Positions 1 through 64,000 of a DNA stretch of 64,000 nucleotides are shown here, one piece after another (the first letter of the stretch is position 1; each line of letters opens with the position of its first letter). The notes under the pieces are model-generated. The model searched no databases, was not told the DNA's origin, and was given only the letters and a program-made list of their open reading frames with translations. Both the position numbers and the translations under genes were made by a program. This DNA is from Octopus sinensis (Eukaryota), in assembly GCF_006345805.1 (NCBI RefSeq), contig NC_043000.1, positions 91,636,001-91,700,000 of the forward strand. Reading direction: 5' to 3'.

Positions 1-302
1 AAGTCTGCATGCACAACTTTTTTTATGTGTTGCATTCTAAAACTTCAAGGTTGTTTTGCAGTGGCTCTATTTGATTTTGCCTGGTTTGTATAGATTATTT
101 CTTGGGCTTATTGTCCAATTTCGTGTGTTCTGATGGCATAATGACCCAATGCATGCATTTTGCCTTTAGCTGCTCATGTTGGATCCCATCAGCAACTTCC
201 AATTCCTCTCTGATTTTGACACCAAAGGATTAGACAACTTTCAGGAAGCAAGCTATCTCTGCATCACTATGCTGTGCTTTTCAGGCAATGATTACAGCAT
301 AC

Positions 303-351
303 CTTTTTATTTGCTGGGTCAACCTGGTATCTGAAGGTATTTATCTGGAAT
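303..351 (-). other. Candidate 49-nt internal exon of an unidentified minus-strand gene (one open frame, FQINTFRYQVDPANKK)
   Basis: Minus strand reads ttctttattttctccttAG|attcc...aaaaag|GTatgc, i.e. a polypyrimidine acceptor and a donor around non-repetitive sequence. No homology recognised. Confidence 0.3.
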
Positions 352-1499
352 CTAAGGAGAAAATAAAGAAGTTAAAAGAAAAGTAGCACCTTTGATTGAG
401 TTGTCCTCATAAAACTGAAGCAACCAGTATGTATATAATATATATATACTAGTAAGGAGTAAATATTCAGACTTGAATATTTATATAGATATTATTATTG
501 TTATCATTATCTGCAATAAATATAAATAATAGATAACAACAACAATAATATAGGTGATTGTAGGCTTTAAACATATATATATATATATCTATATATATAT
601 ATATATTATATATATATATATATATATATGCATGTACGTATATAAACAGTCATATGCATGTATGTATATAAACATTCATATACATGTATATATATAAACA
701 TGCATATACAGGTATGTATATATATGTCTGTTCTTATCACTCACTATCTACCCATCAGTTAATATGTGTTAATGTGAGTATGCATACATACACATGCATA
801 TGTGTGTGTGTATCTGTATGTGTTTGCAGATCAGTATTGCATCAGAGAATGTGTGGGAATATATTTTGAGAGGTAGTCTAAGAGGTAGTGGTACAACCAG
901 AAATCTGTGGGACAGGAGCAGAGAGAAAGAGAGTGAGAGTGAGAGAGAGAGAGGAAGAGAAAAAGGGAAGGGGAGAGAGATAGAGTGAGAGGGGAAAAGA
1001 AAAAGAGAGAGACTACAGTGTGAGACAGAGACAGAGGGAGAAAAAGAAAGAGTGAAAGAATGTGGCACAGTACCAGGAAGAAGAATTGATAAAGACTAAG
1101 ATAGATTAAAATTCTAAAAGATATATGGAGTAAAGAGAAGGGAAGCATTAGAAATGTGTCCAAAGAAAAAGAAACGGAATAAAGGACAAAAAGATGGATT
1201 GAAGAGAAAGTGAAGAAAAGGAGAATAGATGTAACTATTGAAAAGCAAGATTACTAGGAAATGTCTTAAAACCATTCCTTTCAGTCTGTGGTTTTGTATC
1301 CCTCAACCATTCCAGTCCGGTTAATGACTCACAAGTAATATATAAAAAAAAATGATAGGGAATAATAATTAATAAAAGAAAAAGAGAACCCTGATACAAA
1401 CAATATTTACACTAACAAAAGTTATAATAACGATGATAGTAATAGTATTATTACCAATAAAACTAGAAAGGCAGATAAAAATTGTTTAGATAAGAAAAG

Positions 1500-1562
1500 T
1501 ATATGAATATATATATATGTGTATGTGCGTATGTGCCTGTGTTTGTATGTGTGAGTGTTTGT

Positions 1563-1607
<45 letters not shown>

Positions 1608-1880
1608 AACACTCACACAAACATGCATATACATAGCTGCATATATGTATGTATATATACATATACATACTATGATCATATATACAAATACACACATATA
1701 TTTATATATATATCATGCTATATATATAATATATATACATATATATCATATACATATGCTAATATATATATTATATATATGGTATATATATATCATATAT
1801 ATATATTATATATATGCTATATATATAATATATATATATATATAATATATATATATAATATAATATAATATATATATAAT

Positions 1881-1929
<49 letters not shown>

Positions 1930-1990
1930 GCTATTTATATTTATATGCAAATATACTCACACATACACACTCACACATATATACACATAG
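1500..1990. repeat. Compound (TA)n/(CA)n microsatellite
   Basis: Direct inspection. It is the source of the YIYI/THTH spurious ORFs. Confidence 0.95.
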
Positions 1991-2776
1991 TAAAGTTACC
2001 ATTTTTTGTCTTCTATTTCCTCTATTCCTTCCTATCTGTTTCGGTCTTTCTCTTACAGTCATTCATCAAATTCTTCAAAAGTATATTTGTCAAAGAAACA
2101 TGTTACCAAAGTTATCTGGGAGATTATCAAACTTCATACTTACATTATTATTATGCCTGGTGCCATCTGGAATTTTTCTTCTTTTTCATTTGCTGATAAT
2201 TCTTCATAACTTCACTTCCAGAAGTCTGCAAATCATCTTCTTTGGCCCTAACACTAGTTTATGCTTGCCTCTTCCCATAACTTCAGATTCTCGGGAGTTT
2301 TCTTATGGGGCAGTGATTACAACAAGCATGTTTCGAAAGAAAATTAACTAGATTTGCTCTCCAGAAGTCAAAAATTATTGGCTGGTCATCATAATGTAGA
2401 AAAATACGTTTGTTTGTTTCTATGTACATACATTTGTATGTATGTATGTATGTATGTATGTATGTATGTATGTATGTATGTATGTATGTATATATATATA
2501 TATGAACATACATACAAACATTCGTATGTATGCATCATTATATCATTAGGTTTGAACATACAAGAGCATATGTGCCTTGTGTCAACCTTTTTGTATGCAT
2601 ATATATATATATACATATATACACATCAATATATACATATACATACATATATATGTACATATACATATACATAACATACAAATATATATATATATATGTA
2701 CACACGTGCATATTCTATGTGTGTGTGCAAATATATATATGTGTATATATATATATAAATATATATATACATGTAT

Positions 2777-2807
<31 letters not shown>

Positions 2808-3097
2808 TATATATATGTATGTGTGTGTGTGTTTGTGTGTGTATGTGTATACGGACACATATATTTCTATTTATTCTATTATCTAGCAGAAATATATTTT
2901 TCATTTGGCCATTTTAACATGAGGCTTGTAAAATATAGAATATATATATATATATATATATTCCATATATGTGTGTTGGCATTATCATACTCACATTAAT
3001 ACATATGTACAAATGCCTCCTTGTATTCATATGTATAATTGTTTGCAATGATATATATATATATTTATATATATATATGTGTGTGTGTGTGTGTTTA

Positions 3098-3415
3098 AAA
3101 GGCTCAGCGGTTGGGCTATTTGGCTCCTGATCATAAGGTCATGAGTTCAATTCCTGGTGATGCTTTGTGAGCTTGAGCAAGTCACTTTATTTTCATGTCT
3201 CTCGAGTACACTCAGCTGGCAAAAATGAGTAGTACCTGTATTTCAAAGGGCCAGCCTTGTCGCACTCTGTGCCATGCTGAACCTCCCTGAGAACTGTGTA
3301 ATGGGTACATGTGTCCATGGAGTGCTCAACTACTTGCACATTAATTTCATGAGCTGGCTGTTCCGTTGATCGTATCAGCTGGGACCCCGATCATTGGCGT
3401 AACTGACAGAGTGCT
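3098..3415 (+). mobile_element. tRNA-derived SINE, family C, decayed
   Basis: A-box/B-box-like head (ggctcagcgg...gagttcaattcc), then cttgagcaagtcactttatttt...cactcagctggcaaaaatgagt, a body shared with the copies at 9630, 21390, 27278 and 37750. Confidence 0.8.
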
Positions 3416-3469
3416 CCTACCTACATTAAAATAGTTCTATGCATGTTATTATTCACATGAATGGTAAGG

Positions 3470-4060
3470 CGATGGCAGTAAGCAGAGAGACTCATCAGCA
3501 TGTCAGGCAAAATGCTTTGTAACATTTTGTCTATCTTTGCATTTTGAGTTCAAACTCCACTGAGGTTGACTCGGCCTTCTTGAGTCAATGAAATAATACC
3601 AGGTGAGCACTAAGGCCGATGAAATCGACCTGCCTGCTTCCCTGAAATTGCCTGCATTGTACTAAAACCTGAAACCATTATTCTTATGTATTGTAAGCTG
3701 GCAAAGTCATGACTGCTTCTGGACAAAATGCTTGAGGCATCGTTTAAGACTTTATGTTTTGAGTTCAAATGCCACTGGGATTGATTTGCATTGCAACATT
3801 CTGGGGTTGATAAAGTAAGTACCAGTTGAATATTAGGGTCAATGTGACCAGCTCGCACCCTTACCTGAAATTGCTGACCTTGTGTCAGAATTTGAAACTG
3901 TAATATATATTTCATAGAGATCAAATACTACTGAGGTCAACTTTACCTTACATCCTGCTGGGGTCATAAAATAAATTACCTGTCTATTACTGAGGTTGAT
4001 GGTATTAACAAACACCTTCTCAAAATCTGCTGGCCTTGTGCATATATCACAAACCAGTAT
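3470..4060 (+). mobile_element. Cluster of three decayed family B SINE copies (short-tail variant)
   Basis: Three successive gagttcaaa...gaggtcaac...ggggttgataaa-taagtaccag...tttgaaac units, with many CpG->TpG/CpA changes relative to the 25028 copy. Confidence 0.75.
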
Positions 4061-4106
4061 GCTCTTTTTCTGATTTATGATCTTATAGCAAACATATATA
4101 TATATA

Positions 4107-4275
4107 TCATCATCATCATCATCATCATCGTTTAGCGTCCGCTTTCCATGCTAGCATGGGTTGGACAGTTCAACTGGGGTCTGGGAAGCCGGAAGGCTGC
4201 ACCAGGCCCAGTCTGATCTGGCAATGTTTCTACGGCTGGATGCCCTTCCTAACGCCAACCATTCTGTGAATGTAG
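4107..4275 (-). mobile_element. 3' end of a retroposon with a (GAT)n tail (family D; related pieces at ~9400-9620, 15130-15385, 16105-16240)
   Basis: Minus strand ggttggcgttaggaagggcatccagccgtagaaa...ggacgctaaacgatgatgatg, recurring in the window. Confidence 0.75.
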
Positions 4276-4289
4276 AAGATATATATATA

Positions 4290-4659
4290 TCTAATATATA
4301 AAATCCGTTCTATCTCTCTGTTTGTGCACTTATAACTCGAATATTGTTCATCCAATCATGCTGAAATTTTAAACATGGTTACATGAAAGAGCAGGGCACT
4401 CTGTAATCTAAATAGATTTTCAAAATTGTTAGTTTCAAAGTGAGAATTGTTATTTTTGTAATCTTTTTGTCCTGCTTGTTCTGCCATTAAAAGCAACATG
4501 TTTGCTCAGACGGCCGGCACATAATATTTTGCTAGCAACAAGGCCAAATGGATTTCTTGCCTAATGCGAGCCCAGAGCAATCTCTTATCTCTTACACTAT
4601 TTCAGTATTATGTCTCTATTGTAATATGAGATAATAGTTCAGTTTGAAAGAAGTCTGTC

Positions 4660-4705
<46 letters not shown>

Positions 4706-5733
4706 CTTATGCATTCCAAATCTGAGTTACAGATTTTGACATATGGGGTATCAAAAGATTCAGTACTATTTCACCTACAAATTAAATCTAATTTCCATTC
4801 ACATATTTTCATTTCAAAAATTTAACACAATAACCTTTTTTATAAATCAACTATCATTAACATTTTATACGATGACGTCACATTTTCGATATGCGTGTGT
4901 GCGTGTATACCTTAAAAGACATCAAACATCATGACACACATCTTCACTCACTTTCTCTCTTACATACACATGCATGCACGCATGCACATGCACACACACA
5001 CACACGCATCCATTTCATATAGACGTACATACTTCTTTCACTTTCTTTCTCTGTCCTTTTTGCTTTCTCTTCTTTCAATTTCTGCTCGCTTCAAAGAAAT
5101 TTTTATGGAATGAGTGGGAGAAACACAGAAAAGACGTAATCTCACCAGAAACAAGTATAAAGCAAGGAGGATTGTCGAAAACTGAAGGCAAGAGTATGAA
5201 GAATGATGAGATTCTCTCAAGATCAGACAATACAACTCCGCATTTCACATGACATCGTTTGGTGCATCTAAGAAGATAGATAAACATGAATTTAGGCTGA
5301 CATCAAAGTTCAAGGGCAAGTCTATCACCTCATTGGTTCCCTGTTGCCCACAAATGAACAACCACAGTACCTCCAAATTTACATTATGAGTAATGTAGGA
5401 CAACAAACTTGAAGGAGGTGCTAAAATTTCAAATGATGGGTCGTGTTAGACACGGCCCCGACTGCTGCAAAAGAGAGTATATTGACTGACAGCTTTTCGG
5501 TGCATTCAAATATCACATAACACCCACCTCCAAATTTCCATTACAGGTTAGGGCCTGAAATATTCCAAACGGATGCAGAGCATGTTGCTTAGTCGAATTA
5601 CCCATCATTTACTCAACAAATGTTTTGTTGTCAATGCTGCACTTTCCCATATCACCTGTTTCAACATAACTGTAATATATTATATACAAACTATGCCATT
5701 TTAATCCCAAGCAATGCTGGGTATCTCTGCTAG
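4290..5733 (+). mobile_element. Internally deleted Helitron with a RepHel fragment
   Basis: 5' TC start, and a 3' hairpin cccaagcaatgctggg followed by CTAG|T. Positions 5219-5390 translate (one frameshift) to KIRQYNSAFHMTSFGA..KVQGQVYHLIGSLLPTNEQPQYLQIY, a conserved Helitron Rep-region motif. Confidence 0.85.
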
Positions 5734-5743
5734 TATAAATATA

Positions 5744-5774
<31 letters not shown>

Positions 5775-5862
5775 GATTAAATAATAAGGGTAGAAATTGA
5801 TATTAATCAATTAAAACCAGTGGCTTAGCATATTAAAAAATCTGAAGATTAAAAGTGTTAGA

Positions 5863-6047
5863 TGCAAAATTTAGAGGAATGACCACTAAGGTGGATACCC
5901 TATATGCTAAACATAGACGTCAAATCGTCATTACCACAAAGAATGTGTTCTTTTTCTTGAGAACACATTCTTCCTGGTAATGATGATTTGACGTCTATGT
6001 TTAGTATATAGGGTGTCCACTTTAGTGATCATTCCTCTAAATTTTGT
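5863..6047. repeat. Long near-perfect inverted repeat (~90-bp arms, 8-nt loop) inside a (TA)n-embedded element (5775-6050)
   Basis: caaaatttagaggaatga...aagaatgtgttct pairs with agaacacattctt...tcattcctctaaattttg. Confidence 0.9.
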
Positions 6048-6390
6048 ATATATATATATATCATACATATATATGCACACATATACACATTTATATAATA
6101 AAAGTGCATGAAAATATAGATATGTCTGTGTCTGTATGAGAAAGTGAAGGGGAGGCAACAGAAGACGGGAGTGGTCAAGTCTGATTGTTGCTTCAGGAAT
6201 TTGAATCTTTAATCAGATAAGTGACAAAATTCTGCCACTAGAACTATAGAAGGTATCATATCCCACAAGAATTACTTAATGTAATACACACATATATACA
6301 TATGTACACCAACACCCAACCACATGCACACACTCACATACACACACAGACACAGACACATATACACACATATATATACATGTATACATT

Positions 6391-6424
<34 letters not shown>

Positions 6425-6453
6425 TACATACATACACTGACACAGACACATAT

Positions 6454-6494
<41 letters not shown>

Positions 6495-7283
6495 TACATA
6501 CATACATACATACACTGACACAGACACATATATATACATATATATATTTATATATATATATATACACACATATACATAGACATATACACATACATACATA
6601 CATACATACATACATACATACATACATACATACATACATACATACGTACATAGTTACATACATATATATATTAGCATAGAAGACCTCAGATGCAGAGGAA
6701 TTTCTTGAGTTGAGAATGAAACTAAGAAGTGACAAATTATCATAATTTTAACATATGTCACTCAACAACTATAATATCGCCGAATATCTCTTGCTGTCTT
6801 ATTTATACACTGACTCTTTCTTCTAATGGTGAAAACTTGACAAATATTCCCAGAAAATTGGTGAGCATGAAACCAGGTAATGTCATGGTATTGACCTATA
6901 TAGAGGTCACTCATCAGTTAAGATTCACATGAATATTTTGTTTAGCTGTAAACTTTTTCAACAATGGGTGCAGATGTATCAAAAATGGCAATGCAAAGTA
7001 GAAGATACAAGGTCAGTAATATCATGACGTTGATCCATAGTAAGGTCAGTTAGCAGCTATAATGGTATCTGAATCATAGTGTCTCCTGTTTAGATATAAA
7101 TATTTTGTAGTATTCTCTTGTAAGACTAGTCTGTAGTCTGGGTTTCACTAAAGTGCTTCTCAGAAAATAACAAGGAGGCTAGTGAGTGAAATATTCAAAT
7201 TCATACACACATGTACACACACACACACACATTCATACATACTTACATACACACATATATATCTATATATATATATAAGATAT

Positions 7284-7520
7284 ACTCTCTCTGTTACTCT
7301 TTTGCTTGTTTCAGTCATGTGAGTGTGGCCATGCTGGAGCACTGCCCTTAGTCGAGAAAATTGACCCCAGGACTTATTCTTTGTAAGCCTAGTACTTATT
7401 CTATTGGTTCTCTTTTGTTGAAGCGTTAAGTTACTGGGATGTAAACACACCAGCATCGGTTGTCAAGCGATGTTGAAGGGACAAACACAGACACACAAAC
7501 ATATAAACATATACACAAAC

Positions 7521-7551
<31 letters not shown>

Positions 7552-7727
7552 ATATATATATATGTATATGTACATATATACGATGGGCTTCTTTCAGTTT
7601 TCGTCTACCAAATCCACTCACAAGGCTTTGGTTGGCCCGAGGTTATAGTAGAAGACACTTTGCCCAAGGTGCCATGCAGTGGGACTGAACCCAGAACCAT
7701 GTGGTTCGTAAACAAGCTCCTACGCCT
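7284..7727 (-). mobile_element. tRNA-derived SINE family A with an internal (TA)n/(TG)n tract
   Basis: Reverse complement of the family A consensus seen at 57258-57664. Confidence 0.9.
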
Positions 7728-7889
7728 ATATATATCTATATACTTTTATAAATATACATAAAAATACACACATATATCTATTTATATATTTAAAGAAAGT
7801 ATTTTTATAGATGTTAACTATCTAAAAAGATTATTTAGAGAAAAGAATATCACCAACTATTCGGGAAGAAATTTTCTCATAGTGTGTAC

Positions 7890-9230
7890 TTTATGTGTAA
7901 GCGCTTTCAATGTTCAACTTTTCAAAGACATCCATGCTGAACTAATGTGTATGGGGGTAATTGTTTTTAATAATGGTGTGACTATTTTCAGTCCAATTTT
8001 GAATTTAGAATTCTTATAAAGTATACTTCTTTTACATTTTGCAGTTGATATTTTCCTCTTTTATTTTGTAAAAAAGGAATATTCTGAATTTTCTGTTTTA
8101 CCAAATGTCTAGATGTCTCCCACATGGAACATTTCTAAGAGATGAATCCTTAATTTGCTGTTTGCTCATGTTCACATGACTGGTTAGTTTTGTTCCTATT
8201 TCTCCAACGTATTTCTCATCACACTGTGGGCATGATATGAGATTTTTTCCTTTGAAATTCATGTTTGCATTCACTTTCAATTCCTTCCAATTCTTAAATC
8301 TTTTGGCTGTTCCTTTTTGAATTATTTCATGTGTCCCACTATGAGGGTCTCCGTAGTTTGTCATCTGCATTATCTTTTTCTTTTATGTAAATTTCAGCTT
8401 TGTTAGGAATCTCTTGAGATTTGGTGGTTGTCTTCAGCTGTTGATGGCTTGTGATTTTTTAATGTATTTGTTGTAGATATATTCTTTTATTCATTTATTC
8501 TTTTAGTTGTTTCAGTAATTTGACTGTGGTCATGTTGGAGCATTGATTTGAAGGGTTTTAGTCGAACAAATCAGCCCCAGGACTTTTTAAAACTTAGCAC
8601 TTATCCTATCAGTCTCTTTTGCTGAACCACTAAGTTACGAAGATGTAAACAAACCAACAGTTCAAGTGATGATGGGGGACAAACACTCATAAAGACACAC
8701 ATAAATAGATGCATACATATATATATGCAATGCACTTCTTTCAGTTTCCGTCTACCAAATCCACTTACAAGGCTTTGCTGAGCCTGAAGCTATAGTAGAA
8801 GACACTTGCCCAAGGTGCCACGCAGTGGGACTGAACCTAGAACCATGTTGTTGTGAAGCCAGCTTCTTACCACATAACCATGCCAGCACCAATTTGAAGA
8901 TTTATGTAAAATTGGTATCATTTGACCAAATGTAGGATGTTGTGGTTCTTAGGAATATGGGTGACAACAATGAAATATTTGTATTTATATTTTTGTCTTA
9001 ATACTCAGTATTAGTGTTTCTCCATAAGGTTATGATTAGGATTTCCTTTGCTTTGGATATGGCATGGCTTATTATGCATTTGGTGTATTTCTGTCTTTGA
9101 AGGAACATATTTAGATCTACCAGTTGTGTCTCTCATCTATTTGTGTCTGTAACTATTGAGCATATATGTCTTGCTATATGGAATAGAACGATCCTTTTTT
9201 TATATGGGGAGGGTGGAAAAATCTAAAATC
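7890..9230 (-). mobile_element. Penelope-like retroelement remnant (RT C-terminus plus GIY-YIG endonuclease), interrupted by a SINE
   Basis: ORF 8098-8370 contains NLISCPQCDEKYVGEIG...QQIKD..RNVPCGRHLD, a GIY-YIG with a CxxC insert typical of PLEs. Positions 9030-9200 give decayed ...ICSIVTD...LQRQKYTKCIISHAISKAKEI. A hammerhead relic follows the ORF end. Confidence 0.8.
8490..8890 (-). mobile_element. SINE family A, decayed, nested in the PLE remnant
   Basis: Matches the family A head and tail, with CpG decay. Confidence 0.85.
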
Positions 9231-9629
9231 TAAATATTGGTAAATATCTGTGTTGGGGTCAATAAATTAAGTACCAGTTATGTACTGAGGTCGATCTAAT
9301 TGACTGGCCCTCTCCCCCCAAATTTCAGGACTTGTGCCTAGAGTAGAAAAAGAATATGCTGTGCTTGAGTCGAAACCCATTAAACTAAGTGTGGTTGTAG
9401 TTGTGAAAGACACTGGTGTCATGCAATTGGTGCCTACGTGGTGGCATGTAAAAGCACCCATTACACTCTTGGAGTGGTTGGTGTTAGGAAGAGCATTCAG
9501 CAGTAGAAACCATGCCAAATCAGAATTGCATCTGGTGCAATCCCTCAGCTCTGGTCAAACCGTCCAACTCATGCCAGCATGGACAATGGATGTTAAATGA
9601 TGATAATGATGGTGATAATGTTCTATATA

Positions 9630-9880
9630 GTGGAGGTGCATGGCTTAGTGGTTAGGGTGATGGATTCATTATTGTAAGATTGTGATTTCAATTTCTGGAC
9701 TGGGTGGTGCCTCGTGTTCTCCAGCAAAACACCTCATTTCACATTGCTTCAGTTCACTCAGCTGGAAAAATGAGTAATCCTGCAGTGGACCAGTGTCACG
9801 TCCAGGTGGGGAATACGTATACCATGTGACTGGGAAACCGGTCCCTATGAGTCGGTATGACTCGGGAAAGTAACTTTACC
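9630..9880 (+). mobile_element. SINE family C
   Basis: Head ggaggtgcatggcttagtggttaggg...gatttcaatttc and body cactcagctggaaaaatgagtaa. Confidence 0.8.
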
Positions 9881-9900
9881 TTTTTTTTTATGCTCTATAC

Positions 9901-10188
9901 CAGTGTTTCTCAACCTCTTTACCCTTGCGTAACCCTTAAAATAAATTAACCCCTGCACAAAAAAAAATTATATACCATATCTTTCTCACATTTTTTTTAT
10001 CGTAGTTCACGGGATACATATCATATATATATATATATATATATATATACAAATATACATATATATACATATACATACATATATTCCTGAGCGCCATACT
10101 AATACAATTGTTTGTTTGTATTCCACCTGCCTTCGTCTTTTGTTTATTTTCATAAAGCTTCCCGTTATATATATATATACACACACAA

Positions 10189-10243
<55 letters not shown>

Positions 10244-10460
10244 CATACATATATATATATGGTTGTTATAGTTTTTGATAACATAATAGGTTAGATGATG
10301 TCTATATTACAATATTACAATAACCAATAATATGTTGTGTATGTATAGTAATATTACAATCATGAAATTAGCATTAGCTTATCTCACTCTTTCTTGATGA
10401 ACCCCTAGGCACCTTTTGTGAAAACCAAGGGTTCCGGGGAACTCTGGTTGAAAAATGCTG
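9901..10460. mobile_element. hAT (Charlie-like) MITE
   Basis: TIRs cagtgtttctcaacc / ggttgaaaaatgctg, and an 8-bp TSD ctctatac / ctctatat. Confidence 0.85.
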
Positions 10461-11169
10461 CTCTATATGATAAACCTTATGGGCACTAGCAGCAACATCT
10501 GTAACAGCAATAACAACAACAACATCAGTAACTGAATACTGTTGATACTTGAGTAAGTGTTAGCATATTTAATGGAGCATACATTGAAAAATCATATTAG
10601 AAATAAGTTATATGGTTTGTAAAAGACAACATTAGCTCAATTGTAACAATGATGAAAAAGTCGACTACCATGAGAATAAATTATAATGATGATGATTGTG
10701 ATTATAGTGCTTATTATATAGATTATCCGTAATCTCAATGTTGAGCAGAAGAAAACAGCAGAAAAGAAAAACAAAACAAAATACCCCACAGAAATAGAAA
10801 AAGCAAAAAAAAAAAAAAAAAGAAAAGAAAGGAAAAGAAAGAAAGAATGTATAAGAATGTATTCATATAAAATTTTCAATTTCATGAGAGAATATCTGTA
10901 ATTTTCAGACAAGAATTAAACTTTAGCTCAAAGCTGTTTATTTAAATATTGAGACATTTTAATCAAAACATTTAAATAAACTCGCCTAAGGTTTCATGCC
11001 CAAGTGAGAAATCAATAATTATTTGTGATGAAGGAGACATGCTTCAAGAAATGAATTTAACTAAAATATTTAGAATAAAAAATAATAACACTGAACATAT
11101 TTTCTGGGTTTTATTCTGAATAATTTCAAATGCCGTGTCAATGTTCATTAAATACATACATATATACAC

Positions 11170-11262
<93 letters not shown>

Positions 11263-11264
11263 CA

Positions 11265-11296
<32 letters not shown>

Positions 11297-11880
11297 CATA
11301 TGTTTATATATATATGTGTGTGTGTGTGTGTGTTTGAATGTCTGTATATATGTACATGTATGAATGTGTATATGTGTGTGTGTATATATATATATATATA
11401 TACACACATACATGCATACATACATACACACATACATACATACATACATACATACATACATACATACATACATACATACATGTACATGTATACATACATT
11501 CAAACATGCATAAATAAATAAATATACACTTGCATGCATACGTAAGTATCAATATAAATTCCCATTTATGCAGATAATTATTGATGCACTTAGAAGTATT
11601 AGTAAATGTTTAAAAGATAAGGTTGAAAGTCCAGGGATTTCAGGCAAAGAAAGTAACCAGCTAACATTTCAATTTGCATATGCGATCTATAAGATGATCA
11701 GAGAAAAATAAATTGTAAAACTTGTTCTAAAAGTTCGGCATTTAAAAACTCACCCTCATTTTTTTATCCCTACTCTAGGCAACATCTGCAGGTGACCTGG
11801 GACTTAATATCAAAAACTAGGTTGGACAAAAGTAACTGAGAATAAAATAACTAGTCAAGAATGTTTTGTATTACAAGCAT

Positions 11881-13134
11881 ACGAGGGATGTTCGTTAAAG
11901 ATTTCCTCTGACCCACTTCCAGTGATTGCAGAAAACAGAACTTATACTGGTGTAATCTTACATGTCTCTACATGACACATTGTAAATTACAGCTTTCTAC
12001 TAGCATTCGTTTGTCTGTTAATGCTGTTGAAGGGGACTAAGGTGTTGTAAAGGAAGCAGTTGAATGCAGACCAGTGATCAGGTTCTTATACTTGAAAGGT
12101 ACTTTCACTGTGATGAAAGAAGTTTATGATGATGATGCATCATCATACGATGTAGTCAAGCACTGGCATTGCCAGTTCAAACGTGGTCAGACATCAGTGG
12201 ACACTGCTCCTGTTCCTGGACAACCACAATCTGCAATTGATGCCAACAACATCCATAAAGTGGAAAGCACCATTTTGGAAGATTGCCACATAACTATTTG
12301 GCAACTAGCTCAATAAGTGAAGATAAGGGAAGGGTCCATGGAAAAAAATCACTTATGACCATTTGCACATGTAGAAATTTTCTGCACGATAGATTCCTTG
12401 GGTGCTCACACATTTTCAGAAGCAGAAACAGGTCAATTGCTCCCAAGCTTTTTTGGCAATGTGCCAAGAAAATGAGGACTATTCCAGCAGATTTATCACA
12501 CAGGATGAAACATGGGTCCATCACCATGATCATGAGACTAAAGTCCAGTGAAAGCAATGGAAGCATGATAACTCCCTACCTCCAAAGAAGGCTCGCGTTC
12601 AATCCTCAGCAAGCAATGTGATGCTCAGTCTTTTGGGACCAGTGCGGAGTAGTGATGATGGATTTTCTTGTAAAGGGCACCACAATTAATGGGGCATATT
12701 ATGCTTCTCTGATGCAGAAATTGCTAGACGCTATCAAAAGAGAGAGGCGTGGCATGCTGACTGAAGGAGTTCGCCTCCTCCAAGGCAACACCCCAATTCA
12801 CAATGTGCATGTTGCCCAGATGAAAGCACAACCCTCCAGCTATGAAATCCTTCCACATCCCCATTACTCTCCCAACTTTACACCATCTGGCTTCCACCTC
12901 ATTCCAGTTAAGAAGTCTTTTTTTAAAAGGGGAAGCACTTTTTGGAGGCTGATGAACTTATTTCCAATGTAAAGTCTTGGCTCCAGACGCAACCTACCGA
13001 CTTCTACAGATGCAGTCTTCACAGCTGCATAAAGTGATGGGAGAAGTGTGTCACCGTTGGTAGTTGCTATGTACAGAAGGACTAATAATTACGCCAAGTT
13101 TCATTTATCCCACTCCTTAGGAACACCCTTCATA
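11881..13134 (+). mobile_element. Full-length decayed mariner (DD34D-type) transposon with a transposase pseudogene
   Basis: TIR-like ends TAcgagggatgttc / gaacacccttcaTA. Frameshifted translation includes VIRFLYLKG, ITQDETWVHH, LLQGNTPIH and LPHPHYSPNFTPSGFHL. Confidence 0.92.
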
Positions 13135-13463
13135 CCTCGGTGGGTTCACTAAACCTAGTAGTTAATTATACAGAGATAATGTGAGGTGAGACTAAGAGGT
13201 CATGAAGTAGGTTTCAGTGACAGGTGTCATAGAGGTTTATGAAATCAAAGATGGTGGCATAGCAATTTATAAGTATTAAGTTAGTAACCTGTCAGAGTCA
13301 AATGAACTGAGAAATTCACTTCTCAACCACTAGGTTTTGGTGTTCACATCCACTGTGTGACATTATAGGTAAACATTTTCAGCAATAGCCTCTGAGTGAG
13401 CAAAGCCTTTTGAGTGGATTTGGTAGAAGGAAAGTGAAGAAAGATTATTGCATACATACATAC

Positions 13464-13527
<64 letters not shown>

Positions 13528-13568
13528 GTTTATGTATGTATGTATGTATTTATTTATGCGTATATATA

Positions 13569-14781
13569 CAGGGGCTGGACAAAATAATGGAAGCACCCTA
13601 AAAATTTCAAACAAATTTATTTTAATATGGGATAGGACCGCCTTTGGCGGTAATTACAGCTTGAATTCTATGAGGTATAGACTCATACAAAGTTTGAATT
13701 GTTTCCAAAAGAATATGCATCCATTCTTCAGCTAAAACAGTCTACCAATTCTTGTAGTGATGTTGGTGGAGGATATTGACTCCTTACTTGGTTTTCTAAA
13801 ATGCACCATAAATGTTCAATAATATTGAGATCTGGGGACTGTGGTGGCCAGATAAGATGTTCAACTTCACTAGAATGTTCCTTGTGCCATTCAGTAACAA
13901 CTTTAGCTGTGTGAATTGGTGCATTATCATCCTGAAAGACTGTGTTTGCTTCTGGAAACAGTTCTGCAACCATAGGATGAATTTGATCAGATAAAATGCT
14001 TAAATAGTCTTGATTATTAATTCTGCCATGAAGGTAAATTACTGGGCCAGTAGATTTTCAAGATATAGCCCCCTGCCAGATCATCACAGATCCTCCTCCA
14101 TGTTTAACAGTTGGAAGAAGGCAGTCTTCTTTTGGCTGTTTCCAGCATATACTCGGCCAGTTGTTGGAAATAGGGTAATTCTGTAGGTTTTTACTCCACT
14201 CTAAATGCTTTGCAACGTTTGTTTTTGAAAGTAGTGGTTTTCTGATTGCTGCCCTCCTGTGAAATCCGGCTTTGTGCAGCTCCCAGCAAACAGGTTTTTG
14301 TGGAAACTGGGTTCTTCAGGTGGTCATTAAGCTCTGCAGTAATTTTGGATGCTGTACTTTTGTGATCTTTCCAACAATTCGTGTAAGAGTCCGATGGCCC
14401 CTATCTGAAAGTCTTGGTTTTCTTCAGAAGCTTTTTTTCGACAAGGAGGTTTTCCCCCCTTTCTCAAAGGCTGTCATTCCTTTCAAGACAGTACTTCTTG
14501 ATACACCAAACATTTCAGTTGTTTTTGTTACACTAGCACCTGCCATACGAGCACCAACAATTTGACCTCTTTGAAAGACCGATAGATCTGTCATTTTAAT
14601 GAATTTTAATTACCTTTTTCTGATGATATTTGAAAAGAAACAGCAATTTTAGCATAACATATTAAGCAACACTAATAATAAATCAAAAAACGTAAAAATA
14701 AACAAGCTTTTGACAGTTTTATAGATATTTCAAAATTATGATGCTATGATGCTAGGTGTTTTTATTATTTTGTCAAACCCC

Positions 14782-14783
<2 letters not shown>
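13569..14783 (-). mobile_element. Decayed Tc1-like (DD34E) transposon
   Basis: TIRs caggggctggacaaaataat / attattttgtcaaacccct in TA context. Minus strand gives MTDLSVFQRGQIVGARMAGASVTKT..., FQDDNAPIH and WPPQSPDLNIIEHLW. Confidence 0.93.
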
Positions 14784-14836
<53 letters not shown>

Positions 14837-15483
14837 ATGTGCGCACGTGTATTTGAGAGAGAGAGGGGGCATGTGTATGTTTGTGTTGTGTGGGTATGTA
14901 TCTATGTGTGTGTATCTGTGGGTATGTATCTGTGTGAGTAAGTGTGTATATCTGTGAGGACGTGTGTATTTGTGTGAGCATGTACATATACCTATGTTGG
15001 CATGTGTGTGTGTGTGTATGTCTGTGTGAGTATCTGTATGTGTTTTTGTATCTGTGTAAGCATGTGTGCACATGTATGTATCTTTATGTCAACTTACTAG
15101 AATGTTCCTTGTGCCATTCAGTAACAACTTGTCTTTATGTCTCCTTATCTTAACATTGTGTGATAGTTGTAAATGAGCCTCACTGTTGTACAAGCAGTGT
15201 TATTCATTTCTAATCTCCCATGTAAAAATCTCCTGCCAAGGGAAAATATTACTTTACTTCAAAACAGCTGAAGGTTGGTGACAGAAAGAACATCCATCCA
15301 TCCATAGAAAATCTACCTCAAAACATTCTATTTGACCTATGAGAGCATGGACAAGGGAGACATTAAGACAATAACGATGATGACATTGGTAACAGTTTGA
15401 AACTTGAGAAAATTCTCATGAGTATGTTACTTATATTATTGTCAGGTATAAATATGATTTAAAAAAAAACTCCAGTAAACTAT

Positions 15484-15872
15484 GGTGCAGGTGTGGCTGT
15501 GTGGTAAGAAGCTTGCTTCCCAACCACATGGTTCTGGGTTCAGTCCCACCATGTGACAACTTGGGCAAATGTGTGTCTTCAACTATAGCCTCGGACTAAC
15601 CAAAGCCTTATTAGTGGATTTAGTAAATGGTAACTGAAAGAAGCTCGTCATATATATATGTATATGTATATACTTGTGTGTGTCTTCGTGTCTTTGTCTG
15701 TCCCTGTCACCATCACTTGACAACCAATGCTGGTGTGCTTATGTTCCTTTAACTTAACAGTTCAGCAAAAAAGACCAATTGAATAAGTACTAGTCTTATA
15801 AAGAATAAGTCTTCTGGACGATTTCTTCAACTAAAAGATCCCTTAAGGTGCTGCTTCAACATAGTCGCAGTC
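15484..15872 (+). mobile_element. SINE family A, decayed
   Basis: Head ggtgcaggtgtggctgtgtggtaag...gggttcagtccc, with the family A tail. Confidence 0.85.
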
Positions 15873-16412
15873 TATTTTATTAAACTTTAAACTTAAAAAC
15901 ATGGTTATATTTTTAGCCTTTTTGCTATCAACCCACTTGAGAATACTCCTTTGTCTATTCATACCAAGTTCCTGTTTTAAAATGATGAAAATTAAAACAT
16001 TCCATAAACATTTCATGTATATTTATGTTCTAGACACCATCTTAATTATGACAAGCTTACTTTTCTAAATTCTTCATTATTTTCCAAAATAACTTAAACA
16101 AATGTAGTTGGGAAGGGCATCCATGCAAAAGCAGACAGCAGAGTCTTCTGATTTGCCAACTCATGTCAAACCCTCCAACCCATGCCAGTATGAAAAGCAG
16201 ATGTTAAATGATGATGATGATAATGATGATGAGGATGATGTAATGTAGTCTAGTTGAAATGAAATATGAAAACAAAAGTGGCTAAAAAAACTCTCCATTT
16301 GAAGTGCTCTTGTAATGTCTTATTTGATCTTCAGGACACCATGAAGTGAAATGAAAACAAAAATTACTTTTTAAATGAAATAGAAGTTCTAGTACATTAA
16401 AGTGTCAGATAG

Positions 16413-16715
16413 TGGAGGCACGTGGCCTAGTGGTTAGAGCAGTGGACTCATGGTCGAGGGATCGTGGGTTCGAATCTCAGACTGGGTGATATGTGTGTTT
16501 ATGAGCGAAGCACCTAAGCTCCATGCAGCTCCGGCAGAAGGTAATGGTGAACTTCTGCTGACTCTTTTGCCACAACTTTCTCTACTCTTTCCTCCTGTAT
16601 CTTGCAGCTCACCTGCAAAGGACCAGCGTCCCGTCCAGGTGGGGAAACTATACACCAAGGAAACCAGGAAACCAGCCCTCATGAGCCAGGGTTGGCTCTA
16701 GAAGGAACAAACAAC
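16413..16715 (+). mobile_element. tRNA-derived SINE (family C-related) with a 14-bp TSD
   Basis: A-box tggcctagtgg and B-box ggttcgaatct. aaagtgtcagatag is duplicated at 16399-16412 and 16716-16729. Confidence 0.9.
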
Positions 16716-16844
16716 AAAGTGTCAGATAGATTAGATTACTGTAAACATTCCCATTCTATGTTATCTGGGTTGAAATCCCATCCAAAATCTAATTTTTCTT
16801 TATTCTTTAGGAGTTGAGAAATAAAGAACCAATCCAGGATTTTA

Positions 16845-17240
16845 TTAGGAATACCACATTGTCCGTTGTGGTTCTTTGCATTGCTGGTGATGTCCAGGTC
16901 TAATCATCCAAGCATGAAAGCACCCAGTCCATCAAACCCATAATTGGCCAGGTTGGGACATGGAGGTCTACAACCAACAATAGTCGTCGTCTTGCAGAAA
17001 GTACAGAGTAGGAGAGGAGACGGCGAAGCATGTCATCTACAACTGTCCATGGATCCATCGCACCCCGCAAATGCCAACCCCACCCCAGTCACTCTGGCCA
17101 GTGACCCTCTCCTTGTCCTCCGGATCTGGGAAAAGTGGACTTCCGCTCCCGACCTGCCAGACGTCTCCCAACCCACATAACGGACGCAGGGAAATCACCC
17201 TTACCCGTCTTGTTGCTTAACAACAACAACAACAACCAGC
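16845..17240 (+). mobile_element. 3' end of a LINE with a C-terminal CCHC zinc knuckle and a (CAA)n tail
   Basis: Frameshifted ...CRKYRVGEETAKHVIYNCPWIH...TLASDPLLVLRIWEKW...stop, then a short 3' UTR and (aac)n. Confidence 0.7.
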
Positions 17241-17454
17241 AATAACAAACTAGTATACTGAAGCTTTCATTCAGCAATGGATTCACAACTAAACAGAATG
17301 GAATTATTTATTGTTGCAACAAGTCTTCAGTTTTCTCTTTACCTAAAACACTTACAACAATTCTTATTTCACTATGTTTCATGAGGTTTACCACAGTATT
17401 AAATATATTGGTAAAATATAGTTATCTCTTTTAATATTGCTCCTGTTACTAAAG

Positions 17455-17675
17455 TGGTGAGCTAGTAGAATCATTAGCATGGTAGGCAAAATGCTTAGTG
17501 GCATTTTGTTTGTCTGTAGATACTGAGATCAAATTCTACCAAGGCTGAGTTCACTTTTCATCCTTTCAGGGTTGATAAAACCCTGAAAGTACCAGTTGAA
17601 CACTGGGATCGATTTAAATCACTTAGCCCCTTCCCCAAACCTATTTGCTTTGTACCAAAATTTAAAACCAATATT
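17455..17675 (+). mobile_element. SINE family B, short-tail variant, heavily CpG-decayed
   Basis: ggtgagctagtagaatcattagcatgg...ttttcatcctttcagggttgataaa...aagtaccagtt. Confidence 0.8.
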
Positions 17676-18401
17676 TGTTACTTATGAGGAACCCTCCATA
17701 GAATTACTCAACCTGCTAGAAATAACAACTAAATCTCCTTCAACTAGCACACTACCTCCTTGTTAAAAGACAATCACATTATGCAGTGCACTCCTAGATA
17801 TGCTATTGCTGGAATGTCTTTGTTTATATGTCAATTGATTGGGGCTGGCTTGAATGTAAATCACCACAACAAAACTACCCTACCTTTGATTTTTTTTTTA
17901 ATGTGTCTTAGGTTGAAATATTGCTACTAATGACACAAATATCCCCTTCTGTGGTTCAAAAGAAGAAAAGAACACAGGGCCTCAAAGTAACAAAGTACTC
18001 AGAACCAGAGCCCTCAAGATATTGGCTGGCCTTGGGCTAAAGTAGAAGATACTTGCCAAAGGTTCCGTGCAGTGAGACCAAATGCTAAGCCATGTGTTTG
18101 CAAATATAGCTTTTTAACCACACAGCTATCCCTTCCATATCCAGAAAATAAATTATTTCATATGTTGTGTAGTGTAACTGTATAATTAATCTCTGGCTGC
18201 TAATCAAAGCAACATCTCATAACAGAAATCTAATAAGCATAAACATGTGACTCAAGCATACTAAGCCTGAGGAGATTCTAATGAGAATGGAAAATACCAT
18301 AGTTCAGTAACTGATTAGTTCAAATTCAAGTTTTATCCCATTACAATATCTTACTGTAAACATACGAATATATATCTACTCAAGATATAGCTTTAGTATT
18401 G

Positions 18402-18790
18402 ACTAGCAGTATCGCCCGGCGTTGCTCGGGTTTGTAAAGGAAATAGCTATAAAGCATTTTTAGAGAGTTATAGCCAAAAAATAGCAAAAAAATGGAAAAA
18501 AAAATATGGTAAATTTATTTTTGAGAGTTAAAAAGGTGGAGTTGCGTCCCCTAGACAGTCTGTGGTTTGTGTTTCTGATTCTCGACCCAATGTCGAATTT
18601 ATCGATTTTTTTCGGAACTGGGGGAACTTTTCAAAATTTTCGCTGCGTTAGTTTTGAATTATGACATTGGGCTATGTGTGTGTCAAGTTTCATCAGAATC
18701 GGTTGAAAGCCGTGGTCAGGGTGAGGGTACAACCTAACAGACACACAGAAACACACACAGACAAACTGCCGTTTATATAGAGAGAGATAG
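18402..18790 (-). mobile_element. Non-autonomous Helitron, apparently young
   Basis: Minus strand starts TC(TC)tatataaac, has a (CTGT/GT)n subterminal tract, and ends with hairpin cccgagcaacgccggg plus CTAG|T. CpGs are intact. Confidence 0.85.
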
Positions 18791-20211
18791 AACATGTTGG
18801 AAATATCATGGATAGTTTGGTTTTTTATAAATATATTTAGTCTACTTGTTCATGGAGCAATAGTTTGTATTCTCTCAGCAATAATGTACTCAGCTGATGA
18901 GAATATCAAATGATTTTCTTTGGCTCAGTCTGCTCAGCTATAAAAGCGAACCACTGACTAAATGCAACTCTGAATACTTTGTTAGTTATTACTTGGTAAT
19001 CTTGAGTTTAAACTCTTCTCCTGAACCCCAGAAGAGGATATTTGTACCATTGTTAGTATTCTAATTTAAGTTGTCATGTAAGTTTCTTGGTGACTTTGCC
19101 AGGTCTGTCTTAGTAGCATTATATGCCCCACATTGCTTCCCTGGGAAATCAGTGAACTGGGCCCTACTGTATTTATTGGCAGAAAGTCAAAACATAAATA
19201 GCTCAGAACTGTGCCCTTAAACCCATGAGGATCCTGGTCAATTGTCCAGAGTTCAAAAGCCTTAAGATGGTACTGGACTTTACTAGAATTGGTGTCACAA
19301 AAATGCCAGAATTTAGACCTTTGCTTAAAGAGTTGTCTAAAGCATTACATAACAATATTACATGAAACAATTTAAAACATTGTCCAAGTAAGGTGGTTCA
19401 ATTGTTTAGAAGGACCAATCACTGATGATATTATTGCAAAATAATTAGATGTTCTATTACAACTATCATAATTCATTAGTCCTGTGTTCATCATATCTTT
19501 GGATATCAGACACCTGAAAATTAAAATTAGTTCAAAGAAAATAATTTTATAGTCTTTACAATACCTTTAACAATAATTCAAACATCCTCTTATCAAATTA
19601 CCTGTTTTGCTAGACGTATCATTAAGCAATGATTCTAATTGATTTAGCAGCCTAACAGACTGCAAGATTGCAGCAAGTATAAGAAATTTCTGACACATAG
19701 GTATATATATATATAGCCAATTATATGGATAAAGAAATTACATATATTAAAAGTAGTAGTTTGCGTATGAAATACAAAATAGGTATATAAGTATACAGGC
19801 AAAAGATTGAGTTTCACTGTAAAAAACCCAATCATTTTATGTCCTTTGAAGTTTTTCAAATCCTATGACATAAACAAAATGTATAGGTTTAGATATGTAT
19901 GTATGTGTGTGTATATATATATATGTATATAATTAAGAGAAATAACCTCTATTAAGCAATTCAGTAGTAAAAGACATTATCTGTATTATACAGAAAAAAT
20001 TTAAATATACTATAATAAATATTATTCAAAAGAATCAATAAATTAAATAAACATTATATTCCCTACTATATGTATGTATAAACACACACACACACACCCA
20101 CACACACACATATATATATATTGTTGAAATTTATAGAAAAACAAAAGACGAAGATAGGTGTATGAACAGCAAGCAGGTGTATTAAGTTGACGGTCAGGAA
20201 AGTGAATATGT

Positions 20212-20247
20212 CTTTTACGTTTCGAGCCTACGCTCTTCAACAGAAAG
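20212..20247 (-). ncRNA. Minimal type I hammerhead-like motif, U6 core variant, in a short element (~20120-20330)
   Basis: CUUU-CUGUUGA-A-GAGC(GUAG)GCUC-GAAAC-GUA-AAAG: stem I CUUU/AAAG, a stem II hairpin, and a loopless palindromic stem III ACGU. Confidence 0.7.
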
Positions 20248-20481
20248 GAATAAGAGAAAATAAACAGAGAGAGAATAAAAGAAACTTGTGGATTTAGCGG
20301 TCAAGTAAGGCAACTGGTTGGAAAAAAGACTTGTGACATGTATATATATCTATATATATATATACGTACATATATGATTAATACAAAAAATGGAAAAAAT
20401 AAAAAGTAAAAAAAAAAAACAACAGCGTGTGAGGACGTGATACAAGCAAAATATTAATAAGACGCCCAGGGAAAGAAAGAG

Positions 20482-20518
20482 TGTTTTACGTGTCGAGCAA
20501 AGCTCTTCTTCAGAAACA
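20482..20518 (-). ncRNA. Minimal type I hammerhead-like motif with GAAA->GACA decay, in a short element (~20370-20590)
   Basis: UGUUU-CUGAAGA-A-GAGC(UUU)GCUC-GACAC-GUA-AAACA. Confidence 0.65.
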
Positions 20519-20617
20519 GGAGACAGGGATAAGTCTAAAAGAAGAGGAAGACGGAAGAAAAAATCGTCAATGATCCACATGTAGTTACACACACACACAC
20601 ACACACACAGAGAGATA

Positions 20618-21300
20618 CAGGCGTATCTCACCCTACGTCGTTAATTGGTTCCAGGTGACACGACTTAAATCGAAAAACGACTCAAGTCGAATTAACTTGT
20701 CTTTAGGCGAAACCGATAATGACCATTCCCAATTCTGTACTTTATTTATGAATGCACTTTCAATAATATATGGTTAATAAAAACCTATTTTAAACTTACA
20801 AACAAATAATTTTATTTTTTAATACAGTGCAGTAAAAATCTAAATTCAAGAATACAATTTGGCAGTGTTTACTGTACCTCGCGGAAGCTTTATTTATGAA
20901 TGTGGTTTTCAATAATACATGGTAAAATAAAAATAATGGTAAAATAAAAACAAATTCAGTAATTATTATTATTTTGCAACAGCAAAAGAAACCAAATTAT
21001 TTTAAATTTACCAATACGTACATAAAGTTTGGTGGCTTACATCTCGATTGCAGATGACTGTGGCTCGTCAACATCAACAGAGATTCTGGCTGTTCTTGTT
21101 TGATGCGCTTAAAACAAAACTGTTTGAGAGTTCCTTGAACTGTCTTCTTTTCTTCAAGGATTATGTTATTAGGAGCAAAAGCTTCGTAACAAGCCCCCAT
21201 AATCTTGGAAAAGCGTTGAGCATTTGGAACCATATCCTTGAACATAAAAATTTGACGTGACCTCCTGTTTTCATACATCCGCAGGGTGGCTTATCTCTCT
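20618..21300 (-). mobile_element. pogo/Tigger-like transposon 3' fragment
   Basis: Terminus TA|caggcgtatctcaccctacg and a cgacttaaatcg/cgactcaagtcg subterminal motif. ORF 20997-21278 (..PNAQRFSKIMGACYEAFAPNNIILEEKKTVQGTLKQF) resembles Tigger transposase C-termini. Confidence 0.6.
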
Positions 21301-21384
21301 CATCTCCCACCCAAAGGATTTTGCCCTTGCAGCATTAGTTTCGACGGGGAAAAAATAAAATCGGATACTTTTTAAACATACCTA

Positions 21385-21655
21385 GTATATGCAACTCCGT
21401 CGGTTAGACGACGAAGGCGCCAGTTGATCCAATCAACGGAACAGCCTGCTTGTAAAATTAACGCGCATATGGCTGAGCACTTCACAGACACGTGACAAGG
21501 CTGGCCCTTTGAAATACAGGCACATTTTATTTTTACCAGGTGATTAGAATAGAGCAATGTGAAATGAAATTACTTAAGGAGACATCACGCCGCCAGAAAT
21601 CGAACCCACGATATTACGACTGTAAGCCGAATACCCCAACCAGTAACACCCATGC
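21385..21655 (-). mobile_element. SINE family C
   Basis: Reverse complement of the 3098/27278 body (ctccgtcggttagacgacga...gatccaatcaacggaacagcctgct). Confidence 0.75.
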
Positions 21656-22106
21656 CATAACAATATGCTTGTGTGTGTTTATGTGTGTGTGTATATATAT
21701 ATACAGATACAGATTCACTCACACTAACGCAAAACACACACACACTGACCTGCATACACACACATATGCATGCATGTATCCTGCAATGCAATGGATAAAT
21801 AACCCGATTCACCCTATTATATCCAAAATACACCCGTTTGCTCATAAGTATTTGCACCCGAACAATTTCTTAACTCAGTGGATACCCTAAACACCAAACA
21901 TATGATTCTCTTGCCAAGAAGGGGTTTTCGTCAAAAGGTCAGAATCGGCATTAGTTTGCAACCACAGCCAACGAACTTGGCAAATTTGTGAACTTTTCTC
22001 ATAAGCAGGAGACATTATTTACGAATGAACACATTCTTCATAATAATGCAGATTTAAGCACGCCACTGCGCGCATGCACGCATGTACTTACACACGCACA
22101 TATACA

Positions 22107-22174
<68 letters not shown>

Positions 22175-22912
22175 CACATATACATATATATCTATATTAT
22201 ACAGATGTGTGTGCATATGTATATATATATATATACACACACGTATATATACTTATATATACATATATATATACGGAGATGCATATATATATATGTGTGT
22301 GTGTGTGTGCATGTGTGTGTATGTGTGTGTTTATGTGTGTGCGTGTGTTTGTGTGTGTGTGTGTGTGTGTTTGAGTTTCTGTGTGCATAGGTTGGCCAAT
22401 AGATTCGAAATGTTACTCGACCGCCCCATGCTATTCACACATAGCCAAAATCTAACAAGTTCAGTTCACAGTCATGGAAAAAGGTTAAAGCACAGATGCC
22501 AAAGCCGCTTTACTACATCGCTGTATCGACACGTGTTGTTCTTGTTCCCATTTGCATAGAGAGAACTGACCAGGATGTCCTTTGTTCCGCTGGTGGAGGG
22601 CAGCTCCCTTCCTGACCTGATACGTAATCCCAGTTCAGTGTATATATATCTAGGTAAGAGATCTGTCCTGTCAGATAGCCAGTGAGCTTAGTAACTGCTG
22701 ACATGCAAAAGAACAGCAATGTAGTTTCATGATAAATTATGCTATTGCTGGAGGTTACACATGGTCAGTACTGTTCCAGTCTTTTTGTTCTGACCAGTCA
22801 GCAGCCATTGTTTTTCGTTGACTTGACAGGAGAACAGTCGGTTGGTTGGTCGCCTTACGCTAAAAGAAGAATTATTTACTGGACGTCTTTCTCTCTCTCT
22901 CTCCCTCTCTCT

Positions 22913-22943
<31 letters not shown>

Positions 22944-22966
22944 TTCAATCACTCTTTTCAAACATA

Positions 22967-23005
<39 letters not shown>

Positions 23006-23089
23006 CACACACACACACACCACACCACACACCACACACACACACACACAACACACACACACTTATATATGTTTATGTATACACACTGA

Positions 23090-23490
<401 letters not shown>

Positions 23491-23857
23491 TGTAAGTCTG
23501 CCACTGTCTCTGTGTTTACTTCTCTCACATCTATTTCTTACTCATTCTCTCTCGTCTCTGCTCACTCCATCTCTGTATGTCTCTTGGTTTTATATCTTCC
23601 CTCTTCAGTCTTTTCACAATTCAATTTCCCACATATTGTTTCTTCCTTCTCTTTATCTGAATTAAAATTTTCACTTATTCAGGCTGTTCCTCTCTCGTTT
23701 CTCTGTTTTTTTTTTCCTTCTCTTTTCTCAATCTCATTCCCACTTTCTCTCTCGCTTTCCCTTTCTGTCTCTTTCTCCCTGTCTCTTCACCACTGAATGT
23801 GAAACAAGATAGAAATAAAAATAGAAAAATTCCAATTTCGTCATGTCTACACCTTAC

Positions 23858-24060
23858 CTCTCTTTCGCATCTCTTGAGGACCACTAGTGTTCACTTGCAT
23901 ATCTGCCTGATAGTCAATTATATAGTTACTGTGTCTGTCTGTATGTCTGTCTCTTTTTCCCTTTTCGATGATAGATCTTGTGGAGCGTTGGATTTCGTCT
24001 TCAAGATTCTGTCGGAGAGCGGGGCAGTTACGCGCAAACATTGCTGCCCCACTCTCGCGC
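23858..24060 (-). other. Candidate first exon of a minus-strand transcript, in a CpG-retaining unique segment
   Basis: Strong donor gaaagagAG|GTAAGG at 23858/23857. Upstream sequence is GC/CpG-rich. The 5' boundary is unknown. Confidence 0.3.
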
Positions 24061-25027
24061 CTTCTCTTGAAAAATAGGACGAGATATTACAGGCAAAAAC
24101 GTAGCGTCACTATCTGTTTTCCCACTTCTTTTTTTATCGTGTTCTCCCTTCTCTGAGAAACGAAACCCTAGCCGAAGGACTACTCGATCATCCCTCGACG
24201 AAGAATGCAGTTATCAACATGATTTAACTCGAAAAGTAGGACTTATTGAACATCGACACATAAAACATGAACTGCGGACTAAAGAACAGCGTTGATCGCT
24301 ACAAGTAGGCCTGGTACTTACTCGACCACAGGTGAAAGGGAGCAAAGTGAGACAGCAAACAAAGATAATGGTATTACTGATGAGTCCACAAAACTAAATT
24401 AGACAGTAGAGGAGAATATCTAGTTAAGCGAGAGACCTACTGGACAGTTAAAGATCATAAAGCGTTACCCCTAATCCCAGACATTATCCTATAAGCACAA
24501 CTAAGACAAGGATAGGACTAGTCAGTGAAAATGTCCCAGATAAAATTAACGACAGTTTGGGACAGCGTCTTGACAACAATAATGGAACAACAACAATACA
24601 ATAATAAGCTGGCTTAATAACATAAATATCAAACAGGATTTTAAATTCTCAGACATGACATTGGCAATTTGCTTCGGACGATAACAGATCCATTTAGTAT
24701 GTCTTACTGAATGACATAACAATAGAAATGACATAGACAGCGAAATCATTGTCCACACTTGAAAGACTTTCTTCTGATAGCGACTCAGCCAGGATATGAA
24801 AAAAAAACCCCACCTAACTTAACAGATACATTTTTGATCAGTATAGGTAGTTCGATAGTGTAGATATAAGTGAATACATTGGTCTATAAAAACCGGACGT
24901 TTTAAAGAGCAAAATCACAACTCAAGTAAGTTTGATTACTGATTGACCGTTACACCACAAGTCACTAGAAATGCATTTATATTTATATAATTAAAAAAAA
25001 AAACGCGTCAAAACACCTTTAACAAAA

Positions 25028-25833
25028 GGCGGCGAGCTGGCAGAAACGTTAGCACGCCGGGCGAAATGCGTAGCCGTATTTTGTCTGTCGTTACGTTCTG
25101 AGTTCAAATTCCGCCGAGGTCGACTTTGCCTTTCATCCTTTCGGGGTCGATAAATTAAGTACCAGTTACGTACTGGGGTCGATGTAATCGACCTAATACC
25201 TATGTCTGTCCTTGTTTGTCCCCTCTGTCTTTAGCCCCTTGTGGGTAATAAAGAAATAGGTATTTCGTCTGCCATTACGTTCTGAGTTCAAATTCCACCG
25301 AGGTTGACTTTGCCTTTCATCCTTTCGGGGTCGATTAAATAAGTACCAATTACGCACTGGGATCGATATATATTCTTAAATTCTTAAAAATGTTTCAGTC
25401 CGAAGGCTGCGGCCATGCTGGGGCACCACCGTTGCACGTTAGCACGCCGGGTGAAATGCTTAGCGGTATTTCGTCTGCTGTTACGTTCTGAGTTCAAATT
25501 CCGCCGAGGTCGACTTTGCCTCTCATTTTCGGTGTCGATAAATTAAGTACCAGTTATGCACTGGGGTTGATATAATCGACTTAATCCGTTTGTCTGTCCT
25601 TGTTTGTCCCCTCTGTGTTTAGCTCCTTGTGGGTAGTAAAGAAATAGGTATTTCGTCTGCCGCTACGTTCTGAGTTGAAATTCCGCCGAGGTCGACTTTG
25701 CCTTTCATCCTTTCGGGTCGATTAAATAAATACCAGTTACACACTGGGATCGATATAATCGACTTAATCCGTTTGTCTGTCCTTGTCTGTCCCCTCTGTG
25801 TGTAGCCCCTTGTGGGCCGTAAAGAAATAAGAA
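25028..25833 (+). mobile_element. Array of young family B SINEs (two head-plus-repeat dimers)
   Basis: Head ggcggcgagctggcagaaacg, B-box gagttcaaattcc, and core gcctttcatcctttcggggtcgataaattaagtaccag. The ~185-bp unit restarts at 25261 and ~25649. Confidence 0.9.
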
Positions 25834-25843
25834 ACCAGTACTA

Positions 25844-26671
25844 CAGAGTGTGATGAATAAATAATCGTCTAAATTACGCAAAAATAAAACTGACATCTCA
25901 TTTTAGCAGATATATTCACCAAAATTACATAAAAATATCTTGAAATACTAAAGGGTAAATTTATTCAATAAAATCGCCATTAGCTTCAACCACGGCCTCC
26001 AGACGACTTCGGAATGTCCTGCAAGTCTTCAGGACGGTCTCCTTGTTTAAGTTAGTGGATATTGCCATAATCCTTGCCTTCAATTCATCTTTGGTGTGCA
26101 AAGAGTTTTGTTGGCCTCTCAACTGTGTCTCACACATAATAATCAAGGTGATTGCAGTCTGGGGAGTTAGGTGGCCAGATGTTAGGGGTGATCTGGTCGC
26201 ACAAATTGTCTGACAGCCACAACTGTGTTCTTCGGTGTGGCATGGTGCAAAGTCCTGTTGCCAGATATAGGGTCTTCCAGCAGCCACCCCCATACCCAGG
26301 GCAGCACTACCTCCTCATGACACTTGATGTAGGCCTCTGTGTTGAATCTGAAGCCGTGTGGGAAGATGAATGGAGGTATAACTAGTGATCACTCCACACA
26401 TCATGATGTTGATCGGATGTTTGATTTTTATCAATCTCGGTACATATCCTGATTTTGCACTGTCCTCAGATTGAAACCCAAACACTCTGAAACGTTCGTA
26501 TTGGAGCTTCCGTCGCGAATGCCAAGAGTGAATTGCGTCATAGTGCTGGTTTTCTCTCAGACGTGTCCAACTGACCCTACTGTACTGTGTTATCGACAAA
26601 ATCGAAAACAAACAATGCGCATGCGCGAAATTAAGAATATAAAATGCTGGCAATGTACCCATCGCACCCTA
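25844..26671 (-). mobile_element. Internally deleted maT/DD37D-like Tc1-mariner element
   Basis: TIR-like ends cagagtgtgatg / catcgcaccct. Translation includes GRPYIWQQDFAPCH, a shifted-frame WPPNSPDCNHLDYY, and the C-terminus ..CRTFRSRLEAVVEANGDFIE. Confidence 0.85.
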
Positions 26672-27223
26672 GCAAAGATCTTTGATAAGAATATTAACAA
26701 CGACATCAAGTCATACAGATCATACTAGTCTCATAACAAATCCACTGAGAAAGAACATTTATATTAATATTAAAACTTGACACGGACCCACCAATTATCA
26801 AAAATATAGTCAACAACATTAGCAGAAGAATTTGTGATCTCTAATAAAGGTATGTTCGAGAAAGAGGGTCCACATCATAATAGTTCGTTAGTAGATAGCA
26901 GTTTCAAAGACAAGGTTAAGTGTGTACATAGAATACTAGGAATTAATCGACGCAATACTAAAGTATAAGTGAGCTGCCCGAGATACCATGCAGTGGTTGC
27001 AAACTTTTTAACCGCACTTTTACTCCTGATTATATCAACGATTGACAAAAAAAGAAATCACGAATGTGATGTTTTCGAATGGGCTGTGTGGTTTTAAATT
27101 TTGCTTCGCAGCCATGTGATTCTTGGTTGATACAGCTGTTAAGAAAATTAATCCTGTATTCTCTACCATGGCCTTGTTTGACCAGTAACGTAGAATTACG
27201 TAAACTGTGTATAGGCTTATCAC

Positions 27224-27277
<54 letters not shown>

Positions 27278-27278
<1 letters not shown>

Positions 27279-27605
27279 ATCACGGTTTCAATTCCCAGAC
27301 CGGGCGTTGTGAGTGTTTATTGAACGAAAACAGCTAAAGCTCCAAGAGGCTCCGGCAGGGTATGGTGGCAAACCCTGCTGTATTCTTTCACCACAACTTT
27401 CTCTGTTTCCGTTGTACCTGTATATCAATGGAACAGCTTGTCACGTATATACCTGTATATAAAAGAGCCACTGTGTCACGCTGAATCTCTCAAGAACTAC
27501 GAGTCTGTGGAGTGTTCAACCACTTGCACGTCAATTTCAGGAGCAGACTGTTCCGTTGATCGGATCAACTGGAACCCTCGTCGTCGTAACCGACGGAATG
27601 CCACG
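27278..27605 (+). mobile_element. SINE family C, 5'-truncated
   Basis: B-box ggtttcaattccc and tail ctgttccgttgatcggatcaactggaaccctcgtcgtcgtaaccgacgga. Confidence 0.8.
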
Positions 27606-27656
27606 CCGATATATGTATGTATGTGTGTGTATATGTATATATATATATATATATAA

Positions 27657-27696
<40 letters not shown>

Positions 27697-27704
27697 TATA
27701 AATA

Positions 27705-27758
<54 letters not shown>

Positions 27759-27765
27759 ATACATA

Positions 27766-27820
<55 letters not shown>

Positions 27821-28229
27821 TATACATACACACACCACACATATATATATATATAATATAAGGATAAAATCTATATAAGAATTTATCAAGTTGCCAGCGT
27901 GAAGAACCAGTTTAGGATGAAAAAATTAATACAAAGTATATAATTTTTCTTTTAAATATAAACACATTAATTATATTAAGGGCTATTACTACACGTAAAC
28001 GCCTCACGCTGTAATGGGACTCTAAAGTAAAACTACTTCAATAAATATTCGGGGCAACGAAAACGGGGGAATGCAACATGGAAGCTACCCTTTAGAAACA
28101 GATTTAGGCGTATACCAATAATGATTTCCTGGTCAGCATGTATAATATGCTCTCCAATCTTCACTCTTACAGCATGGGGCGTTTACTTGTAGAAATAGCT
28201 CTTAATAAAATGTAAGTATATATATATAT

Positions 28230-29000
28230 ACTCTTTTACTTGTTTCAGTCATTTGACTGCGGCCATGCTGGAGCACCGCCTTTAGTCGAGCAACTCGACC
28301 CCGGGACTTATTCTTTGTAAGCCCAGTACTTATTCTATCGGTCTCTTTTGCCGAACCGCTAAGTGACGGGGACATAAACACACCAGCATCGGTTGTCAAG
28401 CACTGTTAGGGGGACAAACACAGACACACAAACACACACGCGCACACACATATATATATACATATATACGACAGGCTTTTTTCAGTTTCCATCTACCAAA
28501 TCCACTCACAAGGCTTTGGTCGACCCGAGGCTATAGTAGAAGACACTTGCCCAAGGTGCTACGCAGTGGGACTGAACCCGGAACCATGTGGTTGGTAAGC
28601 AAGCTACTTATGTGTATACATTATTTTATTCTTTTATTTGCTTCGGTCATCTGATTGCGGCCATGCTGGAACATCGCATCGAAGGGTTTTAGTCGAATAA
28701 ATCGGTCCCAAGACTTAGTTTTGTACATATTCTGTCTTTTTTGCCGAACAGTTAAGTCATGGGGACATAAACACACCAACGCCGGTTGTAAAGTGGTGAT
28801 AGACGAACACACACACACACACACACGCACACACATACACATAAGACGGGTTCTTTCAGTGTCCGTCTACCAAATCCACTCACAAGACTTTAATCTTCCC
28901 GAGGCTATCGTAGAAGACACGTACCCAAGATGCCATGAAGCGGGACTGAACCGGGAACGATGTGGTTCGCAAGCAAGCTACTTACCACACCGCCTCACAT
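28230..29000 (-). mobile_element. Two tandem family A SINEs (28230-28610, 28622-29000)
   Basis: Both match the reverse complement of family A, including the internal microsatellite. Confidence 0.9.
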
Positions 29001-29087
29001 ACGTATGTATATATGCACACACACATATACATACATACATACATACATACACACACACATACATACATACATACATACATACATACA

Positions 29088-29118
<31 letters not shown>

Positions 29119-29254
29119 TTATATGTATAAATTAAATATATATATATAAATATATTGTCAATAAAAAAGGATAAAATTAATTAATTATTAATTAATTCGA
29201 CCGAGCAGTGTTCGGTATGTAAAACGACCATTTACGGTATATTTGAAATATTAC

Positions 29255-29662
29255 TTTATAAAAATAGGGTAAAGTAAAATAATTTACTTTACCACTTTTT
29301 AGAAATAGCAGCCAAAAATTTGGCTATTTCTTCTACTGCAAGACAAGTCTCCCAGACAATGCATAGTCAGAAATAACTCACATAGGTATAAGGGAAAAAC
29401 AACGAAAGATCACATCCATATGAGATCACCCGAGGACAAGCCTGTTTCTGGATTAGTTGACTAAACGCCAACATTTCCTTCATCAGCTCAGATATTTCTT
29501 CTTCGTTGTTTTTCCCTTATACCTATGTGAGTTATTTCTGAGTATGCATTGTCTGGGAGACTTTTCTTGCAGTAGAAGAAATAGCCAAATTTTTGGCTGC
29601 TATTTCTAAAAAGCTCGGTATGTGGTAAAGTAAATTATTTTAATTTACCCTATTTTTATAAA
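29255..29662. repeat. Fold-back element with ~150-bp inverted arms (29255-29407 / 29502-29662) enclosing a hammerhead
   Basis: The arms are near-identical reverse complements (e.g. gaaataactcacataggtataagggaaaaacaacgaa / ttcgttgtttttcccttatacctatgtgagttatttc). The element is flanked by (TA)n. Confidence 0.92.
29427..29494 (-). ncRNA. Type I hammerhead ribozyme, complete core
   Basis: UAUCUGAG-CUGAUGA-A-GGA..GUUGGC(GUUUA)GUCAAC..UCC-A-GAAAC-AGGCUU-GUC-CUCGGGUG. It has an 8-bp stem I, a stem II, a short quasi-palindromic stem III and a GUC triplet. Predicted cleavage is between 29435 and 29434. Confidence 0.8.
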
Positions 29663-29822
29663 ATATATATAAATATATATATACATACATAATAATATAT
29701 ATATATATATATATGGCCTGCTCGCTTAGCCAGCGGGGTGGCGTCATTCGAAGGCTAAAACAAGCGAACGCATTGTGACCACGATGTGTAACAACATCAG
29801 ATGGTCTGGTCGGTTCACGTGA

Positions 29823-29875
<53 letters not shown>

Positions 29876-29999
29876 GCGTATATGTATATATTAATACATA
29901 CACATATATATATTGACGTCATAATCATTTAGAAATTTCGAGAGAACGGAAAATAATTCTTTGCTAGAAGTGTGAAATTCGTAGTAGATAAAAGCAATA

Positions 30000-30410
30000 A
30001 ATAATGGTTTCAAAATTTGCCACAAGGCCAGCAATTCTGGGGTCGGTGGAAAGTAGATTACATCGATCCCAGAGTTCAACTGGTACTTATTTTAAAGACC
30101 GCAAAACGATCACAGGCAAAGTCGACCTCGTTGGCATTTAAAATCAGGACAGAAAGAATAGCGAAATACCGCTAAGCATTTTGCCCGGTGTATTAACAGT
30201 TCTGCCAGCTCACCGTATTAATAAAGCTATGAATAATTAAAATTTTGCCACATGGCCAGCAGTTTTTGGAGGAGGCGATGAGTCGATTATATTGACCCCA
30301 GTGTTCAGCTGGTAATTATTTTATCGGCCCTGAAATGATGAAAGTAAAGTCGACTTCGGCGGAATTTGAACTCAGAACGGCGCGTTAACGATTCTGCCAG
30401 CTCGTGCCTT
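30000..30410 (-). mobile_element. Two family B SINE copies (short-tail variant)
   Basis: Plus strand shows ctggtacttatttta...aaagtcgacctcg...ttctgccagctc twice. Confidence 0.8.
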
Positions 30411-30461
30411 AATAATGATGATGATGATAATGCTGCTGCTGCTGATGATGATGATGATAAC

Positions 30462-30506
<45 letters not shown>

Positions 30507-30530
30507 TTTATTATTATTATTATTATTACA

Positions 30531-31017
30531 ACCACAAACCTGAAGGCATCGTCGAAAATAGAAATGTAAAGATCCTATGGGATTTTATGATTCAGTGCGA
30601 CAATGTGATAGAGAATAGGAAGCCAGACATAGTCTTAATTGAGAAAGAAAACAAACTATGCTGGATCATAGATATAGCATGCCCAGCTGAGAACAAGGTA
30701 TGCGATAAGGAAGAAAGAAAAGTTGAGAGACATGACAGGTTAGCTTGGGAAGTTAAGCAGTTGTGGTCGATGATAAAGGTAGCAGTTGTACCAATAATTG
30801 TCAGAGCCCTGGAACAGTGAGCAAAAATCTCGAGAAGTACGTGAAACAAATAGGGCTGCAATAAGGGTGGAGTTCTTGCAGAAAACAGTACTGCTTGGAA
30901 CCGCTCGAATACTCCGGAAGGTGCTCGAAAAATAAAAGGTGTTACCTTAGATCACTGGTAGTGAACAGCTGACACTGTTGTATATCTCCAGTGTTAGAAG
31001 AAGCTGTGCAAAGGCAA
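30531..31017 (+). mobile_element. 3' end of an RLE-type non-LTR retrotransposon (R4/Dong-like) in (AAT)n
   Basis: KILWDFMIQCDNVIENRKPDIVLIEKENKLCWIIDIACP...K.E..RLAWEVKQLW...VVPIIV...LQKTVLLGTARILRKVLEK*, a PD-(D/E)xK restriction-like endonuclease. It is flanked by TAA repeats. Confidence 0.88.
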
Positions 31018-31118
31018 TGATAATGATAACAATAGTAATAATAATAATAATAATAATGATGATGATGATGATGATGATGATAAATAATATAATAAAATAA
31101 TAATAATAATAAATACTA

Positions 31119-31150
<32 letters not shown>

Positions 31151-31699
31151 ATGCCCTGATGCAGCCAGGCAGTGGCTCTCATGGCTTCTGCTTAACTGAT
31201 TGGAAAGTGTTTTATCATGTACATTGTTTTGTCTTGGTATAAAAGATGGGCTACAGCAAATATTCTGCTCAATACACAGATTTGCTTGTCAGTTGTTGAC
31301 CTTAAACAGTTGAGCATGTCCCTAGTGGTGACGATATGTGCATCTCTGATCACGAGCAGAAGTAGTGGGGGAGCATCATAGCCATGTGTTGAGAGGGATT
31401 TGGGGGTTTGAATAATTCACCTCTGGAAACATGGGTGGTTCTTCAACATCCTTAAACAACCCTTATTCAGGGACCTTTTGAGCGGGATGGGCTACTCAAC
31501 CTGAAGAAAATTCTAACTGGGCCCCACCTGCAAGGTCATGTGCTGTTTATCTTGATATGAGATCACCATGTCGCGCTCACATGGTTGTGATGCGTGTGCT
31601 TGGTGTACCCTTATCAGACGGGTAGTCATGATGGGTATATTGGGCTTCGTATATTTTACCCCAGTGTCACTTTGATGGCATGCACTGCTCTCTCACTCA
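31151..31699 (+). mobile_element. ~550-bp non-coding interspersed element flanked by (AAT)n (copy 1)
   Basis: A near-identical reverse-complement copy lies at 61846-62392. Both end in ...ctctctcactc(aat)n. Confidence 0.9.
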
Positions 31700-32693
31700 A
31701 TAATAATAATAATAATAATAATAATATTAACAGCATGTAAATATTGGGTTGTAAAAATTTTTGGATTAAAAATGTTGAAGGCTGCCTATGGGATTCAAAA
31801 TCCCATCTTCTATAGATATGAGATATGAGATATTCGTTTTAGAGTCTTTATTCTTACCAGCGCGAATTGTATGTTGTTGGCGAGATGAAAACGTTAAATA
31901 AATAATTATTCGAAATTCTGACTTTCTCCTTTGACTTATATAAAATTTGTATATCCCTTTAAACAATTTCAAAGAATAGTGCATAGACACACATAAATAT
32001 ATATTTATGTATATATGTGTGTGCTTGTGCGCGCGTTCGCGCGCGTGTGTATACGCATCCATTTCCAAGTTTGTCGTCACCTTTTTGATGACTCGACTCT
32101 ATACTCTTTTCTTCCTTCATCCGTCTCTAATTCCCTTTTCTCCCCTCCCTCTTTCACCATTTTCTATCTCTCTCTCCTCCTCTTTCTCTATTCCCTCTTA
32201 CGTTGCTCAAACATAACCATCATCCATCTTTCTTTTCCTCACGTGACAATCTTTCTTTTCCTGTACAGACGTTCAAAGGACTGGACTTTTTCTCTCTCTC
32301 TCTTCTATCTGTTCTCTTTTCAAAGAAAATATTTCTCCCAGCACTCACTATTTTCCTCTCGTTCTGGTCTAACGACCCTCCATATTTGTTTTCATTTGGT
32401 TTCCTTATATGTCTCCACTGTCCTGTTTTTGTTCCCAACTTTGACCCTCCATAAATCCTAAATTTTATTTTAGAATTTATGGGAGCAACTGACTTTGAAG
32501 ACTCAAATTGTCGTCGAATGATCGAAATTAGGAGTAGATAGGAAGTCAACAACTGATGAAGGGTCCTTTCTCAGTGTTTCCATTTGTTTCTCTCGTAGTT
32601 TACGTATTTAACTCGTTTGTCTACGTATTTCATGTTGTTTACTCAGTTGGTGACGTCCTGTACCTATATATATATATATTATTATTATTATTA

Positions 32694-32743
<50 letters not shown>

Positions 32744-32744
<1 letters not shown>

Positions 32745-32998
32745 AGTACAATCTTCACTAAAGTCACTAAGCGTGCACGTCAGCACCAGCATCGCTAGAA
32801 ATAAGAGTCAAAGCAACTCTTAACCACGGGCAAGTGCTTATCTAATGACTGACGCTATCTCACTTGTTGTAGGGAGCTTGTCTCCCTTGTTAGTCATTAG
32901 ATAAGCGCTTGCTCGAGTCTAAAAGTTGTTTTGACTCCTATTTCTAGCAATGCTGGTGATGAGTTGCACACTTAGTCACTTTAGTGAAAATTGTACTT
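32744..32998. repeat. Fold-back element with ~110-bp imperfect arms between TAT/ATA microsatellites
   Basis: aagtacaatcttcactaaagtcactaag...cttatctaatgact pairs with agtcattagataag...cttagtcactttagtgaaaattgtactt. Confidence 0.85.
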
Positions 32999-33076
32999 GT
33001 GCTTTTGGCTGCAAAATGCTAATAGCTACCTTAATGCTGATGATGATGATGATGATAATATAATAATAATAATAAC

Positions 33077-33110
<34 letters not shown>

Positions 33111-33221
33111 TAATAATAACAATAATAATAATATAATAATATTCATAATAATATAATAATAATAATAATAATCATAATAATAATAATTATGATAATAACA
33201 ACAACAGCGATATATATATAT

Positions 33222-33270
<49 letters not shown>

Positions 33271-33404
33271 GTATGTATTTATGTATGTATGTATGTTTGT
33301 ATGTATGTATGTATGGTTGAAATGTATGGTAAAATAAAAGACGATGACAGGTGTATGAGCAACAAGCAGGTGTATTAGTTTGACGCTCGGGAAAAGGAAG
33401 AAGA

Positions 33405-33440
33405 CTTTTATGTTTCCCGCCTACGCTCTTCAACAGAAAG
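33405..33440 (-). ncRNA. Decayed minimal hammerhead-like motif, U6 family (element ~33312-33505)
   Basis: CUUU-CUGUUGA-AGAGCGUAGGCGG-GAAAC-AUA-AAAG. Same element family as 20120 and 54133. Confidence 0.55.
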
Positions 33441-33959
33441 GCGTAAGAGAAAATAAACAGAGAAAATGAAAAAAACCTGTAGATTTAGAGGTCGAGCATG
33501 GCGGTATATGAGGAAGCTATAAGCTTTAGATGATGTAGCTCCAATATTAACTGACTCAGATCCTATCAAACTACTCAACTCGTGCCTACATAGAGAACAG
33601 ACGTAAAATGATGACAATATATGTAGTTATATACATTTCTATGTATGATTGGATTGAATATATGCATATAGATGTGTATAAAGATATGTATGTAGATGTA
33701 TATGAATAGTTATACATTCGTCCATGTAGCGAATAATGTCGCCATCGACGAAAATTTGGTGCGTTTCGAACGGCGTCCTTTGCAATATTTGTTCTGCACC
33801 GGGTTACAAACACTCTGGATAAGTGAGGATTTAGCATATTGTGAATGTGTAGCCCAGGTCACTGTTGCCCACCAATTCTCAAGGCATGAGTTGTATAAAC
33901 AAAGTAAGATTTTATCATCAGTTGTAAAAAGAAACGAAAGACGTTCATCCTTCATGTTT

Positions 33960-34350
33960 ATCACCACCACCACCACCACCACCCCACCATCATCATCATC
34001 ATCATCATCATCATCATTATCATCGCCGTCATCATTACAATCATCATCATCTTCAGCATCACTCCTACCACCAACATTATCATCTGCAATACAACCAACA
34101 TCGTCACCGTCGTCATTATCGTCATCATCATACTCATCGTCGTCGTCGTCGTCGTCATCGTCGTAGTCGTTATCGTCGTCGTCGTAGTCGTCGTCATCAT
34201 CATCATCATCATCTTCAACAATCATCTTCCCATTCATCTTCATTACCATCATACCTAACATCATTGTCATCTTTATCGTCATTGTCGGCAACATCATCAT
34301 CATCGTTTTCGTCGTCGTCGTCGTTGTTAATGTCGTCGTCGTCGTCCTCG

Positions 34351-34392
<42 letters not shown>

Positions 34393-34400
34393 ACAGCAAC
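33960..34400. repeat. Compound trinucleotide microsatellite (CAC/CAT/CGT)n
   Basis: Direct inspection. It explains the poly-D/poly-S/poly-M ORFs. Confidence 0.95.
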
Positions 34401-34620
34401 TTTCGCTTTTCAACGTTGCAATCTAAAACAAGGATCGATTTAATGGAATATCTCCTTGCCTGAGATTTGTGGGTCTATGCTCGAGTCAGAAACGATTTTC
34501 CACATTATGATGAACAGAATGGTAGAGAAAATGGTGACGACAACGAAGATGATGACAGAGACAAAGGCTATGACAACGGCACCATTGTCTGACAGTTAGT
34601 TGTGGTGTGAAAAATGAGAG

Positions 34621-34690
34621 GAAAAGTCCTCAGGTTTCTAAGAACTCTCTGGCATTAGCCAGAGGGTTCTTACGAAACTGAGGACTTTCC
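34621..34690. repeat. Short palindrome (~33-bp arms), probable MITE core
   Basis: gaaaagtcctcaggtttctaagaactctctggc-atta-gccagagggttcttacgaaactgaggacttt. Confidence 0.8.
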
Positions 34691-34786
34691 TACAAAACCA
34701 GAAGACTGGAATGTCTAACCTTTGCGTCTGCATTCTCTGGTCCGTTAATCAATCCAAAACCCCTACACACGAATACTTACCGTCCC

Positions 34787-35105
34787 TTCTTCTTCTTCTT
34801 CTTCTCTTCTTCTTCTTCTTCTTCTTCTTCTTCTTCTTCTTCTTCTTTTCTTCTTTATTCTTCGTCTCTTCTTCTTAGTCTTCTTCTTCTTCGTCTTCTT
34901 CTCTTCTTATTCTTCTTACTTATTCTTCTTCTTCTTCTTCTTCGTCTTCTCTTCTCTCATCTACCTTCCTTTTTGCTTCTGCTTTTTCTCTTCCTCCTCT
35001 TCTTGTTGTTCTTGATCTTGTTCTTGTTCTTGTTCTTGTTCTTGTTCTTGTTCTTGTTCTTGTTCTTGTTCTTCTTCTTCTTCTTCTTCTTCTTCTTCTT
35101 CTTCT
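34787..35105. repeat. (CTT)n / (CTTGTT)n polypyrimidine microsatellite
   Basis: Direct inspection. Confidence 0.95.
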
Positions 35106-35384
35106 CCATCTCCTCTATCTCCTTCTTCATTCCCTCCACCTGTTCCATCCCATTCTTCTCTTCCTCTCACCCCCTCTGTCTCTCTCTCTTCTTTGTCTTT
35201 TTATCTCTGTATCTTCCCTTCCTAATCCCCTTTTCTTTCGACCATCTATCCGTTTTCGTCTCCCCTCACTCAACCCTTTCTCATACTTTATTTTAAAAAA
35301 ATCTTTATTTGTATCTTCATCGCTTTGTACATCTCTCTCATCCTTTCTCTCTTTCTTTCTCTCTCTCCATCACACACACATACA

Positions 35385-35469
<85 letters not shown>

Positions 35470-35492
35470 GTCTATCTATCTATCAGCTTATC

Positions 35493-35525
<33 letters not shown>

Positions 35526-35624
35526 GACTAATCCATCCATCCATCCGTCCGTCCGTCCGTCCGTCCGTCCATCCATCCATCCATCCATCCATCCATCCAG
35601 CCAGCCAGCCAGCCAGCCATCCAC

Positions 35625-35687
<63 letters not shown>

Positions 35688-35835
35688 CCTACCTACCTAC
35701 CTCCCTACCTACCTAACTACCTATCTATCGATCTATCTATCTGACTATCTAGCTATCGATCTATTTACTCAAACATACTCTCACAAACCGACCCACCCAC
35801 ACACACACACGTACACACACACAAACACTCAAACT

Positions 35836-35867
<32 letters not shown>

Positions 35868-36020
35868 TTCTGATACCATCTTTCTGTTATTCAATCCACT
35901 TTTTAGATCTCTTTGCAGCCTCCCCTCCATCCATCCATCCATCCATCCATCCATCCACCCATCCATCCATCCATCCATCCATCCATCCATCCATCCATCC
36001 ATCCATCCGTCCGTCCGTCT
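35385..36020. repeat. Compound tetranucleotide microsatellite (TCTA, TCCA, TCCG, GCCA, CCTA)
   Basis: Direct inspection. Confidence 0.95.
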
Positions 36021-36477
36021 GTATCACTCCTTTTCTTTCTTTTTGTCTTTGTTTCTTTCATGTCCGTTTGTCTTACCTGTCTGCCTCACTGCGCGTCTTA
36101 CTGACATTCCGTCCATTGATTCTATGTCTCCATACAAATTTTGTTTTCCTGTCTGTTGATCCATCTTTATGTCCAGTCATTTCTATCTCTTTTTCTCTCT
36201 TTCTTCTCTTCCCTCTTTGTGTGTGCATTTGTGCGTGTGTTTTTCTGTGTGTGTGCGTGCGTGTGTGTGTGTGTGGTGTGTGTGTGTGTGTGTGTGTGCG
36301 TGTGTGTGCGTGCGTGCGTGTGTGTGTGGTGTGTGTGTGTGTATGCGTGTGTCAGCGTCCGAATGTCCATCGTGCTATTTATATTCCTGTGTCATTTTGA
36401 AGAAAACTAGTGAAGCAAATTATATTGTTTCGTAGGAAGTGAAATAGCAGAATTTGAGAGGAAAGGGTTTAGAGAAA

Positions 36478-36534
<57 letters not shown>

Positions 36535-36869
36535 CTGAAAGAGAGGGGAAAAGGGTTAAGTCAGCAAGAGGGAAACTGTAAAGCAAATAAAACAAACAAA
36601 AAATAGAAAACAAAAAGGAAAGAATGACAAAAAAAACCTTCCATGACTGAAAATTATGGAAAGTATCGGCTCAGATGTAAGCAGCATTCCATGGAATGAA
36701 GTGTGTATGCATACGTGTGTCCACGTGTGTATGTGTGTGTGTGTGTTTGTATGCATGTGTGTGTGTGCATGTGTATATGCTGGCGCGCGTGTGTATGTGA
36801 GCATATCCCAAGTTGTATCTATATAAGCAAACATGTGTGTGTGTATATGTGATCGTGTCTTTTCATTTT

Positions 36870-37932
36870 TTTTCCTTTTATTTGTTTCAGTTGTTTGATT
36901 GCGGCCATGCTGGAGCATCACCTTTAGTCGAACAAATCGACCCCAGGGCTTATTCTTTGTAAGCCTAGTACTTATTCTATCGGTCTCTTGGGGCCGAACC
37001 ACCAGGTTACGGGGACGTAAACACACTATCATCGGTTGTCAAGCGATGAGGGAAACATAGACACATAAACATACACACACACATAAATATATATGTATAT
37101 ATATACGACGGCCTTCTTTCAGTTTCCGTCTACCAAATCATAAGGCTTTAGGCGGCCCAAAGCTATAATAGAAGACACTTGCCCAATGTGCCACGCTGTG
37201 GGACTGAACGCAGGGACATGTGGTTGGGAAGCAAGCTACTTACAACACAGCCACTCCTCTGTATATATTATTGTATTCTTTTCCTTGTTTCAGTCATTCG
37301 ACTGCGGCCATGCTGGAACACCGCCTTAAAGTGTTTTTGTTGAACAATTCAACCACAGGACTTATTTTCAAACCCTGTACTTATTCTATATGCCACGCCT
37401 ATACAATTAAATATTTTGTACTAATTTTTACCAAAATGGTTTTTATATGCAAGCTACTTGATAAAATCCTATATAGATTTTTATCCTTGACTGTGTGGAA
37501 AGTAGCTTGCTTACCGACCACATGGTTCCGAGTTCAGTCTCAGTCCTACCGCGTGGTACCTTGAGCAAGTGTCTTCTACTATAGCCTCGGGCCGACCAAA
37601 GCCTTGTGGGTGAATATATATACACACACACACACACATGTATATTTGTGTTTGTATCTGTATTTGTTAACCCCCCCCCCGCCCATCGCTTGACAACCAA
37701 TATTGGTGTGTTTAATTCCTCGAAACTTAGTGGTTCGGCGTATGTATTCCCCAACTGGACGGGACGGGACGTCCATTGCAGCGTTACTCATTTTTGCCAG
37801 CTGAGTGGGCTAGAGCAACGTGAAATGAAGTGTTTTGCTCAAAAACACAACGCGTCGCCCGGTCCAGGAATCGAAACCACAAACTTACGATCATGATGCT
37901 GACACCCTAAACACTAAGCCACGCGCCTCCAC
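36870..37932. mobile_element. SINE cluster: family A (-, 36870-37259), A tail (-, 37275-37390), A (+, 37490-37740), family C (-, 37750-37932)
   Basis: Each piece aligns by eye to the family A or C sequences elsewhere in the window. Confidence 0.85.
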
Positions 37933-38822
37933 TGAAACTATATATATATATATAGTTAAATAATACACAGGTAAAAAAACATCTTGTATATGCTATGCAA
38001 AACTCATCCACAGTTATTGGCTATCTGCTGTCACCATACAGTGGATATACGAAAGGAATTCAATAGTATCCGTGGAGACGCGTGGTTTAACGGTTACAGT
38101 GTTGGACTCATGATCAGATTGTGGTTTCGATTCCTAGACCGGGTGACGCGTTGTATTCTTGATATCATGTTGCTCCAGTCCACTCGGGGTGATAAAAATA
38201 AGTAATTCTGTGACGGAATGTTATTTATTCATTGCTGTTAATAAAATGTTAACATTTACTCTGTTACTTCTGTGAGCCTTAAGAGTATCGCCGTCATATG
38301 ATATGAGAATAACAGCAAAATTCAGATTAAAATAGACTGTAACAATAACACTGCAATATATATATATATATATAAACACATACATACATATACATACATA
38401 CATACATACATACACACATACATGCATACATACATACATATATATGTATAAAAATACAAAATGGGACAGGAACGCAAAACATTCAAATAGACGATGCAAA
38501 AAACGGACGGGTCATTCGAAGCCTTTAATCTTCAGTCAAGAACCGGATCATCCTCGCAATTTCGGCTGATTAATCTTGAGATTGCTCCGATCTGGCCAGC
38601 CCCAAGGAAAAACTAAGCTACGAGCATTAGATTTCCTGGAAGAAGGATCGAATGTATATGAAACAAGGACAGAAAAACGGACGATGTTACACGAATATAA
38701 ATACAAAAAACAAAAAGTAATACGAATATAAATACAAATACAATAATAATAATAATAACAGGACAAAAACAACAGACGTCTTTCGACTTAGACATTCAAC
38801 TTAACTGGCGTATTTGAATATA

Positions 38823-38874
<52 letters not shown>

Positions 38875-38952
38875 GTGTGTGTTGTGTACATCTATATCTA
38901 GCTATCTGTCTATCTATCTATCTATCTCTCTCTATCTACTATCTATCTATCT

Positions 38953-39000
<48 letters not shown>

Positions 39001-39120
39001 ACTAATTGTGTATATATATATGTTATATATATTACATATATTATATATATGATTCAATCCATCTATCCATATTTACACACATACATACACATACACACAT
39101 ACAGACACACACACATACAG

Positions 39121-39151
<31 letters not shown>

Positions 39152-39783
39152 CATATGATGGATGAGTGAGAAGAAGCAATATGAAATATATATACTCGTA
39201 CACTTACATATCTACACAAATGCATAATGCTTCTATAGATGTATCTATACATGTCTATGGATGCATACGGGCATATATACATACAGGCATACATGCATAC
39301 ATGCGTAACCATATTGCTCCAAAATCATAAACTTATACAAACCAACATATATACATATATTTATACATACATGCACACATGCATATATTCGTTGCCACAT
39401 GCATACGCACGCGCACACTCAAACACACACTCACATATACATAAGCATACATGCACACATACGTACAAAGATATACTCTTACATAAACCCAAACATAATA
39501 CAGGCCGTTTGAACTCGACAGTTGAAATGGTTGGAAATAGAGTTTTGAAAAGAACAAGTATTTCAAACAATACTGTTCTATGCAATAATATAAACAAAAA
39601 ACAACAGGCAAACAAACACACAAAAAAGAAAAAGGTAAAGAAAAAGATCAAAGAAAATGAGTTTTGTCAAAAGTTTTGCAACTCTTCCTTCTTCAACTTC
39701 ACTTAATCTTTTTTGTGTCTGTATGTATTTATGCATATCTTTGTATATATATATATAAATATATATATATATATGTGTGTGTC

Positions 39784-39845
<62 letters not shown>

Positions 39846-40280
39846 TGTATGTATGTATGTATGTATGTATGTATGTATGTATGTATGCATGTATGCATGT
39901 AGGTACATGTATATATGCATATACACACATATACATGTATATTTATGCACCTATATATGTATGCATGTGTGTGGTATTGGTTTGATTCAGGTCTTCACTC
40001 GTGTTAAAGAGAAGAAATTCATCCCCTCTGTGTTACTATTATTGGAATGTTGTAGCTATGTGTTATGTAATTCAATTATATATTCATGACACATGCTACA
40101 CGTGCATGTAAATGCGTTGACATCAGACACACATGTGTGCCTAAACACACATATACATCTATACATCGATATGTGTATGTCTGTACATCAATAATTGTAT
40201 TCGCGTATGTGTCCAAGAGTTTAGGTATTCATATACATACACATATATGCATTCATATACATATGCATTGTTTTATGTAT

Positions 40281-40314
<34 letters not shown>

Positions 40315-40997
40315 ATATTATATTATATCATATATATTTGTATATTGTATTTTATGCATACATCGTCATACATATTTGTATATATGTATATATAGGCATA
40401 CGTATATGCTTATATTTACAAATGAACATATATATATATATATTTATATATTATATATATATAATATATAACTACATATATATATGTATATATATGTGTA
40501 TATATATGTAAGTATATATGTGTAGATGTAAATACATTTACATTTGTCTATACTTATGTATATATATATGTATACGTATATATAAATATGTATATACATA
40601 CATAGAATTATTATTTCTTTTTGTTTATTGTTCGTTGATTTTCATAGCCGTCATTTTTTATTGTTATTGCTGTTACTCTTGATGATATTAACGTTCATGT
40701 TGTTGTTCTTGTGAAAATACTTGTCATTATTGAAATAAAGCATAAATATTTACCTCCATTGTATTTCTTTTACAATATGTAAACTATCTGCTGTTTCTAA
40801 ATCTGTTTCTACTTTCAAAGTTACCCAACAATACATACAATAATCTGATATTCATACGCACACACAAACACACATACCCCCCCCCCCACATACACACATT
40901 TGCAAACACACACAAACATAGATAAATGCATATGTGTATATATATATACATATATATATAAATAATAATATATATATATATATAAATAATAATATAT

Positions 40998-41055
<58 letters not shown>

Positions 41056-41317
41056 CATATATGCAAATAGTCTGGTGGCAGGCTGAAGGCCTAAATTATT
41101 TCTGCTCCTGACAAAAATTCATGGTCATATTTTTTTACGTATGCTCAGGATTTGAGCTCAAACCTGTCTGAGTTCCACTTTATTTTTCATTTTTCTGATA
41201 TTTATTAAACAAACTATTAAAGCAGTGGTTCCCAACATTTTCACTGTGGTTCCCAACAGTGGTTGTCAACCCTTTTATTTAAATGAGTTTTCCCAGGACC
41301 TTTTTAAATATACTTAT

Positions 41318-41890
41318 CCTTATCTATATACATAAATGTGTAATGGTGTCTGTCTGTGTGTGTGTTTGGGGTTACTCTAACTCTTACCGCACAGTTCAAC
41401 TGATTTTAAGGATTTCTGGCTTATACGTAGATCATATGTCCTGAAATTCAAATAAGGCCGGAATTTTTCGAAAACTCAATAATGCTCAGTTGGCATCGAA
41501 TTTTGTGAGCTCAATCGGGCGTTTGAATGGAAATTCCCATAATGATATTATTTTTCCTGCAGCATTTGCAGTTTTTCACGTGTAAAATTTCAACAAAATC
41601 AATAGAATAGTCTCTAAGGAAATGCTTATTTACATTGGTGTCCTCTGCACTACTGAACACGACACCGTCGGCAGCAAAACTCCGCTCCGTCAACAAAACT
41701 CCGTCGCCTGCTCTGACCATCTTTCCTTCGCCTGCCACACATCTATTCATCCTGCAACAGCCTGCTGAACCAGATATAACATCTTAATGGGTAATAGTTG
41801 GAACGGGGAACGTAGAAGATTTCAAGGCAACGTCAGAAGTGGGCTTAACTTCAACACGGAAAACACGAGCAACGCCGGGTCCAAGCTATT
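41318..41890 (+). mobile_element. Non-autonomous Helitron, probably nested in a hAT-like MITE (41223-~42050)
   Basis: Start tctatatacataaat with a (CTGT/GT)n tract. The 3' end cacgagcaacgccggg...ctat matches the 18402 Helitron hairpin. The host starts cagtggttcccaac. Confidence 0.7.
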
Positions 41891-41919
41891 ATACACACAC
41901 ACACACAACACACACCAAC

Positions 41920-41950
<31 letters not shown>

Positions 41951-42870
41951 ATTATATATATATATATGAAAGTTTGAATTTAGTTCCTGAACCCCCAGTG
42001 CTACCTTTCTGGACCACCAGGCATTCGTAGATCCCAAGTCGGGCAACACTTTACTAGGGTAGGGGATAAACTAAAGTGGGAGACTGTAAGTTATCACTCT
42101 AGCTGCAAGAAATAACATCCTAATGAATTTAGCTATATATATAAACATACTCACACACACATAGTATACATACATATATAGAAATGTATATATATGCACA
42201 TATCTGAAATTGTAGATGACCCTACTACATGGTAAAAATGCAAATGGGGACAATGTATTGCCATTGTAATAACCAATAACGGCGGGTTAGTAAAAATGTA
42301 GCAACAACGAAAGTGGTGCTTTACCATTGTTACGGCTTATAGGCTAATACAGACAGATACACAATACACGCACAAGCATTATCTAATACAGAAGTCACTG
42401 ATGTTGATAGTGTCGATAAATATGTAGATTAAATCAAAATTGATGGTGTGCCCAGTTTCGCCTACGGTTGAATCGTTCTTTTCTTGTCCTACAGTCGTGA
42501 ACAAGAGCAAAAATTTAATGTTAAAGACAGTTGATTACATTGAATCCGTCATACATGACGGATATTTTGACTTAAGAATCCTATAGGATGAAAAGACTCC
42601 TGGAACTGGTCACAGCCTCTGACTGGAATCTTTAAAATATAACACTGTTCGTATGGCAATCAGCATGACATGTTCTACGTAAACGTTCGTTTTTAAGCCG
42701 AAGAGTTCTGACGATGCGCCTTTATGCCTAAAATATATAAAAGTTACTTAACTTCCAATTTTCGCATTGTTAGAAGCTCTCATCTTCATTATTTGTTCTT
42801 CAGTATCAAACTGCTTCAAGTGAACTACTGCGGTCTTTTTACAAAAGATGCATACACGCATACACGCACA

Positions 42871-43769
42871 TACCTGGTCCGATCAATAAGTATCCGAACT
42901 GTTGCCATAGTAACGAAGCTGAAGCATGCAGAGTAAAGCCGCTAGACACAGATTGACCTCGAACTCTGCTGTGCATACCCACAAAGGTTTACCGTTCTAT
43001 CTCACTTCCGCTATTTACAACAGTGCTTGGAAGGAACGTGTGTAGCGTGTAATCGTTGCATTGACAATCAGAGAGTAAGTTGAGCCTAGAATCTGCATCA
43101 AATTTTGCCAGAAATTTGGCGATACCTGATAAAGGGCCTGCGCAATATTTTCAAAAGGTTTTCATCGTTCTCGATACAATCAAGGAGATATTGTGCAACT
43201 GAAACCCAAGTCTCTTTTTGGTCAGCTGAAGGCAGTTTTGGCATAAACTTAGCAAACACGCGTCTCATACCTAAATCTTCAGTGATAATGGATTGAACTG
43301 AACCGTAACTAATCTGCACATCCTTTGATAACTCACGCATTATGATCCAACGATTTCCTCTCACAGCTGCACGCACATCTGCCATGTTTTTCTCAGTTCT
43401 ACTGGTTGCGGGTCTCCCAGAACGTTCGTCAATATCGACATTTTTTCAGCTATCATGGAAACGTCTGACTCACTCATACACTTGTGTGCGGATCTTACAC
43501 TCCTCTCCATACACTTTCTGCAAATTTGCGTAGGTCTCTGAGGAAGCATCGCCATGACAACTTTCTCTGTCATGGTCAATGCGACAATCACATGCTACAC
43601 ACCTTCCTTCCAAGCACTGCTGTAAAGAGCGAATATGCTGTAGAACGTTAAAACTTAATGCGCATGCACAACGGAGTTCAAGGTCACTCTTTGCGAAGCT
43701 GCTTCACTCTGTGTGCTTTAGCTTTGTTACTATGGCAACAGTCTGGATACTTATTGATTAGACCTCGTA
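42871..43769. mobile_element. Mariner-derived element built from two inverted 5' ends
   Basis: Long inverted termini (ggtccgatcaataagtatcc / ggatacttattgattagacc). The minus-strand N-terminal transposase reads ...RELSKDVQISYGSVQSIITEDLGMRRVFAKFMPKL... Confidence 0.88.
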
Positions 43770-44005
43770 TATGCATACACGTATATACGTATAACCATTG
43801 TTCCTGCAATTCGGATTCAGACACCTTTATCTACATTATAGCATATAAGTTACCGCGATCACTACAGCCACTTTGTCTGTGATATTGCAACGGAATTTGT
43901 GCGTAGCCATTCCTGCCCCACAGCTTAATCCTACGGTCAATAACAAGAGATTGTATTAAAGCGGAGAGAAACAGAGTAAATTTAACGTGATGCCCCCTTA
44001 TAACA

Positions 44006-44109
44006 TCACCTAATGAGACACTTCTACACCGAGGGATGCATCACAACCAGTTGTCTAATATCCCACCAGCAAAGGATAGATGCCAGATGTTTCGAAACGA
44101 TCGTTGTGA
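44006..44109 (+). ncRNA. Decayed type I hammerhead-like motif with a long stem II
   Basis: UCAC-CUAAUGA-GAC...GUUUC-GAAAC-GAUC-GUU-GUGA: stem I UCAC/GUGA and palindromic stem III ACGAUCGU. It has two core substitutions and is followed by aataaa. Confidence 0.55.
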
Positions 44110-44285
44110 GAAATAAATTTTCTCGTAAATTCCATTTTCCGTCTGAATCATTTTATATACCCAACGAACACTGAGGCAGTGGACGTGCTTCATCGGCTAA
44201 TTACTAGCTAATACCCAAAACTTAAATAAATATGTGTATGTGTTGGTGTGTGTGTATATATATGTATGTATGCTTCTATGTACAT

Positions 44286-44323
<38 letters not shown>

Positions 44324-45225
44324 GCGTGTGTGTGTGTATGTATGTGCATATGTTTGTTCCCCCTCCAACATTGTATGACAACCGATGCTGGTGTGTTTAC
44401 GTCCCCGTAAAATAGCGATTCAGCAAAAGCGACCGATCGAATAAGTACTAGACTTACAAAGAATAAGTCCTGGGGTCGTTTTGCTCGACTAAACGCAGTG
44501 CTCCAGCCACAGTTAAATGACTGAAACAAATAGTGTAAAGTGGATTATCTAAATTTTGTACGACTCTTACTTCATCTTTTATTCCCCTCTCATTTTTCTT
44601 CTTTTCTCTCTCTCCCTCTCTCACATTTCTTGGCCCTGTCTTTCTTTAACTCCCACCATTTCCCGCTCGTTTATCTCCCTTGCACCTTTCCCTTTGTCTC
44701 CGATTTTTTTGTAATCCTCCAATCCCGCTATCCCCTACCCATCACTCCTCCTTCCAGGTGACCGGTGTCCCGCCAGCCATGATCTTTCTTTCTTTGCCTG
44801 ACTGCCGACAGTCAACTCGTCTTGCGTTCATCTCCTATGTTCCCGCCTTTAGGCTTCTACTTCATACACACCAGCTCAATTTGAATCGTTCTCAGTCGAA
44901 AGACGCCTGTTGTTATTTCTTGTTGTATTCGTAATTGTGTACCATGCTCTCCGTTTTTTCTTTGTTTGTTTCTTTACGGTCTTTATTGCCGTACACATTC
45001 GCTAGCGTTTTTACAAAGGGGTCTAATGCTCTTAGCTTAGACGTTTTGGGGGACAACCAGATCGAGCCAACTCGAAATGGTCGTGACTTCTGGCACTTGA
45101 CTGATGAAAGAAAGCCTAGAAAGAACCGTCTTTTTTTGCCTGTCCTTCTAATTGTTGTTTCTCTTGTTCGCCTTTGTGTCGTCTATCTGTTCGAACGATT
45201 TAATGCCCTCTATTGCGTTTTTGTT

Positions 45226-45263
<38 letters not shown>

Positions 45264-45275
45264 TATATATATTAT

Positions 45276-45640
45276 GAGAAATTTGCTTCCCAACCACCTG
45301 GTTCTAGGTTCAGTCCCACTGTATGGCACCTTGGGCAAGCGTCTTCTACTATAGTTTCGAGCCGACCAAATCCTAGTGAGTGTATTTGGTAGACGGAAAC
45401 TGAAAGAAGCCCGTCGTGTATATATATATGTGTGTGTGTGTGCGCGTGTGTGTCTGTGTGCGTGAGTGTGTAAATGTGTGTCTTTGTTTGTCCCCCCAAC
45501 CATCGCTTGACTACCGATGTTGGTGTGTTTCCATCCCCGTAACTTAGCGGTTCTGCAAAAGATATGATAGAATACGTACTAGGCTTACAAAGAATAAGTC
45601 CGGGTGTTGATTTGTTCGACTAAAGGTGGTGCTCCAGTAA
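45276..45640 (+). mobile_element. SINE family A (another 3' half lies at ~44315-44530)
   Basis: ggttcagtcccactg...gacggaaactgaaagaagcccgtcg...ggtgctccag. Confidence 0.88.
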
Positions 45641-45961
45641 AGGAATATAAACAAATAAAAATACTAATATTATAAAAGAACAAAAAAGTGAAAGCGTAGA
45701 AAAACAACACTGTGGAAGAGAAAAAGAAAGAGAAAGAATGAATAGGGAAAACTTGATAAAAAAGAGAGCAAGGGGAATCTGATATTAACTTGAGAGGGTA
45801 GAAGAGATGTAAAGAGTGGTATAACAATCACTCATAGTCAAATTCCCATCAGATTCCTCCCGAATAGATGCTCGTGAGAACTAACTGACCTCCTGTGTTG
45901 TTTATTTTTTCTATGCTTCATTATTAAAAATTTGCCTCTACGATTACGATGTATATGAAAG

Positions 45962-46260
45962 ACTAGCTATTTTGACCGATGCTTCGCTCGGGTTTTGGTG
46001 GTGGTGTTGTTTTGTGCGTGTTGTCTCCTTTTCCCTTTCTTCTTTTGTTCGTCTTTTTTACCGTTCCCATATTCCTCACCATGGCAACCATACGGTAGCC
46101 CCGAGCGACTTGCAACCCTCCTTACACCACTTCCCACCCCAGTGTAAATTTTGACGCCAATCCGACCCCATCTACAGCCCCTTAAACCGTTCCCATCCAA
46201 AAATGGGACAACCAAGAAATCAAACAACTTTTTCGCATTTCAGCTCTATAGATATTGATT
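45962..46260 (-). mobile_element. Short non-autonomous Helitron
   Basis: Minus-strand 3' end cccgagcgaagcatcggtc...agCTAG|T, and 5' end tcaatatctata. Confidence 0.65.
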
Positions 46261-47815
46261 TAAGACCTAAGGGATTTAAATACGACTTATTTATTTGAGT
46301 ACCCAACATCACCAGCAAAGTAAGAAAGCACAAGCTCACCAACAGATTCAAAGTTGTTTTGTAAACAATCAACTAATCTTGAAAAGTACGTTCAGCTTCA
46401 GACCAAACCATCGCTCAACATACAGATATTCTATTTAAACTTTCTCATAACACACAACTTAACTGGACATAATCTCGGGAAAATGCATCAAATTTTCAGA
46501 ACCTTGCTTAACAAAGGCGTCGTGTGCAACGGAGTTTCGTACAGCGGACTCTAGGGTGGACATTCATCCAAGACAATATACAAGAAACTGCAAAGGACTT
46601 TCAGACCTCTTAAAAATTAGCTTACTTTACAGAGTGGTGATGCAGAAGAGATGAATAAAAGAATAAGCCAAAAACAGAGGATATAATGTATCACATTTTT
46701 TGCAGTGCTTATGAAACCAAATTAAAAGTGATTTTAATAATACTTATCTGTTGTCATCGCATATATTAATATATGCATATGCAATTACATTTCATATCTT
46801 ATAAAAGCCATATTGAAATATATAAACTGTATTTCGGCGATACTTACTAGATTAGATAGCTAGATAACAGTATAAGTAAAAATTAAACGGATTTAAGACA
46901 GACAATTAAAGTTCGGTGAGATAGATGCATAATTAGAAAAATATTTCAAGCTAATATAGAAAATAGATTAATATAGAAATCAATGTAAAACACCCTGTCT
47001 TGAAATGGTCGCTGGACTAAAAGTTAGCGGTCTCTACCGTTTCTGTGAAGATAATGAAATTAAAGATAAATCAGTTGCTTAAAATCGAATTTAAAATATT
47101 TTGCTAAAAACTGAGTTTTATGTATGAATTATGAAAGTTCAGAGCAATGAATTAGCTGTGAGGTAAATGAAATTATTAAAGGTTAATGACATTCGTAGTT
47201 AGTACATCCAAATACACACACGTATATGCACATGCACTCAAATATAAATACATGTGCGTATGCACTTGCATATGCACATGCATATGTATATATAATATGT
47301 GCATACGTGCATGTATATATGTATGTTATATATATATGTATATAACATCCATGCATACGTACTAAAGCACACACATGTATATACATAGAGATATATAGAT
47401 ATGACAAATACATACATATATACAGGCATACATATATACATACATTCATACATACAAACATACAGAGTGAAAGAGAGGTCGAATGATACATACATATATA
47501 TATATATATGCACACGCTTATGTACATATAATATACTTACACAGATACACATGCACAAACAAATTTAAGATAACATAGAGAAACATGCAACCTGGAATAT
47601 ATAGATGCATTAATATGCATTCAAACAGACGAACATCTTATTTACACACAAAACGAAGATGTTTGTTTGGATAAAGATAAATAAATCTACACGTATAGAA
47701 ATACAAAAAAAAAATACAATATTTGAAAAATATGATTACAAAAAATATATGTATTTATATTGATACAAATACAAAAAAGCTCATACAAATGATGCAGAGG
47801 TACACTAGTTCTCAA

Positions 47816-47875
<60 letters not shown>

Positions 47876-48233
47876 GCATGTATGTATTTTTATATGTCTA
47901 TATATATATATATATATTGTATACATATATGTATATATGTGTGATATATGTGTATATGATGCATGGATAAATGCATATGTATACATATCTTTATAGATAT
48001 ATTTTATAGTAAATTTGTATAAAAAACAATCACATACATATATGTATATATATATATATGTGTGTGTGTATTTATATATATAAATGTTATATATATTTAT
48101 GCATATACATGTGTGTACATATGCGTATATGCATGTATGTATATATATATATTATATATATATATATAGGGATATATATGTATATATATATATATATATA
48201 TATAGTATAATACACACATACAAATACCTATAC

Positions 48234-48273
<40 letters not shown>

Positions 48274-48288
48274 ATATATATGTATATA

Positions 48289-48358
<70 letters not shown>

Positions 48359-49594
48359 AAGAGAAAGGAAAGATAAAATACAGCCAGAATGGATGTGGAT
48401 ATAAATGTTTTGGAATTTATGATGATAGATGATGAACAAATGTAGAAAGCAAAATTTTGCGTTGGAAAGTATCGAGAAAAATGGATGGGAGCTAAAAGAA
48501 ATGTCACATGAAAATATTGTTTTTAACGTCTGTGTAGAGTAAATAAGACGATTTTAAATACTAGAAAGTTTTAAATGTCCATTCCTGGTAATGAGGAATG
48601 CATTCGATGTGTGTGTCAATAAGTTCTTTTATTTATTTATTCATTTATTTGTCTATTTTATCTATCTTTTTAACAAATAGTATTTTATCACTCTCAGGAG
48701 TGCATATGTTAGACATTTTTTTAATATATTACTAGTGTAGGATTTGGTCAATAAGGGTATATTTATTTCAAGTTATACTGGTTGTTTTGGATTTTTCAGT
48801 CCAATAAAAATCTGAATAATGATGCGTGGTTATTTCTATTTTCTTTACAGAAAGTCTTCATATGCTGGTAGACCTTAAGTTAAAGGGAGTTGCCATGATT
48901 CCCACCTATGTTTTAATGAGGTATTTCAATTGTTAGCTGGTAGTGAATGTTTTACTTGAAGTTTGGATTTGATTTCTAAAGGTCGATTGTTAGTGTTGAG
49001 GCAATTACATGAAATTTTGTTAATGTTCTGTGAAAGAGAATTCAGCATGTGTTGGTTAGAAACAGAAGTACTTTGTAAGGAATTTAAAATTTTGAAATAT
49101 AAGTTAAAATCTTATTTTCGCTCAATATCGTATTGTACATGCTGAGATCGTGTATTCTAGAACCTTGATACTAACGCCTTGTAAACTGTTCAATTTCGAT
49201 CTCTGAAAATTCTGGTTCCCAGGCATTGAGATTAGTATTCTATATTAATAGTAAGTACCAGTTGAACACTGGGTCGATATAATCGACTTACACTTCTTTC
49301 AAAAATGTTGGCCTTGTACCAAAATTTGAAATGAACATTATTAGTGGTAGGGATGCGCAACCAAGAGGCCCCGGAATCGCTGCCAGTGAATGGCAGCTTA
49401 AGCAAATGTTGTTTCCGATATCCTCAGGTATGCTATACCTTCCGAGTGAATCTAGGTAGACAGTGGCAACACAGAAACCCAGAGAGTAGATGTACTCATA
49501 ACTCAAACGGTACAGCTTTATGGTGCACTGTCATGCTGTTTCTACCAGAGATTTACGTTTCGAGCATACGTGTCTTTGGAATATTCAACGACTA

Positions 49595-49803
49595 ACGAGG
49601 GGCTGCTGAAAGTTCCTGGCTTTAAGAGTATCGCGAAAGTCATGGTTGGAGGCGATAACTTTTAAGTTCTTTTACAGGGCTTAGAAAAACTGAAGGACGG
49701 TTGCAATAAGTGGGTGAAACTGAGAAGGGGATATGTCATATTTAACCGATGCCCTGGTATTTGCTTTTGTCCAAAGCTTGGAACTTTTCAGCATTCCGTC
49801 GTA
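49595..49803 (+). mobile_element. Mariner-derived MITE
   Basis: TIRs acgaggggctgctgaaagttcc / ggaacttttcagcattccgtcgt. The internal LEKLKDGCNKWVKLRRGY resembles a mariner C-terminus. Confidence 0.75.
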
Positions 49804-50853
49804 TAAGTTAATTCAGAAGCAGGTTGTTCAGTTGATCAAACGACTGAATCCTCATCATTGAACGGTGGATGCCCTCCACCAATACTCTTATTATTGACCT
49901 GCTTTTGTAATTTACAGTACTGTATATTGCCATACATCGTATTAAATTATCGGTTGGCAGTATTATTCAAGTACAAAATATTTCATATCTACATTATCTC
50001 TACTGTAAGGTCGATCTGTACCAGAGCTGATGTGTTTTCCATCCTTTCGGGATTGATAAAATAAGTACCGCTTGAGCATTAGTGGGGATGTGACCAACCT
50101 CTACCCCAGATCTGCTAGTGTTGTGCCAAAATTTGAAACTATTATTGTGCAAGGTATAAGTCTGCAAAAAATCAGTAAGCAAGTCTGTTGGTCACGGGAA
50201 TTTTAGTTCCTGCATGCAAAATAGTGTGGATTACATGTACAACATGTTCCAGGAAATTTAGCTTTGGCAATTCTTGCATCTTATGCTCCTTCTTGCAATG
50301 CTAGGTGTCAGTTGATGTGTGAACAAGTACCACTTTACTTGCTTATGTATGCGTATGTAAATGTGCGTGTGTGAATGATTGAGTGAGTGAGTGTGTATGT
50401 ATGACCGTAATACAGAACAACCATAACTTAAAATCATCATTGCTATCCTTTCTGTTCTTCACTACCCCTTCCTTACTATTTTTTGTTTGCTCTTTTCTTT
50501 CTTGAAATATTTCATCTTTCTTTTTCTATCTTCTGTCTATGCCAATATTTGGTAGGTAAAGTGTGTGTTGACTTTGGTATATCAGTTGTTCACCCACGCT
50601 ACGCTTCGCTCCCGTATCTCCTTCCACCAGTTCATCCATCTGCCAACTGCTGGCTTGCGTCAAACTAATTAGTTTGCATGTATTTTTGGATGTGTGCATG
50701 TCTGTGTGTGATTGTATTCGTGTGTCAGTGCGTGATTGTCCATATGTGTGTGCATGAATATGCGTGCATGTAATGCTGAGAGCGGCAACCTCACTTTTTG
50801 TTTGTCTTTCTTCATACTAAAACTAAAGCAGACGCGCACTCACACACACTTTC

Positions 50854-50927
<74 letters not shown>

Positions 50928-51237
50928 ACGCACACACACACATATGCATGTATATGTGCATGCATTTTGCAAAGCTTCTATTCCTTCAGACTCTTGTCCA
51001 CTGCTAATCCCGATCACAAAACCTCGATTCAGAGTTCGATCATTTTGTATGTTCCTGTCTGTCCAGTATTATGGTAAGGTACCTTTACCAACCGTCCAGT
51101 TCCTTTTATCTGAAAGACTAAACTCAAGCCAGAAAACCCCTAGTGTAACAGGCTATTCATTCAACTTAAATGCATTACTACATTATACTATGCGATAGAA
51201 CACATTTTCACTCGTTCGTTGTAACTAACGGATATAG

Positions 51238-51271
<34 letters not shown>

Positions 51272-51274
<3 letters not shown>

Positions 51275-51435
51275 TGAAGAAGTGGCTGTGTGGTAAGAAG
51301 CATGTTTCCAAACCACATGGTTCCGGGTTCAGTCCCACCGCGTGGCAACTTGGGCAAGTGTCTACTTCTGTAGCCTCGGGCTGGCCAAGGCCTTGTGAAT
51401 GGATTTGATGGACGGAAACTGAAAGAAGCCTGTCG

Positions 51436-51471
<36 letters not shown>

Positions 51472-51712
51472 CACACACTCACACACATAAACACACACAC
51501 ACATATCATAATCCTTTCTACTATAGGCACAAAGCCTGAAATTTTGGAAGCGGGGACTATCGATTACATCGTTCTCAGTGCTTAACTTATCGACCCCGAA
51601 AGAATGAAAGGTAAAGTCGACCCCGGCGGTATTTGAACTCAGAACGTGAACTCAGACGAAATAGCAGTAGTAATTTCGCCCGTCGTGCTAACGACTGTCA
51701 GCTCGCCGCCTC
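51272..51712. mobile_element. Family A SINE head (+, 51272-51436) and family B SINE (-, 51515-51712)
   Basis: Sequence matches to the two families. Confidence 0.85.
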
Positions 51713-52542
51713 ATAATAACAGGTCATAATAATGATATATGTTCCCCGATTTAAAGCGACATTGACTGAAAAATGATGACCTAACCCTAACCCTAATCAG
51801 AATCAAACTCATATACGTACAGCACTCTCACAGCCGCTTGTCTTCCTCTATCTCACTCTCTCTCACTCCTCCTCATCTCTCTCACAGCCAGGCGACTACT
51901 TCCTTCCGCCTGCGGCCTCCTAACAGTGAACACACGTTCTTCTTGCGCTCTTAAGAATCTTTCCTCGTCTAGGCCAAAAAGGCCCTCATTGTTTGTTTTC
52001 TTGTTTGTTTTTATTTTTTATTTCTTGTACTCTATTTTTTGTAATTGTATTTTTATTTTGTATTTTATTTTGTAATTTTATTTGTATCATTTTTACGTCC
52101 TGTTTTTGTCACATTTTATTCTTTCCTTGTTTTTACCCCTCTTCGAAGTAATTTTATTTAATTCTTTCGCAGGAAGGGTTAGTTCGACGAGTCGTGTTCT
52201 GTCCTCACCTTCGAAACACGCTGGAGTTGAACTAGGGACAGCTGATGAAGGGGAATTTTCCTTGTGTAGTTTGTCTTGTACTCTGTTTTTTCGTTGTTAA
52301 AAAGGTCCGTTTCCATGTTTGTTTTTACGTTTTCGTTTCTCGTTGAGTTCTACGTCTATTTGTGGTGTCCTGTACTCACGTATATATATTTATATATGCA
52401 TGTATATATACATGTAGATGTAGGTACGTACATATATGTATGTATATATGCATATATTTTATTTATTACACTATTGTATGACTGAGCGCCCTCGCGTCGA
52501 TTCGATTCGTTTCGTTTCGTTTCGTTTCGTTTCCTCCAAGTA

Positions 52543-52580
<38 letters not shown>

Positions 52581-52583
<3 letters not shown>

Positions 52584-52891
52584 CTCAAAGAAATTCCAAT
52601 ATTGATTTTCACGTTTTATTTACAATCTTATAATATAATATAATTAGATAATATAATATAATGAAATGATAGAATATTAAATTTACAACTGTTGTAAATT
52701 GTAAAGCATAACTATCATAACTACTACATGAACCTGAAGATTGCCTAGTATAATTCATGAAAGTACTAGATAAATCAGAAAGGACATTTAATATTCTATC
52801 ATTTCATTATATTATATTTACTTATACTATATTATTATAAGATTGTAAATAAAACGTGAAAATCAGACAAGGTTAAAATTTGTTCGAGTAA
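52581..52891. repeat. AT-rich fold-back element in (TA)n, with CTGAAGA in the loop
   Basis: gattttcacgttttatttacaatcttataat...aatgaaatgatagaatattaaat pairs with its reverse complement at 52787-52865. Confidence 0.85.
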
Positions 52892-52920
52892 TATACTCTT
52901 CTATGCACAATCATACACAC

Positions 52921-53022
<102 letters not shown>

Positions 53023-53930
53023 TATTTATTTATTTATATATATAGATATATTATGTGTGTGTGTGTGTAATTTTATTCGCAGAAAATATAGTTTTTCACA
53101 ATTTTAGTTTGTGCAACGAATAAAAACAATGAAACAATCGAACATATATATATATTGTATTAATTGTGTCCTTAGATATTCAAAATTATATATAAAATAA
53201 CTGCATCAAATGCTGACTCCTTTGCCCTCTTATGAACCTCCAATAGGTGTCTATAAGGATTTAGCTTTATCATTACAAATCTTTTATCTTTCATGCTACA
53301 TTCATAAACCGCATTGTTCCTTCGAACTTGCTCTAAGTTCAAAATTCATAAAGAGTTTTAGAAAAGATCACTGTTGTGAAAAACATCGATTGTGGGAGAG
53401 ATACATTTGCTCTGGTGTATTTTTCAATTGCACAAATTGAAAAGCAAATATTGTTTGCACTTCGTAGGTTTACAGAATATGTCCGTCCCTATTTGGTTGC
53501 TGCTTTCTTTTATTAGGATGTCTAAAGATGGGAAATGGCCTTAAGTCTAGAAAGTCTAAAGATGGGAGATGACTTTGAGTCTAAAAAGTTAGTCAGACGA
53601 CGATTTTCCTACACTGAACCAACTATTATTGGTCTTAATTTAAGATAATTTGGATATAGGACCTTAATATTTGGATATAGGACCTTAATATCTTATTTTG
53701 CATAGTTCACCTTTTTTATTTTCACTATTGTAAAGTTTTGGCATGTCATAGAAAAGGCTAAATTTACACTCAATGTCGCATTCTTTTGTCGGTGAGTCCT
53801 TTTTGTCATAAGTTTATTTATATTGTAAGGGGTCACATTATTTTTGTTGATTGTGTATTCATGCCCCAGTAACCTAATGGGTCGACAAAAGACCTATAGA
53901 ATAAGTACTAGACTTTAAAAAAGTAAATAA

Positions 53931-54093
53931 AGGCGCAGGCGTGGCTCAGTTGTAAGATGTCTGCTTCCCAATCACATGGTTCCATGTTCTGTCCTATTGT
54001 GTGGCACCGTGGTCAAGTGTCTTTTACTATAATCTCGGGCCGACCACAGTCATGAGAGTGGATTTCGTGGACGGAAATTGTAAAAAGCCCGTC

Positions 54094-54132
<39 letters not shown>

Positions 54133-54291
54133 TTATTTCTCTCCTTCTTTTCTCTGTGTTCCTTTCTGTAGAAGAGCGTAGGCTCGAAACGTAAAAGACT
54201 TTTTCCTATTCCTGAGCGTTATACTAATACATCTGTTTGTTTTGTACACCACTTGTCTTCGTCTTTTGCTTTTTTCGTAAGCTCTCCCTAT

Positions 54292-54328
<37 letters not shown>

Positions 54329-54530
54329 GCCCGTGTCTGTGTCCACTACCACCGCTTGGAAACTATTGTTGGTTTGTTAACATCCACGTAGCTTAGCAGT
54401 TCCACAAGAGAGACCGATAGAAAAATACCAGGCTTGATAAAAAGTACTAAAGTCGATTTGTTCGACTAAACACTCCTCAAGTCGGTACCCCAGCATTGGC
54501 TGCAGTCTAACGACGGAAACGAGTGCAATG
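53931..54530 (+). mobile_element. SINE family A with a hammerhead-bearing element (54133-54290) inserted in its internal (TA)n
   Basis: Head 53931-54095, (TA)n, insert, (TA)n, then tail 54330-54530. Confidence 0.85.
54162..54197 (+). ncRNA. Minimal type I hammerhead-like motif, U6 core variant
   Basis: CUUU-CUGUAGA-A-GAGC(GUAG)GCUC-GAAAC-GUA-AAAG. Confidence 0.7.
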
Positions 54531-55140
54531 GATAAAATATAAGTTATTCGTTGTATAATCTAGTCGTAAATAAGACGGAGTAGTCACGGCTGGAATACCT
54601 TTGATATTAGAACAGCACAATCTGAATTGACGATGGTCTAAATAACAACAGCAACAGCAACAACAACAATGATAGTAACCACAATTTCCCAACAGTTTTA
54701 AACCCGGAAAACATCATGTATGTTTGTTTATATGTCATTCCAAGCACAGTCCACTCAACTCTGTTGCATATCTTTGCGGCTTTCCACAAGTGAACTTATT
54801 TTTCCTTTTCTCTAAAACGTACTCGGCTTTTATATTCGCTTGGTAAAACACTGATGACATCTCTAAGGAATATTTTCCCCCTGATCAAAATTAACCAAAG
54901 CGAATTTCATTGGTTAATGCAATCCTAATTCCCAACCAAACCAACAACACGTGTATATTTCAAGCTGCATTCTACCAGAAGAAACTAATTAAAAACTGCA
55001 TCTAAATGGATAATCACATGAACGTAAAAGATTGTCCTCTGGTTTTCTATTTTACTTTATCATTGTTCTAATGATCAGATTTGGTAAGGTAGTGGGGGTG
55101 CGTGAGGGTTATCTTATGCGCTAGTACATATATGTATGCA

Positions 55141-55174
<34 letters not shown>

Positions 55175-55179
55175 CATAC

Positions 55180-55243
<64 letters not shown>

Positions 55244-55297
55244 TATATATGTGTATGTATATATGTATATATGTATATATATATGTATATATGTATA

Positions 55298-55328
<31 letters not shown>

Positions 55329-55378
55329 TATATATATATACTCGCCTCCCTCACTCTCTCTCTCTCCCTCCATCTCTG

Positions 55379-55479
<101 letters not shown>

Positions 55480-55591
55480 CCATCTATATACGATTGTACG
55501 TACAATGACACATGCATACACACATATTGATCGATACACACATACAAGTGAATGACTATATGCATTTATATATATATTACATATATGCATT

Positions 55592-55635
<44 letters not shown>

Positions 55636-57257
55636 CATATTTATCTATATATCCCAGAGTGTGTGTTATTGTTTTTTTGTTTTTCTTTTTTTGTCTACGT
55701 CGCTTTTTCAACGTGTTTCCTTATTGCTTTTGGGGTGACATAATTTGCACCGATATTTTGCTGGATTAGGTAATAACATTATATTAATGAAAGTATTAGT
55801 ATCGCGTATGGCCGGTGGGAAGGTAAAGCTGGCACAAAAACCAGTAGAAAGATGACTTTAGGCACATATTAATGGAAATCACTTCAAAAGGACTTGAAAG
55901 TACTACAGTGGCTACTGATTTCTTCATATAATGGGAAACGAATTCATATTAACGAGATGAAACAAATTTATAAATATGACAGATTTTGCCAACTACGTGT
56001 TTCACATCATATAACGAACTTTTGCTCTTTATATATATGTATATGCGTGTGCAGGAATGCACATCTGTGAAGACATATGTGTATGTATGCGCATGGATGC
56101 GTCAGTGCGTTCGTGTTTTTGCGTATATGTGGTGTTTTGTATATGTGGTTTTATGTATATGTGTGTAGCAGTGTCTATATGATGATACCTGGAAGTTATA
56201 TCTTTATACTAGGAAGTAAATACCAGATAATTATTCTTGAGTTTCTTTTTGTATACATACATACATATATACATGCATACATACATATGCCGGTGTGTTG
56301 TGAGTGTGTTTCTACTGTCAAAATCAATCTTTTTCGTATGTGTGCGTGTGAATGCGTATATACGCCTGTGTGCGGGAACCTGTTGCGAATGGGTGTGGGT
56401 GTGTAATTGTTCACAGTAGTATTTAAAGGAGATCAGTACGAGATTGTTATCATCCAGTGATATACTGTTTACACACACACACACATATATATACATATAT
56501 ATTTATATATATATATATATATATATTAAGTATGTATATATATATATATATATACATACACACACGCACACATATATATGTACACATATTTATATGCGTA
56601 TATATATGTATATGTTTATATATATACATGCATATATATAAATACGTACATGTATGAATATTTGTAGATACACACACACACACACGTGTGTGTTAACCTT
56701 TAAATAAGAAAATCATGGTGTAACATAAATATTAGTTTCCACTGGGTACCCGAATAGATGAGGAGAAAATACCATAGAACAACATAAATTGAATGGATGT
56801 TACCCAAATAAGAGACAACTGATATTTTTTTACCCATTAAAAGTAGACAAACTACACTCACCGTATACTATACTGCAAGAATTAAATGCACCCTAGTTAC
56901 AGAATGTATAATACTTGATAAAAGTATGCATCATATAGAACAATGAAATTATGTTTAAAATAGAATATTACGCTGGAATGGTAAACCCACTTATCGACAC
57001 GAAGTTACAAACTCGTAATCCATGAAATGTACTTTGCAAAATTATGCCATAATGAAAATGCTTATGCTGACAAGGAAGTTTTGCATATGATGAGGAAAAC
57101 TCTTACATAGGACATATCAGAACAACGCTTTTTCGTCGGTTGACCAAGCGTTTTATAAGGGGTTGTTGTAAGTCCTTGGAAATAGTAAACGAAATACAAT
57201 AAGTAAAACATTAGATGATAGATAGCACTGTAAGTCTACAAGGGAATTTTATATATA

Positions 57258-57664
57258 GGCGCAGGAGTGGCTGTATGGTAAGTAGCTAGCTTACCAACCA
57301 CATGGTTACAGGTTCAGTTCCACTGCGTGGCACTTTGGGAAAGTGTCTTCTACTATAGCCTCAGGCCGGCTAAAGCCTTGTGAGTGGATTTGGTAGTCGG
57401 AAACTGAAAGAAGCCCGTCGTATATATGTATATATGTATGTGTATGTATATGTTTGTATATCTGTGTTTGTTCCACACAACATCGCTTGACAACCGATGC
57501 TGGTGTGTTTACGTCCCCGTGACTTAGCGGTTCGACAAAAGAGACCGATAGAATAAGTACTAGGCTTACAAAGAATAAATCCTGGGATCGATTTGCTCGA
57601 CTAAAGGTGGTACTCCAGCATGGCCGCAGTCAAATGACTGAAACAAGTAAAAGAATAAAAGAAT
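57258..57664 (+). mobile_element. Full-length SINE family A (reference copy)
   Basis: A-box tggctgtatgg, B-box ggttcagttcc, a CORE-like ttgggaaagtgtctt segment, an internal TA/TG tract and a (taaaagaa)n tail. Confidence 0.92.
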
Positions 57665-57854
57665 GTATATAACCTTAACACTTATGCGTGCAATAAGAAA
57701 ATGTTTATGTGCCTAATCCAGTTGACAGCCACCATGCAGACAGACAGACATATAGATACACACATGCACAAATACGCATATACATAGATACATTCATAAT
57801 ACATACATACATACATACATACATACATACATGCACACACACACATGCATGCTG

Positions 57855-58890
<1,036 letters not shown>

Positions 58891-59410
58891 AGCTAGGCCA
58901 TGCGCTCCCCTTCCCGCCCCACATGTATGTATATACACATCCACGTTTTAAAATGTATGACATGACAAAATATATTCTTTGATAAATTGGCAAAACTTTG
59001 GCCTCGCTGTGTAAACTAAATGTATCAATAAATTTGAAATACCCATCAACAGATCATCGTTACGCAAATTAAAATGACTTGTTGCTTAGTAATATGCACT
59101 ATAAAATATATATACTGTTAACAACTATAAGCTACTAATCTCTCCATGAACTGAAGTTAGACAATCTTCCTATGATGGAAATCTAAAAAAGACCAAAACA
59201 CAGACAGCTTGATCTCCAACCCCCGCACTTGTTCTACCGCCCACGAAGAGATAAAAACATGATTAAACCTTTTTGCATATTTTCCATAATGGGCTAAAAT
59301 CGTATCGTATGTTTATCAAAAAGATCCATCGCACAGTACGTTTCATGTTAATCGATTCGTACATAAATCACACACACACACACACACTCCCAGATATAGA
59401 TATAAACACG

Positions 59411-59467
<57 letters not shown>

Positions 59468-60022
59468 GTGTGTGTGCCTGTATATGTGCACGTGTATGTG
59501 TTTGTGTCAGTGTATGTGTGTGTGAGAATAGAAATTCTTGGGGTGTAAAGAATAGTATATTAAAAATAGTTTCTGATTTATGCACAAGGTCAACAATTTC
59601 AAAAGTTTAAAAAGTGGAGTTCCTCTATCTCATTGACTTCAGGACATGACTGATATTTAATTTCCTCGACCCCTAAAAGAATGAAAGACAAAGTTGACCT
59701 TGATGTGATTTGAACTCAGAACATAAAGAACTGGAAAACATACCACAAAGTATTTTTTCTAACGCTTTAACAATTTTGCCAAACGAAAAAAAAAAATATA
59801 ACCAGAAGTAATGAACGTGTAGCGGGGACATTCTGCTCTCAGATCACCACACCTGATGTCGCGATTCGCTAGAATATTACCCACGTGATTAAAAATATAT
59901 GACTTCGCCTAGAACGGGCTCTAGCAACGATTTCATCTTTTTGCGCATTTCTCTTTGAACCTATAAGTCCCAACAAATTCAGCACACCTTAACTACTTCA
60001 GGAAGAGCATTGACAGATACCT

Positions 60023-60433
60023 ATTTCTTTACTGCCCACAAGGGGCTACACACAGAGGGGACAAACAAGGAGAGACAAACGGATTAAGTCGATTATATCG
60101 ACCCCAGTGCGTAACTGGTACTTAATTTATCAACCCCGAAAGGATGAAAGGTAAAGTCGACCTCGGCGGAATTTGAACTCAGAACGTAGCGGCAGACAAA
60201 ATACCTATTTCTTTACTACCCACAAGGGGCTAAACACAGAGGGGACAAACAAGGACAGACAAACGGATTAAGTCGATTATATCGACCCCAGTGCGTAACT
60301 GGTACTTAATTTTTCAAGCCCGAAAGGATGAAAGGTAAAGTTGACCTCGGCGGAATTTGAACTCAGAACGTAACGGCAGACAAAATACCGCTAAGCAGTT
60401 CGCCCGGCGCGCTAAAGTTTCTGCCAGCTCGCC
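60023..60433 (-). mobile_element. Dimeric family B SINE with an 11-bp TSD
   Basis: A head plus two ~185-bp units. gacagatacct occurs at 60012-60022 and 60434-60444. Confidence 0.92.
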
Positions 60434-60819
60434 GACAGATACCTGAGGAGATAGCTAGTAGACACAGCGAACCCGATTTAACAAGAAAGACAATGAACAG
60501 ACAAAGGATGAAAGATATTAGAAGTCAGTAGCACGGCAAGCAACCAGCCACGCTTTATCTGCTGTTACAATCACACAAAGAAGAATAAAATTCAAACTCT
60601 CTCGACGTTTTATCGTTCGTAGTAACGACAACATTTGTTCTTTGTTTACGGGAAGAATAAAAATTTTGTTCATCAGAAATCCAACTAGATTTTTTTTCTT
60701 CTTTGCAATAAGTATATCATTTCTTCGGTTTATTTATAAATAGCTGCAACAGGCCTTTGATAGTTCCTTGGGAAATGAAATCCTACTGAAATCATCTAAT
60801 TGTGAACAGTTAGAATGTT

Positions 60820-61520
60820 GCTATTGCCAGTAGCTTACGGAATTATACAAGCTGGACAACGCTGTTAGCAGAAAACAGCTTAAGATTTCTATAGCATCGT
60901 CATTTGAGGATATGAGAGAAGCTGGCCTGATACCCACTCTGGAAATCGACAAGAACAGTCCGAACGGTCTCTTCTCGAGGACTTTCAGATCAGGGACTAT
61001 GGATAACTTGGTATGGCAGTGCTTGAGGGGTTGGGTATTAACTATTCGAGACAGGTTTTGAGGGAAGAAAGAGCCAACAAACAAACCTGTCCAAGATCCA
61101 TGTAGAGGGACGAAAACGTCCGTGTAGTAGCGATTTGTGGGGTTTTGTCTAACAGCTGCTATCTCGTGCAGGACGAATCCGGCAGTCTGTCGGATGTATA
61201 GTGAAGATCGATGTACCACTTTTCTTTGTCAAAGAAGAGAGGTAGACTTATTTATTTAGTTGCTATGACAAGATTCGTGCGAAAGGTTTGAAAACAGGCA
61301 CATTCTTATCTAGCCAAGTCCTCATCAGATTCTCCAAGAATCATTTGAAGAAGGTGAGGGTAGTAGAAAGCGGGGTACTGCCTTTAAGTGTGTTTATCGA
61401 AAGGTGGATGAGAGTAGTAAAACTAGCGAGTCTGAATAGATCTACTCTGTCTATGTTGTGTAAGAGGAAAGAAACTGGAAGATAGCATTCTTCCTTCGGA
61501 ACAGCATAGTAATCCAGGTC
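60820..61520 (-). mobile_element. Possible decayed N-terminal ORF region of a retroelement (PLE-like)
   Basis: Non-repetitive segment with coding-like composition and an interrupted reading frame (ORF 60821-61219). No catalytic motif recognised. Confidence 0.3.
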
Positions 61521-61785
61521 TTTTTGTGTAGAGTTTTCCTAGAATAACCCTTGGTGAATTCTATTTATTTATTTACTTATCTATTTATTTCTCTGACTTA
61601 TTTTTATATATTTCGTTGTATCCATTACGTTTTGTGTGTTGTATTTCGTCCTTTCGCATTGTCTTCAATGTCTTAGGACCTTGTGACCAATAAAAGGAAT
61701 CCTCCGCCTTCTCATCTACCATCCCCTCCTCTTCCATTCCTCCTCTTCTTTCTCCTCCTCCCCTTTTCCTCGTTGTTGTTGTTAC

Positions 61786-61820
<35 letters not shown>

Positions 61821-61845
61821 TATTATTGCTATTATTATTATTATT

Positions 61846-62392
61846 GAGTGAGAGAGCAGTTCATGCCATCAAAGTGACACTGGGGTAAAATATACGAAGC
61901 CCAATATACCCATCATGACAATCCGTCTGATAAGGGTACACCAGGCACATGCATCACAGCCATATGTGCGCGACATGGTGATCTCATATCAAGATAAACA
62001 GCACATGACCTTGCAGGTGGGGCCCAGTTAGAATTTTCTCCTGGTCGAGTAGCCCATCCCGCTCAAAAGGTCCCTGAATAAGGGTTGTTTAAGGATGTTG
62101 AAAGAACCACCCATGTTTCCAGAGGTGAATTATTCAAACCCCAAAGAATCCGTCTCAACACATGGCTATGATGCTCCCCCACTACTTCTGCTCGTGATCA
62201 GAGATGCACATTTCGTCAGCCACTAAGGGACATGCTCAACTGGTTAAGGTCAAACAACTGACAAGCAAATCTGTGGTATTGAGCAGAATATTTTCTGTAG
62301 CCCATCTTTTATACCAAGACAAAACAATGTACATGATAACACTTCCAATCAGTTAAGATCAGAAGCCATGAGAGCCAGTCTGGTACTGCATC
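61846..62392 (-). mobile_element. ~550-bp (AAT)n-flanked element (copy 2)
   Basis: Reverse complement of 31151-31699, with (TAT)n on both sides. Confidence 0.9.
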
Positions 62393-62414
62393 TATTATTA
62401 TTATATTATTATTA

Positions 62415-62467
<53 letters not shown>

Positions 62468-62604
62468 TTTCCCTTGTCTCTATATTTTCTATCTGCGTGT
62501 GATGTGATACAGACAATTGTATTTACTGATATTTCAAGTTCGTGGTTTCATTACGCATAAAAAACAATCTATTTTTTTTTTTGCAGGAAATGATGTTGGT
62601 CGAA

Positions 62605-63011
62605 CACCTAGTGGTGGTGATGGTGATGGTGGTACTGAGAATGGTGGTGTTGGTAGTGAGGTTGGTATTAGGGATATTTTGCTAGTGTGATGATGATGAT
62701 CATGATCATGATCATGACGACGATGACGATGATGATCATGAAGGTATGATGATGATGGTGATGCTGAGCATAATGCTTCATGATGATGGTGATGATGAGG
62801 ATGGTAGTACATTTTAGAGGCAATGATTGTACTTCTGGTGATGATTGATGTCGTTCTGGTTGCATGGTGACGTTGATGGTAGTGTTGGTAGTGGTGGTGG
62901 TAATGACGGTGGTGGTGGTCTAGGTGGTAGTGGAGTTGGTGGTAATGGTGTTAGCGATGGCATAGTGAAAGAACTCTGGGATGTTTTGGTGGTAGAAGAG
63001 ATGTACAGTGT

Positions 63012-63070
<59 letters not shown>

Positions 63071-63125
63071 TCAATGGTGTTGATGCTTGTGACGTGGTGT
63101 TGTTGACGGTGGTGGTGGCGGTGGA
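62605..63125. repeat. Compound (GGT/GAT/AGT)n microsatellite
   Basis: Direct inspection. Confidence 0.9.
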
Positions 63126-63775
63126 AAAGCTGTTTACTTGACTTGCTAGTTGTTGACCTGGAAAGACAGAAACTTCCGTTAGTGTCAAGCAGTTCCTGGT
63201 CTCTGACTGACCGAACTCGCTATGAATCATTCTAATGATTTCTCTCTAACTTAATATCGTCTCTTAATGTTGATTAAAACAAAACAACAACAGCAACAAC
63301 AACAACAGTAACAAAACAATAACAACAAAAACAAAAACAATAATAATAATAAAAATAATAATAATGATTTCTTTTATGGGCCACAAGGGCCCAAGACATG
63401 GACGACAATGTCGAAGGACGAGTAACACCATACACACACGCACACACAAAAAACACAAAACAAAATTACAAAAACATGTGGGGTTAAACTCGATCAAAGG
63501 GCGATACTACTACTTTAAAAGATATAACAGAGGATATATAATAGAAAGTAGATAAATAAATAAATAAAAATAATCCTCAATAGCGGGTCAATCCACTTAG
63601 AGTAATCCGAGATAAATCCCACAAAAATCCCAGATTACCCTGCCGTCTCCAAGGCATGGAGAAAGTGCCCTCTTCCAGTATCTTTCTTCCTGCTTAGGAA
63701 AGCATATTCAGAGTAGATCCATTCAACCTTACCAGTTTTGCAACTGTCGACCACCTTTCGATAAACACGTTAGAA

Positions 63776-63977
63776 CAGTGGTTTTTCAACCAGGGTTCCG
63801 CCAGTACTGTCCAGGGGTTCCGCAAGAAGTTACAAAACTGCTAAAATCGGCAGTAATTTTTAATTCTCCTGTGCATTTATGTGTGCATAACATTATTAAA
63901 TTATTGCACAGGGGTTCCTCGTGCCAGTGGAATGTTTCCTTGGGGTTCCGCTCCAGCAACAAGTTTGAAAAGCACTG
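63776..63977. mobile_element. hAT-type MITE
   Basis: TIRs cagtggtttttcaa / ttgaaaagcactg, and an 8-bp TSD cgttagaa / cattagaa. Confidence 0.85.
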
Positions 63978-64000
63978 CATTAGAAGGTAGCACTTCATTC

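What the first reader, a model, noticed from the sequence alone, without database searches (positions are those of the whole stretch)
29255..29662. Complete hammerhead ribozyme caged in the loop of a 150-bp-arm fold-back
Seen: the minus strand at 29427-29494 has every hammerhead element, namely an 8-bp stem I (UAUCUGAG/CUCGGGUG), CUGAUGA, a stem II, GAAA, a 2-bp stem III with quasi-palindromic AGGCUU, and a GUC triplet. It fills most of the ~95-nt spacer between two near-identical inverted arms, and the unit sits in (TA)n. Known: Penelope-like elements carry minimal type I hammerheads with palindromic helix III in their terminal repeats, and their insertions often include an inverted terminal piece. 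Inference: this is an ORF-less PLE-terminus fold-back whose transcript would be a long dsRNA stem with a self-cleaving loop. Such an RNA could be a substrate for ADAR or Dicer, or a non-autonomous ribozyme-bearing retroelement. Single extra A residues flank stem II, so activity is not guaranteed.
Basis: partly seen in the sequence, partly recalled or inferred. Interest (0 to 1): 0.75.

Follow-up and report, generated by a model that had tools for sequence, protein, structure and literature searches.

The report
Ribozyme parasite inserted by double priming
The fold-back is real but is one copy of a 563-base, protein-free repeat present hundreds of times in this likely octopus genome; the repeat carries a predicted self-cutting RNA, and its mirror-image arm is likely a routine scar left when a Penelope-type jumping-gene enzyme copied the RNA into both ends of a DNA cut, not a purpose-built cage.

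Summary
Observation confirmed; the element is larger (29155-29662, a ~100-nt tail was missed). It is one insertion of a 563-nt tandem, hammerhead-bearing repeat without a conserved ORF (605 exact hits of a 24-nt arm motif): a non-LTR retrozyme. The fold-back is not a conserved design. 54 of 100 insertions examined are inverted, arm lengths vary widely, and 26 of those 54 leave a hammerhead in the loop. The 8-bp stem I comes from a near-private substitution. The hammerhead looks selected: across related families all helices covary and stem III stays self-complementary (dimer type); the flanking A residues are a family trait. Cleavage is untested. Insertions end at two fixed points ~190 and ~290 nt past the cut site, and inverted ones pair short with long (32 of 37; none long-long). 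Copies run through the cut site, up to 8.5 units. This fits Penelope-type priming of both DNA strands on one circular or uncut RNA. A 5.5-kb LINE inserts at one site in the sister subfamily. No autonomous partner found. This scan noted the same system on other DNA; my searches found no octopus retrozyme in print.

The parts
29155..29662 (-). Whole insertion of the 563-nt retrozyme unit: a forward piece and an inverted piece joined 5' to 5', both 3' ends facing out into (TA)n
   Evidence: L001; outer ends blur by a few bases into TA
29155..29502 (-). Forward 5'-truncated piece, unit positions ~496 through the cut site to ~290 (long end); 94.7% to its nearest copies
29427..29494 (-). Predicted type I hammerhead, PLE-like, dimer type: stem I, CUGAUGA, extra A (29479), stem II with 3x3 internal loop, extra A (29449), GAAA, self-complementary stem III, GUC
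29434..29435 (-). Predicted cleavage site after GUC (unit position 0/1)
   Evidence: sequence; position by the known hammerhead rule
29493..29493 (-). Near-private A (family has C) that lengthens stem I to 8 bp
   Evidence: 3 of 50 rows have A
29255..29409 (-). Left arm = native sequence downstream of the hammerhead (unit ~29-190); lacks 9 nt between 29294 and 29295 that form one strand of a conserved helix of the 3' module
29502..29662 (+). Inverted 5'-truncated piece, unit ~29-190, ending at the short end
29502..29503 (.). 5'-to-5' junction with 1-nt overlap
   Evidence: family junctions range from 21-nt gap to 12-nt overlap, 53 junctions
29030..29154 (.). (TACA)n and (TA)n left flank
29663..29715 (.). 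(TA)n right flank

Best explanation
This is one insertion of a 563-nt tandem repeat that has no conserved reading frame, carries a predicted hammerhead ribozyme in each unit, and is likely copied from RNA into (TA)n tracts by a Penelope-like retrotransposon enzyme. Shown: the unit, its arrays, its two fixed 3' ends, the short-long pairing of ends in inverted insertions, read-through of the cut site, covariation of the hammerhead across related families. Inferred: arrays are transcribed; two hammerheads pair through stem III and cut the multimer into monomers; monomers are ligated to circles; a PLE protein cuts both strands of a (TA)n target and primes reverse transcription at two internal sites of a structured 3' module, ~190 and ~290 nt past the cut site, one per DNA strand; the two cDNAs stop early and are joined 5' to 5'. 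Here one cDNA ran ~350 nt (just past the hammerhead) and the other ~160 nt (stopping just short of it), which leaves the ribozyme between two arms. This copy has one hammerhead and a 9-nt deletion in the module, so it is probably a dead end.
For: Period 563 nt; arrays of 8.5 units and an inverted 4+3-unit array. 54 of 100 insertions inverted; of 37 with both ends at the fixed sites 32 are short-long, 5 short-short, 0 long-long (18.2 short-long expected, p 2e-6); position-ordered subset 15 of 18, p 0.003. 93 of 138 pieces run through the cut site, 15 through two or more, 1 starts within a few bases of it; 100 of 138 3' flanks are TA-rich. Substitutions fixed in all units of one array and absent elsewhere in 3 of 4 arrays, including both orientations of L238. 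Core intact in 71 of 80 loci chosen by flanks. Cross-family alignment: 98.6% of cells paired, two-sided changes in all four helices, 0 of 500 shuffles as high. Circular monomer folds at z -8.2 and -5.5, 25 shuffles each. Relatives with other hammerheads keep the 3' module and the same two ends. PLE ORFs of 762-883 aa with RT and GIY-YIG are present. Literature: inverted 5'-truncated copy, tail at one end, microsatellite bias (PMC8557442); two internal RT start sites that define the tail (PMC11167929).
Against: No autonomous PLE sharing the 3' module was found in 30 GIY-YIG loci, 14 longer PLE regions and 30 tail-motif loci (part of the output was cut). 17 of 54 inverted insertions have one end away from the fixed sites. 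Within the family, hammerhead covariation does not exceed shuffles (40/500 and 120/500), and the absence of core columns among 14 variable columns of 183 is not significant. The cross-family rows were picked by a pattern that fixes parts of stems I and II, and they are related. As a monomer the active fold (-15.8 kcal/mol) loses to an inactive one (-17.9); in the native unit stem I is not predicted to form. Units within an array differ by 0-16 substitutions, between arrays by 3 or more (median 10), so a circle is not proven over a linear multimer. The tail is ~100 nt against 30-40 nt in described PLEs. 8 of 9 predicted Xenopus retrozyme dimers did not cleave in vitro (10.64898/2026.07.22.740005). 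Many loci came from searches that favour hammerhead-bearing copies.
Confidence: 0.85

Rival explanations
1. The arm-loop-arm unit is a selected RNA device: a long dsRNA stem for ADAR or Dicer with a self-cleaving loop.
For: A minus-strand transcript would fold into a ~155-bp stem with stems I and II formed in the loop in the lowest-energy structure; the junction removes the short upstream hairpin that is predicted to sequester stem I in the native unit, and the private A lengthens stem I.
Against: 46 of 100 insertions have no inverted arm; inverted arms range from ~30 to ~1750 nt; 26 of 54 inverted insertions have the same loop layout by truncation alone; no second copy with this junction among the loci examined; arms have diverged (a 9-nt gap and several substitutions).
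Confidence: 0.05
2. It is an orphan terminal repeat (pLTR) of an autonomous Penelope-like element, truncated on insertion.
For: Same hammerhead type and same insertion footprint as PLEs; a PLE origin of retrozymes is proposed in print (10.64898/2026.07.22.740005).
Against: In every long copy seen the tail leads back to the hammerhead after ~560 nt; only short ORFs of 61-122 aa that differ in frame between subfamilies (one 164-aa frame starts in flanking DNA); the PLE ORFs examined end in unrelated 3' sequences.
Confidence: 0.07
3. Same element and enzyme, but the template is an uncut linear multimer from a source array; circles and ribozyme cleavage are not needed for spreading.
For: In the anole PLE, hammerhead mutants insert normally and uncut RNA is the main substrate (PMC11167929); within-array and between-array distances overlap.
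Against: Array-private substitutions shared by all units in both orientations; strongly self-paired circular fold; hammerhead covariation over several families implies selection for cleavage.
Confidence: 0.3
4. A MITE or fold-back DNA transposon, a DNA snap-back, or an assembly artefact.
For: Near-perfect terminal inverted arms in TA; long-read assemblies can create false palindromes; the junction was not confirmed by independent contigs.
Against: Arms end at two different fixed sites that single copies also use; variable 5' truncation; tandem arrays; arms differ from each other by a 9-nt gap and substitutions, unlike a read-through artefact.
Confidence: 0.03

Closest known systems
Metazoan non-LTR retrozymes (coral, mussel, axolotl: PMC7229834, read abstract and parts 2-4 of 6; vertebrate survey: bioRxiv 10.64898/2026.07.22.740005, read parts 1-3 of 5)
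   Same: Short tandem units with one type I hammerhead each, no ORF, low GC, highly self-paired predicted circle, PLEs in the same genome, dimer-type stem III as in axolotl.
   Different: Unit 563 nt (170-400 nt in PMC7229834; 51-972 in the preprint). Hammerhead is the PLE-like variant with an extra base on both sides of a long stem II. Fixed internal 3' ends, paired short-long inversions and a site-specific LINE parasite are not described in the parts read. Expression and cleavage not shown here.
Endonuclease-bearing Penelope-like elements, Neptune type (PMC8557442, 12 passages seen; PMC4209133, parts 1-2 of 4; PMC11167929, parts 1-2 of 4)
   Same: 5' truncation, partial tandems, inverted 5'-truncated copy, tail at one end, (TA)n target, minimal hammerhead with unpaired base 5' of stem II and palindromic stem III, two internal reverse-transcription start sites.
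   Different: No RT or GIY-YIG ORF; tail ~100 nt rather than 30-40; unit returns on itself.
Target-specific Tx1-clade LINEs (Tx1 in Tx1D, Keno in U2, Tx1-Mar in Mariner-N4; PMC4494074, passages seen)
   Same: The 5.5-kb LINE found in the sister subfamily has AP-endonuclease, RT and zinc-binding domains and inserts at one site of a multicopy repeat with a 16-bp duplication.
   Different: Its target is a retrozyme unit. Its clade was not tested by a tree; it is not in this window's copy.

Membership tests
Non-LTR retrozyme | [quoted passage not shown] | tested here: met
   Family level: dimer L014, arrays L091, L093, L206, L238. The window copy itself holds one hammerhead.
Non-LTR retrozyme | No protein-coding capacity | tested here: met
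   Only 61-122-aa frames, not conserved between subfamilies
Non-LTR retrozyme | Highly self-paired monomer | tested here: met
   Circular fold z -8.2 and -5.5 against 25 shuffles each
Non-LTR retrozyme | Expressed as linear and circular unit-length RNA | not testable with these tools
   Only assembled contigs of runs guessed to be RNA were offered
Non-LTR retrozyme | Target-site duplication longer than 4 bp when present | tested here: inconclusive
   Flanks are (TA)n, so a duplication cannot be read
Type I hammerhead, PLE variant | Core CUGANGA, GAAA, UH with stems I and II | tested here: met
   (71 of 80 intact)
Type I hammerhead, PLE variant | Palindromic stem III/loop 3 for dimer cleavage | tested here: met
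   10/10 here; 8/8 to 10/10, 8/9 or 8/10 in 12 motifs from related loci
Type I hammerhead, PLE variant | Stem II starts directly with a G10.1-C11.1 pair, extra base on the 5' side only | tested here: not met
   An extra base lies on both sides (A/A or U/U) and the first pair is G-C or A-U; no Rfam hammerhead model hits
Type I hammerhead, PLE variant | Mg-dependent self-cleavage | not testable with these tools
   Bench test needed
Autonomous Penelope-like element | ORF with RT and GIY-YIG endonuclease | tested here: not met
   None in or next to the unit; such ORFs exist elsewhere in the genome
PLE-type insertion footprint | 5' truncation, inverted 5'-truncated copy, tail at one end, microsatellite target | tested here: met
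MITE or fold-back DNA transposon | Fixed terminal inverted repeats in all copies | tested here: not met
   46 of 100 insertions lack an inverted arm; arm lengths vary
snRNA-type promoter unit (lead from earlier scan notes) | U1/U2-like proximal element ~55 nt upstream of the LINE site | tested here: not met
   34 of 35 U1/U2 genes have ATCAGT at -57 to -61; best matrix score in either unit 0.1 or less (training sites 13-26, shuffled maximum mean 3.4), sense strand only
Tx1-clade LINE (the parasite) | RT phylogeny with Tx1 elements | not tested
   Only domains and insertion site were checked

The most novel reading that the evidence does not exclude
A dimeric Penelope-type enzyme grips one circular ribozyme RNA at a conserved structured module and primes both strands of a cut (TA)n target at two fixed sites 100 nt apart, so internal initiation is what lets an RNA without a 3' end be integrated; the resulting repeat clade is stable enough that a LINE has evolved to insert at one exact site in it, a three-level parasite chain.
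Probability: 0.45. Interest if true: 0.75.

Novelty: new member of a known kind. Interest (0 to 1): 0.5.

Why it matters
The locus is ordinary for its family. The family matters because how animal retrozymes move is stated to be open (PMC7229834 names PLEs as candidates; the 2026 preprint says the mechanism remains to be worked out). Its insertions give a countable footprint (two fixed start sites, short-long pairing, read-through of the cut site) and a ~200-nt module that can be handed to a purified PLE protein, as was done for the anole element. It also supplies a natural hammerhead variant with an unpaired base on both sides of stem II, and a site-specific LINE that targets a ribozyme repeat.

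Tried and rejected
Rfam: no hammerhead hit at E<=1 in 25-35 kb. First reading, that all copies are fold-backs, was wrong: the reverse hits were the single 3' arm. Search for an autonomous partner: not found; two module copies 3.4 kb apart were a local duplication; a 6-kb insert between arms was a LINE. A Pfam accession recalled for a PLE domain is not in the library. Expression: no RNA holder on record was listed; contigs of four runs guessed to be RNA cover 27-29 of 30 bins of the unit at low depth, which shows neither level, strand, ends nor editing. Window junction: no listed contig bridged it in four runs, most pieces not shown; this proves nothing. snRNA-type promoter: not seen in this family; the 10 non-retrozyme LINE flanks did not match the starts of 35 U1/U2 genes. 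Within-family covariation: not above shuffles. Arm-versus-arm similarity: own arm as close as or closer than the nearest other copy in 23 of 30, but median distances are both 1, so weak. Alignment A2 held one wrongly oriented row and was not used for counts. The two 10-kb stretches beside the window hold no copy. No host gene was recognised in the window's ORF list. The Atlas could not read the LINE protein. One paper on dimeric PLE hammerheads was not held and is not used.

Full report
Observation. The minus strand carries UAUCUGAG (29494-29487), CUGAUGA (29486-29480), a stem II, GAAA (29448-29445), AGGCUU and GUC with the predicted cut at 29435/29434. The arms match over 112 nt at 98% with a 95-nt spacer and extend to about 29255 and 29662 across one 9-nt gap. 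Taken alone the motif is modest: no Rfam hammerhead hit among 33 matches at E<=1, fold z -1.5, and a loose core pattern hits 11 times against 4.8 expected. The genome is 2.7 Gb; that it is an octopus is my inference from the repeat landscape (recalled) and from earlier scan notes, not a test.

The unit. A genome search gave 94 matches from 40 scored of 1854 candidates. Most copies have one arm only. The arm is simply the sequence downstream of the hammerhead; it continues into a ~100-nt tail (window 29155-29254) and, in longer copies, ~270 nt more that lead back to the hammerhead. The period is 563 nt. Exact counts: 38 for a 20-nt core motif of the window's subfamily, 605 for a 24-nt arm motif that also takes in a sister subfamily ~89% alike and a few relatives. 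Arrays reach 4789 nt (8.5 units), and one inverted array has 2388 plus 1752 nt. Reading frames are 61-122 aa and differ between subfamilies. The monomer folded as a circle is a branched rod, z -8.2 and -5.5 against 25 shuffles each.

The fold-back is the normal scar. I mapped 113 distinct loci: those returned, which favour hammerhead-bearing copies, and a position-ordered sample from the first 100 of the 605 listed motif hits. Dropped before the final count: 1 locus cut by its edge, 9 copies of a derived composite, 3 loci of more distant families. Of the remaining 100, 54 are inverted and 46 single; in the position-ordered subset 24 of 45 are inverted (without the last two exclusions 57 of 112 and 27 of 57). 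In 26 of the 54, a whole hammerhead lies in one arm only, as in the window. Inverted arms run from about 30 to 1750 nt. Junctions range from a 21-nt gap to a 12-nt overlap (53 junctions); the window's overlaps by 1 nt.

Two fixed ends. 3' ends cluster at unit ~190 (short; class 165-212) and ~290 (long; class 255-300), counted from the cut site, and 100 of 138 such ends abut TA-rich DNA. Single insertions end short 34, long 10, elsewhere 2 times. Among inverted insertions 17 of 54 have an end elsewhere; of the other 37, 32 pair short with long, 5 are short-short, none long-long, against 18.2 short-long expected from independent draws (p 2e-6; subset 15 of 18, p 0.003). The window copy is long plus short. 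PLE insertions are described with an inverted 5'-truncated copy, a tail at one end and microsatellite bias (PMC8557442, passages), and the anole PLE protein cuts and extends both strands and starts at two internal RNA sites that define the tail (PMC11167929). I infer the same chemistry, one site per strand.

Template. 93 of 138 pieces run 5' through the cut site, 15 through two or more, and 1 starts within a few bases of it, so the template is not a cleaved linear monomer. Three of four arrays carry substitutions fixed in all their units and absent from the other units; L238 has two, in both orientations. That fits one circular template, but units within arrays differ by 0-16 and between arrays by 3 or more, median 10, so an uncut multimer is not excluded.

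The hammerhead. The core is intact in 71 of 80 loci chosen by their flanks. Within the family covariation is not above shuffles, and the window's 8-bp stem I depends on an A found in 3 of 50 rows. Related families of 560-648 nt give the better test: stem I CUGAG/CUCGG becomes UUGAG/CUCAA, the base of stem II GGA/UCC becomes AGA/UCU, the flanking A/A becomes U/U, the triplet is GUC, GUU or GUA, and stem III changes sequence and length while staying self-complementary. On 15 rows 98.6% of cells pair and 24 cells change on both sides, 0 of 500 shuffles as high; these rows are related and were picked by a pattern that fixes parts of stems I and II, while outer stem II and stem III were free. A 581-583-nt family with a different hammerhead shares the 3' module (66% over 168 nt) and ends at 191 and 292 from its own cut site. 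As a monomer the active fold is 2.1 kcal/mol above an inactive one, whereas two stem III strands pair fully at -12.3: dimer cleavage is predicted, as for PLE and axolotl hammerheads (PMC4209133, PMC7229834). The window copy has one hammerhead and lacks 9 nt of a module helix, so it is probably inert as a source, though its junction removes a hairpin predicted to block stem I in the native unit.

Partner and parasite. GIY-YIG search gave 147 matches of 150 scored from 5029 candidates, among them ORFs of 762-883 aa with a CxxxxCxxC linker, Neptune-like by PMC8557442. None examined shares the module, so the partner is unnamed. A 5.5-kb LINE (AP endonuclease, RT, zinc-binding) sits at unit 425-440 with a 16-bp duplication: of its 30 best 3' ends, 16 are followed by unit position 425, 4 by the 16-bp piece and another LINE copy, 10 by other DNA; 13 of 15 newly fetched regions have the unit ending at 440 right before the LINE's first base, two of them probably one duplicated locus. 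Earlier scan notes propose an snRNA-type promoter there; I found none in this family.

Known and new. It meets the sequence criteria of non-LTR retrozymes; expression and cleavage are untested. Searches for retrozyme plus octopus (2 listed of 3, neither on this by title and abstract start), hammerhead/cephalopod/octopus/penelope, and Tx1 plus retrozyme (0 papers) found no description; an Octopus repeat annotation has no occurrence of 'ribozyme' in its main text (PMC13282606). Most subscription papers, Repbase entries and the supplements of these papers were not seen and may list the family. This scan has noted octopus retrozymes with two-site priming and a LINE parasite several times on other DNA; a look-up by this sequence found nothing. 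My family, end-pairing and LINE results preceded those word look-ups.

Verdict. Real feature, known kind, ordinary copy. Interest 0.5, carried by the family's insertion footprint and the site-specific LINE, not by the caged-ribozyme idea.

Noticed in passing
L204:1831-7329 (G000:C1); L274-L288: Young 5.5-kb LINE inserted at unit position 425-440 of the sister subfamily with a 16-bp duplication, sometimes in tandem; 10 of 30 copies have other targets, some with their own 16-18-bp repeats before a further LINE copy.
   Followed up: partly
L018:2540-3030; L130-L159: Very young 581-583-nt family (98-99% alike, 2433 first-look candidates) with a different hammerhead (very long stem II, CGUACG stem III), the same 3' module, the same two ends and inversions.
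   Followed up: partly
L289-L323: Further cousin families, periods 560, 564 and 648 nt; 383 exact hits of a tail motif.
   Followed up: partly
L197, L208, L209, L218, L225, L226, L228, L229, L237: Nine near-identical copies of a composite: ~220 nt of unrelated sequence with a sharp 5' edge, then rearranged retrozyme 3' pieces without hammerhead. It has spread by some other route.
   Followed up: no
window 52720-52950 (+): Decayed hammerhead-like core and 3' end resembling, by eye, the 3' end of PLE copies L167 and L170, followed by (TG)n(TA)n.
   Followed up: partly
L162:6027-6120: Another hammerhead, unrelated in sequence, also with an extra A on both sides of stem II; its parent element was not identified.
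   Followed up: no
L014:957-1142: In the window's subfamily the AUG inside CUGAUGA opens a 61-aa frame; the anole PLE ORF also starts at its hammerhead, but cousins have CUGACGA and lack this start.
   Followed up: no
window 12259-12972, 25961-26668, 43098-43445: Broken frames that look like Tc1/mariner transposase remnants (recalled resemblance).
   Followed up: no
window 28216-28984: Two tandem, diverged copies of an abundant SINE-like repeat just left of the insertion.
   Followed up: no
L325-L359: U1 and U2 genes of this genome share ATCAGT at -57 to -61 (34 of 35), a candidate proximal promoter element.
   Followed up: partly
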